Source of the DNA: an uncultured Acidobacteriota bacterium
GTDB taxonomy: Bacteria > Acidobacteriota > Blastocatellia > RBC074
Assembly: GCA_963796275.1 (NCBI GenBank)
Contig: CAWCKY010000003.1
Location: forward strand, 128,001-192,000
DNA: 64,000 nt
Direction: 5' to 3'
Made by a program: the position numbers and the translations under genes. Shown in pieces: positions 1 through 64,000 of the stretch. Positions within the stretch are counted from its first letter, which is position 1. Each line of letters opens with the position of its first letter. The notes under the pieces were generated by a model. The model was not told the DNA's origin. It saw nothing but the letters and a program-made list of their open reading frames with translations, and ran no database searches.

Positions 1-3000
1 GCGAGCGGATTGATGCGATCCATACCGAAGACGCGCATCAATCCCCACATGCCATCCCATAGATTGTCCGTCGCCGACGAAGAGTAGAGGTGATCAGTAT
101 CCTCACCGTCTCTGCTTAACTGCATGTCGAATTCGAAATGTTCCGAGATCCCGATCTGCTGCCCGTTCCGAAATCCACTCCGCGGCGATGCGGGTTCGCT
201 GAGCCATTTCATGCCATGCAGCGTGAAGACATGCTGCTCCTCCTGCGCCCCTTGAATCAGTTGAAGCTGGATCCTGTCGCCTTCGAATGCCGTCAGCAGC
301 GGCGTGGCAGGATCGCCGGGCTGCCGCGCTCCGGCCGGTTCGACGCAACTTGTCAGGGGATCACCGCAGTCGGGAAATTTGAGCTTGTTATCTGGGAGAC
401 TGCCTGCGTGAACCGTCGAACTGAAGACGTTGGCCAGATCGCCCTTCTCGCCGTCCTTCTGCCGCCAATTTCCGCCCGACCCCTTCTCGGCGATGCGCAG
501 TGGGATTGGCTCATTGCGATAGTTGATCAACTGCGTTCCCGGATCTTCGTTCGATATCTCTTCAGGGGATGGCTGCGGCTTGAAGCCGATAGCCTTGGGC
601 AACTCCTCCTTCACGCGAATGGGTGGATTGACCGGTTTGTTATCCGCATCGTAGACGATGGCGAAATCCGCGAAGGCCAGGTTGAATTCCCGCCGGTTGT
701 CGTCTGGATCCGGCATTATGATATTGGCCGCCGCGGAGGTCGGCCCGCCATCGTCACGCACGACGAACTCCTGACCGTCGATCCGCTGCCACTTGGCATC
801 CTTCGGCTCGACTACGAGCGCCGCATAGAGCCCATGATGCTGATGCGAGCTGGGGCCGAAATGATCGTGCGTGAAGACAGTACGAATCGTCCGGTCTACT
901 TTCTTGTTATTCAGTAGCGGATCAGCCCACCAGCGTTGGACCGTGGTTTGAGCGCCACACCATGGCTTATCATCCGCCCCGCCCGGTAGATCGGCGCACA
1001 GTCCACGGTTATCGCCCGCCAGCGCGCCGCCGGGGAGAAAGATCGGATGCGTCCGTGGCCTGAGCCTAGTCGCCGGATTTGTATTGTTGAATGCCTCGAT
1101 CCGTTCGCGTACCTCATCGGCGGCCATCGTGCCGTCCTCATAGTTCCAGCCATTGGCTGATCCGTCAGAGGAAGTGAGATCGAACTTCACCAGGTGGATA
1201 TGCTGGCCGATGACATCGGTCGGAGTGAATATCTGGAAATCATCCAGGTTGAGTACGTTGGGGACGAGATTGGTCGCCCGGAAATCGATACAGTCCCCCG
1301 AATTGGCGCGAAAGAAGAGAGGTTCGGCAGGACGAGCCCCGCTAAGCGTGTCGCGCAGATCGCGCTCCAGCAGGGAGATGCGCGCTTGCGGGTCGTGCCA
1401 CCCCGATTTGTTTACAGTCAAATCGAACTGTAGATAGGCCGCCCGATACTTGCGATCTCTCGAACCGGGCTGGCATGGCTCACCGTAAGGAGCACCAGGC
1501 TGCGGTGGGAGACCGTTGACCCGGAACAACCCGGGCCTGCCGGCTGAATCGAAGGCTCTGTAGCCGCGGGCCGGAAATCCGAATCTGGTGGGCGCCGGCA
1601 CAGTCGACCCGGTGCTCGCCGCATCGGGCAAACAATTGGGTTGGTTGCCGCAATGAAACCTCATAGCGGTCTTCTCTTCCGGCGTTCCCCCTTCAGGCAA
1701 TAAATTGAGGTCCGCCTTCACTAGCTTCCGCGCAAAATCGAGCAGCTCGTCGTCTCCGTTCTGCGACCTCACATTGGCGGCGTTGGTGGCGCTGACGCAT
1801 AGTCCCTTTTCGTAAAGGTCTTTGTCACAGTCCCCTCCCGACCTGGGCTGCAGTAATTCATCGTCGATCGCATCTTCGCCATCAATAACCTCGGCGTTTT
1901 TTACAGTGTGACGCGGCAATCCGCCGTTCAGCTCGGCGCCGTTCTCTACCGCGATATCGAGCGGCGGCTGTGGTGGGCGATGGCCGGCTTCGGCTGGAAT
2001 GTAGAAGGGGAAGCCGCGAAATTCTAGTTTCGGCATAGGCGGCATCGGTCTGCCTGGTATCGGGACCACCGCGGGGTTCGATGTGCCGCCGGGTATCTCG
2101 CCGTCCGGCAGGTTCCGCCCCTTCGGGTTTTCCGGGGAAAACAGGCCCGGCGTGCCGTCCTCGAATACGTCGTGGTTGCGCCACAACTCCCACATCCCCT
2201 GCGCGAAATGGGGATAGAGATGACAATGGAAGATCGCATCGCCGGGCGAGAGATTGCGATTCCCCGACCCGCCGTAATGGATGTCGTAGATGAACGAAGC
2301 GCCCGGTGAAATTGTTTGCGAATCGAGGTAGATCGAATTGTCGTCCTTCGTATCCAATACCCATTGATGTCCGTGCAGATGGAAGACGTGCGTCTCCTTC
2401 GGGCCGGCGTGCAGATTGATGAAGCGTGTTGGATCGCCGATATAGGAGTGATGCACATTTGACGGATCGTCCGGATATTTGTTCGAGACCGCTTTGCCCT
2501 GATCATTCTTGTTTACGATCAGTGCCGGATCGCCATTGGCCCAGGAAGTGAGGAAGAACTCTTCAAATTTACATTCTTTGCATTTGGCCGTAGGCCCGAC
2601 CTTAGCCCGATTGGCCAGCAGGATTGCGCCCATACCCGAACTGCCGTAATTAATTCCCATCGCATCTTTGACGGCGCTCTCCTCAAGCTCGCCGAAGGCC
2701 TGAACCGCCCTGATCTCATCATGGAAGATGACCGTGAATTCACGATATGGTTCGCCGGCATGTCGTACCCGGCCCGACTGGCCCGCAATTCGCCTGTTTG
2801 GGGTCGGGAACGACGATGGCGTTCAGGTCGCTGTGCACCAGCTGGTTTCCCTTGAGCAGATTAAGGATCGGCTTGCCGTCCGAATCAACAGCCTCATAAT
2901 TGATGATCGGTGTGCCATCGGGATTGGTCCTAATCGTCACGCGTTTCAGCTGCTCATTGGTGATCTGCGAGCGATACCATTTCGAACCGCGCGGTTGGAC

Positions 3001-3714
3001 ATTCACAGATCCGAACAACCCCAGTCCGACTTGCCCGCCATCTCCCTCGCCGCCCGAAACCGCTCCCATGGAATGGAATAGATATCCTCCCGTCTTTCGC
3101 GCATACCAGGTATAGGTGATGGTCTCGCCCGGCTCAGCCAGCGACGATGGATTGAGACCGACATTGGAACCGTCGGATTGAATATTATCGGCATACTCCA
3201 TCCCATTCACATGGAGTGAAGCGGCGCGTGTGGCGGGATGCTCTTTTCCTATGACCAACTCTGACCCATCGATCGGATCTTGAACGACGACGGTCTCGTT
3301 TGGAGGAAGTGGCGACAACAGGTTTGTAAACTTGACGCGGAGGCAATCGCCCTCATTGACGCGTAGCACCAGTGGCCGGGGACGTTTATCCTGACGAAGC
3401 ATCACTCTCCCCGGTACACCGCCCTCGCCGATCGGCTTGCCGGACAGATCCACCACATCCTGACGCAGAGCAAAAACCAATCCCTCAGGATTGAATGCGC
3501 CAAATCTGTTATATACGTAGACCTGTTCGAGCGCGACGACTTCTGCCGAAATCGTGTTTTCACAGCGCGATCGGGAGGTCACTTGCGCGACGCCCACAGA
3601 ACAAAAAATCACCAAAAAAAACATCAATCCCGTTAACGTGCAGATCGTATGGCCGATCGTATGACAGATTGTTTGGAGAACAGCGACGCTTCGATTTTGG
3701 CTTTTACAAATCAT
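1..3714 (-). CDS. Large secreted multicopper oxidase, MnxG-like (manganese-oxidase family); 3' end outside window; one apparent +1 indel at ~2757
   Basis: ORF 2740..3714 has a signal-like N-terminus and a cupredoxin domain (RPRPLVLRVNEGD, SLHVNG). Skipping one base at 2757 (TGC-C-GGC-GAA) continues as GEPYREFTVIFHDE in a frame that stays consistent to position 1. That frame has the copper motifs HVFHLHGHQW (~2361-2390), IFHCHLYPHFAQGM (~2193-2234), GQHIHLVKFD, FTHDHFGPSSHQHHG and HVFTLHGMKW. Confidence 0.85.
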
Positions 3715-3994
3715 ATTTGTTCCCTGTAAGGAATTTAAGGGTCTAGCATTTGAATCTCATGAGGGAGTGGCCAGGAGTTCCGCAAAATTTCGTTTCGCTG
3801 GAAACTAATTGGCATTCATTTGATTAATTGACCAATTATTCAATGACAATTGTCGATCCGCGCACGGCTTCCGGATCGTGAAACTAATATCTAATTTCTT
3901 TAGTGAATAGAGGCACGCTGGATCGCTTATTGCAATCCTTTGAGAGCAGTCCAAGGGGGGACGTGCTACTAGGATGGTGCGATGGTATCATGTG

Positions 3995-4014
3995 TTATTC
4001 ACATTTGTGAATAG
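3995..4014. promoter_or_regulatory. Palindromic operator-like site TATTCACA-TT-TGTGAATA (also reads as two inverted DnaA-box-like 9-mers)
   Basis: Perfect 8-bp inverted repeat at 3996-4013, between the divergent oxidase and XRE genes. TTATTCACA (3995-4003) fits the DnaA box consensus TTWTNCACA. Confidence 0.5.
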
Positions 4015-4073
4015 TATTAATGAGTATTAATCGTTAGATTGGGGCTTCCAAAAGACCTGGGGCACGAAGGGGT

Positions 4074-4361
4074 ATGCGCATGGGTGTAAGGGCGCGCCGG
4101 ACACAAAAGAAGTTAGCCGGTAAACTCAGGCAAATTCGCCTCCATCTCGGCTTATCTCAGGGTGAATTAATTAAAGAGCTCGAGCTTATGGAATTGCATA
4201 ACAGCAACATTTCGATGTACGAGGCAGGGAAACGTGAACCACCATTGTATGTCCTTATAGCGTATGCGAAGGCTGCAAACGTTTGCCTGGATGTACTCGT
4301 TAATGACAAACATGATCTGCCCAGCAAGATACCATGCAAACGGACTTACTTCCCTCACTAA
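4074..4361 (+). CDS. XRE/Cro-C1 family helix-turn-helix transcriptional regulator
   Basis: LRQIRLHLGLSQGELIKEL...ISMYEAGKREPPL is a typical HTH_3 pattern; the start may be the ATG at 4080. Confidence 0.85.
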   Translation: MRMGVRARRTQKKLAGKLRQIRLHLGLSQGELIKELELMELHNSNISMYEAGKREPPLYVLIAYAKAANVCLDVLVNDKHDLPSKIPCKRTYFPH

Positions 4362-4625
4362 TCGTTCGACGGATGAGGGGTGTGAATATCGCTTGATTGC
4401 ATAAACTTCTGATTTGCATCTAAGGATATTACATCGATGAGCTATTGCAGCAGCCTGCCGATAGATGAGAAGATTTGAGGATAGGATAGCAGATGAAGTG
4501 CGTTGGCATTAAACTCGAAATTTTCAGCGATCTTCAAACTTGCATCATCATCTTAAAATCGCAGTGAGCAGTGATAAGCGGTAGATAGATGGCGTTTGAA
4601 ATCCTTGCGGCTTAATTCCAGTTCA

Positions 4626-4653
4626 TTGACAGAACTCTAGAAACGGCTACCAT
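4626..4653 (+). promoter_or_regulatory. sigma70-type promoter for the GT2 gene
   Basis: TTGACA-N16-TACCAT, 85 bp upstream of the ATG at 4739. Confidence 0.5.
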
Positions 4654-4738
4654 GCTAATTTAATTAATTGTCCACTAATGTCTTATTGGTTATTGAATAT
4701 ATTTATATAGGACTTATCGAATTTACCTGAATTTACCT

Positions 4739-6346
4739 ATGGATATCACCCTGATTTTGCAACAGCTGCCGAATCCAGATCATATGAAGACAGCGATCGA
4801 GCCGATATTGTGGTACAGCCGCAACAATCTCAGTTATCTATACGCGCTCGACGCATTCGATTGGGCGATCATCATTCTATACTTTACCATTTTAACACTG
4901 CTCGCAATCCTGGGAATATATAGGTTGCGAATGGTCTATCAGTTCTGGCGTTACCGCAAAATAAAGCCTCAACCCAAAAGATGCTTCGCGGAGGAGGAGC
5001 TGCCTCCGATCACGATACAACTCCCCCTTTACAATGAACTTTACGTAGTCGAAAGACTACTCGAATCGGTGAGCCAGCTCGATTACCCGCGCCATCTAGT
5101 TGAAATTCAAGTGCTGGATGATTCGACTGACGAGACTGTCAAGATCGCTTCGGCCGCCGTCGAGATGTATAGAAAGCAGGGATTTGATATTCATTACATT
5201 CACCGGCAAGAGAGGATCGGATACAAAGCCGGTGCGCTTGAAAACGGGCTACACAGGGCGAAGGGCCAATTGATCGCGATCTTCGACGCAGATTTCACCC
5301 CGAGACCCGCGTGCTTGCGCAAGATGGTTGACTATTTCACCGAATCGCAGATAGGCATGGTGCAAATGCGTTGGGGACACATCAACGCGAACTATTCGCT
5401 ACTAACCCGCATCCAGGAAATTCTGCTCGACGGGCATTTCGTTATCGAACAAGCTTCGCGTAACCGCACCGGCGCATTCTTCAATTTCAACGGGACTGCC
5501 GGAATGTGGAGGCGCGAAGCGATTGAGTGGAGCGGCGGTTGGCAGCACGATACTCTCACTGAAGATACCGACCTGAGCTTCCGGGCTCAGTTGATGGGAT
5601 GGAAGTTCGTTTACCTTCTCGATGAGGACGTCCCCGCCGAATTACCGGTTGAGATGAATGCGTTCAAGGCTCAACAACGGCGATGGGCCAAGGGATTGGT
5701 CCAGGTCGGTCTGAAATTGATGCCACGTATCTGGAAGCATCCCAAGCTAACTCTAGCGCAGAAATGTGAATTGTTTTTCCGCCTCTTCGGCAATTGCGCG
5801 GCCATCCTGATGATTATTCTTAGCCTGCTCCACATTCCGGTCCTCATCGTTCGTTTCAACCAGGGGCTGTTCCATATGCTCCTACTCGATCTGCCGCTTA
5901 TGTTGTTCGCAACGCTCTCGGTTGTGGGTTTCTATGGAACGACCATCTACTATCGCTACCCACACGAGAAACGCCGGATGTGGCTCATTCCGCTCGCGAT
6001 GGCTGTAGGAATCGGTCTGGTACTTTCCAATACGCGCGCCGTACTCGAAGCTCTCTTAGGGATAAAATCCAGTTTCATCCGCACGCCGAAATATAAGGTT
6101 GAGAGCAACATGGACAACTGGCTCCAGGCTGCGATCAGGTATCGCCGCAAGAAAGGCTGGCTGCCACTGATAGAGTTCTCCTTCGCCCTCTATTTCGTCT
6201 TCGCGGTCTATTACGCGATTCGCAGCCATATCTATGCGACAATTCCATTCCTGCTGATCTTCCTCGTGGGTTATGGATACATGGCTATGATGTCTTTATT
6301 TCAAGGTGGCGCCCGAAGACTGATGAACGCGTTTAGGCGAGGATAG
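4739..6346 (+). CDS. Processive glycosyltransferase family 2 (cellulose synthase-like / CESA-like) membrane protein
   Basis: DDS, KAG, FDADF, TED and QQRRW motifs, plus N- and C-terminal TM helices. Confidence 0.9.
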   Translation: MDITLILQQLPNPDHMKTAIEPILWYSRNNLSYLYALDAFDWAIIILYFTILTLLAILGIYRLRMVYQFWRYRKIKPQPKRCFAEEELPPITIQLPLYNELYVVERLLESVSQLDYPRHLVEIQVLDDSTDETVKIASAAVEMYRKQGFDIHYIHRQERIGYKAGALENGLHRAKGQLIAIFDADFTPRPACLRKMVDYFTESQIGMVQMRWGHINANYSLLTRIQEILLDGHFVIEQASRNRTGAFFNFNGTAGMWRREAIEWSGGWQHDTLTEDTDLSFRAQLMGWKFVYLLDEDVPAELPVEMNAFKAQQRRWAKGLVQVGLKLMPRIWKHPKLTLAQKCELFFRLFGNCAAILMIILSLLHIPVLIVRFNQGLFHMLLLDLPLMLFATLSVVGFYGTTIYYRYPHEKRRMWLIPLAMAVGIGLVLSNTRAVLEALLGIKSSFIRTPKYKVESNMDNWLQAAIRYRRKKGWLPLIEFSFALYFVFAVYYAIRSHIYATIPFLLIFLVGYGYMAMMSLFQGGARRLMNAFRRG

Positions 6347-6499
6347 GGCAAGCAAAGCAATTATGGGTGTTTTTCAACTGCGTGCTATACTCATAACCGT
6401 AGATGGACCGCATTTACAGGATTGAATCCGCCCGGCCGGCGAGATCCAGAAAATCCTGAGAAAGCCCCATTATTCGTCTCTTTTTTGAGGAACCATACG

Positions 6500-7066
6500 A
6501 TGTTCTGCCCGAAATGTGGATCGAATCAGGGTGAAGGGAGAAAGTTCTGTACCTCCTGCGGAACTAACCTGCTGATCGTTTCGCAAGCACTTACCGGCAA
6601 AATTCCTCAATCAAATCCCCTGCCTCCGACACCGCACACTTTCGAACGCGACCGGCAACGTGAGTTTACTAAAGGCCTATATTTCGCAATCATCGGCGGC
6701 GGAATATTGGCCGGAAAATTTATAAGCTTCATCTTCAGCGGGTTTCGCGGATCACCGTTCGGGTTCTGGGGCTTAATCACTTTCGTTATACTTGCGATAG
6801 GTATATCCCGGATTATCAGCTACCGACCGCATGGCAACATTACGGCAGAGGTGCTGCCCCGTCCGCCTCACGCCAATTCTGAATCACAACAATTAAACGT
6901 TCAGACGACCCCGCCACACCCCGTCTTTTCTGCATCATTCGCCGATGACTATGTCGCACCCCGTACCAGTGAGCTTGAACCAGTCGAACACCCGAAGCCT
7001 AGTATCACGGAGGCCGAGACTCAAAATCTCCCGCACCATTCTCCGCCCCCAGAATTTCAAAGGTAA
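6500..7066 (+). CDS. Zinc-ribbon domain membrane protein (2 TM)
   Basis: ATG 6500 follows a GAGG RBS; MFCPKCG...FCTSCG; two hydrophobic helices; Pro-rich tail containing [11 protein letters not shown]. Confidence 0.8.
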
Positions 7067-7089
7067 TTGTCGAAGAGGAGATGTGAGCT

Positions 7090-7701
7090 ATGTATTGTCC
7101 TTCGTGTGGCGTAGAAACGAGCGATCAGACAAAATATTGTACGAAGTGCGGAATCAACTTGAGGAATGTCAAGGAAGCGATGATCGGTGACCAGCAGAAC
7201 AAACATCAGCTCAGAGACACCGAATCGCATGCATCTCCTTCGGATCCATGGCAGTCGTGGTGGGAAATGGTCGCAAAGGAAAAGAAAAAATCGCCTGAAG
7301 AGAAGCGTATCAATGAAATAAAAGAAGGTGTGATTACGAGCTGCGTCGGATTCAGCTTAACAATCTTCCTCTTCTTTCTAATGTCCGCTGTCTCAATCAA
7401 CCTCGACCCCAAGGTAAGCGCCATCTTGCACGCCGTCCCATATGCTGGAATCATCCCTTTTCTTATCGGACTCGGAATTATTTTCAACGGTCTATTCCTG
7501 AGCAAACGGCTCGTCGATCTGAACCGGGAACGGGAGCAGGCCAACAAACAAAATCTGTTTTCTACAGTCACTGAAACTGCGCCCGTCCATCGCTTGCCCG
7601 AGAGTTATCAATCCCCGGTCGCAGACTTCAGTGTGACGGAATCAACAACTACAAAGCTGCGTGAACCCGCCCCGGTTTCAGCCAGAAGCGATACAGACTG
7701 A
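7090..7701 (+). CDS. Zinc-ribbon domain membrane protein (2 TM), similar architecture to the upstream gene
   Basis: MYCPSCG...YCTKCG, two TM helices, tail FSVTESTTTKL; GAGGAG RBS. Confidence 0.8.
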   Translation: MYCPSCGVETSDQTKYCTKCGINLRNVKEAMIGDQQNKHQLRDTESHASPSDPWQSWWEMVAKEKKKSPEEKRINEIKEGVITSCVGFSLTIFLFFLMSAVSINLDPKVSAILHAVPYAGIIPFLIGLGIIFNGLFLSKRLVDLNREREQANKQNLFSTVTETAPVHRLPESYQSPVADFSVTESTTTKLREPAPVSARSDTD

Positions 7702-7712
7702 GGGGACCTTCA

Positions 7713-8195
7713 ATGTACTGTACTCAATGCGGCACCGCTAACTCCGATGGACTTAAGTTTTGCACAAATTGCGGCACGCCGATGAATAAACGCGGGGATA
7801 CACCCCAAAGCCGGCCTTCGTCCGGTTCACCTTTGTCCGGCTCAGTGCAGACGCCCACTCCTGCATATACTGGCGGATCGTCCTATGCCGGATATCCCTT
7901 AAGCCCGGCCTTTCCAATACAATCCAAAGAGTCCGGCGCCAGTGCCAGTGGGCGCGCGATTATCTCGATGGTATTGAGTATTATTTCGCCGTTCACGTGT
8001 TGGTTGTTCCTGAGCATTCCGGGTTTAATCCTAGGTAAAATGGAGATGAATGCGATACGCGACGGATTGGCGCCAAAGGCCGGCGAAACATTTGCCAAGA
8101 TCGGCTTTTATGTCGGCCTCGCCGTTACCGTACTCTCACTGATCATACCTGCGATCTGGTTATTTCTGTTGGCAATCGGATCTTTCGTCATATAA
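7713..8195 (+). CDS. Zinc-ribbon + DUF4190-like membrane protein
   Basis: MYCTQCG...FCTNCG, followed by AIISMVLSI...GLILG...GETFAKIG, which is a DUF4190-type two-helix pattern. Confidence 0.8.
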   Translation: MYCTQCGTANSDGLKFCTNCGTPMNKRGDTPQSRPSSGSPLSGSVQTPTPAYTGGSSYAGYPLSPAFPIQSKESGASASGRAIISMVLSIISPFTCWLFLSIPGLILGKMEMNAIRDGLAPKAGETFAKIGFYVGLAVTVLSLIIPAIWLFLLAIGSFVI

Positions 8196-8199
8196 CTTC

Positions 8200-8639
8200 A
8201 TGCCCGGGTTTCAACGAAAATATGCGCGGCAGGGGCAACTTGGATATTTGATATTTGTTCTCATCTCCATCTCGTCGTTAGTGACAGCTCGTCTCCTGAA
8301 ACCTTCATCACGGGGGGTAGGGACGCACGAACAACTGGGCCTGCCCCATGCCCTTTCCTTTACCTTACCGGTATTCCATGTCCAAGTTGCGGCCTGACCA
8401 CAAGCTTTGCGTATGCGGCCAGACTCGAGTTTGTCTCATCATTTATCACGCAGCCGTTCGGATTCATCGTATTCCTACTGACAATTTGTGCCATACCGTT
8501 CGCCATATATCTCAGCCGCCGTCGAATCTCCCTGTCTGAACTTATGCAAACCCGCATCGTCGAAAGATTGATCTATGTCACGGTCGCGTTCTACATCCTG
8601 AGCTGGTTCTATAAAATCATCGTCTGGAGATATCTGTAA
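8200..8639 (+). CDS. DUF2752-family membrane protein, split by an apparent 1-base deletion in CCCC 8344-8347
   Basis: Adding one C gives [31 protein letters not shown]. The frame ends at TAA 8637-8639, overlapping the next ATG (TAATG). Confidence 0.8.
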
Positions 8640-10327
8640 TGAAGCCCGCATTCGCCTTGCTCTGCCTGCTTTACTTCAATACATCAATCGCTACTAACAT
8701 GAAAGACACAGATCAACTCAAATCACGCCCCGAATCGACAAATTACCAAGAGACGAGCCGGTACGAGGATGTCATGCGTTTCGTCTATGAACTTCAAAAA
8801 CGCTCGGACAAACTGCGGGTCGAGTATTTCGGCAAAACTGAGGAGGGGCGCGATCTTCCGCTTTTGATCTTGGCTGACCCCCCCATCGCGCAGCCCCGCG
8901 AGGCGCTCGCCTCCGGCAAACCAATTATTTTCATCATGGCCAATATTCATGCGGGTGAAGTCGAAGGCAAAGAGGCTATGTTGAACATCTCTCGTCGCAT
9001 CGCAACAGGGGATATGCGGACACTACTCAACCAAATCGTGGTACTGATCGCCCCAATTTACAATGCAGACGGCAATGAAAAGATCAGCATGAATAATCGT
9101 ACTGCGCAGAACGGACCGATCAGCGGAGTCGGCACACGTGAGAACGCGAGAGGGCTGGACCTGAATCGCGACTACATGAAACTGGAATCTGCCGAAGCCA
9201 ACGCTTTGGTTCGCCTCTACAATCGATGGGATCCGCATTTGACTGTTGACCTTCATACGAGCAACGGCTCGTATCACGGATACCATCTGACTTTTTCACC
9301 GACGCTCAATCCGAATGCCGATCCCCGTCTCATCACATTCGAACGCAATAAAATGCTCCCTGCAATCGCGAAATCTATGCTCAAGGCTCATAAGTTCCGC
9401 TCTTATTATTACGGCAACTTCGCGACCAGGGAGCAAATGAACCGCGAGATCGATACATTTGAGATGGAGCGGTCGGGCAACCAGGCGCGACCCGCCGAAA
9501 ATCAGACGAAGGTATGGCGCACATTCGACCATCGCCCGCGGTTCGGTAACAACTATTACGGCCTCCGGAATCGCCTCACTATCCTCTCCGAGGCCTACAG
9601 CTATCTCGATTTTAAAGGCCGCGTCGATGTGACCGCGGCGTTCGTCGAAGAGATCCTTAAATACTGCTCCGCCCACTCCCAGGAGATCGTCTCGCTCATC
9701 AAACGAATCGACGATGATGCGCTTCGCGGAAACGTCACTCAAAACGGCCTCGAATTCGAGCTCGCGGCGCTCGATAAACCCAGCGAGATATTGGTCGGGG
9801 AGGTAGAAAAGAAAAAGAACCCGCTCTCAGGCAAATTGATGACTGCAATGATCACCGATAGTTTCACGCCGACTCCAATGCTCGACTATGGTCTCTTCGC
9901 TGCCACCCGCAGCGTCACGATCCCTCGCGCCTATATTTTCCGCAATGAAGACGGTACGATGAACGTTATGGCTAAGCTCATCGCGCATGGAATTGCAGTA
10001 GAAGAGCTGACTGAGAGTTTCTCCACCCAGGTAGAAAGCCTACTAATCACGGAAGCGAAAAAATCTGCCCGCGCTTTTCAAGGCCATTCGGAGATCAAAC
10101 TCAAAGTCCGCCCGCAGCTCGAGACGGTCACATTTCCTGCTGGCTCTATCGTTGTAAGAACATCTCAACCTTTCGCGAGGCTGATCTTCTACCTCCTTGA
10201 AGCGGAAAGCGATGACGGATTCGTTAATTGGAATTTTCTCGACGCTTATCTGGAAAAAGGAAAAACCTACCCGATCTACAGGTCACTCAAGGAATTGAAT
10301 GCGATGAGCAGGTTAAAGGTTTTATAA
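8639..10327 (+). CDS. M14 family zinc metallocarboxypeptidase, secreted
   Basis: Signal peptide; IHAGE, YNADG, DLNRD and VDLH motifs. Confidence 0.88.
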
Positions 10328-10333
10328 TAAAGT

Positions 10334-11674
10334 ATGCCGAAGAGATTGCTCATCAAAGATGCCCGTATCATCACGCTCGATCAGAGCAACCGCATCCTCG
10401 ATGGTAGCGTCGCGATTATGGATGGTCTGATTACGGCTATCGAACCCATGATGACGGATCGTGAGGTTGCATCATTCGATGAAGTGATCGATGCGCGCGA
10501 CCGTGTAATTCTTCCTGGTTTCGTCCAAACGCATATTCACCTTTGCCAGACACTCTTCCGCGGGTCGGCCGATGATATGGCCCTGATCGATTGGTTGAAA
10601 CAACGAGTATGGCCGATGGAGGCGGCGCATACCTTCGCGTCGCTTTATGCATCCGCTCGATTGGGTATAGCGGAATTGATTAAAGGCGGAACGACCTGCG
10701 CATTGACAATGGAGACGGTCAATCACACTGAAGCAGTTTTCCATGCCATCGAAGAATCGGGGTTTCGCGCCACCGCGGGCAAATGCATGATGGATCAGGG
10801 CGATGGGGTCCCCGAGGCGTTGCTGGAGAACTGCGATGACTCGATCGCCGAATCGATTGAGCTGATCAAGTTTTGGCATGGCAGGTCCGATGGGCGCATA
10901 CGCTATTGTCTGGCGCCGAGATTTGCGGTGAGCTGTTCGCGCCAGCTACTCGAAAGAGTCGCCGAAATTTCACGCGAACATGGCGTCCTGATCCATACTC
11001 ACGCTTCGGAGAATCGAGACGAGATCGAGTTAGTACAAAAGTTAACCGGAAAACGCAATATAGAATATCTGCGCGATTCCGGTCTTACCGCACCACACGT
11101 CGTGCTCGCACATTGCATCTGGTTGGATCAATCTGAATTGGAGATACTGCGAAGCACGGGTACGCATGTCGCACACTGTCCATCATCTAACCTAAAGCTC
11201 GCATCAGGATTCGCGCGCGTCGTTGAAATGCTCGAGCATGGCATTTCCGTTTCGCTCGGAGCAGACGGCGCAGCATGTAATAACCGGCTCGACATGTTTA
11301 CCGAGATGCGGACAGCCGCTCTCATACAAAAAGCATTGCGCGGGTCGCAAGTGCTGACAGCCCTTACAGCCTTACGAATGGCGACCATCCGCGGCGCCCG
11401 CGCATTGGGATTGTCTGATGAGATAGGCAGCATTGAGATCGGTAAACGAGCGGATATTCAGATACTAAATCTCAACCGGATCCACACAACCCCACATCCC
11501 GATCTGATTTCCACAATTGTTTATGCGGCGGAAACGACTGATGTAGAAACAGTGCTTATAGATGGACGGGTTATTATGCGCGAAAGGGAATTGCTGACTC
11601 TCAATGAAGAGGAAGTGATCTCACAAGCAAATCGCCAGGCGCACGAACTATACCTGGCCGCCGCACAATCCTGA
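10334..11674 (+). CDS. Amidohydrolase, 5'-deoxyadenosine / MTA-SAH deaminase-like
   Basis: [13 protein letters not shown] (HxH), [22 protein letters not shown] and GADG motifs. Confidence 0.85.
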
Positions 11675-11678
11675 CATA

Positions 11679-11739
11679 GAGAACTGGCCATCTGTTATCT
11701 AAGAGTTGAACTTGATCCCAGATGGCCAGCTCTTTTTTT
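11679..11739 (+). terminator. Intrinsic terminator
   Basis: CTGGCCATCTG (11684-11694) pairs with CAGATGGCCAG (11719-11729), followed by a T7 run. Confidence 0.7.
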
Positions 11740-11782
11740 ATAGCCAAACTATTGCGCGTGCCCCCCACCAGCTGCTCATGGC

Positions 11783-12259
11783 TCACACCGCATCAGCGGT
11801 CTTCAAAGTCGGAGGCTCAGGAATCGACTGCGTCTCCACCTGTCTCTGTTCGGTCTTGGTGACTCGTTTTTCTTGATCCTTACCATTGAGCATGTGGCAT
11901 TTGCCATCAAATACAGCTCCATGCTCAATGATCAGAGCGGGAGTGTAGATGTCGCCGTACACGCGTCCGGTAGAATGTATCTTAACGCTCGTCTTCGCCG
12001 TAATCGTCCCCTCAACAATGCCACTCACCTCGACGGATCCTGATTGAATGGTAGCCTTGATTCGACCCTTTTCCATCACCATCAGACTGCCGCTATCTGA
12101 TGTTATTGTCCCCGAGATACAGGCGTCCACCCTCATGATCTCTGTAAACTTGACTTCACCGTTGATATCGGTTCCTTCTCCCAAAAAACTTCGCAGATCA
12201 GTTGCTGAATCAACGCTCCCGGCCGCAAAGGAAGATCTACTGCTGCTTCCAAACTTCAT
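11783..12259 (-). CDS. Bactofilin (polymer-forming cytoskeletal protein)
   Basis: Beta-helix repeats SFLGEGTDINGEV...VEGTITA...VYGDIYTPALIIEHGAVFDGKCHM; AGGAGG RBS. Confidence 0.92.
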   Translation of the reverse strand: MKFGSSSRSSFAAGSVDSATDLRSFLGEGTDINGEVKFTEIMRVDACISGTITSDSGSLMVMEKGRIKATIQSGSVEVSGIVEGTITAKTSVKIHSTGRVYGDIYTPALIIEHGAVFDGKCHMLNGKDQEKRVTKTEQRQVETQSIPEPPTLKTADAV

Positions 12260-12357
12260 AATGGAAAAGCCTCCTAGCTTTATAAAAAATACAGGATCAG
12301 GGGCATTTCTATGATTGAAAAGATGTGTGGAACCACTGATAACTTTCGGTGGAGGGC

Positions 12358-13215
12358 TTATGTGTCGGATTTCCGGATGATGATCGAGTAAATCCGATCA
12401 AGTTCTCCGAGCGAGCTGAACTCGATCTCGATCTTGCCTCCATTTTGACTGAGCTGAATTTTGACTTGAGCCCCAAGATATCTCTTGAGCTTCAACTCAG
12501 CCGCGCGGATGTTAGCATCATTCCGCAACGCTGTCGAGTTCTCCCTAATCTTCGAGCCCGAAGCCGCCTTCTTCACCGCGCGCTCGGTATCTCGTACCGA
12601 TAGATTTCCGCTGACGATGTCGTTCGCCATTTTCAACTGAAGCTGCTCCGTCTCCAGGGCGAGCAGAGCACGGGCGTGCCCCGCCGTGAGCGATCCTTCC
12701 TCCAACATCTTCTGTATCGTTATCGGGAGTTTCAATAACCTCAAGTGGTTGGCGACCGATGATCGATCCTTCCCGACGCGCAGAGCCATCTCGTCCTGCG
12801 TCATGTTAAATTCCCGGATGAGACGCTGATAGGCCTGCGCCTCTTCGATCGGGTTTAACTCCTCCCGCTGAATATTTTCGATCAGCGCCAGCTCGAGCAA
12901 TCTGGAATCAGGTATGTCCCGAACCACCGCATTGATCCGCTGGATCCCCGCACGTTGAGCCGCACGCCAGCGTCGTTCGCCTGCGACGATCTGGTAATTA
13001 CCGTGCTGCATCCTGCGCAATAAGATCGGCTGGACCAGACCATTCGCCTGAATAGACTGAGCGAGCTCATCCAGCTTTTTTTCGTCGAAATTCAGGCGTG
13101 GCTGTTGAGGGTTCGGTTCGATCAGTTCAATATCAACCTCGAGCAGTTCATCACCCTGTGCCAGAGAATCTGATAACAGGGCGCTAAGCCCACGCCCGAG
13201 CGCCTTTCTTGCCAT
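12358..13215 (-). CDS. parB: Chromosome partitioning CTPase ParB/Spo0J
   Basis: ALGRGLSALL, NPQQPR, AGERRWRA, ENIQRE and HTH region. Confidence 0.97.
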   Translation of the reverse strand: MARKALGRGLSALLSDSLAQGDELLEVDIELIEPNPQQPRLNFDEKKLDELAQSIQANGLVQPILLRRMQHGNYQIVAGERRWRAAQRAGIQRINAVVRDIPDSRLLELALIENIQREELNPIEEAQAYQRLIREFNMTQDEMALRVGKDRSSVANHLRLLKLPITIQKMLEEGSLTAGHARALLALETEQLQLKMANDIVSGNLSVRDTERAVKKAASGSKIRENSTALRNDANIRAAELKLKRYLGAQVKIQLSQNGGKIEIEFSSLGELDRIYSIIIRKSDT

Positions 13216-13969
13216 TTTCCATTACCTCTTTCGCCAGGTTCATATAGCTCTCGGCTCCACGCGATTTGATATCGTAAAGAATGATAGGCTTGCCGTGACT
13301 GGGAGCTTCGGCCAGCCTGATGTTGCGGGGAATAACGGTGTTGAAAACCTGTGCGCCTAAAAAATCTCGCAAGTCCGCCATAACTTGATTCGAGAGGTTG
13401 AGCCGGTCGTCATACATCGTCAGGAGGAATCCCTCTACAGCAAGGCTGGGATTTAGGCTGCGCCGGATCCGCACAAGGGTATCCCATAAATCTGTTACAC
13501 CTTCTAACGCAAAGTACTCGCATTGGATGGGAACGATGATCGAATCGGCGGCGGCGAGGGCGTTCAGCGTCAACAATCCCAAACTCGGGGGACAATCGAT
13601 CAGCACATACTCGAAATGTTCGCGCGCGCTCAACAGTATATTACGAAGATAGTACTCGCGCTTCTCGACGTCTATCAACTCGACCTCAGCGCCCGCCAGA
13701 TTGCGATCGGAAGGTGCGATCTTCAGAAACTCCAGTTCGGTGCCGAGCAGTATATTGTTGATCTGTTCTTGCAGGATCATCGAGTGATAGACGCTGCGCT
13801 TGAACGAGCCTTTTTTGATGCCCACCCCGCTGGTGGCATTCGCCTGCGGATCCATGTCCACCAGGAGCGTGGTGATCTCCGCAACGGCGAAGGAGGCCGC
13901 AAGATTTATCGCAGTCGTCGTTTTACCGACCCCGCCTTTCTGATTCGAGATTGCTATGATTCTTCCCAT
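13184..13969 (-). CDS. parA: Chromosome partitioning ATPase ParA/Soj
   Basis: Deviant Walker A NQKGGVGKTT, DMDPQANAT, DCPPSLG; likely start MGRIIAISNQ at 13969. Confidence 0.97.
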   Translation of the reverse strand: MGRIIAISNQKGGVGKTTTAINLAASFAVAEITTLLVDMDPQANATSGVGIKKGSFKRSVYHSMILQEQINNILLGTELEFLKIAPSDRNLAGAEVELIDVEKREYYLRNILLSAREHFEYVLIDCPPSLGLLTLNALAAADSIIVPIQCEYFALEGVTDLWDTLVRIRRSLNPSLAVEGFLLTMYDDRLNLSNQVMADLRDFLGAQVFNTVIPRNIRLAEAPSHGKPIILYDIKSRGAESYMNLAKEVMENGKKGARAWA

Positions 13970-14106
13970 CGCTTCCTGAGTGTGAGATCCGTGTAGCGAA
14001 AAAATCGAGCGACCAACATTACCACAGGTCAAAAAGGTAGTGAAGGATTTGTCAGGTGATGAGAGCAGTAATTAGGAAACAAAAAACAAAAATTGGATTC
14101 TAGGAA

Positions 14107-14122
14107 TGTTTCACGTGGAACG
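14107..14122. promoter_or_regulatory. parS centromere site
   Basis: TGTTTCACGTGGAACG matches the parS consensus TGTTTCACGTGAAACA; upstream of parA. Confidence 0.9.
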
Positions 14123-14133
14123 ATGGCCCGGGA

Positions 14134-14583
14134 TCACCCCGCAACCAGTCGATATCGACACTTCTGTCGAATGCCCCTTTGATACATCTCTTCATTAGTT
14201 GGGATGTCTACAATCTCCACGAATTCGGCCCCGGCTAGTTCGCAAGACCGACGAGAGGCGAGGTTGTCAGGGTCACAAGTGATCCAGATAGGATTGAGGT
14301 CGTGCGCCGCGGCGAGGGACACCAGCAACCTCACACTTCTGGCAGCGAAGCGATGGCCTCGATAATCGGCCTCCACACTGTAACCGATGTGGCCCCTATA
14401 AAGGACGAGTCGGTCCGGATTGCCGATTCTCAAGTTTATGCCGCCGACGATTTGAGATGTACCCTCCAGCATCATATTAAAATGATAGGTCGGCACCCAT
14501 TCTCTTTCAGGATCGGCCATTAAATATCGATCGAGCACCAGGAGAAGTTCCCGATCCTGGAGCCTACCTGGTTCGATAAACAT
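14134..14583 (-). CDS. GNAT family N-acetyltransferase (COG3981-like)
   Basis: VGGINLRIG, GHIGYSV...YRGHRFA, ITCDPDNLASRRSCELAG. Confidence 0.88.
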   Translation of the reverse strand: MFIEPGRLQDRELLLVLDRYLMADPEREWVPTYHFNMMLEGTSQIVGGINLRIGNPDRLVLYRGHIGYSVEADYRGHRFAARSVRLLVSLAAAHDLNPIWITCDPDNLASRRSCELAGAEFVEIVDIPTNEEMYQRGIRQKCRYRLVAG

Positions 14584-14618
14584 CTTGGTTATTCCTCCAA
14601 TTGCCCGAAGGAAAGCTT

Positions 14619-14634
14619 CGTTTCACGTGAAACG
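14619..14634. promoter_or_regulatory. parS centromere site overlapping the rsmG stop codon
   Basis: Perfect palindrome CGTTTCACGTGAAACG. Confidence 0.92.
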
Positions 14635-15264
14635 AACGAACTCAATCAGCAATCTCCGCTCAGCGCCGGCCATTAACGAAGATTCTATTTTTCCCTCTCG
14701 CCCCACGAGACTGCGAATCAATGCCTCGGTCTCCTGGTTGCCGAAGACCAGTAGTTGACTGCTCCTCGCCCCTATTCTGAAGACCTCTACCAGGACCTTC
14801 TCCATCCGCTCAACCGCTCGGACGGTCAGACAAGCGATCTCCGGCGCCTCTTGGAGGGATTCAATCCGGTTCCGAACTACTTCAACATTCGCCAACTGCA
14901 AATCGGAGGTCGCTTCTTCCAGGTAGATCGATTTCGCCCGGTTGGATTCGACGAGTTTCACCTGAAGGTCGGGTCGGAAGATTGCCACGGGAATGCCGGG
15001 GACACCCAGCCCCGATCCCAGATCCCAGACTTCTCTGATCGAACCCAGGATCTTTTCGGCGGCGAATTCCGCTTCGCAGATATGGCGTTCGACGAACTCA
15101 CCCGGGCGAGTGAGGGTGGTCAGGTGAAGCCGTGCATTCCACTTGATGACAAGTTCGAAGTAGCGAGTGAGGCGTGCCGTCTCATCTTCTGAGAAGAGCG
15201 TCCCGTCTCTCCTCCCGGTTTTTCTGAGGATATCCGCGAACAGTATTGTCTCTGAGTTTTTCAC
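14623..15264 (-). CDS. rsmG: 16S rRNA m7G527 methyltransferase RsmG (GidB)
   Basis: [25 protein letters not shown]-binding motif; follows mnmG. Confidence 0.92.
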
Positions 15265-17150
15265 TGACTCTGTTGGCGGGACATAAGCTCAACCTGGATG
15301 GTGAGCAGGGAGATGGCTGCCGCGGTTATGCCGGGGATACGCATCGCCTGGCCGAGAGTTTGCGGGCGCACGCGGTTCAGCCTCTCAACCATCTCGTGAG
15401 AGAGGCCGGGAAGCTGTGCATATTCGATATTCGAGGGGATATTTCGGTTGGCAGCCTTTACGAGGCGGGATGCCATGTTCTCCTGGGCGGCCAGATACCC
15501 CTGATATTTGAAGTCCGTCACAACCGTCGTGATTTCTTCATGACGACAGCGCTGCCGTAATTCCTGAGGCAAGAGGAGTGATATATGCTCCGCCGTTATT
15601 TCGGGACGTTTTACCAATTGGCTCAAGTTTACTGGCTCAGTTAGATTAACCCCGGTTTCGGCGGAGAATTGTCGATAACCATCGCTGCGGATCGTGATGA
15701 AAGTACTGCGCATATAGTCACGGAGTTCATTCTTGCGATGGATACTGTCACGAAAATCTCGATGGCGCCGCTCGGGAAGCATACCCAGGTTGAACGCAAG
15801 TTCGCTCAATCTTTCATCCGCGTTATCGATTCTCAGTTTGAGCCGTTGTTCGGCGCGCGAGGTGAACATACGGTAGGGTTCGTCCACTCCTTGTGTGACG
15901 AGATCATCGATCAGAATTCCTATGTACGCTTCGTCCCGTTTGATCGATATCGGATCCTGCCCGTGAACGTAACGCGCGGCATTAATCCCGGCGATGATGC
16001 CCTGGGCGCCTGCCTCTTCGTACCCGGTAGTACCGTTGATCTGACCTGCATTGAACAGGCCGCGGAGGCGTTTGGTCTCGAGCGACGGCCACAGTTCGGT
16101 CGGATCGATCATGTCGTACTCGATCGCATATCCGGGCCGGAGCATCACGGCGTCTTCAAGGCCGGGAATCTGCTTCACCAACTCGCGCTGCAGATCGGAG
16201 GGGAGGCTGGTCGAGAAACCATTGAGATATGTTTCATAAGTATGGTAGCCCTCAGGTTCGAGGAAGAGCTGGTGCCGCTCTTTTTCGGGAAATTTGACTA
16301 CCTTGTCCTCTATCGAAGGGCAATAGCGAGGTCCGACACCGACGATCTGCCCGCTGTAGAGCGGAGACCGGCTGATATTCTCGCGAATCGTCTGATGAAC
16401 CCTGGTTGAGGTATACCCGATATAGCATGAAATCTGCGGCCGAGTGATCGATCTGGTGGTAAAGGAAAACGGCGTCGGGTCTTGATCGCCCGGCTGTTCT
16501 TCAAAGCTCTTAAAATCGATCGATCTGCTGTCGAGCCTCGGCGGCGTACCGGTCTTGAGCCTGGCGATTCTGAAGCCGAGTCGGCGCAGGTTCTCGGCGA
16601 GTTTTATTGACGGAAGTTCGCCTGAGCGTCCCGCGGAGTAGCGTTTCTCGCCAATATGAATCAGCCCGTTGAGAAAAGTTCCGGTAGTGATTACAACAGA
16701 GTTTGATCGCAGCAGACGGCCATCCATCAATTCAACGCCGTCCACCTTGCCCTGATCGGTAAGAATCCGAATGACCTCGCCCTGCCGAAGGTATAGATTC
16801 GTGATACTTTCCAGTTCCCGTCTCATCTGCTGGCGATAGAGGGCGCGATCGGCCTGAGCGCGAGGGGCTTGAACTGCGGGACCGCGGCTTCGATTAAGCA
16901 TGCGGAATTGGATCCCGGTTTGATCGATGATGCGTCCCATCAATCCGCCAAGCGCATCGATCTCGCGCACCAGGTGGCCTTTCGCGATACCACCGATCGC
17001 GGGATTGCATGACATCTGTGCGATCAAATCCAGATTGAAGGTTACGATGGCAGTCCGAGCACCGAGCTGGGCGGAGGCGTTCGCGGCTTCGCATCCGGCG
17101 TGTCCCGCCCCAATCACTATCACATCGAATTCTTCGTCGTAATTAAACAT
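15261..17150 (-). CDS. mnmG: tRNA uridine-5-carboxymethylaminomethyl modification enzyme MnmG (GidA)
   Basis: [46 protein letters not shown]. Confidence 0.98.
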
Positions 17151-17212
17151 GGTCTTCTATGTCACTCGCAACAGATCGGAGGAATGCCGCTGTTAGTAAA
17201 ATGATAGCACCA

Positions 17213-18589
17213 TCACTTTCCGATACAAAAAGTCGAAAATATCTGACTGATAATATCCGCGATGAGGGTCTCTCCCGTTATCACTCCCAGACTTCGGAGC
17301 GCGTGATGAAGGTTGGCCAGGGCCACCTCTTCGGTAAACCCGGCCGCCAGGTCCTGTTTAGCCTTTCGCAGAGCCTCGATAGTTTCCTCGAGAGCCCTGA
17401 AGTGACGCTCATTTGTGATAATTGCGCTCTCGATGTTTGTCATTTCTCCGGTAACGATCTTCCGATGAATTGTTTCCTTCAGTCGATCGATGCCTTCTGC
17501 AGTGAGAGCCGAAACACGAAGCAGCGGATGTTTCGCCGATAGCGAACTTAACTCGCCCTCAGAGATGGATATTCCCAGATCACATTTGTTAAGGACATAG
17601 ATATCGATAGGGAACTGATCGAGGAGCTCGATCTCGTCGGGATCCAAAGCCGAGTTGGCCTCAATTACAGCGATGATGAAATCGGCCTCGCTGATCGCTA
17701 TTTTGGTACGTTCGACTCCGATCTGTTCGACGAGGTCTTCCGTCTCGCGTATCCCGGCTGTGTCAACCAAGTTGACCGGTATGCCGTTGAGAGAAAAAGT
17801 TTCGTTCAGTGAGTCGCGCGTTGTCCCTGGGATATGCGTAACGATTGCGCGATCCCTACCCAGCAGCGCGTTGAAGATCGAAGATTTACCAACATTCGGC
17901 TTTCCTATCAAAGCGAGTTTGATTCCCGATCTGATTACCCGCCCGACGCCATAGGACGACGAGAGGCGCGCGAGATTTCCGATAAAGCTATCGATTTTCG
18001 ATAGGAAGAGACCAAGGTTCAGCGGATCGAGATCATCCTCGACAAACTCGACAGTCGATTCGAAATGTACGATCAGATCGATCAACTCCGTTTTGACGGG
18101 CTGCAGTTGTTTCGACAACTCTCCGCGCAATTGCCGGGCGGCAATTCGGGCTTGAAATGATGTTTGGGCGTATATGAGATCATTGATGGCTTCAGCCTGA
18201 GTTAGGTCGATGCGCTGATTAAAAAAAGCGCGCATGCTGAATTCACCGGGCTGTGACGGTTCCGCGCCAAACGATATGAGCAGCCTGACTACCTCAGTCA
18301 AAACAACAGGGCTGCCATGACAAGAGATTTCAATTACGTCTTCGCCGGTGAAGGAATGGGGTGCCTTGTAGTAAGTGATTATCGCTTCGTCAATGATTGT
18401 TCCGGTTTCAGGATTGATGATTTGATGGAATTCTGCCTGGTTCGGAATTAAAGATATCCGGCCACCTTCATTCAACAGCTTTCGAACCAACGAAAGCGAT
18501 TCGGCGCCGCTTATTCTTATGACACCGATGCCGCCATAACCCTGTGGCGTTGCAACTGCCGTAATAGTCTTGAACTCCGGAGTGCTCAT
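17213..18589 (-). CDS. mnmE: tRNA modification GTPase MnmE (TrmE)
   Basis: [32 protein letters not shown] and C-terminal FCIGK. Confidence 0.98.
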
Positions 18590-18649
18590 AATCCATGAAA
18601 TGCCGCTGCTGAGAGAAGGAAGAAGAGGGTGAGAGGATATGGTGGGTGA

Positions 18650-19117
18650 TCAGGCAGGAAAAACCTTTACTCGCCGCATCTGTCCTTCGCCCTCGCTCTC
18701 GGTTCTTATTCCCTGAACGTCGACCAGGGCAGTATGAATTATTCGGCGATCCTGCGCGTTCATCGGATCAAAGACAAACGGCGTCTTCGTTACCTTGACC
18801 CGTTCAGATGCCTTGAGCGCCATCAATTCGAGTTCCTGCCGACGAGTTTCTCGATAACCGCTGGCATCGAAGTCGATCTGTAGCCCTGCGGCGACTGAAT
18901 CTGCGAATACTCTGCGCGCGACATACTGCAAGGCGTCGAGCAGCTCCGCATTGTGACCGAGCAGCAAAGGCAGGTCGAAACCTTCGAATGATACTTCAAT
19001 ATTAGCGGGTTCCAATTCCCTCACCACAACTTTTAGGTCGAGTGAAGATCTGTCGATCAGCTCCCTGACGAAGCTTTCAATTTTTTCTTTATATCCCTCA
19101 AAATTTCCTTGTGTCAT
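18650..19117 (-). CDS. jag: Jag/EloR (KhpB)-like RNA-binding protein, KH-like + R3H domains, no Jag_N domain
   Basis: [11 protein letters not shown] (R3H), TESEGEG; conserved position between yidC and mnmE. Confidence 0.85.
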
Positions 19118-19144
19118 ATCGATATTCGATCGGGAAAGTTATTA

Positions 19145-20920
19145 TCAGTTAGCCAGCGCCTCTTTTGTCTTCTTTTTTTTCGAAGGCTTCTGGCCGGGTT
19201 TATCTATATCAGATGTGCTCGCAGTGGCCGGGGGTTTAGTCGGATTCAGGCGATTGATGATAACCTGCTGCGCCACGCCCACGAGGTTGGTCACCATCCA
19301 ATAGAGCACAAGGCCCGCAGGAGCAGATTTCAGAAACCAGGTGAAGATCAGAGGCATGATATATCCGACCTTCTTCTGTACCGGATCGGCGGTCGTCGGT
19401 GTCAATGCCTGCTGGGTAATCATCGTGACGCACATGATGATCGGGAGAATCCAGTAAGGATCAGGAGAAGAGAGGTCCGTCAGCCAACCGAAAAACGGAG
19501 CGTTCCGAACTTCTATCGAGATCGTGAGAATCGCGAAGACGGCCATAAAGAATGGCATCTGCAAGAGGAGCGGCAGACACCCCATTAGCGGATTGCCCTC
19601 CTTCATCAGGGCAATCTGTTCTTTCTGAAGATCGAGGAAACGTGGATCGTTCTTATCCAGTTTCTTCATTCTCTCTTGCAGATCTTTCATCTTCGGCTGC
19701 ATCGCCGCAGCGCGCTTCATTGTGACCGAACTCTTCCAACGCAGCGGAAAGAAGAACATGTTCAGCAGTATCGTCAGGACAACTATCGACCAACCGAAAT
19801 TGTGCGTGAATTGATTGATGTAGCGCAGCGCGTTGAGCATAAACTGCGCAATCGGTTTGACCAGAAAAGAGACGTAGTTCAGCCACCCGTAACTGACGAT
19901 ATCTTCGAGATGGCTTCCATTCTTTGACAGTCCAAAATTGACGCTCACCTGACTTAGCAAATTGAGGTCTTTCGGTCCGGCATATACGTGCTGAACCTCA
20001 GCTTGATTGAGCAAGATCGCAAACGAGACGTAATTATTATTGAGAAGACGAAACGCTGGAACAGGCCTTGAGGGAACAATCGCCATCGCAAAATAGTTGT
20101 CGTCGACAGCTCCCCAGGCGACAGGCGAATCCGTCGGAGGATCTTTCTTGTCTTTCAGGCTATCAGCTGTCTCGCGCTCGACGCTGTTACTCACAGAAGC
20201 GTAAGTCAATTGCGGAGCGTGTCGATACATGTTGATTTCCTTGGCATTCTGATCGCCAAAGTTTGGACCGATGACGATATAAGCCTCGACCGGGTTGCCA
20301 TTCCGCTTGACGCTCGCCAGGAAATCGAAATCAAATCCGGTGGAATTCTCATATCCGGCACCCTTGAAGATGAGGGTCTTATTTACCTCTACACCATTAT
20401 TAGCGTAAAAGAAGGATATCTCTTTCTTCTCACCACTATTGATTTTTTCAACTGACGAAGACTCTTTAATTTCGTAGTTCGCCGAATTCAGCTCCTTCTC
20501 GAGAGCGCGATCGGAAGGTATATAAAAACGAAAAGGTGCGCCGATCTCCTGACTCAGCTTGGCCGAGACGAGATTGACGCCCTGCGGGGGATCGATAGGC
20601 TTACCATTGGGGTAACCGGTCATCGTCCATTCCGTAATCACACCGCCCTGATTTGAGATGACAGCTGACCAGTGATCGGTCTTGAGATTGATCGTCCGAG
20701 GCGCGACATTGGTGGCCGGAGCTGCTAAAGCGCCCGTCTCCGCTGTGACTTGAGGAGCCGGCGTCGCGGTTACGGATGGTGCCGGTGTCACGACGTTCCC
20801 AACGACCCGTTCATCTTGAACAGGCTTCGGCTGCGGGGGATAAAGTTTCCCGTATATATATGACCATCCGAAAAAAATTACGGACGAAAGAATCAGAAAT
20901 AAAATCAGCCTTTTTTCCAT
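19145..20920 (-). CDS. yidC: Membrane protein insertase YidC
   Basis: N-terminal TM, periplasmic domain, [28 protein letters not shown]. Confidence 0.97.
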
Positions 20921-20973
20921 TTATAAAATAATAACACTAAGAAACTCAGATTTCGTGACCTCATCGCATTATT

Positions 20974-21183
20974 CTAGCGCACGGGATCATATCCACCTGG
21001 GCAGAACGGGTGGCAACGTATGAGTCGTTTTATACCAAGAAATGAGCCCTTCCAGAATCCATATTTTGAAATCGCATCGACAGTATATTCGGAACACGTC
21101 GGTGTGAACCGGCAAGAACCAGGCAGCAACGGCGACAACGTGTATTTATAAATTCGCAGGATATAGATTGCCACCGTTTTCAT
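20974..21183 (-). CDS. yidD: Membrane protein insertion efficiency factor YidD
   Basis: CRFTPTCSEY, RCHPF, GYDPV. Confidence 0.95.
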   Translation of the reverse strand: MKTVAIYILRIYKYTLSPLLPGSCRFTPTCSEYTVDAISKYGFWKGSFLGIKRLIRCHPFCPGGYDPVR

Positions 21184-21189
21184 AACACA

Positions 21190-21555
21190 TTAAGCGATGA
21201 GTTTAAGCGATTTATGCGCTCGCCCCATAACCTGGGAAAAAGATTCCTCAATCTTTATAAATTCGGCTGTCAGCAAAGCCGATTTCGCGTTGAGGACGAG
21301 ATCATAACCGGAGTTTTCACATCCTTCTGCCTGAGCATTGGAATAGTATCTCCTGATGATCTCATTGAGTCTGCGTTTGCATCTATTGCGAACCACGGCG
21401 CCACCGACTTTCTTGGTTACCGTAATCCCACACCGGGTTTCGCCGCTCTGCGTCTTGAGAATGAATGCCGAAAAGAAAGGCGTATGAAACCTTTCACCCT
21501 CATCGTAGACCCTGCGGAATTGCTGATTATTTTGCAACTTCTTGGGCTTTAGCAT
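21190..21555 (-). CDS. rnpA: Ribonuclease P protein component
   Basis: GITVTKKVGGAVVRNRCKRR (RNR motif). Confidence 0.95.
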   Translation of the reverse strand: MLKPKKLQNNQQFRRVYDEGERFHTPFFSAFILKTQSGETRCGITVTKKVGGAVVRNRCKRRLNEIIRRYYSNAQAEGCENSGYDLVLNAKSALLTAEFIKIEESFSQVMGRAHKSLKLIA

Positions 21556-21570
21556 TCAAAGAAAGGACTA

Positions 21571-21714
21571 TCAGTAATGGCTCGGCGTCAGTCTCTTGCG
21601 GCCTTTGGCGCGACGGCGCTTAAGCACAAGACGACCGGACTTTGTACTCATTCTCTCGCGAAATCCATGAGTTTTTGCGCGGCGTCGATTGTTCGGTTGA
21701 AAAGTTCTCTTCAT
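21571..21714 (-). CDS. rpmH: 50S ribosomal protein L34 (not in the ORF track)
   Basis: Hand translation gives [47 protein letters not shown]. Confidence 0.97.
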
Positions 21715-22102
21715 TTTATTTCAGCACTCCTTGCATTAGGTACACGTAGCTTTATGAAAAAATTGAGAATAAACAATCGTTTATAGGTATGTCAAGGATG
21801 CGAATTGCATCACCGAAAATCTAAACGAAATTGTGTCCCGAAAGGGATATCCTGAAGATGAGGTTAACGATGAAAGAGGGGCAATCTGTAATGGCAGCGA
21901 TGCAAGAAATGTATCGGTATACAGGTAAAAAATTGAAGCGCCAAATCCCGGGATTCATAAACGGAGATTGAGACGCACGGTCAGGTAATCCGAAATAACC
22001 CCGCGAAAATCCTCCACATCAGTGCAAATCATCAGGTTTTTCAGATTCCCGTAATAGGCGAGAGCTTGTGTATCCGGTCATATCTGAGCGGAAGCTTATC
22101 CA

Positions 22103-22987
22103 CTAATATTTTCTCTCAACAATAAACCGAGCAATCTCCTGTAACATTCTCGTATCGCGACCGATCGTGGTTACCGAAGAGATCGCCGCGCGGCTGAGCC
22201 GGTTGGCCATCTCGCTAGCACTGTCCATCCCATAGTACGCAGCGTAAGTCGCTTTTCTTTTCGCTATGTCTTTCCCCGGGGTCTTCCCCAACTCTTCACT
22301 GGTCGCAGTCTGATCGAGGATATCATCAGCGATTTGAAACGAAAGCCCCGCCTTCTCGCCGAATGCCGTCAAAGAGTTCAATTCATTATCACTGGCGGCG
22401 CCGATAATTGCGCCGATGCGGATCGCGCAGGTTATCAAAGCACCTGTTTTGGCCCGGTGGATAGCCTCAAGTTCTTCAGCCGTCAATTTCTTACCCTCGG
22501 AATGAATATCAAGAACCTGCCCGCCAATTAAGGCGCGCGTCGTCCCGGCAGCCTTTGCGACCTCAGAAATGACGCGTAATTTATTCTCAGCTCCAACGGA
22601 TCGATAGTCGGCCAGCGTGCGGAATGCCTGAGTCAGCAGAGCATCGCCCGCCAATATCGCCATTGCCTCTCCGTAGACTACATGATTGGTTGCCCGCCCG
22701 CGTCGCATATCGTCGTCATCCATCGCGGGGAGGTCGTCGTGAACCAGAGAGTAAGTATGAATCATCTCGATCGCACAGGCGGCAGGCAATAACTGGTCTT
22801 CCGAAGCACCGAAGATTTCACCAGTTGCGATAGTCAGGATCGGGCGCAATCGTTTACCGCCGGCGAAGATGCTGTAGCGCATAGCCTGATGAATCGTCGA
22901 GGGGCTCTCCGATTCTGCCGGCAGCAATCGATCGAGCCATGTATCGACCAGCGCCGATTTTCCCTTGAAGTATTCTTTTATATTCAC
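22103..22987 (-). CDS. ispA: Farnesyl/geranylgeranyl diphosphate synthase
   Basis: [38 protein letters not shown]; follows xseB. Confidence 0.93.
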
Positions 22988-23000
22988 TTTCGCCTAATAC

Positions 23001-23335
23001 CTAAAAGGGGATTGAGTCATTAAGCTTCTCGTCATTCTCACCATTGCCACGAGATGTTGAATTCGGCTTATCAGGACCCTGTTGAGACGCCTGATCGAGT
23101 TGCGCCGCTTCGAATGGAATAGACTTTATCTCACCGCGTTCGCGGAGCAACAATTCAACCTTGCGTTCGGCCTCCTCCAATTGAGACTGGCATTGGCGAG
23201 CGAGCACGACGCCTTCCTCGAAAAGCGCGAGAGCGCGTTCGAGCGGCAGATCCCCGATTCAAGCTGACCGACGATCTTTTCGAGAGCCGATAGAGATTCT
23301 TCAAATCCTTGTTCTCTTTCCTTCGACTTTGGCAT
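23001..23335 (-). CDS. xseB: Exodeoxyribonuclease VII small subunit with an extended C-tail; split by an apparent 1-base deletion at 23252-23255
   Basis: FEESLSALEKIVGQLESG joins DLPLERALALFEEGVVLARQCQSQLEEAERKVE once one G is restored; lies between xseA and ispA. Confidence 0.92.
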
Positions 23336-23341
23336 TTCAAC

Positions 23342-24757
23342 CTATGATTTCAGTTCACGAAGCGTGCCCTGAAAATCCTCCTTTCGTTTAACTTGACAGG
23401 ATACACTGCCGTCTTCGAACCGGAGTATCAGATCCTGCCCTTCGCTGAGGGGAGCTGCGCGCGAGACCAGGCGCCCATCTTCATCTTTAACCAACACGTA
23501 ACCACGACCGAGTACAGCGAGCGGAGAGAGCATATCCAGCTTACCTGCTGCAACAACCAACCTATGCCGCTTGCGTTCGATCAATCTATGAATGGCGCGC
23601 TCGATTCGATCATCGGCAGACTTCAGTCGTGACGCTTTGCTGACTAAGGGCGCCCGGAAATTCGTCGCATCGAGTCTTCGCTGCAACCCGTCCAATCTCG
23701 ATCGTGCGGAGCGCAGATTCCCGAGGAGCGCATTGGCTATCTGAGACTCGACTGCTCGTATTCTGGCTGAGTGCGAGAGCACCGATCTGGCAGTCTCTGC
23801 AAACCCTCGGCTCTCGATCAAATCACGCAAGCTCGCCCGCCTGCGCAGGAGGTCATAAACTATCACGCGCCTGAGGGACGATTTCAATCCCTCAATTCTG
23901 GTATGGAGATCGCTCGATTCAGCGGCAACCATCTCAGCTGCTGCAGAAGGAGTCGGTGCCCGCATATCGGCTACAAAATCAGCGACGGTAAAGTCGGTCT
24001 CATGGCCGACGGCGGAAACAATCGGGATATCGGATTCGAAGATCGCACGCGCGACGTGCTCTTCGTTAAAAGCCCATAAATCTTCCGTCGACCCGCCTCC
24101 GCGGCCGACTATCAGGACATCGATCTCGTTCCCCCGATTCTTGGCGTATGTGTTGAGCAAACGAATCGCGTCGGCGATTTCGCGACCGGCGCTCGCTCCC
24201 TGAACGCGAGCCGGTGCGATGATCACATCGATGCCGCGGTTGCGCCGTTCGAGTATTTGCAGCATGTCCCGCAGCGCGGCGCCAACCGGCGAGGTGACAA
24301 TTCCGACTCTGCGTGGAAGCATCGGCAGTTTGCGCTTGCGGGAATCATCGAAGAGGCCCTCCGCCGCGAGACGTTTGACCTGTTGCTCGAATGCGAGCTG
24401 CAGAGCGCCAACGCCGACCGGCTCCATGGTCTCGACGATGATCTGATATTCACCGCGCGGCTCATAAACGCTCAATCGCCCGCGGATGCGGACTTCGAGC
24501 CCATTCTCCGGTTCAAAACGCATCAGCCGATTCCATTGCTTGAAATGCACGGCGCGGAGTTGTGATTCCGCATCTTTGAGCGAGAAATACCAGTGACCGG
24601 ATTGGTGGCGTTTATAGTTTGAAATCTCTCCCTGCACATGAAGAGTGAAAAACTCGACCTCCAGTATATCCTTAATTCGTTCATTCAATTCACTGACGGT
24701 CAGAATGTGGCGTTCAGCAAAGAGAGCTGCGAGTAATTTGGAACTAGACTCATTCAT
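23342..24757 (-). CDS. xseA: Exodeoxyribonuclease VII large subunit
   Basis: [50 protein letters not shown]. Confidence 0.97.
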
Positions 24758-24850
24758 AGCGGCATTCCGAGGAGGCGAATCTTAGCACCTGAAGATTCAA
24801 CCTCCAAATATTCTCTGGTATATTTACATGTGTACCAGAGGTTTCAATAC

Positions 24851-25618
24851 ATGCCATATTTATCAATAATCATTCCGGCATACAACGAAGAGAGGCGTAT
24901 CGTCAGGACTCTCTCCGAGACTTTCGCATATCTCGACGCTCAAAAATATGAAAGCGAAGTTATCGTAGTCAATGACGGTTCCACTGATCGTACGACTGAA
25001 AAAGCGCGCGGTTTTGCAAGTCACCGGTTACGTCTGATTGATAACCCGGGAAATCGTGGAAAAGGATATTCCGTCCGCAACGGGATGCTTAAAGCGAATG
25101 GTGAGATACTTCTCTTTTATGATGCCGATCTGGCGACGCCGACGAGTGAGATCATCAAAGTTATCAGCCCGATTGCAGAGGACAGGTATGATGTCGTTTT
25201 CGGCTCGCGGGCACTCGACCGAAATTTAATCGGTACACATCAATCTGCGCTGCGCGAGAAGATTGGACAGGCCGGCAACCTGATTCAATACTTGATCACT
25301 GGACTCACATTCAAAGATACGCAATGCGGCTTCAAAGCTTTTCGGAGTAAGGCGGCGCACTCAATTTTTCCGCTGCAGCGAGTAAACGGATTCGGTTTTG
25401 ACCCGGAGATTCTATTTATTGCGCAGAAGCAGGGGTGGCGATTACTGGAAACTCCCGTGCGCTGGAACCATGTTGAAGGCTCGAAACTCAATCCATTCAG
25501 CTCACCGATCAGAGCGTTATTCGAGGTAATGACTATCCGTATTAATGAGCTGACGGGGAAGTACGAAATGGCGCCGGCGCTCGGAGAGAGAGATTCAACA
25601 CAAAAATCGCGGATATAA
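24851..25618 (+). CDS. GT2, polyprenol-phosphate glycosyltransferase (Dol-P-Glc synthase-like)
   Basis: [34 protein letters not shown]. Confidence 0.88.
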
Positions 25619-25622
25619 TGCA

Positions 25623-26378
25623 ATGAGTAGATTAAACGTCAACATCGACCATATCGCCACTATACGTCAGGCGCGGCGGACAAATGAACCGAACCCGGTA
25701 TCTGCCGCCGTGATCTGCGAACTCGCCGGCGCCGATGGTATCACTACTCATCTACGAAGCGACCGACGGCACATTCAAGATTACGATTTGATCGCGCTCA
25801 AACAAGTCGTGATCACCCATTTAAATGTTGAGATGGCCTCCACTGATGAGATGGTTGAAATCGCCCTGCGCGTAAAACCAGACGTGGTAACTCTCGTTCC
25901 CGAAAGACCGCAGGAGATCACGACCGAAGGAGGACTCGACGTCATTTCTCAGCAGAACGCGATCAAAAGTGCGATCGCCAGTCTGCGTGACGGTGGAATT
26001 TTTGTCAGTCTTTTCATCGATCCGGACCTCGACCAGATCAAAGCCGCATCGAACCTCGGCTCCTATCAGATTGAAATTTGCACCGCGCACTATGCCGATT
26101 TAAATGAAAATCCGGGCGACCCCACGGTCCGCCGTAAGAAAGAGATCGAAACGGAGGTCGAAAGGATTCAAATCGCGGCCCACGCAGCCGTTCGAGAAGG
26201 GCTTAAAGTGGCCGTCGGCCATGGACTGACTTATCGCAACGTCGGATCGATCGCCCGCATCCCAGAAGTTGAGGAATTCAACATCGGGCATAACATCATC
26301 GCGCGAGCGGCGCTGGTCGGCCTCGATCGCGCAGTCCGTGAAATGATTGCGGCAATTCGAAGTGCGGAAAATGGATGA
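25623..26378 (+). CDS. pdxJ: Pyridoxine 5'-phosphate synthase
   Basis: [39 protein letters not shown]. Confidence 0.97.
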
Positions 26379-26387
26379 GAACAGAAG

Positions 26388-27953
26388 ATGAAGAATAAAA
26401 GGACGCAAAGACAGTGCACTACGAGGAGCGCAAACGACTTTTATCGAAGCTTAGTGGTTTTTCTCCAGGGCAACTGCCGCGCCTCTGCATCATTCAAGCC
26501 TCGTCTAGCCCTTTTCGTCAGCTGCGTAATTATCGCCTTTTTCGCAATTTTTCACGTTTCGTCAGCGCAAGATCAAACTGGATGGTCGCAAAAAAGTGAG
26601 GGTGAGAATAAGGCCCGGTATGAGAAGATCAGCTCACATATCATCATCGTCTCAATCAGCGGATTGAAAGCCGACGATCTCAATCAAACCGAAACAGGCA
26701 ATATAAAAATCCCGATTATTCAATCGCTGCGCGCAAAAGGTGCTTATGCGGTTGCCGCTGAGAGTGTCTATCCTTCGCTGAGCAATCCCGCACATGTATC
26801 TATCGCAACCGGGGTCTTCCCGGCGGACCATGGGGTTTACTCCGACTTCCCTTTCAATAATCTATCAGGAGCGCGGGCGGAAGAGCCATATAGGTTAGCG
26901 AAAGAAATCAAGACCGACACCTTATGGGATGCGGCCAAACGTGGCGGATTCGTAACCGCGGCCGTGGGGTATCCTTTAACCGCAGGGGCGGCGATCGATT
27001 TCAACCTTCCAGTTGCAAACGATGAAGATTATCTTTCAGATGCCGAGGCCGGCATCGATCAATCGCTCACCAAGGAACTGATCAATCCGCCTGACCTGCT
27101 TGATAAGCTGAAGGCAAAGATAACAAGCATCTCTCTACCAACCGATAAGAAACTGAAGGAGACCGCCGGCAACCAGCTGTTGGATCAATTCAAAGCCGCT
27201 GCCGCTGCTTTCATAATCGAAAACCATCGCCCCAATCTCCTATTAGTGAATCTCGATTCCTATGCGAAGGCGGTTCGGAAATTCGGCGTACAATCCAAGG
27301 AAGCAATAATCGGGCTAGCATTCGTTGACGAGCTGCTCAAGCAAATAATCGAGCCCGCTGAAAAATTATCGAGCGGTGCCACGATCTTCATCGTTTCCGA
27401 TTTTGGGTTAATGAGTGTTGAAAAAAAATTCAATCCCAATGTCGTGCTCGCCAAGAAAGGATGGTTGCTGACGGGCGGAAAGGGACGGATCACCTCATGG
27501 CGGGCTGTTGCGCAAACTTTCGGCGGTTCAGCGGCAATTTTCCTAAGAGATACTCAGGACAAAAAGGCGATCGCCGAGGTCCGGGAGGTATTTGATGAGA
27601 TTCACAAGAAACCGGATAGCCCGATCTGGCAGATAGTCACAAGTCAGGAAGCTGCCAAGCTAGGAGCTGATCCGCGGGCGGTATTTTATCTGGATGCCGC
27701 TCCGTCTTATACAATGTCATCGCGTACGACCGGATCATCGATCTCTCATATTTCAGATAAGGCAGAACACGGTTACCTGCCATCCCGCTCAGATATGCTC
27801 GCCGCTTTGATCGTCTATGGCAAAGGAATAAAGCCGGGCTCGAAAATAGAATACGGCAGGTTGATCGATATAGCACCGACCGCCGCGAGATTGCTGGGTC
27901 TAGAGATGCGAACTGCACGAGGCAGAGTTTACTCCGAGGTAATCACCGAATGA
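26388..27953 (+). CDS. Alkaline phosphatase superfamily / nucleotide pyrophosphatase-phosphodiesterase-like protein, with degenerate metal ligands
   Basis: PSLSNPAHVSIATG...HG, IVSDFG, HGY, IDIAPT; hydrophobic signal or anchor near the N-terminus; start uncertain. Confidence 0.8.
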   Translation: MKNKRTQRQCTTRSANDFYRSLVVFLQGNCRASASFKPRLALFVSCVIIAFFAIFHVSSAQDQTGWSQKSEGENKARYEKISSHIIIVSISGLKADDLNQTETGNIKIPIIQSLRAKGAYAVAAESVYPSLSNPAHVSIATGVFPADHGVYSDFPFNNLSGARAEEPYRLAKEIKTDTLWDAAKRGGFVTAAVGYPLTAGAAIDFNLPVANDEDYLSDAEAGIDQSLTKELINPPDLLDKLKAKITSISLPTDKKLKETAGNQLLDQFKAAAAAFIIENHRPNLLLVNLDSYAKAVRKFGVQSKEAIIGLAFVDELLKQIIEPAEKLSSGATIFIVSDFGLMSVEKKFNPNVVLAKKGWLLTGGKGRITSWRAVAQTFGGSAAIFLRDTQDKKAIAEVREVFDEIHKKPDSPIWQIVTSQEAAKLGADPRAVFYLDAAPSYTMSSRTTGSSISHISDKAEHGYLPSRSDMLAALIVYGKGIKPGSKIEYGRLIDIAPTAARLLGLEMRTARGRVYSEVITE

Positions 27954-28735
27954 ACTGGAGCAATGATATCGCCTATCGCGATGAGGGTTCAGGAAAACCG
28001 ATCGTCTTCTTGCATGCCTTTCCTCTCAACCAGACGATGTGGGATGAGCAGGTAGCTGAATTTGCATCGACCAATCGAGTAGTTACATTTGACTGGCGCG
28101 GTTTCGGTGAGAGCACCCTGGGGAGTGGTATTTCATCATTGGAAGATTATGCCGACGATCTAGCCGGGCTTTTGAATCGATTGTCAATCGACCGGGCGAT
28201 TATCTGCGGCTTATCGATGGGAGGTTATGCATCGTTCGCCTTTCGACGCAAATATCCGGATAGAATTTCGGCATTGATCTTGGCGGATACGCGTGCCACG
28301 CCTGATAACGAGGAAGGGAAGCAAGCGAGACATGAGATGGCTGACCTCGCGCGCAAAAAAGGCGCCTCGGCATTGGTAGATAAGATGTTGCCGCGATTGC
28401 TGGGAGAGACGAGTCAGCGGAATAAGCCGGCTTTAGTTAAACGAGTTAAGATGATGATCGAATCCGGCGAGCCGGAAGGTATCGCTCAGGCTTTGCTGGC
28501 AATGGCAGGCCGTCCTGATTGCACGGCACTGCTGCCGCAAATCGACTGTCCGGCTTTGATCATTGTAGGGAATGAAGATAAGCTTACGCCACCAACCGAG
28601 TCGGAGAAAATAAATCAGGCAATTCCAGGCTCGACTCTTGCAATTATTGACGAAGCGGGTCATCTGCCGAATATCGAGCAACCGGCGTCATTTAATTTTG
28701 CGATCTCACGGTTTTTGAGTTGGATAAAGCAGTAA
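27950..28735 (+). CDS. Alpha/beta fold hydrolase
   Basis: LHAFP, DWRGFG, nucleophile elbow GLSMGG, GNED, AGHL. Confidence 0.9.
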   Translation: MNWSNDIAYRDEGSGKPIVFLHAFPLNQTMWDEQVAEFASTNRVVTFDWRGFGESTLGSGISSLEDYADDLAGLLNRLSIDRAIICGLSMGGYASFAFRRKYPDRISALILADTRATPDNEEGKQARHEMADLARKKGASALVDKMLPRLLGETSQRNKPALVKRVKMMIESGEPEGIAQALLAMAGRPDCTALLPQIDCPALIIVGNEDKLTPPTESEKINQAIPGSTLAIIDEAGHLPNIEQPASFNFAISRFLSWIKQ

Positions 28736-28753
28736 GAGGAGTTCCTCACGTAA

Positions 28754-29470
28754 ATGTATTGCCATCGCTGTGGAAACCAATTGCCTGACGCAAGTATGTT
28801 CTGCAATCGCTGCGGAGCGAGAATGCGGTCGACCGATGAAAAGGTTCGGCATCCTGGCACGATAATCCCGCCGCCACGTCCGGCTCGACGATATCCGATG
28901 ATGGATACCCAGCAACCCACAACGCCGGAAGATGAAGACTTAGAATTATACTACGACTATGAGGGGGTCGATCAGGACGATGAACCTCAGGAAGACCCGC
29001 AACCGGAAGAGCGACCGAAAAAAAGATCAAAGAAACCGAGTGAAAAAGTTATCTTCCGCATCAATCAGGCGTTCTATCCAGCCGCCGTGGCATACGTCAT
29101 CGCTTCATTATGTACAATTGCGATTGCCTATCTGGTCTATTATCTAAACGCGCCATTTTTGGTTGCTCTGGTAGGCGCCGCAATTTGCTTCATACCGGCC
29201 ATAATCCGGCACATCCAATTGATGAATACGATCTACATCCTGACAAATACGAAGATCGAGATCGAAAGAGGGGTCTTCTCAAAATCGAGCCGTAATATCC
29301 CATTACGCCACGTGATGGATGTGCTCGTCAGCGAAACCTTCAAGGAGCGACTGATAGGCATTGGAGATATCCTCATTGACACCGCATCTTCGGAAAGTAA
29401 AATGAAGCTTGATAATATAAATGAACCGCGTAAATACGCGGATATGATTTTGGATCAGCTACATCAATAG
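28754..29470 (+). CDS. Zinc-ribbon + bacterial PH (bPH_2/YdbS-like) membrane protein
   Basis: MYCHRCG...FCNRCG, acidic linker, 2 TM helices, YILTNTKIEIERGVF...RLIGIGDI. Confidence 0.8.
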   Translation: MYCHRCGNQLPDASMFCNRCGARMRSTDEKVRHPGTIIPPPRPARRYPMMDTQQPTTPEDEDLELYYDYEGVDQDDEPQEDPQPEERPKKRSKKPSEKVIFRINQAFYPAAVAYVIASLCTIAIAYLVYYLNAPFLVALVGAAICFIPAIIRHIQLMNTIYILTNTKIEIERGVFSKSSRNIPLRHVMDVLVSETFKERLIGIGDILIDTASSESKMKLDNINEPRKYADMILDQLHQ

Positions 29471-29542
29471 CTTACAGATCAATGCCAGCGTAAATATATT
29501 TGCCTCTGAAATCTAGCGGTTGAAATTCCGAGGAGGAATGCG

Positions 29543-30763
29543 TTGAAGAAACAAAGTATCAAGAATCAGATTAGTAAACTTACTTCAATCTCATTGGCGA
29601 TTTTTTACAGTGCGATTTTAATGCCAATCCCCCCTCAGGTCATCGCTCAGAGCCGGGAGGTCCAGAGCAAGCAGTCTCAGCGTGAACTCGCTAATGCGTT
29701 ACTTCCGGATTCACCGGGTGGGGAATGGCGAGCTGTAGGTCGGACACGTACATTAAAATCAGAAGAATGGGATATTCTGCCAGATGCCGCGATATACACT
29801 GAATATGGTTTGGAAAGGATATACAGCAGGGTCTATAGCAAGGGCAATGTTAAGGCGACCGTCGAAATTTTCGAAATGCGCTATCCTTCCGGAGCTTTTG
29901 GTCTATTCACATTCAACCGCGGTTCTCTTTCGGCGAATCGACGAGAAGTTTATTCCGGTAGTCATCTAATCAGTATAGAAGGCGGTGTAAACGATCAGAG
30001 TCTGGATTCTTCGCTGATTGAGACGCTAAGAAGGAATATCCCAAACCAATCCGGGAACCTTCCTCTGCTTCCATCTCACCTTCCCGAACAAAATAAAATC
30101 GCCGGAAGCGAGAAGTATCTCGTGGGACCGGCTGCTCTTGCTCAGCTGGCGAGTTTCAGCACTTTGAAAGATGTCATTAAATTTGATGGTGGGGTCGAAA
30201 TAGCAATCGCTGATTATAAAAATGGAGATGGCGCTATGAGCCTGATGATAATCGAATTCCATACTCCACAAATGGCCTCCGATGGGCACAAGAGCGCAAC
30301 TAAATATATTGATTCCTTGAGCCAGAATGATAAGGGTAACCGCATCCTCAAAAAAGTCGGTAATTATTTAGTTCATGCGATAAACGTGAGGAATGCAGAC
30401 GAAGCGGGGAGTCTCATAGGTCAGATCAAGTACGATTATAAGGTCTATTGGGAGGGGAAAAAATTAAGTGATATCCCGCTCGAATTTCGCCCACCCGATC
30501 CGGTGGCGATCGAAGAGGCCAACCGAACACTAATGATTATGGTCAGGTCTTTCTATTGGGTCGGCGCTTTGTTGACCGGTTCGATTCTGCTCGGTCTCAT
30601 AGCGGGTGGCACCTTCTTTTATTGGCGACGCTATCGCAGACGTAAACTCGGCCTTGACGATCTATTCAGCGATGCCGGCGGCGCCGTTCGGTTGAATTTG
30701 GACGATTATTTACTTCAGTCGGGACAATCTGCTATTAAACAGCTGGGCGACGGAAATAAGTAA
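29543..30763 (+). CDS. Exported/membrane-anchored protein, DUF6599-like
   Basis: Signal peptide, EYG...AFGLFT, LPSHLP...KYLVGP, C-terminal TM followed by a basic stop-transfer; GAGGAGG RBS with TTG start. Confidence 0.65.
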   Translation: MKKQSIKNQISKLTSISLAIFYSAILMPIPPQVIAQSREVQSKQSQRELANALLPDSPGGEWRAVGRTRTLKSEEWDILPDAAIYTEYGLERIYSRVYSKGNVKATVEIFEMRYPSGAFGLFTFNRGSLSANRREVYSGSHLISIEGGVNDQSLDSSLIETLRRNIPNQSGNLPLLPSHLPEQNKIAGSEKYLVGPAALAQLASFSTLKDVIKFDGGVEIAIADYKNGDGAMSLMIIEFHTPQMASDGHKSATKYIDSLSQNDKGNRILKKVGNYLVHAINVRNADEAGSLIGQIKYDYKVYWEGKKLSDIPLEFRPPDPVAIEEANRTLMIMVRSFYWVGALLTGSILLGLIAGGTFFYWRRYRRRKLGLDDLFSDAGGAVRLNLDDYLLQSGQSAIKQLGDGNK

Positions 30764-30831
30764 AACATTTCCATTAAAGAGATTTTTGCGGAATAGGGAT
30801 TTGTGTAGGTGGAATCTGTATTGGCTTGTAT

Positions 30832-30910
30832 AAAAAAATTTGGCGGCCATAGCTAAGAACCCACCCCAGACTCACTATGACCGCCACTATCAGGAGGTTC
30901 ACCCGTATTC
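30832..30910 (-). ncRNA. Candidate small RNA / dnaN terminator hairpin
   Basis: Stem TGGCGGTCATAG/CTATGGCCGCCA followed by AATTTTTTT on the minus strand, preceded by GGAAC-N16-CGTT (30940-30916). Confidence 0.45.
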
Positions 30911-30986
30911 ACATTAACGTATCAGCCTTTTAATTGTTCCATAAACATCTCGATTAATTACAATTAAAAAAATATCCGTAATTTTC

Positions 30987-32105
30987 TTATAATCTCATTG
31001 GCATGATGATATAACGGAAGTCGTAATCGGCCTCACCCTGTTCCTTAAGTTGAGCGCGGGAATTTCCGTCTTTAAATTCAAAAGTGACTTCGTCGCTCTG
31101 GGTCACGCCAAAAAAATCCAACAGATATTGAGCATTAAATCCTGTCGTGATTTCCGGACCTGCATAGTGGACAGGTAAAACTTCGCCGGCTTCACCTACT
31201 TCCGCCGCCTGGGAGGTGATATTCACCTGCCCATCTCCCAATTCGAATTTAATGGCGTGTGACCGTTCATCTGCCATCAATGCAACTCTCCGTATGGCTG
31301 AAGAGATTCGCTCGCGCTCAATCACAAATGTATTGTTATTTTCTTTGGTCAATACCATTTCATAGTTGGGAAACTGTCCGCTTAACGTACGAGAAATAAG
31401 AAGCCTTTTCCCGACTTTAAAAAAGAGATGATTGTCGTCATAGCTGAACTCTACCGGATCATCGGTTTCCGCGCACAATCTCGCCAATTCCGAGAGAGTC
31501 TTCTTGGGAATCAGAACATCGATCTTGGCGTTTCCAGATTCACCCGATTCACTTAATTTGTGCGATTTTTCGATATAAGAGAGGCGATGCCCATCGGTTG
31601 CAACCATCCTGATATTATTTCCTGAGAATTCGAATTTGGCGCCATTCAATGCATATCGGGATTCCTCGTTTGTGATTGCAAAAAGAGTTTTGCTGATAAA
31701 AGTTTTTAAAAGTTCGGAGGGGATCGATGCGTTTAACCCTTTAAATTCCTTGATCTCGGGGAAATTATCTTTGGCAAGCCCCAGCATCTTGAACCTCGAT
31801 CGCTCGCAGATGATGCTGACCTGTTCATTTTCTCCTCGCTTAATCTCTATCTCAGCATCCGGCAAGGCACGTACGATTTCAAATAGCTTTTTCGCCTGGA
31901 TACAGTTTGTCCCTTCCTTGATCACTTCGGCTTCGCACCAGGTAGTTATAGACACATCCAGATCCGTTCCCTTGATACTCAATCCGCCGTCTTTAGCTTC
32001 GATTAGCAGGTTTGACAGGATCGGAATCGTGCTCTTTTTTTCAACGACACCCTGAATAAGGTTAAGTTCCTTAAACAATAAAGACTTGGTAACTCTGAGA
32101 TGCAT
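30987..32105 (-). CDS. dnaN: DNA polymerase III beta sliding clamp
   Basis: [39 protein letters not shown]. Confidence 0.98.
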
Positions 32106-32417
32106 CTTCTCCTCCGACCTGGACTCATTTTACTACTAATACTAAGAATATCTTGTTTATAAATCATAGTAGTAGTAATAGGAGTTGTGGGAAAGTTGAA
32201 AAACAATCGGTATTTATTGATATATCAGTAATTAACAGTGTGAAACCTCTGTGGAAAATACTGTGAATATCGCATTTTTAGGGGCAGAATTTGTGGAAAA
32301 AATCATTTCGATTAGGCTTTTCCACAGTATCCACAGCGGAGATTGAATGTATCTGTGGAAAAAAAGGATAAACCTATTTGCAACTATCAATTAGACTGTT
32401 GATAAGTCTGTGGAAAT
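32106..32417. other. Replication origin oriC (dnaA-dnaN intergenic) with DnaA boxes, DnaA-trios and an AT-rich DUE
   Basis: Box-like 9-mers TGTGGGAAA 32186, TGTGGAAAA 32250/32292/32354, TGTGAATAT 32262, TTTTCCACA 32318, GTATCCACA 32327, TGTTGATAA 32397. TAG trio array at 32167-32181 next to the AT-rich tract 32145-32166. Confidence 0.88.
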
Positions 32418-33777
32418 GCCCGTGCTGATCATATAATGCTGTGATTTTATTTATGCTGTGCAGGACAGTTGTATGGTGTTTTCCAGCGAACTCGCGGCCG
32501 ATTTCCGGAAGGCTGGCTTTCGTTAGTGTCTTACATAGATACATTGCTACTTGTCTAGGCAAGGCGATATTTCTGGCATTTGATTTTGATTTCAAGTCCG
32601 CCACGCGGAGGCCATAATATTCTGCGACGACTTTTTGAATACCTTCGATCGTTATCGCTCGTTCCTGGTCCTCGACCAGGTTCTTCAAGGCTTCCTGTGC
32701 CAGCGAAATATTGATCGGTTCACCGCGCAGTGAGGAGAGTGCAGTCAACCTGACGAGCGAGCCCTCGAGTTCACGAATATTTGACCTGATCTTGTTAGCG
32801 ATAAAAAGGGCGACATTATCGGGCAGATCGAGTTTTTCGGACTCCGCTTTTTTGCGAAGGATCGCGACCTTGGTCTCGAGATCCGGCGGTTGGATGTCTG
32901 CGATTAAACCCCATTCAAATCGCGAATGCAGGCGTTCTTCAAGCGTTGGAATCTCTCGGGGAGGGCAATCCGATGAGATGACTATCTGTTTCTGTCCTTC
33001 GTAGAGGGCATTGAATGTGTGAAAGAACTCCTCCTGAGTTTGTACTTTGCCGGCCATGAACTGGATGTCATCGATGAGAAGGACGTCAATCGATCTATAC
33101 TTCTCACGAAAAGTCATCGTCTGATTATACCTGATGGCATTAATCAACTCGTTCATGAATTTTTCCGCCGTGATATAGCAAAGCCTCAGGTGGCGATTCA
33201 GTTCTTTCACACGGTGGCCGATAGCACACATCAGATGTGTCTTGCCCAGACCAACACCCCCGTAAATGTAGAGCGGATTGTAGGTTTTCGAAGGGGCATC
33301 GGCGACTGCCAACGACGCCGCATGCGCAAACTGATTGCATGATCCAACGACGAAACTTTCGAATGAATATTTGAGATTGACCGGTAAATCGGTGGGTTCA
33401 GATTCGTTATATGACGGTTTCTGAACCTCCTTCTCGTTTGAGGTCGAGGTTACTGAAGGCGCCACACCATTGTGATTGTTCGATGAGGCGCCGTCCAATC
33501 GTTTGGTTCCGCGCCTTTCCTGCGGCTCGATTTTCGAAGATACTTCGAATGTGATAGCTCGCCCTGCTAGATCTGCCTCTTCCAGAGATTCTTCGAGAAC
33601 CTCACTGTAGTTGTTGACAATCCAATCCTCAAATACACGATCCGGCACACGCAGCCGAATTGTACCGTTATCGCTACCCGCAAAGCTTATTGGTTTGAAC
33701 CATGTTGTGAAACTTTCATGATTGACCCTCTTCTCAACTCCTGAGAGTACAGAGTCCCAAAGATTGGTCTCGCTCAT
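32374..33777 (-). CDS. dnaA: Chromosomal replication initiator DnaA
   Basis: [54 protein letters not shown]. Confidence 0.99.
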
Positions 33778-33803
33778 AAGTCACCACCATCCGACTTGTA
33801 ATC

Positions 33804-33812
33804 TGTGGATAA
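33804..33812. promoter_or_regulatory. Perfect DnaA box in the dnaA leader (autoregulation)
   Basis: TGTGGATAA 27 bp upstream of the dnaA ATG. Confidence 0.8.
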
Positions 33813-34084
33813 GTCGGTATGACTACATCCGCAAAAATACAAAATATCTCCTCTTAGGAAGAATGCCCACTAAGGCACAACCATAGATTTATGATAGACT
33901 GTAGATTAAGTATGGCAGTAGCAAACTACTGTAAAATCAGCGGCTTATCTCAACTGAGACTACTGTCATCGAAGTGTTTGAAGGCTAGCATAGAGATACT
34001 GCGATTGCAAGATACATATCTGAGCAGGGCTGTGAAAATCTACCGCTCTGTGAAAAATAATTTTATCAATAAAGAGGAATAGTA

Positions 34085-36022
34085 ATGAAAATCGCGCCGT
34101 ACGGATCCTGGAGATCGCCGATAACTTCAGACTCTATCGTTTCAGGCACAGTGGGTTTGGGACAGCTTACACTTGATGGGGATGATGTGTATTGGGTCGA
34201 GACGAGGCCCACGGAAAAAGGGAGGTATACTATCGTCAAATTGAGTCCTGGTGGGGAAAGGTCTGATATCACTCCGCCGGATTTCAATGTTCGCACGCGC
34301 GTGCACGAATACGGAGGTGGAAGTTTTGCCGTGAGCGGCGGCACGATCATTTTCAGTAATTTCACGGATCAACGTCTGTATCGTCAGACAGGCGGTTCGC
34401 AAACGGAGGCGATCACTCCGCCGGCGGAGTTACGTTATGCCGATGGGGTAATTGATTTTAAGCGCAACCGTATCATCTGCGTCCGGGAAGATCACACCAT
34501 CGCGGGGCGCGAAGCCGCCAACACGATCGCCGGGATTGACCTCAAAGGCGAACTCGATCAGCAGGTGCTCGCCGCTGGCGCCGACTTTTATTCATCGCCC
34601 CGATTGAGTCCTGACGGTTCGCGGTTGGCCTGGCTTTCCTGGAATCATCCGAATATGCCCTGGGACGGTTCTGAGCTCTGGGTTGCGGATATATCGGAAG
34701 ACGGCTCGCTCGCCAATAAATCGCTGATCGCCGGTGGTATAGCGGAGTCGATCTTTCAGCCTGAGTGGTCTCCGGATGGAATTTTGCATTTCGTTTCGGA
34801 TCGCACCGGATGGTGGAATTTTTATCGTTTCTCTGATGGCAGGATTGAGCCGCTGTGCGAAATGGATGTCGAGTTCGGCCTGCCGCAATGGGGCTTCGGA
34901 ATGTCGACCTATTCATTCGCGAGCTCCAGGAAGATCATCGGCACATACGTCAAAAATGGTTTCTCGCATTTGGCTATCCTGGAAATATCGACGGGGCGAG
35001 TTGAGACGATCGAATCACCCTACACGCGGATCGAAGGGATCAAATGTTCCTCTCTGGAACCGGGCAGGGCTCTGTTCGTCGCAGGCTCTCCGCATGAATC
35101 TTCCAGTATAGTTGCATTCGATCTGACAAACAGGCGGTTTGAAACGGTGCGTCGCTCAAGCGATCTTGCTATTGATTCGGGCTACATCTCCATTCCGAAT
35201 GCAATAGAGTTCCCTACAGAAAGTGGATTAACCTCACATGCTTTCTTTTATGCGCCAGCCAATCGCGATTTCGCTTCGCCCGATGGAGAGCTGCCGCCGC
35301 TGTTGGTGATGAGTCACGGCGGGCCCACGGCCGCTGCGAGCCCTACTTTCAAACTGGGCATTCAATACTGGACGAGCCGGGGTTTTGCCGTGCTGGATGT
35401 GAATTATGGGGGAAGCACCGGTTACGGCCGCAGCTATCGCGAGCGGCTGAGGGGCAATTGGGGGGTGACTGATGTAGACGACTGCGTGAATGGTGCAAAA
35501 TATCTGGCCGAACTGGGGCGAGTGGATATGAATCGCCTCGCCATCACGGGCGGCAGCGCGGGCGGTTATACAACGCTTTGTGCACTGACATTTCGAGATG
35601 TCTTCAGCGCCGGGGCCAGCTATTACGGCGTGAGCGACCTGGAAGCGCTCGAAGTGGACACGCATAAGTTTGAGTCGCGTTACTCCCACAGCCTGGTTGG
35701 ATCGTACCCGGAAAGAGCGGACCTTTACCGCCAGCGATCTCCCATTCATTTCACCGATCAGTTAAAAGTACCGGTCATATTTTTTCAGGGGCTTGAAGAT
35801 AAAATAGTTCCGCCGAACCAGGCGGAGATGATGGTTGAGGCGCTGCGCGCGAAAAACTTACCGGTGGCATATATAGCGTTTGAAGGAGAGCAACATGGCT
35901 TTCGTCAGGCAGCCAATATCAAACGCTCGCTCGATGGCGAGTTGTATTTTTACGCGCGGGTTTTCGGATTCGAGCCTGCCGATTCGATAGAGCCGGTGGA
36001 TATCTTGAATCTTCGATCGTGA
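34085..36022 (+). CDS. S9 family peptidase (prolyl oligopeptidase/acylaminoacyl peptidase)
   Basis: [19 protein letters not shown], catalytic D in [13 protein letters not shown]. Confidence 0.93.
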
Positions 36023-36119
36023 TTCACCGCGAAAACTAAATTGATGAAAAAACTGGCCGGATCAAGATTCCAATGGAGATTTGTCTGATGTTTATCTTGG
36101 TTTAGGGAATTCTTCCAGA

Positions 36120-37406
36120 TTATGGGCGCATCAGTATTACATCCTGCCCATTGCTGAAGATTCCGGCTACGCATCCGGTCATCAATGTCGCAAGAGTAGC
36201 GGCGAACAGAGCACGTAATCCGAGGCTCGCTAGATCATCCCGTCGCGTTGGGGCAAGTGCCGCTGTTCCGCCAACGAAGATCGCCATCGAGGCGACGTGA
36301 GCAAATCCGCATAAAGCGTAGCTCAGGATCACCACCGTGCGCGGATCGGTCAGTTGACCTGACGAGATCAAATTAGCCATATCCTGGTATGAGACGACCT
36401 CGGTTAGAATCACCCGTTCGCCCAAGAGGTGCGATGCTTCCGCGATGTCGGCTCGCGCAATACCGAGAAGCGCAGCGAAGGGGTAGAAGAGCCAGCCCAG
36501 AATTTTGACGAGAGAGATCGGCTCAGCCAATCCCAACCACTTGCTCGGTAATCCGAGAATTTTATCGAGAAGCGCGACCAGGCCCAGAATGGCAATCAGT
36601 AACGCGATGATGCCCGCGGCGAGTTTCAGGCCATCCATCGCGCCGGCGATGATCGCGCTCATCAAATTCCGTGAACGCATTTCCGGCGCTTCCGGAGGTA
36701 TGGTTGAGAACGTCTCGGGTATTTTGGTCTCAGGCAATAAGAGTTTCGTCGTCACTACTACCGCGGGGATCGAGAGTATGGAGGCAGAGAGCAAGTGACC
36801 AGCAATTTGCGGAAATGGTTTGTTCAGGAAGGCGACGTAGATGCCGAGCGTAGTTGATGCCACGGTTGCCATTCCTGTTCCGAGCACAGTGAGCAATTCG
36901 GAGCGTGTCATTTTTTCGAGGTAGGGGCGGATGACGAGCGCGGATTCTACGCCGACGAATATATTTGCCGCTCCGCATAATGATTCGGCGCCGCTGATGC
37001 CCATAGTGCGGCGAAAAATCCTGGCGAAAAAGCGAACCACGATCTGAAGCACTCGCAGATGATAGAGTGCGGCGGAGAAGGCTGAGAAGAAAATAGCCAC
37101 TGGTAAAACCTGGACGACGAGCACAAAACCGATAGATCCTTCCTCACCGGGCGCCGCGGCCAGTGGCCCGAAGAGGAATCTTGTTCCGCTTTTCGAGACG
37201 TCGAGGAGCGCGATCACGGCATCATTGATCCAGATGAATAGGCGCTGCGAGATGGGCAGGCGAAAGATCAGTAGTCCGATCGCGAGCTGCAATCCCATAC
37301 CCCAGAGCACCGTTCTCCATGGCACCTTTCGATGCTCGGACGAGAACAGCCATGCGAGGCTTGCGAAGGCAAAAAAACCGAAAGTAGAGAGTAGATGAAG
37401 AGTCAT
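36120..37406 (-). CDS. Concentrative nucleoside transporter (NupC/CNT family)
   Basis: [33 protein letters not shown]. Confidence 0.92.
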
Positions 37407-37599
37407 CGTGTGTCCTAGTCAAGTGTCCTTGTATCTTGAATCGGGAGTCGAGGCTAAACTACAGTCGCGATACCGGGTCTTTTTTCAGACTCACGGCATC
37501 AGACTCTGATCTCGACCTCAACATCAATCTTGCATTGTTACTCATCTGTGTGGGAAGCTACCGCCGCAATTCATTTCCTAAAACGAGGCGAAACGGAGC

Positions 37600-38355
37600 G
37601 TGATTCTAAAAGTCTTCCCTTCAAAAATCCAACTGGCTGAGGCGGCAGCCTCACACGCCGCCGACATAATAGAGCAATCGATTGCGGAAAACGGCAACGC
37701 CCGGATAATAGCCGCCACGGGAGCATCGCAGTTCGATTTTCTGCAGTCCCTGATCGGAAGAACAGGCCTGGACTGGAAGCGAGTTGAGATGTTTCATCTC
37801 GATGAATATCTGGGTCTCCCGGTATCGCATCCGGCAAGTTTTCGCAAATACCTGCGCGAGCGTTTGATCGAGCCGACGGGGATCGAAAATTATCATCTCA
37901 TAGATTCTGAGTCTGACCCCATAGAAACCTGTCGACGGACCGGCGAGGCGCTAAATTCTGCGCGGATAGACGTAGCTTTCGCGGGCATCGGTGAGAATGG
38001 ACATCTCGCTTTCAACGATCCGCCGGCGGATTTCGATATTGAAGATGCTTATCTCGTGGTCAATCTCGATGAAGCCTGCCGGCGCCAGCAATTGGGAGAA
38101 GGCTGGTTTGCGAACCTCGATGAAGTCCCGAAGAGGGCGATTTCGATGAGCGTCCAACAACTGCTGAGGGCTCGTGAGATCATTTGTGTTGTACCGGATG
38201 TGCGCAAAGCCGAGGCAGTCAAAAACTGTCTCGAGCGTGAGATCAGCCCGCTGTTCCCCGCTTCGATTTTACGCAGGCACGAAAAAACCACCGTTTATCT
38301 TGATTCGGAGAGCGCTTCATTACTGAGCCTGGATTTACGGAAGAAGTACACTTGA
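37600..38355 (+). CDS. nagB: Glucosamine-6-phosphate deaminase-like (NagB family)
   Basis: [29 protein letters not shown]. Confidence 0.8.
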
Positions 38356-38498
38356 GAAGTCGGAAATTCAAGGCTGGGCGATACACTGAAACGATGATGA
38401 GGTTATGCATCGTTTGCTGAGTGTGAAGCTTCGCCAGCCGGGCATGAATGGAGTCCCGCACGCCGAAGCGAGCGTGCCGGGCATTTCAGAGGAGAGTT

Positions 38499-39542
38499 AT
38501 GGCGAAAAACGCGCGAACCGCAATTATTCGTTCGACACTTCTGGTAATTTTCGTATTTTCCATCTCGCTGCTGGACAAACAGGGTGGCGTGGCGACAACT
38601 CAAACGACCGAAATAAAGATCGGCATCATCGGCTGCGACACTTCGCATGTTACCGCATTCACCAAACTGCTCAACGACAAAAATGATCCGAACCACATAC
38701 CTGGTGCGCGAGTAATCGCAGCGTTCAAGGGCGGGAGCCCGGACATTGAGTCAAGCCGCAACCGCATCGAGAGGTTCACCGCCGAGTTACAGGAGAAATG
38801 GGGCGTCGAGATCGTCGGCTCGATCGAGGAGCTCTGCAAGAAGGTGGATGCCGTCTTGTTGGAGAGCGTGGATGGGCGGCCGCATTTGAATCAGGTGCGG
38901 CCGGTTCTGGCGGCCGGGAAACGCGTGTTTATCGATAAACCCTTTACAGCCGGCTATGCCGAAGCACACGAGATCGCCCGGGTGGCCCGTGAATCGAATG
39001 TGCCGTTCTTCAGTACGTCGAGTTTGCGCTTCTCCGCCGATGTACAGGCGCTCAAGAACAGTGACAAACACGGCGGCATTATCGGCGCATTCTCTTTCGG
39101 CCCCGCTCCGACGGAGCCGCATCATCCCGATCTTTTCTGGTACGGCATTCATGCGGTCGAAATGCTTTATACCCTGATGGGGACGGGTTGTGAAACGGTC
39201 ACGCGCACTCATGCGGACGGCGCCGACGTTGTGGTCGGTAAATGGAGGGATGGCCGTATCGGGATGATGCGCGGTATCCGCGAAGGAAAGCAAGATTACG
39301 GTGCGGTTGTTTTCGGAAAAAAAGCCTCGCTTCAAACTCCACTGCCGATGAAGTCAGATTACCGTCCCCTGGTCGTGGAGATCGTAAAGTTCTTTCAAAC
39401 GGGAATGCCGCCCGTGCGACCGGATGAAACGCTCGAAATCATGGCCTTTATGGAAGCCGCCGATTTAAGTAAAACGCGTGGCGGCGTCCCGGTTATGCTT
39501 TCCGAGATCACGCGGAAGTTCGGCGAGAACAGACGGCCCTAG
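38499..39542 (+). CDS. Gfo/Idh/MocA family oxidoreductase with an N-terminal signal sequence
   Basis: [31 protein letters not shown]; GAGGAG RBS before ATG 38499. Confidence 0.85.
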
Positions 39543-39568
39543 CTTCAATTAAACCGAGGAAACCCAAC

Positions 39569-41009
39569 ATGAGCAAAATTTCGGTTCGCTCCTTTTCAAC
39601 TATACTGTTAGCCGCTGCCGTGGCAATCCTATCAGCTTGTAATCCCTCCGGGACGCCCGCCGGCGGCACATCGTCTGCCAACCAATCTCAAGATATGTCC
39701 GAAGTGAAAATTATTACGCTGGAACCCGGCCATTTTCATGCGGCGCTCGTTCAGAAAGAGATGTATCCGGGGGTGTCGCCGAAAGTGCATGTCTACGCTC
39801 CGTTGGGATACGATCTGACCGAACATCTCAACCGCATCGCCCGCTTCAACCTGCGGGCGCAGAATCCGACTAAATGGGAGCTCGAGGTGCATGCCGGGCT
39901 CCGATTCACTGGCCCGCCTGCTGAAGGAGAAACAAGGCAATGTGGTCGTTATCTCGGGACGGAATCGAGGCAAAATCGATCGCATAAAAGCCGCGATCGA
40001 TGGAGGGATGAATGTACTGGTGGACAAGCCCTGGATTATCAAGTCGGAAGATTTTCCCAAGCTCGAGGCGACGCTGAATGCCACGGGGAACCTCATCGCA
40101 TACGACATCATGACCGAGCGATACGAGATCACCACGATCTTACAGAAAGAGTTGCTTGCTGCCCCCGAAGTATTCGGTGAGATCGTCAAGGGGTCGGAGC
40201 AAGATCCGGCAATTTATATCGAAAGCGTTCATCACATTCTGAAAATAGTTGCCGGGGCCCCCAACATACGCCCGGCATGGTTCTTCGATGTAACGCAGCA
40301 GGGAGAAGGTGTATCCGATGTCGGCACGCACCTTGTTGATCTTGTTCAGTGGATGGTATTCCCCGAGCAATCGATCGATTATCGCAAGGACATCGACGTG
40401 CTTTCAGCCAGGCGCTGGCCGACGGTGATGACGCTCGACCAATTCAAGCGCGTAACGAACGAGCCGAAATTTCCGGAATTCCTGGATTCCAACGTGAAGA
40501 ATGAAAAACTCGATTATTTCTGCAACGGATCTATGACATACGCATTGCGAGGAGTGCATGCCAAACTGGACGTAGTGTGGAATTATGAAGCGCCCGCCGG
40601 CGGCGGTGATACCCACGTGGCCGTCTTCAAAGGCACGAAATCGCGCCTGGAAATACGGCAGGGTAAGGAAGAGGGTTGGAAGACGGAGCTGTATGTAGTT
40701 CCGAATAATCCTTCTGAAAAAGGGGAAATCCTGGCCGCACTGAAGAAGAAGGTCGATGCGCTGCAGTCAAAATACCCGGGTGTCGTGATCGAGGAGAAGG
40801 GCGAGAAGTTCAAAGTAGTAGTGCCCGACAAATTCCGCGACGGACACGAGGCTCATTTCGCCGAGGTAACCAGAAGGTTTCTTGAATATCTGCGAAATCC
40901 GCAGGCGATGCCTGCTTGGGAGAAACCGAATATGCTGGCTAAATACTATACTACGACAAAAGGGCTGGAGTTGAGTTATCGTAATGCCACGGCATTGAAG
41001 TCAGAGTGA
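39569..41009 (+). CDS. Lipoprotein oxidoreductase (Gfo/Idh/MocA-like, 'putative oxidoreductase C-terminal domain' type); apparent +1 indel at GGG 39896-39898
   Basis: Lipobox [19 protein letters not shown]; joins GSDSLARLL...VLVDKPW...DIMTERYE...DVGTHLVD after removing one G. Confidence 0.75.
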
Positions 41010-41013
41010 GATG

Positions 41014-41094
41014 GAAGCAAACGGCAAAAAAGAACAAAAGACAAAAAGACTCTGTCTCATTTGTCTCTTTAAACTTTTTTGCCGTTTTTACTTC
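41014..41094. repeat. Palindromic intergenic element
   Basis: GAAGCAAACGGCAAAAAAG...CTTTTTTGCCGTTTTTACTTC arms with inner AGACAAA/TTTGTCT. Confidence 0.6.
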
Positions 41095-41120
41095 AGTATT
41101 CCTCCTATACCGGAAGCTGT

Positions 41121-42488
41121 ATGAATTACAAAAATAACGTTTTAGAACTGATCGGCGACACGCCACTAGTAAAACTGAATAAGGTCTCGCGAGATTTGAA
41201 GCCGTTGGTATTGGCCAAGATGGAATCGGTCAATCCCGGCGGCAGCGTGAAAGATCGCATCGGTCTAGCCATGATCGAGCGCGCCGAGCGGAATGATGAA
41301 CTGAGACCGGGCGGCACGATAGTCGAGGCGACCAGCGGCAATACGGGTATAGGTCTTGCGCTCGCCTGCGCTATCAGAGGATATCGCAGCGTTTTCGTGA
41401 TGACTGACAAGTGCAGTCAGGAGAAGGTGCGATATTTGAAGGCTCTCGGCGCGGACGTAATTGTCGTTCCCGCAGCCGCAAAACCGGATTCGCCGGAGCA
41501 CTACGTCAACACAGCCCGCCGCATCGCTCTTGAGACTCCGAACGCTATCATGGCTTTTCAGTACGGAAACCCGGCCAATCCTGAGGCCCATTACAGAACG
41601 ACCGGTCCGGAAGTTTGGGACGCCACGGAAGGCCGCGTCACTCATTTCGTCGCGGGGATTGGCACCGGGGGCACGATCAGCGGGACCGGCAGGTTTCTCA
41701 AAGAGAAGAACCCCAATATCAAGGTGGTCGGAGCCGACCCTTACGGATCGGTCTTCAAAACATTCAAGGAGACCGGCAAGCTGATGGAGTCCACGCCTTA
41801 TCTGGTGGAGGGGATCGGTCAGGAAATTATCCCCGAGAATGTTCATTTCAAATATATCGACCAGATCGTCAATGTGACGGATCGCGATTCATTCAATATG
41901 GCGCGGCGTTTAACGCGCGAGGAAGGCATCTTCTGCGGGGGAAGCAGCGGCACAATCGCCTGGGCGGCTCTCAAGATAGCCGAGAGTTTAACTGAAGATG
42001 ATGTCATAGTCTTCATCATCTGCGACACCGGTGAGCGTTACCTGTCGAAGTTCCTCTCCGACGAATGGATGAAAGAGAAGCGTTTGCTCGGTTTCGAAAG
42101 AATGACGCTGGGTTTGATTATCGAGATGAAAATGCATGTCGCGCCGCGGCTGGTTTCGGTGACGCCGGATGATCAGGTAGCGGATGCACTACAGTTGATG
42201 AACAGTCATGGGCTCTCACAGTTGCCGGTACTGGCTGATGGCAATTCGGTCGGCAGCATTCGCGAGGGCCGCGTAATGTCGCAACTGCTCAACAACCGGG
42301 AGCTTCTGCACGCACCTGTCAGCGAAGTGATGGATGCGCCATTTCCGGTCGTGAACGAAAACGTCGAGGTCGAGCGAGCAACCAAATATCTCAAACATTC
42401 GCCGGCGATCCTTATCGAAGAATACGGGCGGATAGTCGGAATCGTTACCCGCTTCGATGTCCTGGACATCAACAGCAGTGGCGGTTAG
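41121..42488 (+). CDS. Cystathionine beta-synthase / cysteine synthase with a C-terminal CBS pair
   Basis: [11 protein letters not shown] (PLP lysine), [24 protein letters not shown]-terminal CBS domains. Confidence 0.92.
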
Positions 42489-43678
42489 TTCTTCTGCCGC
42501 AATAAAAGCGCGCTTATCAACATATGCCTTCTCTCCCTGTTGGAAATGACCATCGCAATGGCAGCGGCGATGTATATCCCGCTGAATATGTACCTGATCG
42601 ATTCCTGGGTGAAAAAGAAATTTCCGAGGAAGAGAACCATAAGCATTATCGCCTCCCATAAAGAGAAACGGAGGTCGCAGATAACTATGGCGGCGAATAG
42701 CGATTGAGCTGATGTGAGCAATAATTCTTCCCTTTGCCGGTGATCCAATTCCATCGGGCCTAGCGATCCGGCAGAAATCGCATAGACGAGAGGGATCGCG
42801 CCGACGAGCAGAGTCCACTGGTTAACCTTGGATGATAGCAGCGCGCCAATGCCGGTAGAGCCCCTGCCCTTTAATGCGAAGAGTATTGCGATAATCACTT
42901 CAGGTGATTCGGAGGCCAGGGGAGCCAGCCATTGCACGAGCAGGAATTCATCGATGCCGAAACGCTTACCCGTATGAACCAAACCTTCAGCGAAGGGATC
43001 GGCTGACAGCCAGATGGCGAAACCGGCGAATGCAAACATCAGCAGGACCATTAACCTTCTACCCCTGTCGCCCAGTTTCCCATCGAGCCATCCTGCAATG
43101 CCTTCGGGAGCCTCTTCGTGCCTCTCACCTTGCGCGGCGCGAGCTGCATAGTACATGAACATGGCGAAAAAGATCGCCATATCTACCAGAGAGAGAGTCC
43201 CTTTGATGGGCAGGATAAACGAGTAGACGGTCGCCAGAAGAAGGAGGCTCAGCTCCAAACTTTGCGAACGGTCGAGCGGGACATCCTTTCGACGAAATCT
43301 GAAGTAGAAGATGATCGCCACCAGCGGCCAGCCGATGCCGATTAAGACACGGTTGGCGCCTGTCATGTTAGCGACCGCGTAGGCTCTATATTCCGGATTC
43401 TTGCCTGCATCCCAGGCGAAGTTGAGGTCGACCGCGTATTCGGGCAAGACGCTGATGAGCGCAAGCGCGATCAATGCCAGCGAGCGAGGAATATCGCGTT
43501 CTGAAAGCTCCGCTCCCCAGCTCAAAACGAACGCGGCGCCAATGATCGCCAGACCAGTGATGATAGAGACAAATCGCGGATTGGTTTCTAGAAGGTGGTG
43601 TTGCTGCCCCGTCAGTGCCAATATCATCCAGGGGAGCGGTAGGAGTAAGGCGACGAGCAACCAGAGTAATAATTTCAT
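42485..43678 (-). CDS. Sodium:calcium (CaCA) antiporter family protein
   Basis: Two alpha-repeats (LPEYAV...ANMTGAN; ASESPE...LLSSKVNQ); many TM helices. Confidence 0.85.
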
Positions 43679-43706
43679 TCTTATCTCGATTTCAGAGTAA
43701 TTATTA

Positions 43707-44120
43707 TTATTCGCCTATGATTTTGATAATTACTCTTTTCGACCGCTGTCCGTCGAATTCGGCATAAAAAATCTGCTGCCAGGGGCCTAAAGTTAATCGT
43801 CCATCAGTGATCGGAACGAGGACCTGATGGTGTAGTAAAAGATTTTTCAGATGAGCATCCGCATTGTCTTCGCCGGTTTGATGATGGCGATAATCGGGTC
43901 TGGCAGGCGCCAGCTTATCGAGCCATTCTTCAATATCCGCTATCAATCCGTCCTCGTCGTCATTGATATAGACGGATGCGGTGATGTGCATGGCCGAAAC
44001 AAGCGCCAGTCCTTCTTTGATGCCGCTTTCCGCTATGCCCGTCGAGAGTTCTTCCGTGATGTTAATAAAATCGCGTCGTTTTTCAGTATGGAATGTCAGA
44101 TACTTTGTGTAAGCTTTCAA
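43707..44120 (-). CDS. yjbQ: YjbQ/UPF0047 family protein
   Basis: [28 protein letters not shown]. Confidence 0.9.
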
Positions 44121-44202
44121 TTCGGTTAGCCCTCAGAAGAGAATATAGACCAGGCAGGATACAATACTTGATCATCTGCGTCTACGATAGACAGCGGTGG
44201 GA

Positions 44203-44230
44203 TTGAATGCTGATCGCGGGCAGGTATAAT
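44203..44230 (+). promoter_or_regulatory. sigma70-type promoter for the Nfu gene
   Basis: TTGAAT-N16-TATAAT upstream of GAGGAGG and ATG 44255. Confidence 0.55.
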
Positions 44231-44254
44231 TGATATACTTGCAGAGGAGGAAAA

Positions 44255-44803
44255 ATGCCTAAAATAGCAGATATAGAATACACGCCCAATCCGAATGCGG
44301 TGAAGTTCGTTCTCAAAGAGCCGGTAACCAGCGGCGCGTCACGATCATTTCAGAACGCTGAAGCTGCTCGGTCTGATGCGCTGGCGGACTCGCTTTTCAA
44401 AGTCGGTAATGTGACGTCGGTCTTTTACATGGATCGCTTCATCACCGTGAATAAAGAAGATGAAGTCAGTTGGGAAGACTTATTGAAAAAACTTGCCGAA
44501 CCGATCCGTTCATCACCTTCGGTCGCTGATCTCCCGACAGAGGAAACGAATAAGTCGACATACATCGAGGGAGAAAATCCATTGCTGGATCGGATAAACG
44601 AAGTCTTCGATGAGAGGATCCGTCCTGGGTTAGCCGGAGACGGCGGAGGTTTGGAGATCATCGGGCTCGACGACAAAAAACTCTTGATACGCTATCAGGG
44701 TGCGTGCGGGAGTTGTCCCAGTGCCATCGGCGGAACTCTGATGGCTATCGAGAATATGCTAAAGGAAGATGTAGATCCGGATATTGAGGTCGTCTCAGTA
44801 TAA
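44255..44803 (+). CDS. NifU/Nfu family Fe-S carrier (Nfu_N + NifU-C)
   Basis: [27 protein letters not shown]. Confidence 0.92.
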
Positions 44804-44879
44804 TTGAAAATTGATATTTGATAATTCGTATGAATGGTTGCCATGGTATATACGAATTATCAATTATCAATTATCAATT
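44802..44879. repeat. 30-bp-arm hairpin built from AATTGAT heptamers; probable bidirectional terminator
   Basis: AATTGAAAATTGATATTTGATAATTCGTAT pairs with ATACGAATTATCAATTATCAATTATCAATT (2 mismatches), between convergent genes. Confidence 0.75.
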
Positions 44880-44882
44880 TTC

Positions 44883-46805
<1,923 letters not shown>

Positions 46806-46807
46806 CT

Positions 46808-47599
46808 TCAGGACCTTTGGCGATGATGCTCTTTTTTGCAATCGTAGAGCCGTTTATCGGCTATTCGTATCAACTCGTCTGTCTCCGTAGCATCAGCCGG
46901 AAATGACGCTACACCCCAACTGATGCCGGTGATCGGATCAATTTGAGCTACAGCACAATATTCATTAAAACTCAATTCTATTCGATAAAGCAGGTTATTC
47001 ATGTCATCCCTAGAAGTCTCGGGGCAAAGAGCTGCAAACTCGTCACCTCCATAGCGGAACGTCGCATCGCTCTGGCGCAGGGACGACCGCAAAATGCGCG
47101 CAACCTGTAATAGAACCTCGTCGCCGGCGGGATGGCCCAGTTTGTCGTTCACCGATTTGAAACGGTCGATATCGAGCAGTGCTAATGATAGCTCCCGCCG
47201 ATAACGGCGAGCGCGCTCGACCTCATCGCTTAATCTCCGATCGAAAGCCGAACGATTGAGTAACGCCGTCAATGAGTCTTGCTGTGCACGTTCGGTGATC
47301 GATTGAATACGCTTATCGATGAAGCTCTTTAGTAGAACCGAAAAATGATTTTCCAATTCCTCGATCAACTGCGAATGGAGATCGATCAATTGTTCATAAT
47401 TCAATTGAGAAGAATATATTTTAACGCTTTTCCCGATGGATGCGCGCTGTGATGAGAGCTCACGGAAGATCGCATCGAGGTCATCGACATCGGCTATAGA
47501 TTGAAGTTGAAATTCAAGCTTTTGGAGCCTCTCCCGCTGCTCTTGCCAAATCTCCAGGAAGTTCTCGCTGGTCAGGACTGACATGATGATCTCTTTCAC
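46808..47599 (-). CDS. Diguanylate cyclase (N-terminal helical region + GGDEF)
   Basis: [20 protein letters not shown]-site RQSD, RYGGDEF. Confidence 0.93.
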
Positions 47600-47705
47600 A
47601 CTATACTAAAAGGCGAGAGTCTTCGTCTCTTGGATCCTTCCGGGCGCAGATATTATAGTCTCATTGGCATAGAGATGTAACAGCAGATAGCAAAGGATAA
47701 CCGAT

Positions 47706-47909
47706 ATGAAAAAACCTGGGACAGCGGCAATCCTGAGTTTAATCGTTCCGGGCATTGGGCAGATCTATAATGGCGCAATCTGGCGCGGGATTTTCTGGTT
47801 GATTATTACCCCTGGTTTTTGGATCACAACCGGAGGGTTTCTCGGCTGGGTCTGCCATCTCGTCTCGGCATACACCGCATATACCTACGCCAAGAAGCTA
47901 AATCTATAA
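47706..47909 (+). CDS. Small membrane protein (TM2/DUF5683-like)
   Basis: AAILSLIVPGIGQIYNG pattern; 67 aa and hydrophobic. Confidence 0.7.
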   Translation: MKKPGTAAILSLIVPGIGQIYNGAIWRGIFWLIITPGFWITTGGFLGWVCHLVSAYTAYTYAKKLNL

Positions 47910-47976
47910 GATTCACCAGAAATCACCAGACGTAGTTCTGCCTTTTTATCCATACTTGTAGTGATGATTTTCAGCT

Positions 47977-50900
47977 TTATCTCGGTGTTTCAATCGCTTT
48001 GCCAACAATGACTATTGAGACATTGTTCTTCCTCAACATCTCATTCAATTTCGGCATCTGATCATTTAAAAACTTGTCCATCTCGAGCATCTTCGTTTGG
48101 AATTCCCGCTCCAACTCGTCGAAGAACTCTCTTTGCGCGGGCGTTGGCGCAGCGTTAACGCCTTGTACGGAAGAGAAGAGCGATGATAGTTTTTCGCTGA
48201 GTTGCGAAGCTCCCCGATAGCCAAGCCCTTCCTGCAGAGGTGCGGCCAGTTTACCGATAAGCGCATCGGTCTGTTTTAAAAAATCGGTGATTGACCCGGC
48301 CAGCTCTTTTGGTGCGTCCGGCAACTTCTCTTTGACGTTCTTCTCGATCTGTTGCAATTGCTCCTTGATGCCATCGAGCGAACGCAGCGCGGTATTGGTC
48401 GCGGAGATCATTTCACGTAGTTTCATCGAATAATCGAATTGCGTTTTCATATCTGTCGCCGTAACTTGAACGGTCGGATCTATTCCTACAGATACTTTTT
48501 TCTCCTGCGAATTTTCATTGATTATCAATTTAACCGTATATGCTCCCGGTATGACTAGAGGGCCGCGCGTTTCGCGGCCGAATGAGCGGTTCTCTTCATC
48601 CTGCTCCGGCGTAGGCTGCCGGCGCAATTTCGGTTTGTCATGCGAAAGATCCCATGCCACCCGATTGAAACCTTTCTCTTTGGGAATCTCGCTCAGTTCG
48701 CGCACGACTTTACCGCCGGCATCGAGAATTTGAATCTTGGCGAGAATCTTCGCATCGAGTTTATCTTTGAGATAGTAGGTGATCAGCGCGCCATTGGGCG
48801 GGTTCGGCCCGGCGAAGACCTTGTCGCCCATGCCGTAGCGGGTGAAGCGCGATGTGAATCGTATGGTGGCGCGCGGGGCGAACAATGTAGCATCGCGACC
48901 GGCCAAATCAACATTCATCTGCTGAATCGGCGTTGCATCATCAAATATCCAAAAACTGCGTCCGTGTGTTCCCAGGATCAGATCGTTTTCACGCGGATGT
49001 ACGGCGATGTCGTGAACGGCTACTCGCGGGAGATTTTTCAAACCGAGGTCTAACCAGCTCCGGCCGCCGTCGAAAGTCGCATAGAGGCCGAGTTCAGTGC
49101 CGGCGTAAAGCAAATTGGCGTTTTTCGGATCTTCTTTCATGACATGCACGTATGCCTTCGCCGGCAGATTTCCGCTGATATCAATCCACGTTTTACCGCC
49201 ATCGGCAGTTTTGAAAACATACGGTTTTAAATCGTCGAGCATGTGTCGATCGAAAGAAACATAAGCGATATCAGAGTTCGTGATAGAAGGCTCTATATGT
49301 GATACCGGGGAGAAAGCCGGGAGGCCTGTCACATTTTTTGTGAGATTCGTCCAGTTTTTTCCGCCGTTGGTCGTCAGTTGCAGGTTGCCGTCATCGGTGC
49401 CGGCCCAGATCACACCCGATTTTGCCGGCGATTCGTTCAAACTGATGATCGTGCAGTGATACTCGGCCGTCGTATTCTCGGTCGCAACCGGGCCGCCTGC
49501 TTCTTTCTGTTTTTCCGGGTCGCTGGTAGTCAGATCCGGGCTGATCTTTTCCCAGCTCTTACCGAAGTCTGGCGATTTGAAGACGATATTGCTCCCCAGG
49601 AAGACCGTGGTTTTATTATGCGGTGAAATGACAAGCGGCGCATTCCAATTGAAGCGGTATTTTTGATTCGACGCCGCCCCGCCACTACCGCCGACCCAGG
49701 GTTTAACTAATTGCTGTTCGCGAGTCCGCATATCGGTCCGCATGATGTTCCCTCCCTGAGACAAGGATAGATATATTTCCGGGTCATCAGGATGGTTTAT
49801 CACCTTGAAACCGTCGCCGAAGCTCACCATGCGCCAATCGTCATTCAATATGCCGGCCGGCTCGCGCGTGCGGCTGGGGCCCGTCCAACTACCGTTATCC
49901 TGCATCCCGCCCATTACCCAGTAGAATGGCTGGCGATTATCGGCATGGACGTGATAGGGCTGGCCGATGGGTATGTTATTGACATATTCCCATGAAACCC
50001 CTTGATCGTATGAGACGGCAACACCTCCATCCTGACCGCTCCACAATCGCCTTGGATTTAAGGGATCGATCCATAGAGCGTGATAGTCGATGTGGATGCG
50101 AGGCGCGATCGAGCGATAAGTGCGCCCGCCGTCAATCGAGACGAAAAGGTTCGATGCAACGGAGTAGACGCGATTTTCGTTCGCCGGATCGACGCGCAGG
50201 TCGGAATAATAGAACCCGCGCGAAACGATGTTCGCCTGCCGGGTCATTAATCGAAATGTATCCCCCTTGTCATCGGAGCGATACATAGTGCCTTCTTTGG
50301 TTTCGGCGATCACGTATACGACGTTGGGATTGCTGGGAGCAACTTTGACGCCAAGGCGTCCCATCAATTTCGGCATACCGTTGGAGAGTTTCTTCCACGT
50401 CAAACCGCCGTCGATCGATCTGAAGAGTCCCCCGTTTTCGCTGCCGCTCACGAAGGTCCACGGTTTACGCTCGAAGCGCCACAGCGCGGCATAAAGGATA
50501 TTGGGATTTTGCGGATCGATGTCCAGGTCGCAGGCGCCATGTTCCGGGTCGAGGTAAAGGGTCTTCTGCCAAGTTTTTCCACCGTCGGTTGTCATAAAAA
50601 CCCCGCGTTCCTCGTTAGGTCCGAACGCATGGCCGAGAGCTGCAACGAAAACGACATTCGGATTGCGGGGATGGATTATGACGCGAGAAATATGCATCGT
50701 CTCTTTCAACCCCAGATGCTGCCAGGTCTTCCCTCCATCGGTCGATCTGTAAATTCCATCGCCGAAAGAGATGCTGTTGCGCGCATTGGCCTCGCCGGTG
50801 CCGACCCAGATCACGTCGGGATTATCCGGCTCGACCGCAATGTCGCCAATCGACAGGGTGCTCTGCCGTTCAAATATCGGGCTCCACGTGATACCGCCGT

Positions 50901-51201
50901 TAATAGTCTTCCATAACCCTCCCGAAGCCGAGGCGACATAGACGATATTGGGATTTCCGGGAATTCCCTCGACATCCGATGTTCGGCCATCGAAGATGGC
51001 GGGGCCAATGCTACGCCATTCGAGCTTCTCAAATGTTTTAGAGTCGATTGGGCCGCTTGCCCTGTCTGCCCCGTCTGCCCCGTCTGCCCCGTTTGCTTTC
51101 CGGGAAGGGCCGTTGGCTGGAGGGTTTTGAGCTGGTGCGTTCAGACTTACTATCAGAAGCAGGGTCAACGTTAAAATGGCGGATCGTTTCAATGACTGCA
51201 A
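47977..51201 (-). CDS. Large secreted VPS10/sortilin-like BNR-repeat beta-propeller protein (often annotated glycosyl hydrolase)
   Basis: Signal peptide, WRSIGP, many S/T-x-D-x-G-x-T/S-W Asp-boxes, C-terminal helical domain. Confidence 0.88.
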   Translation of the reverse strand: MQSLKRSAILTLTLLLIVSLNAPAQNPPANGPSRKANGADGADGADRASGPIDSKTFEKLEWRSIGPAIFDGRTSDVEGIPGNPNIVYVASASGGLWKTINGGITWSPIFERQSTLSIGDIAVEPDNPDVIWVGTGEANARNSISFGDGIYRSTDGGKTWQHLGLKETMHISRVIIHPRNPNVVFVAALGHAFGPNEERGVFMTTDGGKTWQKTLYLDPEHGACDLDIDPQNPNILYAALWRFERKPWTFVSGSENGGLFRSIDGGLTWKKLSNGMPKLMGRLGVKVAPSNPNVVYVIAETKEGTMYRSDDKGDTFRLMTRQANIVSRGFYYSDLRVDPANENRVYSVASNLFVSIDGGRTYRSIAPRIHIDYHALWIDPLNPRRLWSGQDGGVAVSYDQGVSWEYVNNIPIGQPYHVHADNRQPFYWVMGGMQDNGSWTGPSRTREPAGILNDDWRMVSFGDGFKVINHPDDPEIYLSLSQGGNIMRTDMRTREQQLVKPWVGGSGGAASNQKYRFNWNAPLVISPHNKTTVFLGSNIVFKSPDFGKSWEKISPDLTTSDPEKQKEAGGPVATENTTAEYHCTIISLNESPAKSGVIWAGTDDGNLQLTTNGGKNWTNLTKNVTGLPAFSPVSHIEPSITNSDIAYVSFDRHMLDDLKPYVFKTADGGKTWIDISGNLPAKAYVHVMKEDPKNANLLYAGTELGLYATFDGGRSWLDLGLKNLPRVAVHDIAVHPRENDLILGTHGRSFWIFDDATPIQQMNVDLAGRDATLFAPRATIRFTSRFTRYGMGDKVFAGPNPPNGALITYYLKDKLDAKILAKIQILDAGGKVVRELSEIPKEKGFNRVAWDLSHDKPKLRRQPTPEQDEENRSFGRETRGPLVIPGAYTVKLIINENSQEKKVSVGIDPTVQVTATDMKTQFDYSMKLREMISATNTALRSLDGIKEQLQQIEKNVKEKLPDAPKELAGSITDFLKQTDALIGKLAAPLQEGLGYRGASQLSEKLSSLFSSVQGVNAAPTPAQREFFDELEREFQTKMLEMDKFLNDQMPKLNEMLRKNNVSIVIVGKAIETPR

Positions 51202-51465
51202 GATTGACCTCCTCTATCGCGGTTGGGACGAATACTCAGAGACCGATTCACCATGGATACTCAAGGAGGTGACAAAGGAGCGCAAATAACAGCGCTTATC
51301 CATTGCATATGTGTGATCCTGGTGAATTCAGTGAGCAAAATTTGACGAATAAGAGCCTGAATCTACTCCGCGCCGTAGAATTCGTCAATAAAGCTACTCT
51401 TTGAGAAGAAAGGCAAATTAGGTATGCGGGGTCAGTCGTAAGTAGAGAGCGTATCGAGTGAGTCA

Positions 51466-53022
51466 TTACTGATGGCGGGGCGAGTTAAAAGAATTTTTCA
51501 ATGATTTACCCCTATTGGTCGAATCCAGAGGTTTCTTCCGCTTTGCGATCTGATAAAAATATTCACTCACCTGTTCCAGCTCATATTCCAGCTTGATCAT
51601 CTCCAACCCAGGTCCTTCGCGGCTCTGTTTTCGCGCCCCCAATTGCCATAGCTCGGGGTCGAAATCGACATAGACCACGCGACCCGCCAGTAATAGACCA
51701 TCGATGACTTCGTCGAGTCGGTCATCGGGCCAGCCAGACCCCGGAGAGACCGTCTTCCAGAGCGGCCGGGCACCTATCAAGCGGTAGAGACTTACGAGCG
51801 GACTTCGTGCTCCGACAATGAATGCCGAATTCCAGGGCAGGTAATCAATCTTGGAAATATAATTTTTCGCTGCGCGCGCCGCCCAGTCCGATCCGTCGAT
51901 GTCTCTGAACATTTGGTTATAGGAGCCAATGGTCAGTACGACTATACCGAGCAATAACGGCAAAGACTGGATACGATAACATTTGATCAGTTCAGCCAGA
52001 CACCATCCGCAGATCGCTGCGAGTCCTAACAGACCTGTTAATAGATAACGCGGATTGACAGATAAATCGTGGTTGGCCAATAGCACGAGGTCGGCCAGCA
52101 GGCCAAGGCAGCCGAACACATATAGGGCGCGCAAATTTTTTCTCGGCCATAGTAATATGAAAGCGAGCGGGGCGATCATGACTACCACGCTGGAACAGTT
52201 ATAGGCGAAGTCGAACAGAAAGCGAAAATTCTCGATCGTTACCGGATGTAATTTGCGTTCTTGTGCGCTGAGCGCGTACCAATTGAATACCCCCGCCAGA
52301 TAAGTGGGTTCGTAAAATGTCCAGAAGATCATCCCGGCGAAGGCGGCGATGATGGCTAAAACCAGTGCCCTCAACCCGTAAATCCAGCCATAACCATATA
52401 CTCGCGCTGCCAGCGGGATAAAGGGAAGATAGAAAATTGCGAATTCGCGGAGGTTTGCGCTCACCCCTGCGAGAGTGGCGGCGATAATAAATTGATGCGC
52501 GCGTCCCATGCGCAAGCTTCGTAACATCCACCACAACGACCAGCTCAGCATAAGGAATGCCGGAATCTCGCTCATCCCGCGGCCGCTATAGATGATGTAG
52601 TATGGCGATAAGGCGACGAGTAGTGCGCCGAAGCTCGCGGCGAGCCGGCTAGCCGTCAGCTCTTTGCAGAGCGCATATATGCCGACAATTGCAGGACCGC
52701 TTTGGGCGATCACGGCATAGCGCAGGACCAGGTACGCTTGCTCAGCTGGAAGATTGAACCATTCGTTCGCAATTCTCCAAAACAGGTGGTTGTAGGCGAG
52801 GAAGAGAGCGCGCCCTAATCCCAACGAAGTAGGCAATCCCTGAACTGCATAAGATGTGTAATCGAATCCGTCCCAGTCGCTTATGAACTGATCCTGGAAT
52901 TTCCAGGCGAGGGACCAGGTAAGAAACAAGAGAGGGAGCCAGATATAAAAATCCCTCTTCCAATAGTGGTTATTGGTGGAAGAGTCTCTAGTGAGCAACG
53001 GTAAGGAGCGATCATTTGTCAT
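51466..53022 (-). CDS. GT-C fold polytopic membrane glycosyltransferase (PMT/ArnT-like)
   Basis: First-loop SDWD acidic motif, SE.P motif, NPRY, about 11-13 TM helices. Confidence 0.6.
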   Translation of the reverse strand: MTNDRSLPLLTRDSSTNNHYWKRDFYIWLPLLFLTWSLAWKFQDQFISDWDGFDYTSYAVQGLPTSLGLGRALFLAYNHLFWRIANEWFNLPAEQAYLVLRYAVIAQSGPAIVGIYALCKELTASRLAASFGALLVALSPYYIIYSGRGMSEIPAFLMLSWSLWWMLRSLRMGRAHQFIIAATLAGVSANLREFAIFYLPFIPLAARVYGYGWIYGLRALVLAIIAAFAGMIFWTFYEPTYLAGVFNWYALSAQERKLHPVTIENFRFLFDFAYNCSSVVVMIAPLAFILLWPRKNLRALYVFGCLGLLADLVLLANHDLSVNPRYLLTGLLGLAAICGWCLAELIKCYRIQSLPLLLGIVVLTIGSYNQMFRDIDGSDWAARAAKNYISKIDYLPWNSAFIVGARSPLVSLYRLIGARPLWKTVSPGSGWPDDRLDEVIDGLLLAGRVVYVDFDPELWQLGARKQSREGPGLEMIKLEYELEQVSEYFYQIAKRKKPLDSTNRGKSLKNSFNSPRHQ

Positions 53023-53106
53023 TTTACATTTGTCATTGTGCCCTTGGCGTGCTCAGTCAATGTTCAATGACAGATCTAAAATGACAAATGACAAATGTAA
53101 AATGTA
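53012..53106. repeat. Inverted heptamer-repeat element (TCATTTG / CAAATGA)
   Basis: TCATTTGTCATTTTACATTTGTCATTG pairs with CAATGACAGATCTAAAATGACAAATGACAAATGTAAAATG. Confidence 0.7.
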
Positions 53107-53107
53107 G

Positions 53108-54169
53108 TTATCCCTTGGGCGCGTAATAGCCTCTGCGGTGTCGCACCTTCATATCTTTGCGATTGGGGACGCGGATTTCAATCTTACGGAAGGTGCCATC
53201 GTTGGTGCCCACCTTCGGCTCATAGGCCAGCAGATACTGCTGGCGCAGATCTTTTTCGAGTTCTGTGAAAGCCTTGTCCAGGTCCTCCGGTTTTTTGGGG
53301 AATGTCGCGCGTCCACCGGTCGCATCGCAAATTTTCTTGAGCACGCCCTGGTTGACCCCGCCGAATCCAGGATCGCCGATGCCGATGGCATAGATTACGA
53401 CTTCCGCACGCAACGCCTCGTCAATGGCATCGCCGATTTTCAGCCGGCTCGTCGTATCTTCTCCGTCCGTCAATAGAATGATCGTTTTCCGGCCGGGCTC
53501 TTTGGCCAGCAAATCCGCACTTGTTGCGACGATTGAGTCATAGATCGAGGTTCCACCCTGGCGCGATGTGCTGTTGATAGGAGGAGTGGCGCCCCCATAA
53601 ACGCTTTGCGGCGGGGCACCAATGAAAGCGATATCTTCGAGCGCCTTGCGTACGCGCAGCGGGTTGGAGGTTAATCCGACCATTACTGTCGCCTCACCCT
53701 CGAATTTGATGACCCCTGCTGTGTCCTTGCCCTTTCGGATTACTGAATCAATGAAACGCCCGCCCGCATCTTTCAGAAGCGGGAGCGTGTATTGTTCGCT
53801 ACCGCTGACGTCAATCAGCAGCGCCAGCGTCAATGGCAGATCGAATTCGCGTTTGAACGTGAATATTTGTTGCATCTGCCCGTTTTCAAGAATCTCTATA
53901 TCTTCCTGTTTGATATCGTTGATGTAGCGGTTCTGTTTGTCCTGAACGCTGAACAGCACGTTGACTAGCTGCGTATCGAGCTTGATCGTCTGTTCTTCGT
54001 CTACTTTCTCGGGCGGCTTCTTGTCCTGCGGCTTTGTCTGCCCCTGCCCCTGTTTCTTCTCTTGTTGCACGACAAAGGATGGTTGCGATGAAAATACAAA
54101 GTTTGTCGCAGCAGTTACCAGAGCGGTAAGAGTGAAACAGATTGCTATCAATTTTATTGCTGACTTCAT
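53108..54169 (-). CDS. VWA domain protein, acidobacterial VWFA-related type, exported
   Basis: Signal peptide, MIDAS DVSGS, TSIYDS, LLTDGED, QYLLAY...RRGYY. Confidence 0.88.
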   Translation of the reverse strand: MKSAIKLIAICFTLTALVTAATNFVFSSQPSFVVQQEKKQGQGQTKPQDKKPPEKVDEEQTIKLDTQLVNVLFSVQDKQNRYINDIKQEDIEILENGQMQQIFTFKREFDLPLTLALLIDVSGSEQYTLPLLKDAGGRFIDSVIRKGKDTAGVIKFEGEATVMVGLTSNPLRVRKALEDIAFIGAPPQSVYGGATPPINSTSRQGGTSIYDSIVATSADLLAKEPGRKTIILLTDGEDTTSRLKIGDAIDEALRAEVVIYAIGIGDPGFGGVNQGVLKKICDATGGRATFPKKPEDLDKAFTELEKDLRQQYLLAYEPKVGTNDGTFRKIEIRVPNRKDMKVRHRRGYYAPKG

Positions 54170-54234
54170 AACTTCTCCTTCACCAGCCGCCTCCAGCCGC
54201 AAGGATGCCAGGATCGCTCAACAGCGAACGCGGT

Positions 54235-55257
54235 TTAAGGCGATTGTTTGGCGTTCTGAGCGCCCTTTGGGATGGCATTGTAACCGGCCTTTGTCCTGAT
54301 CCTCAGGTCCTTTTTGCCTGGCAATTTAACTTCGATCTTGCGGTATTTGCTGTCGAAGTTTTCATTGCTGGGCTGATAGGCGACCAGATACTGGCTGCGC
54401 AACTCGCGCGCAATCGCTGCCAGGCTCTTTTCAAGTTCTATCACCTCCGCTGTAAAGAACGCCCGCCCGCCGGTGTCCTCAGTCAGGCGTTTGAGGTCTT
54501 TATCTTCCCGGCGATCTACCATCCCTCCCTGTACGCCGAATAGACCGCCCGCTTTCGTACTGATCGCGAAGATGACTGTTTCGGTACGCTGTGCGAGGTC
54601 GATCGCTTCTTTCAAGTTGCGCTCGCTCGCCGTGTCCTCGCCGTCAGTGATGATGACCATGGCGCGGCGACGGCCTGGTGATGCGGCCATCTTCTCTTCA
54701 CAAATCCGGAAGATCGCGTCGTACATGCGCGTCTCACCCTGCGCTTTTACCTTGTAGACTGCAGACGAGAGCAGATCGAGACGGTTGGTGAAGTCCTGGT
54801 GAAGTTCGACCTGGGAATCGAATGTGGCGAACAACGCCCGGTCCCTGCGCGACGAGAGCATCGTCTCGAGAAAAGAGACTGCCGAGTCTTTCTCGAATTT
54901 CAGTTTGGGTTTGACGCTGTTCGAAGTATCCATGAGCACAGCTACATCGAGCGGCATGTTGCTCTGCTGCGCGAAGGAGATGATCTTTTGCGGAACTTTG
55001 TCCTCAAAGATTTCAAAATCACCCTCCTTGAGATCGGTCACGAAGATATTGCTTTTACCTTCGGTGACGGTGATAGGCAGACGAACGTTAATAGTACGGA
55101 TGTCCAGATTCTGTTCGAGCTGGTTATCTTCAGCGGGTTTTGTCCCCGGTTTCTGTTTTGGTTCTGAGTTCTGCGTTTGCGCATCTGATGTATGCAGAAT
55201 CCCGATTACGGCGCAGAATAGAACGAGAGCGATCAACAACCGGCGAAGCTTGATCAT
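54235..55257 (-). CDS. VWA domain protein, acidobacterial VWFA-related type, exported
   Basis: Signal peptide, DTSNS, TRMYDAI, IITDGED, TGGRAF, QYLVAY. Confidence 0.88.
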   Translation of the reverse strand: MIKLRRLLIALVLFCAVIGILHTSDAQTQNSEPKQKPGTKPAEDNQLEQNLDIRTINVRLPITVTEGKSNIFVTDLKEGDFEIFEDKVPQKIISFAQQSNMPLDVAVLMDTSNSVKPKLKFEKDSAVSFLETMLSSRRDRALFATFDSQVELHQDFTNRLDLLSSAVYKVKAQGETRMYDAIFRICEEKMAASPGRRRAMVIITDGEDTASERNLKEAIDLAQRTETVIFAISTKAGGLFGVQGGMVDRREDKDLKRLTEDTGGRAFFTAEVIELEKSLAAIARELRSQYLVAYQPSNENFDSKYRKIEVKLPGKKDLRIRTKAGYNAIPKGAQNAKQSP

Positions 55258-55483
55258 TATTTCCTCCGATTACCAAGCTATAGGTTCTTTACAGTTAATA
55301 GAACGTACGAAGATTATAGTTTGCGTGGGAACTAGCAGTAAAGCGGGCTGGAAAAACAATACCGCGGCTCGTAGGGAGAGAGTGCCTTCAATGAAGCTAA
55401 ACACTCTGTCCATAGCGGACGCGGTATTTGATCGGTTCGAAATTACTTCTGGCACGCAATCCAGAAATTTTTCGTCGCTCAAA

Positions 55484-55978
55484 TTACGGAGTTTTCGGCT
55501 CTTCCCCTCCGGATTCGGTTCCCGCGGCTGCACCTATATTTGTTCCTTCTCCGTGTGGTATTGCGCTCGGTGTGGCCGATTCGACGAAGCGTATCGTGCC
55601 GTCTTCGATCACATTAAAATCGCGGGAGGCAGTACTGGCAGATTGTCTTGTCGCCTGGACGCAGTATTTATCAGGCGTCGCTTCGGTAGAGGTGTAGAGG
55701 TAGCCGCTGACGGCCGAACCGCTGGAATAATTCGAATCAAGAAAGTTTTCCTGACCAAGCTCTTTAAGTGTTCCAAATTTCCCTCTCACGGCGCTGTGAT
55801 GAGCTTGAGCAGTATGAATGGTCCTCAAGGTTTCTATCGTAGCAGTTTCACGACCGATCTTGATGTTTTCAAGTAATTTGGGAACGGCCACCGCCGCCAG
55901 AATACCGATGATTGCAACGACGATCAAGAGTTCGATAAGTGAAAAACCAGCCTGCAGACGTCGATCTCGGTGCTTCAT
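55484..55978 (-). CDS. Type IV pilin-like protein (class III signal peptide)
   Basis: QAG|FSLIELLIVVAIIGILAAVAVP prepilin cleavage/methylation motif. Confidence 0.92.
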   Translation of the reverse strand: MKHRDRRLQAGFSLIELLIVVAIIGILAAVAVPKLLENIKIGRETATIETLRTIHTAQAHHSAVRGKFGTLKELGQENFLDSNYSSGSAVSGYLYTSTEATPDKYCVQATRQSASTASRDFNVIEDGTIRFVESATPSAIPHGEGTNIGAAAGTESGGEEPKTP

Positions 55979-56037
55979 ATACTTAATTAGCTCCTTCCTG
56001 ATGGGTATCTATTTTGAGGTCTATGCTTCAAAACACA

Positions 56038-56062
56038 AACGATTGAAGATCGAATCTGTTCC
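56038..56062 (-). promoter_or_regulatory. ECF-sigma-type promoter upstream of the pilin
   Basis: GGAAC-N16-CGTT, about 60 bp before the ATG. Confidence 0.55.
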
Positions 56063-56164
56063 AATATTACTACATAGAAAGGCCGGGGGAGAAGGCAGTC
56101 GGAAGGCGAGAGTCTGGCGGACGGGGAGACTGAACGACTGGACGCGGAAGGAAGTTTTTACTCC

Positions 56165-56857
56165 TTAATTTTTCTTTCCATAGCTTTGCAGCGCGATTAC
56201 CAGCGCCAGGATGGAAATAATAAGCCATAACACCACCCAGAGCGTCGCCGGAATCAGAGTTAGCTGCTCCATCATGCGTGCGTCGCTGTGGCTATTTGAT
56301 GTCGTCGAGATCAGGAAGAGCGTCTTGAGGTCCAAGAGCGCGTTAAGGCAACACTGAACCGCGAGGAAACTCAGGAAGAAATGGGCCAGTCGTTTACCCG
56401 CTATCAGTGCAATAAAAATCAGCCCGCCAGAGAGGATTATCCCGGTAACCCAACTGAACGGATCACTCGCGTAGAGGCCAGTCAAGGCGAGGATCAATGC
56501 CGCGGTGACCGTCAGCACCGATTTCGTATTGTTCCCATCACGGCATAACACGAGCAGTCCGGCGCCATAGGCGGTACTCGCTAGATAGCCGGCACTGGCG
56601 ATCACTAGTTGCGATCCGCCGCGAGTATAGGTTTCGCCGCTGGCATTGGTATAGATCACCAATTGTTCCACCGAACCGAAAGTGATGAGCGCGGCGAGCG
56701 CGTGGCCGCCTTCGTGAATGAAGGTCACAAACAGGCGCAGCGGATAGACCAATAACGACGCGAGCGGTATTAACCAGATGATGCCGGCCAGGAGCGATGC
56801 TCCGAGCAGAAATATGAGGGAATCACCGGTTTTTTTTGGTGTTGGCATAAACCCCAA
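56165..56857 (-). CDS. M50B family membrane metallopeptidase
   Basis: IHEGGH, AGY, HSDA; multiple TM helices. Confidence 0.88.
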   Translation of the reverse strand: MGFMPTPKKTGDSLIFLLGASLLAGIIWLIPLASLLVYPLRLFVTFIHEGGHALAALITFGSVEQLVIYTNASGETYTRGGSQLVIASAGYLASTAYGAGLLVLCRDGNNTKSVLTVTAALILALTGLYASDPFSWVTGIILSGGLIFIALIAGKRLAHFFLSFLAVQCCLNALLDLKTLFLISTTSNSHSDARMMEQLTLIPATLWVVLWLIISILALVIALQSYGKKN

Positions 56858-57150
56858 TACGTAAAGCGGAAATAAAAGTTTCTATGAGGCACTCTTACTG
56901 ATGAGAGAAAAACCATCAGTAGTCGGAAAAATACGGCACTTAAACAGTATCCGCTATCGACGGCATCGACTGCAATTGCGCGGAAGCACAATGCCGGCTT
57001 GCCTTCTCTCGTTCTGGTCGAGATGGCACAGGGATTGACAGTGCATTCAATCGGTAATGTTTCCGGGTTACTGATGCCGGGCCAGGGGTTTCATAGGGGG
57101 TATCAGCAACCCGGAATTCTTAACCGTTGGCAGGAAGGGGGGATCGTTTT

Positions 57151-57792
57151 ATGTCACCGAATCTGATCACGCTTGTCCGGGTATTCTTGGCTTTCGGCTC
57201 GATTGCGCTCTTCCGCGCCGGCTCGTATGCCAGTGTCGCCGCCATGTTGATGATGCTCATTACGCTTGCGCTCGATGCGGTCGATGGGATTGTCGCGCGG
57301 CGCAGCGGCCGAACGAGCGACGCGGGCGCGGCTTTCGACATTGCGGCTGACCGGATTGTAGAAAGCGTTTACTGGATTTATTTCGCCTCGGCCGGTCTTA
57401 TATCGTTTTGGATTCCCGTAATTGTAGTCGCGCGAGGGGGATTCACCGATTTCTTGCGCGCTATAGCGTTCAGACAGGGGCTGAATGCCTTTGGCGAAAA
57501 TACGATGATGAAGACTTGGTGGGGCAAGCTACTGGTCGGTTCGCGGGCGAGCCGTGCCGCTTATGGGCTAATCAAATGCTCGGCGTTCATTGCCCTCGGT
57601 TTGTGGCTGACGCTGGACAATGCTCACCACTGGCAGACGATGATGGCCGCCGGTTTGATGAGCATAGTGAAGTTCGGTGCGCTGGGTCTGGCGATATCGA
57701 CTGTCCTTTTCTGCCTGGCTCGCGGAATACCGGTGATCGTCGAGGGAATAAGATTTTTCCGTGAAGACCTGGTCCTTCCGAAGCTGTGGTGA
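57151..57792 (+). CDS. CDP-alcohol phosphatidyltransferase family protein
   Basis: PNLITLVR and the signature DAVDGIVARR...GAAFDIAAD. Confidence 0.92.
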   Translation: MSPNLITLVRVFLAFGSIALFRAGSYASVAAMLMMLITLALDAVDGIVARRSGRTSDAGAAFDIAADRIVESVYWIYFASAGLISFWIPVIVVARGGFTDFLRAIAFRQGLNAFGENTMMKTWWGKLLVGSRASRAAYGLIKCSAFIALGLWLTLDNAHHWQTMMAAGLMSIVKFGALGLAISTVLFCLARGIPVIVEGIRFFREDLVLPKLW

Positions 57793-57795
57793 TTT

Positions 57796-58488
57796 ATGAA
57801 CAACGGCCGTATTGCAGCTATTTTCGATGTGGACGGTACGCTTATCGCGGGCGATTCGCTGGAACGAATATTCATCAGGTTCTTGTGGCGGCGCGGTGAG
57901 CTTAACTGGAGCGATCTGATGTCATTCGGCCTGAACGCTCTGTTCGGCCTGTTTATGGGACGCTCGCCGTTCCTGGCCAATAAAGCTTATCTGCGTAGCA
58001 AAAACACGTCTCGCATCCGAAGGCTTGCTCGCGAATGCTTCGATCTCGAGATAGCCCGGTGTTTATTGCCAGGCGCGATCGAGCGTCTTCGCTGGCATCA
58101 GCGCTCGGGCCATATTCCGATATTGCTTTCCGGCACGCTGGATCTGTTGCTCGAGCCATTGGCCGAATATCTGGGAGTGAACGCCCGAATCGGGACCGAA
58201 CTCGAGACCGAAGGGCGAATATTCACAGGTCGCATCGCGGGGATGCATCCCTACGGCGAATCGAAGGCGGAAAGCGTCAGCTTCATGAAAGGGCTCGGCC
58301 TCTTCAATCTAAATCGGTCGTTCGCTTATGCGAACTCTTATGCTGATCGTTACATGCTCGCCCAACTCGGATATCCGATCGCTACAAACGCTGATGCGCG
58401 TCTGCGGAAATTGGCCGAGAAGCGTGGTTGGATGATAGAGGATTTCAGCTCCCGCAAAGCCGGGTCACCAAGGGGATATGGTACATGA
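57796..58488 (+). CDS. HAD-IB family hydrolase (SerB/PgpP-like)
   Basis: FDVDGTL, LLSGT, GESK, AYANSYAD. Confidence 0.88.
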   Translation: MNNGRIAAIFDVDGTLIAGDSLERIFIRFLWRRGELNWSDLMSFGLNALFGLFMGRSPFLANKAYLRSKNTSRIRRLARECFDLEIARCLLPGAIERLRWHQRSGHIPILLSGTLDLLLEPLAEYLGVNARIGTELETEGRIFTGRIAGMHPYGESKAESVSFMKGLGLFNLNRSFAYANSYADRYMLAQLGYPIATNADARLRKLAEKRGWMIEDFSSRKAGSPRGYGT

Positions 58489-59459
58489 TCGATTTTAACC
58501 GAAGTCCGATGCTCAAAGAGAATAGTTCATATAACAACGCGCGAACTGGGAGTTGTGAAAGAACAAATATCCTGGCCGTTCTGAATGTCGTAGATCGACT
58601 TACCATAGCCTATCTGATCTTCTCTACCACGCTAATCGTTATTTGCCATCATAATATTAAACACTGGGAATTCCTCTTACCCGCGCATCTCGGCTTGATG
58701 TTCGTAATCATCGGATTGGCTTACGCTCGTCTGCGCGGGATCCGGATTTTGAGCTTCATCAGCTATTGGTATCCGCCCTTGCTCTTTCTCTTTTTCTTTG
58801 AAGAGATAGGTTTGACCGTCCACGCAATTTTTCCGGGATGGTTCGATGATTATCTGATCGAGGCGGATTTCGCATTGTTCGGGGTCCATCCGACTGTCTG
58901 GATCGAGCAATTCAGCAGTTATTGGGTGAATGAATATATGCAGCTTGTTTACACGAGCTATTTTTTATTGACCATCGTCTTTGGGGCTTATCTGTGGGCT
59001 CGTGGAAAACGCGACGAGTTCTCTATTTTTATAGCATCGACGTGCATTGCCTACTATCTTTGTTATGTCATATTCGTCTTCTTCCCGATTGAAAGTCCTT
59101 ATCACACGCTGTCGCAACTGCAAAAGGTCGAATTGACCGGAGGCCCATTCACCGCCTTCATCAATCTGATCGAAAAACACGGGCGCGTGCATGGCGGGGC
59201 ATTCCCCAGTACGCACGTAGCCGGCGCAGTGACAGTGCTCTTCTCGGCCTATCAGTTTGCGCGCCCGATCGGTTATTGGCTCACTGCGCTCGTGATAAGT
59301 ATTTGCATTTCGACTGTCTACGGGCGATATCATTACGTGGTCGATGTCTTCGCCGGAATTTTGATGGCGGCTATCGGCTGTTGGCTGGGCCCAAAGTTGA
59401 CGAGGAGACGAGGGGACCCGGAGACTAGGAGAATGAGGGCAAGGAGGGGCGCAAAATGA
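58485..59459 (+). CDS. PAP2-superfamily membrane protein, Aur1/IPC-synthase-like (PAP2_3)
   Basis: AFPSTHV and STVYGRYHYVVDV motifs, many TM helices; ATG overlaps the HAD stop (ATGA). Confidence 0.8.
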   Translation: MIDFNRSPMLKENSSYNNARTGSCERTNILAVLNVVDRLTIAYLIFSTTLIVICHHNIKHWEFLLPAHLGLMFVIIGLAYARLRGIRILSFISYWYPPLLFLFFFEEIGLTVHAIFPGWFDDYLIEADFALFGVHPTVWIEQFSSYWVNEYMQLVYTSYFLLTIVFGAYLWARGKRDEFSIFIASTCIAYYLCYVIFVFFPIESPYHTLSQLQKVELTGGPFTAFINLIEKHGRVHGGAFPSTHVAGAVTVLFSAYQFARPIGYWLTALVISICISTVYGRYHYVVDVFAGILMAAIGCWLGPKLTRRRGDPETRRMRARRGAK

Positions 59460-59460
59460 T

Positions 59461-59496
59461 TGAGCCTCTGGATGGCATCGCCGCACCAGAGGCTCA
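59461..59496. terminator. Hairpin ending the lipid operon
   Basis: 11-bp stem TGAGCCTCTGG / CCAGAGGCTCA directly after the stop; no clear U-tract. Confidence 0.5.
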
Positions 59497-59604
59497 TAGA
59501 TATATAGATAAGGAGTTGCCTAAATCACAGAAACGGAATCCCGGAGCGGATATCCTGATGCGATTTTACCTAACCAATCCCGGAAACCATCAGCTCATCT
59601 CACC

Positions 59605-60830
59605 TTACTCATAACGCAGAGCTTCGATCGGATCCAAACCTGCGGCTTTCCGCGCAGGGTAGTATCCGAAGAAGATTCCCACCGCCGCGGAGAAGATCAC
59701 CGAGCCGGCGATTGCCGATAACGAGACGAGAGTCGGCCATCCCAGCATCTTCGGTATGATGATCGATATCGCTATCCCGAAGATTATGCCGATGAAGCCG
59801 CCGATCAGGCTGAGTACGATCGATTCGATCAGGAACTGCTTACGCACTGCCGAAGATCGGGCACCGATCGCCATTCTGATGCCGATCTCGCGCGTCCGCT
59901 CGGTAACTGAAACGAGCATTATGTTCATTATTCCGATGCCGCCGACGAGCAGCGAGACACTTGCAATGCTCCCCAGAAGTATCGTCATAATCCGGTTGGT
60001 TTCCTCGGCAGCTTCCGCCACATCGGTCAGATTGCGTACGAAGAAATCATCTTCCTCGTTCGGTGCAAGCCTATGACGCTGGCGTAATAAATCCGCGATC
60101 TGTTCCTGAGCCGTGTAGGTCGCATCGGGGGAAATAGCAGAAACATAGGCGAATTGAACATATGTAATCGCCAGAAGCTTTTTCTGAACCGTTGAGTATG
60201 GCGCGAACAGCGATGTCATCCTGATCGCGTCCTCCCGGGTCCTGCCCTTTGGCGCGCATGACGCCGACGACCCGGAACGGCAATTCACGGACACGCAAAG
60301 TCTGTCCCACCGGATCCATGCCCGGGAAAGAGATTTTCCGCGATAGTCTCACCGATTACTATGACACGCGCAGCTGTGCGGACATCCGCTTCGCTGAAGA
60401 ACTCCCCGCTCTGTACTTCCCATTTGCGAATTTGCGGGAACTGCTCATTTACGCCCTGAACCTGGCTATTCCAGTTTTGATTTTGGAAGATTAACTGCGA
60501 CCGTGCATTGACTGTGGGTGTTGCCATCGAAACGCTCGGGATTTCACGCCGGATCGCCTCGATATCTTCTACCGTAAGGTTGTTTCGGTTGGATTGGCCA
60601 GTCCCGCTCCGCACACCGCCGACGTTCATCGAACCGGCGCCCACAAAGAGCAGGTTCGTGCCGACGCTGGCGATCTGTTCCTGCACCGATGCCTGTGCCC
60701 CTTGCCCGATGCTGACCATGGCGATGACAGCGCTTACGCCGATGATGATGCCGAGCATCGTCAATACCGAGCGCATCTTGTTGCGCGCCAGTGCGCGGAA
60801 CGCGATCCTGAAAATCATAAATAAATTCAT
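59605..60830 (-). CDS. MacB-like ABC transporter permease, split by two apparent +1 indels (~60322 and ~60211)
   Basis: RSVLTMLGIIIGV..., then FPGMDPVGQTLRV...QDDI, then FAPYST...GGIGIMNIMLVSVTERTREIGIR...DPIEALRYE, in three successive frames. Confidence 0.9.
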
Positions 60831-60872
60831 TGCTGTAACCCCATTTGCATTTATTGATTCCTATACCAGCGC

Positions 60873-61715
60873 CTAATCGCCATCTCCCTCTTCGTCCTCA
60901 TCTTCTTCCATAATTGTCGGAAGCAGCTTCAACTCTTCCGAAGCATTACGCCGATTGGTCACACGATAGTCGCTCTTGATCTTACCATCCTTGAAGATGA
61001 TCACACGATCAGCGTATTCGGCGATGTCGGGCTCGTGCGTGACTAGGACCAGCGTGATCCCCTGCTCCCGGTTGAGCTTCTGGAATATGTCCATGACTTC
61101 GACTGACGTGCGCGAATCGAGATTACCCGTAGGTTCGTCGGCCAGAATCAGGGCGGGCCGGTTGACAAGCGCCCGCGCGATTGCCACACGCTGCTGTTGC
61201 CCTCCCGAGAGTTGATTCGGATGGTTGTACTCGCGACCGGCCAGGCCGACCGCCGACAATGCTTCCATTGCGCGTTGATGACGCTCGGCGGTGGGAATGT
61301 TCGAATAGAGCATCGGTAATTCGACATTCTCCAGCGCTGATGTGCGCGACAACAGGTTGAAGCCTTGAAAAACAAAGCCGATTTTACGATTGCGGATGTC
61401 GGCGCGGTCGTCTTTCGATAGCTCCGATACGTCATGATCGTCCAGGATGTAGTGGCCTCGGGTGGGACGGTCAAGACAGCCGATGATGTTCATGGTGGTC
61501 GATTTCCCGGAACCCGAAGCGCCCATGATAGCGACGAACTCCCCCTTGCCGACCGTCAGCGAAATCCCGCGAAGTGCATGAACCTCGACGTCACCCATTT
61601 GGTAAATCTTATGGACGTGGCTTAATTGGATGACGGGGTGGATGTCCAACTCTTCCAGTTCATAATCCTTTTCAATGTTATTCTCTTTTGTTATCAGCTT
61701 AGTCAACACTTGCAC
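60873..61715 (-). CDS. ABC transporter ATP-binding protein (MacB/LolD type)
   Basis: [32 protein letters not shown]. Confidence 0.95.
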
Positions 61716-61744
61716 TCCATTAACCTCCCAATGACATTGATCGG

Positions 61745-61794
61745 GGATTGCGGACCGTATGTTGCGTATTGCAATTCACGAAATTCCGCAATCC
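61745..61794. repeat. Short palindromic element (GGATTGCGGA...TCCGCAATCC)
   Basis: Perfect 10-bp inverted arms in the adaptor-ATPase intergenic region. Confidence 0.55.
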
Positions 61795-61810
61795 ACAAGT
61801 CCGGCCATCA

Positions 61811-63556
61811 TTAACGGCGACGGCCTCCGCCACCGCCTCCGCCTCCGCCAAATCCTCTTCCGCCGGGTCCACCGCCGCCGAAACCGGGGGGCGTCTGTCT
61901 CTGTTGTCTGCTGTCGGCCGACACATTTCTCATCACTATGACTTCCTCACCTTCCTTCAAATCGCCACGAAGAATCTCGGTGGACGTGCCGTCAGTGATG
62001 CCGATCTGTACTCTGCGCGGTTGCGGCGTATTGTTCGCCCCTAGCACCCAAACAACGCGCCACTGACCTTCAGTCAAAATCGCCGTCGTTGGAGCAAACC
62101 CCGTCATGCGCTGGCCCTCGCGGCGTCCGCCGCTGGCATCAGCCGCGGTATCGCCGCCGGCACCCGGCTGCTGATTTCTCTGGCGTCTCCTTCCCTGACC
62201 CGGCTCATTGCCTGGTTCGCCTGATTGCTGATCTCTCTGGCGTCTTCTTCTCCGTTCTCCCGTGGCGGCGTCTGCCTGCTGGTCACCTTCCGGACTTTTG
62301 GCCTGGTTCTGCTCAGCGCCCGGGGTGCCGGCCGCCTCCGCCTTTCTGTTCGCCTGAGCGTTATCGTTTCCTGATGCATCGCGCAGCATCTCGCGAATCT
62401 TTTCATTCGTGATGTCTTGCGGCCTGAATCTAAGCGCAGCGTTAGGGAGTTTCAGCACGTCATTGCGTTCGGCAATGGCGAAGCTCAGGTCCGCCGTCAT
62501 TCCCGGCTTGAGCTTCTTGTCCGGATTCTTGATGTCGACCACGACATTATAAGTGACAACATTCGACACATTCTGGGCATTGAGGCGAATTTGATTGATC
62601 GTCCCCTGAAATGTTTCACCGGGAAATGCATCGACGGAGAAGGAGACTTTATTCTCTTGATTGATCATGCCGATATCGGCCTGGTCAATCGCGGCAATCA
62701 CCTGCATATTTGTAAGGTCGGTGGCGATCGTAAAGAGCGTCGGCGCCGTCATGCTGGAAGCCACGGTCTGACCATCATTGACGTCGCGTGATACTACTAC
62801 CCCATCGATGGGCGAATAGATCGTCGTATAACCCAGGTTGGTCTCGGCCAGGCGCACTGCTCCCTCGGCTTGCTGCACCTGAGCTTCCGCTTGCTTCACC
62901 TGGGCCTTCGCCTGCGCGAGACCCGCGCTTCCTGCATTTTGTTCATTGACTACGGCCTGATCGACTTGCGCCGTCGCCTGGTCGTACCGCGCCTTTGCGG
63001 CGTTGAAGTTCGCGCGAGTCGCCTCCAGATCGCGTTCCGGGAGCACTCCGCTTTGAGCCAGAGCCTGTTGTCGCTGGAGCAATCTTTCCATGTCGTCCCG
63101 CTGCGCCTTGAGCGCGGCCAGATTGGCTTTCGCGCTAGATACCCCGGCGCGCTGAGTGTTCACCTCGGCCTCGGCGGCGAGCATCCTGGCTTTCGTATTA
63201 GCGAGATTGGCCTTCTGCTGTTCCAGGTTTGACTTTTGTTGATCTACCTGCTGCTCAAGGGGCCCTCGGTCGAGTTTCGCAATAACCTGGCCTACGTGCA
63301 CTTCATCATTGAAGTCGACCAGAGTTTTTTCAATAATTCCCGATACCTGGGCGCCGACGGGCACCGTTCTCACGGCCTGCAGCGTTCCCGTCGCGGCCAC
63401 CGTATTTCGGATGTTCCCTTTTTCGATCCTGCCGGTCAGATATTCATCGCGATCGGAGGTGCGATTGAAATATAGATAGGTTGCCACTAGACCTATTGCG
63501 AGTAGACCTATGCTGATAAGTAAATATCGTTTGCCGGTTCCAAATTTCAGTTTCAT
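61811..63556 (-). CDS. MacA-like efflux periplasmic adaptor subunit
   Basis: N-terminal TM, ATGTL...VGAQVSG, long coiled coil, IYSPIDGVV, LKPGMTA, PNAAL. Confidence 0.93.
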   Translation of the reverse strand: MKLKFGTGKRYLLISIGLLAIGLVATYLYFNRTSDRDEYLTGRIEKGNIRNTVAATGTLQAVRTVPVGAQVSGIIEKTLVDFNDEVHVGQVIAKLDRGPLEQQVDQQKSNLEQQKANLANTKARMLAAEAEVNTQRAGVSSAKANLAALKAQRDDMERLLQRQQALAQSGVLPERDLEATRANFNAAKARYDQATAQVDQAVVNEQNAGSAGLAQAKAQVKQAEAQVQQAEGAVRLAETNLGYTTIYSPIDGVVVSRDVNDGQTVASSMTAPTLFTIATDLTNMQVIAAIDQADIGMINQENKVSFSVDAFPGETFQGTINQIRLNAQNVSNVVTYNVVVDIKNPDKKLKPGMTADLSFAIAERNDVLKLPNAALRFRPQDITNEKIREMLRDASGNDNAQANRKAEAAGTPGAEQNQAKSPEGDQQADAATGERRRRRQRDQQSGEPGNEPGQGRRRQRNQQPGAGGDTAADASGGRREGQRMTGFAPTTAILTEGQWRVVWVLGANNTPQPRRVQIGITDGTSTEILRGDLKEGEEVIVMRNVSADSRQQRQTPPGFGGGGPGGRGFGGGGGGGGGRRR

Positions 63557-63659
63557 CGTTTCTTCCCTCTTTTATCTAAAGAGTCCTTTCGAACTATATG
63601 ATACGATCTAACAGTTCAACTATTTTTTCATATCCTCATACAATAAATCCACATCACAA

Positions 63660-63791
63660 AAGACAACGGGGATTCGAATTCAGTTACACTCTTTTTCCGG
63701 AACGCCTGATTCTTCCAGCCTGAGTTCGTCATAAATAATGGAAGAAAAATTTACTCTATACCTGTAACCATTCACTACCCGATAGTGTCTT
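63660..63791. promoter_or_regulatory. Pair of divergent ECF-like promoters TGTAAC-N17-TGTCTT
   Basis: The minus-strand copy (63688-63660) and plus-strand copy (63763-63791) have identical hexamers and spacing. Confidence 0.6.
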
Positions 63792-63864
63792 ACCCGGACA
63801 GAAGGCACCCCTTGGTCTTCGTTAACTTGAAACTTGATGGAATAGTATGGAGGTAAGACAATAG

Positions 63865-64000
63865 ATGAAAAATATGCCCAAATTTATTTTTATTGCCCTT
63901 GCATTGCTCCTGGTTGGGGTGTTAGCAATACCATTTGCGCGTAGCCAATCGACAGGCGCGGAACAGGGGGATCAGCAGGAGAAGCGCTTCGATGGATCGG
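63865..64000 (+). CDS. Secreted protein, 5' part only
   Basis: GGAGGT RBS, then MKNMPKFIFIALALLLVGVLAIPFARSQ signal peptide; open to the window end. Confidence 0.7.
   Translation, partial: MKNMPKFIFIALALLLVGVLAIPFARSQSTGAEQGDQQEKRFDGS

Follow-up and report, generated by a model that had tools for sequence, protein, structure and literature searches.

The acidic tip at the C-terminus of bacterial SSB (SSB-Ct) is treated as a signature of SSB itself, namely as the one peptide that guides more than a dozen enzymes of replication and repair to ssDNA. The helicase-primase gp4 of phage T7, which is not an SSB, carries a tail similar to that of the phage SSB, gp2.5, and does so for the same partner. 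In gp2.5 the tail is acidic and its essential C-terminal Phe contacts a basic patch of this partner, as described in PMC12339929. In the bacterial case, the terminal Phe is recognised through its side chain and alpha-carboxylate by a hydrophobic pocket together with a basic residue, and a basic ridge accommodates the Asp residues (PMC3159472). In addition, PMC7584906 describes binding of the SSB C-terminal peptide to the OB fold of SSB itself, at the ssDNA site, and it is via this contact that GFP fused to the peptide enters SSB droplets (Harami et al. 2020, PMC7584906). E. coli ExoVII is described in PMC10835039 as an XseA4.XseB24 complex in which the XseB C-termini are disordered along a long stalk, this disorder comprising the last 12 residues of XseB.

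The xseB gene considered here lies in a window (the whole stretch of 64,000 nucleotides that was analysed, from an uncultured Acidobacteriota bacterium of the class Blastocatellia) in the usual xseA-xseB-ispA arrangement, the order on the minus strand being xseA, xseB and then an ispA-like polyprenyl synthase. This part of the window, 12361-33777, is the region of the chromosomal origin, with all of its listed genes on the minus strand; it contains parB, parA, rsmG, mnmG, mnmE, jag (R3H), yidC, yidD, rnpA and rpmH, followed by ispA-xseB-xseA and, farther along, by dnaN (30990-32105) and dnaA (32377-33777). The features of the locus are the following.

23342..24757, minus strand: xseA, the ExoVII large subunit (471 aa), directly upstream of xseB on the same strand
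23252..23335, minus strand: 5' piece of xseB, residues 1-28, MPKSKEREQGFEESLSALEKIVGQLESG (MPKS...QLESG), matching the N-terminus of intact homologues in the alignment
23252..23255, minus strand: G4 run (CCCC on the plus strand), the meeting point of two frames
23133..23252, minus strand: xseB core, residues 29-68, covering the hairpin from the last part of helix 1 through the turn to helix 2 (Pfam PF02609, AlphaFold2)
23109..23132, minus strand: internal conserved motif EIKSIPFE, residues 69-76 (alignment)
23025..23108, minus strand: disordered linker, residues 77-104 (AlphaFold2 pLDDT <50)
23004..23024, minus strand: acidic tip LNDSIPF, residues 105-111, an SSB-Ct-like putative docking peptide
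23001..23003, minus strand: xseB stop codon, TAG
22103..22987, minus strand: ispA-like polyprenyl synthase, immediately downstream of xseB

As assembled, xseB is not one open frame: residues 1-28 are offset by one base from the rest, and the frames switch at the GGGG run (23252-23255), where intact relatives have five G. The original prediction had read the gene without seeing this split. Among the 30 other genomes searched, all 29 with a match, two of the same genus included, carry xseB in a single frame; a contig of a ~94%-identical relative has one extra C behind 23251 (run X4); and a Logan contig of 15,938 nt encodes an intact 111-aa XseB (hereafter P0001) that is 100% identical over the 83 residues compared. 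With the frame intact in all relatives and in an independent contig, the break is in all probability a homopolymer indel error in this 7-contig assembly, and the full 111-aa protein is therefore probably made by the organism. If the frameshift were instead real, xseB would be either a pseudogene or a gene decoded by a -1 ribosomal slip at TCG-GGG-A, and the tail would be absent or rare. The sequence would allow for such a slip, as a Gly-tRNA at the GGG codon might shift its pairing back by one base and so give exactly ...LESG-DLPLE..., and a real frameshift also agrees with the four G of the window as opposed to the five of relatives and with an identical contig (run X1) that ends at 23253, inside the G run, without bridging it; a further search across the frameshift (run X3) returned nothing. 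We nevertheless regard a real frameshift as quite improbable in view of the in-frame relatives and the intact Logan protein, and also given that conservation, which one would expect of a programmed slip, is lacking, that xseA is intact, and that a MacB-like ABC permease gene of the same window is split as well, which points to indel errors in the assembly. The permease gene, the second probable indel of the window, extends over 59608-60830 on the minus strand as two overlapping ORFs, one with the MacB_PCD domain (60288-60830) and one with the FtsX domain (59608-60294), and the break lies upstream of 60340. On the plus strand, four overlapping or abutting ORFs with no Pfam match (54205-54540, 54473-54754, 54824-55873 and 55818-56165) may be an indel-broken gene or novel small genes.

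Apart from its C-terminal extension, the XseB encoded here is an ordinary one. The product of the intact xseA gene consists of an OB fold (residues 19-112) and an Exonuc_VII_L domain (135-455; PF02601 at 333 bits in Pfam). In xseB, the frame 23004-23252 on the minus strand reads DLPLERALALFEEGVVLARQCQSQLEEAERKVELLLRERGEIKSIPFE followed by the 35 residues AAQLDQASQQGPDKPNSTSRGNGENDEKLNDSIPF; on its own it matches PF02609 with 46.3 bits, covering positions 18-51 of 52, and P0001 does so with 73.4 bits against a cut-off of 24. A Pfam search of the genome revealed no second xseB. AlphaFold2, run with a 41-sequence alignment, predicts a helical hairpin (helices 11-27 and 32-67) with pLDDT >90, and gives residues 76-104 a pLDDT of <50. 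Between the two lies EIKSIPFE, in which P74 is nearly invariant and F75 invariant among homologues; judging by the alignment, it is the ordinary XseB '..PF..' motif, which in short-tailed XseB is found near the C-terminus, and the same motif is close to the end in XseB of Enterobacter/Escherichia, Bryobacteraceae and Solibacteraceae. P0001 has no match to the SSB family PF00436 at an E-value of 0.01 or better, and this XseB is thus not an SSB, only SSB-tailed.

The tail that follows the core had been described originally as about 35 polar or acidic residues, and it is indeed there: it spans 23004-23108 on the minus strand and ends ...GENDEKLNDSIPF-stop, such that the protein terminates in ...SIPF, with a free C-terminal Phe preceded by Pro and Ile. 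The 9.46-Mb genome contains 40,805 frames that run from stop to stop over 80 aa or more; eight of them end in IPF, where 4.6 were expected from positional composition. Five of these eight have Asp at -4 (counted back from the terminal Phe), four of the five with a further Asp, Asn or Glu at -5, and these five are four SSB paralogues and XseB, the latter being the only non-SSB frame of the genome that ends D-x-IPF. The ending is not explained by chance.

Homologous XseB continue for 26-61 residues (median 40) beyond the internal PF motif; 26% of the residues in these tails are acidic and 8% basic, and the tails cannot be aligned with one another. Their tips, by comparison, form a clear logo, [DE]x4-5-[LF]-[DN]-[DE]-[SAT]-[IV]-P-F in 117 homologues, in which Pro and Phe never vary and reach full information content, with D or E at -4 in 113 of the 117, D (86) or N (21) at -5, and S, A or T at -3 in 107. 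In 37 distinct gene ends the Pro is encoded by CCC (16), CCG (9), CCT (8) or CCA (4) and the Phe by TTC (26) or TTT (11), the stop codons vary and the downstream DNA is unrelated. Such use of synonymous codons, together with varied stops and unrelated downstream DNA, argues for selection on the peptide, as opposed to a DNA element, for instance the ribosome-binding site of ispA. At the level of sequence and predicted structure, it is supported that the tail is composed in the manner of SSB, of a disordered linker variable in length and sequence and an acidic tip.

Conservation of the IPF end in orthologues was one of the conditions on which the original prediction depended, and it is borne out. 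In the organism's own family (f1), represented by 18 other genomes, 17 have an XseB match and the eighteenth (G004, which also contributes one SSB tip to the comparison below) is 70% complete. No conclusion depends on G004, nor on G175, G077 and G053, which enter a presence tally only. An acidic-[IVL]PF end is found in all 17 (11 IPF, 5 VPF and 1 LPF). Among the best 120 database homologues, which were retrieved with a query that included the tail, so that the ranking favours tailed proteins, 117 end in [IVT]PF (96 IPF, 20 VPF and 1 TPF), and the three exceptions look truncated. All 28 nearest GTDB loci, from MAGs titled Blastocatellia or Acidobacteriota and at least seven of them from the same genomes as the family and relatives set, end in [IV]PF; in six of the 28 the end is DFDDDIPF, i.e. 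the last eight residues of the SSB of Enterobacter and Escherichia ruysiae. Four MAGs within the Blastocatellia XseA clade (L095, L096, L100 and L107) are titled 'Heliomicrobium sp.', a Bacillota name, and these titles look mislabelled.

Beyond this family the ending becomes rare. It was proposed originally that XseB C-termini be collected across phyla and tested for enrichment of D-x-[IVL]-P-F ends. None of 12 genomes from six sister families of the class has an [IVL]PF end (one ends ...DEDAPPF, one ...EEEVF); the best-scoring 30 loci from a 401-genome sample of the phylum Acidobacteriota contain one (G291); and 20 further places with long open frames, picked by hand and hence a biased pick, contain two, G172, of the same genus as G291, and G344, of another class. 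The remaining 52 GTDB loci comprise one with a VPF end, 12, mostly from Pyrinomonadaceae MAGs, with an acidic run followed by VF, GF, NF or PF, and 39 without terminal Phe. Among 150 representatives two end in [IVL]PF, one of them from a Bryobacterales cluster, and about eight more in acidic residues and xF, this denominator being a rough one, as the 150 are the best of 25,019 matches of a core-only profile to 1.84 billion representatives and many are mis-framed. Terminal Phe is absent from all 30 Pseudomonadota XseB examined. The tail is thus confined to a few acidobacterial lineages, which the original prediction had not seen, and is not a general feature of XseB. On a quick XseA tree of 82 rows the own family forms one all-IPF clade (34 rows, SH-aLRT 98) and the IPF label needs at least four changes; the tip arose at least three or four times. 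The feature is thus a family-level trait with a few independent origins within Acidobacteriota. A caveat is that most samples come from one phylum and that related genomes do not count as independent observations.

In the sister clade, MAGs labelled Pyrinomonadaceae have an XseB with a short acidic tail that ends in Phe without Ile-Pro, for example DDESVF, ENENGF, DDDVF or DDESPF (loci L122, L124, L126, L133, L135, L137, L140, L141, L146, L149, L153 and L158). Judging from these ends, an acidic-Phe terminus may be older than the IPF tip and may possibly have had a local role.

The tip was also to be compared with the SSB tips of the same genome, which it matches. The five SSB paralogues of the genome end DDEIPF, EDDIPF, ADEIPF, ADDIPF and DDDLAF, and are located as follows.

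C7:826577-827104, C3:789627-790190, C2:719834-720916, C3:45929-46423 and C4:1538094-1538663: SSB paralogues of this genome (G000)

Three of them have ends of a common ...[LV][VG][SG]IE[EA]D[DE]IPF type, whereas in the C2 copy the linker is long and repetitive and the end is DDDLAF instead of IPF. In the own family, 23 of the 28 SSB loci read end in [IV]PF, typically as D-[DE]-[DEGS]-[IV]-P-F and with D, E, G or S at -3; one is cut and four end otherwise. Outside the family, EDDIPF ends both XseB and SSB in the independent lineage G344, and G172 pairs an XseB ending EDDIPF with an SSB ending DEDIPF. In two Pyrinomonadaceae genomes the SSB end DEDIPF stands against XseB ends of DDESVF or EDENVF. 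No consistent co-variation of Ile and Val at -2 between XseB and SSB was apparent by eye within the genomes of the family. Recent capture of an ssb 3' end was considered as a source of the tail and rejected: in blastn-short, the final 130 nt of xseB matched the five ssb genes of the genome only by chance stretches of 8-10 nt. There is thus no sign of recent recombination, and the likeness exists at the level of the peptide. A separate protein of 101 aa, very acidic and without a Pfam match, ends ...SSSDDPAYLPF (L233:10765-11067, minus strand, which equals G000:C4:1546764-1547066); its gene lies just downstream of a gene for a DdrB-like ssDNA-binding protein (PF12747, L233:11227-11712) and ~8 kb from an ssb paralogue, and it may carry another SSB-tip-like tail.

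Taken together, the notion of an SSB C-terminal-tip mimic on XseB holds with respect to its linker-and-tip anatomy, its conservation in orthologues and its match to SSB tips, with the qualification that the gene itself is split in the assembly. The reading that we favour, with a probability of roughly 0.55, is that the tip would function as the docking peptide at the C-terminus of SSB does, read in trans by SSB's partner enzymes or by SSB itself. An ordinary XseB hairpin, part of the coat of the XseA stalk, would in this case be extended by an acidic linker of ~30 residues and the tip [LF]-[DN]-[DE]-[SAT]-[IV]-P-F-COOH, the latter to be read wherever the cell reads SSB-Ct; candidates are the sites of SSB partner enzymes that combine a hydrophobic pocket with a basic ridge, the OB fold of DNA-free SSB, or both. 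Carrying many XseB copies, the ExoVII holoenzyme would display an array of SSB tips, through which the nuclease could be tethered to SSB pools or to the network of SSB partners. The multivalent display, or hub, that the original prediction envisaged would follow from the E. coli stoichiometry, XseA4.XseB24, which we assume to hold here. As a peptide equal to SSB-Ct would be presented on a flexible linker and in many copies, the same sites should read it. It is the binding of the tip, the identity of its partners, its copy number and its physiological effect that we infer. The genome, 94.7% complete, encodes RecQ, PriA and RecJ; it yielded no match to PF08411, the C-terminal domain of ExoI. As a point against reading in trans, -3 is mostly Ser, Ala or Thr in XseB and usually Asp, Glu or Gly in SSB, and this difference implies that affinity or specificity may differ. 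ExoVII, moreover, is not known to belong to the E. coli SSB network. Further points against this reading are the interruption of the gene in the present assembly and the sister clade described above, in which short acidic-Phe tails of XseB coexist with SSB ends of DEDIPF.

A more far-reaching version of this proposal, to which we give slightly less than even odds, is that ExoVII impersonates SSB: its stalk would bear a multivalent SSB-Ct brush, and the SSB hub code would thereby be used natively by a cellular protein other than SSB, having been invented several times independently. This could perceivably work in two ways. The nuclease might be loaded into DNA-free SSB pools or condensates, to be released by exposed ssDNA; alternatively, ExoVII might be physically coupled to SSB-partner helicases and nucleases such as RecQ, RecJ and PriA.

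Docking in trans has to be weighed above all against the tip acting in cis, that is, docking on ExoVII itself, at the N-terminal OB fold of XseA or at the catalytic head, as an ssDNA-mimicking lid that gates or autoinhibits the enzyme. The N-terminal OB fold is present in this XseA, the SSB peptide is described as binding SSB's own OB fold at the ssDNA site (PMC7584906), E. coli ExoVII is thought to begin in a sequestered form (PMC10835039), and the short acidic, Phe-ending tails of the sister clade could reach nearby surfaces only. Moreover, XseA substitutions specific to the family cluster in the OB fold (Q74, W75, L78, N85 and E88). None of the 19 family-specific XseA positions, however, is common to all three independent IPF lineages, and the OB-fold five occur in none of these; seven positions outside the OB fold recur in one IPF lineage and V423 in two. 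Such a lack of convergent XseA change accompanying the tail is what would be expected if the receptor pre-existed outside ExoVII. In addition, most XseB copies of the E. coli enzyme sit along a stalk of >20 nm, far from the head (PMC10835039), and the XseB tip of G344 copies that genome's own SSB tip, for which a private contact with XseA would have no need. A lid acting in cis therefore appears unlikely to us. A complex prediction for XseA 1-285 with the XseB tail 77-111 gave scores of 0.01 and 0.00 against a mark of 0.32, without controls and from alignments of 31 (XseA) and 41 (XseB) rows, and speaks neither for nor against such docking. The clade-specific cluster falls in XseA residues 74-88 (window region 24520-24538), and other Acidobacteriota have mostly S/G, Q/A/R, R/Y, D and H/K at the five positions.

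It is also conceivable that the C-terminal motif is a different signal that merely resembles SSB-Ct, e.g. a protease degron, a sliding-clamp-binding motif or a localisation tag. Many readers are served by short C-terminal motifs, clamp-binding motifs are likewise short hydrophobic peptides, and the -3 position is unlike that of typical SSB tips. The clamp consensus QL[SD]LF does not fit the XseB tip, which has no Gln, and the acidic run, the [IV]PF and the free C-terminus are all common to the tip and SSB, the two being identical over 6-8 residues in some species, which leaves a signal of another kind a slim chance. Less probable still is a non-specific acidic 'bristle' by which the long rods of ExoVII would stay in solution or away from double-stranded DNA, with IPF being incidental. 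The tail is acidic and disordered, as this would require, and short acidic tails do occur in many XseB; yet Pro and Phe stay fixed while the linker drifts, the codons of the tip turn over synonymously, and separate lineages have reached the same [IV]PF end.

If docking of the tip on SSB-Ct-reading sites in trans proves true, then a tip that is conserved, under purifying selection and repeatedly invented on a cellular nuclease would indicate that chromosomal proteins other than SSB can borrow the 'SSB code', and ExoVII, whose recruitment and regulation are poorly understood, would gain a concrete connection to the SSB network. Lineages that bear the tail and their tail-less sister lineages constitute a natural experiment in this respect. 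Among the papers searched, supplements apart, none connects XseB or ExoVII with a tail of the SSB type, although the phylogenetic supplement of PMC10835039, on length variation of XseB and XseA, might mention long-tailed XseB; an XseB with a putative docking tail of the SSB-Ct type, as recognised here from sequence, thus appears to have no published description.

With respect to known systems, the tail most resembles that of bacterial SSB (enterobacterial ...PMDFDDDIPF), having in common with it a variable disordered linker, an acidic tip and [IV]-P-F at a free C-terminus, with the last eight residues identical in some XseB orthologues. Unlike in SSB, it sits on a helical-hairpin nuclease subunit and not on an OB-fold DNA-binding domain, its -3 residue is mostly Ser, Ala or Thr, and its linker is richer in acidic residues. 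With canonical E. coli XseB (80 aa; PDB 8TXR) the protein shares the PF02609 core, the xseA-xseB-ispA order, the hairpin and the '..PF..' motif after helix 2; whereas XseB of E. coli and of the other Pseudomonadota examined stops a few acidic residues past the core and has no terminal Phe, that of the present lineage adds 26-61 residues and the IPF tip. The tails of T7 belong to a phage replisome, lack IPF and have T7 DNA polymerase as their partner, whereas here the tail is found on a subunit of a cellular repair nuclease. Finally, the chimera of GFP and the SSB tail was engineered and studied in vitro, whereas the fusion seen in XseB is natural, conserved and, if the copy number assumed from E. 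coli applies, present many times per complex.
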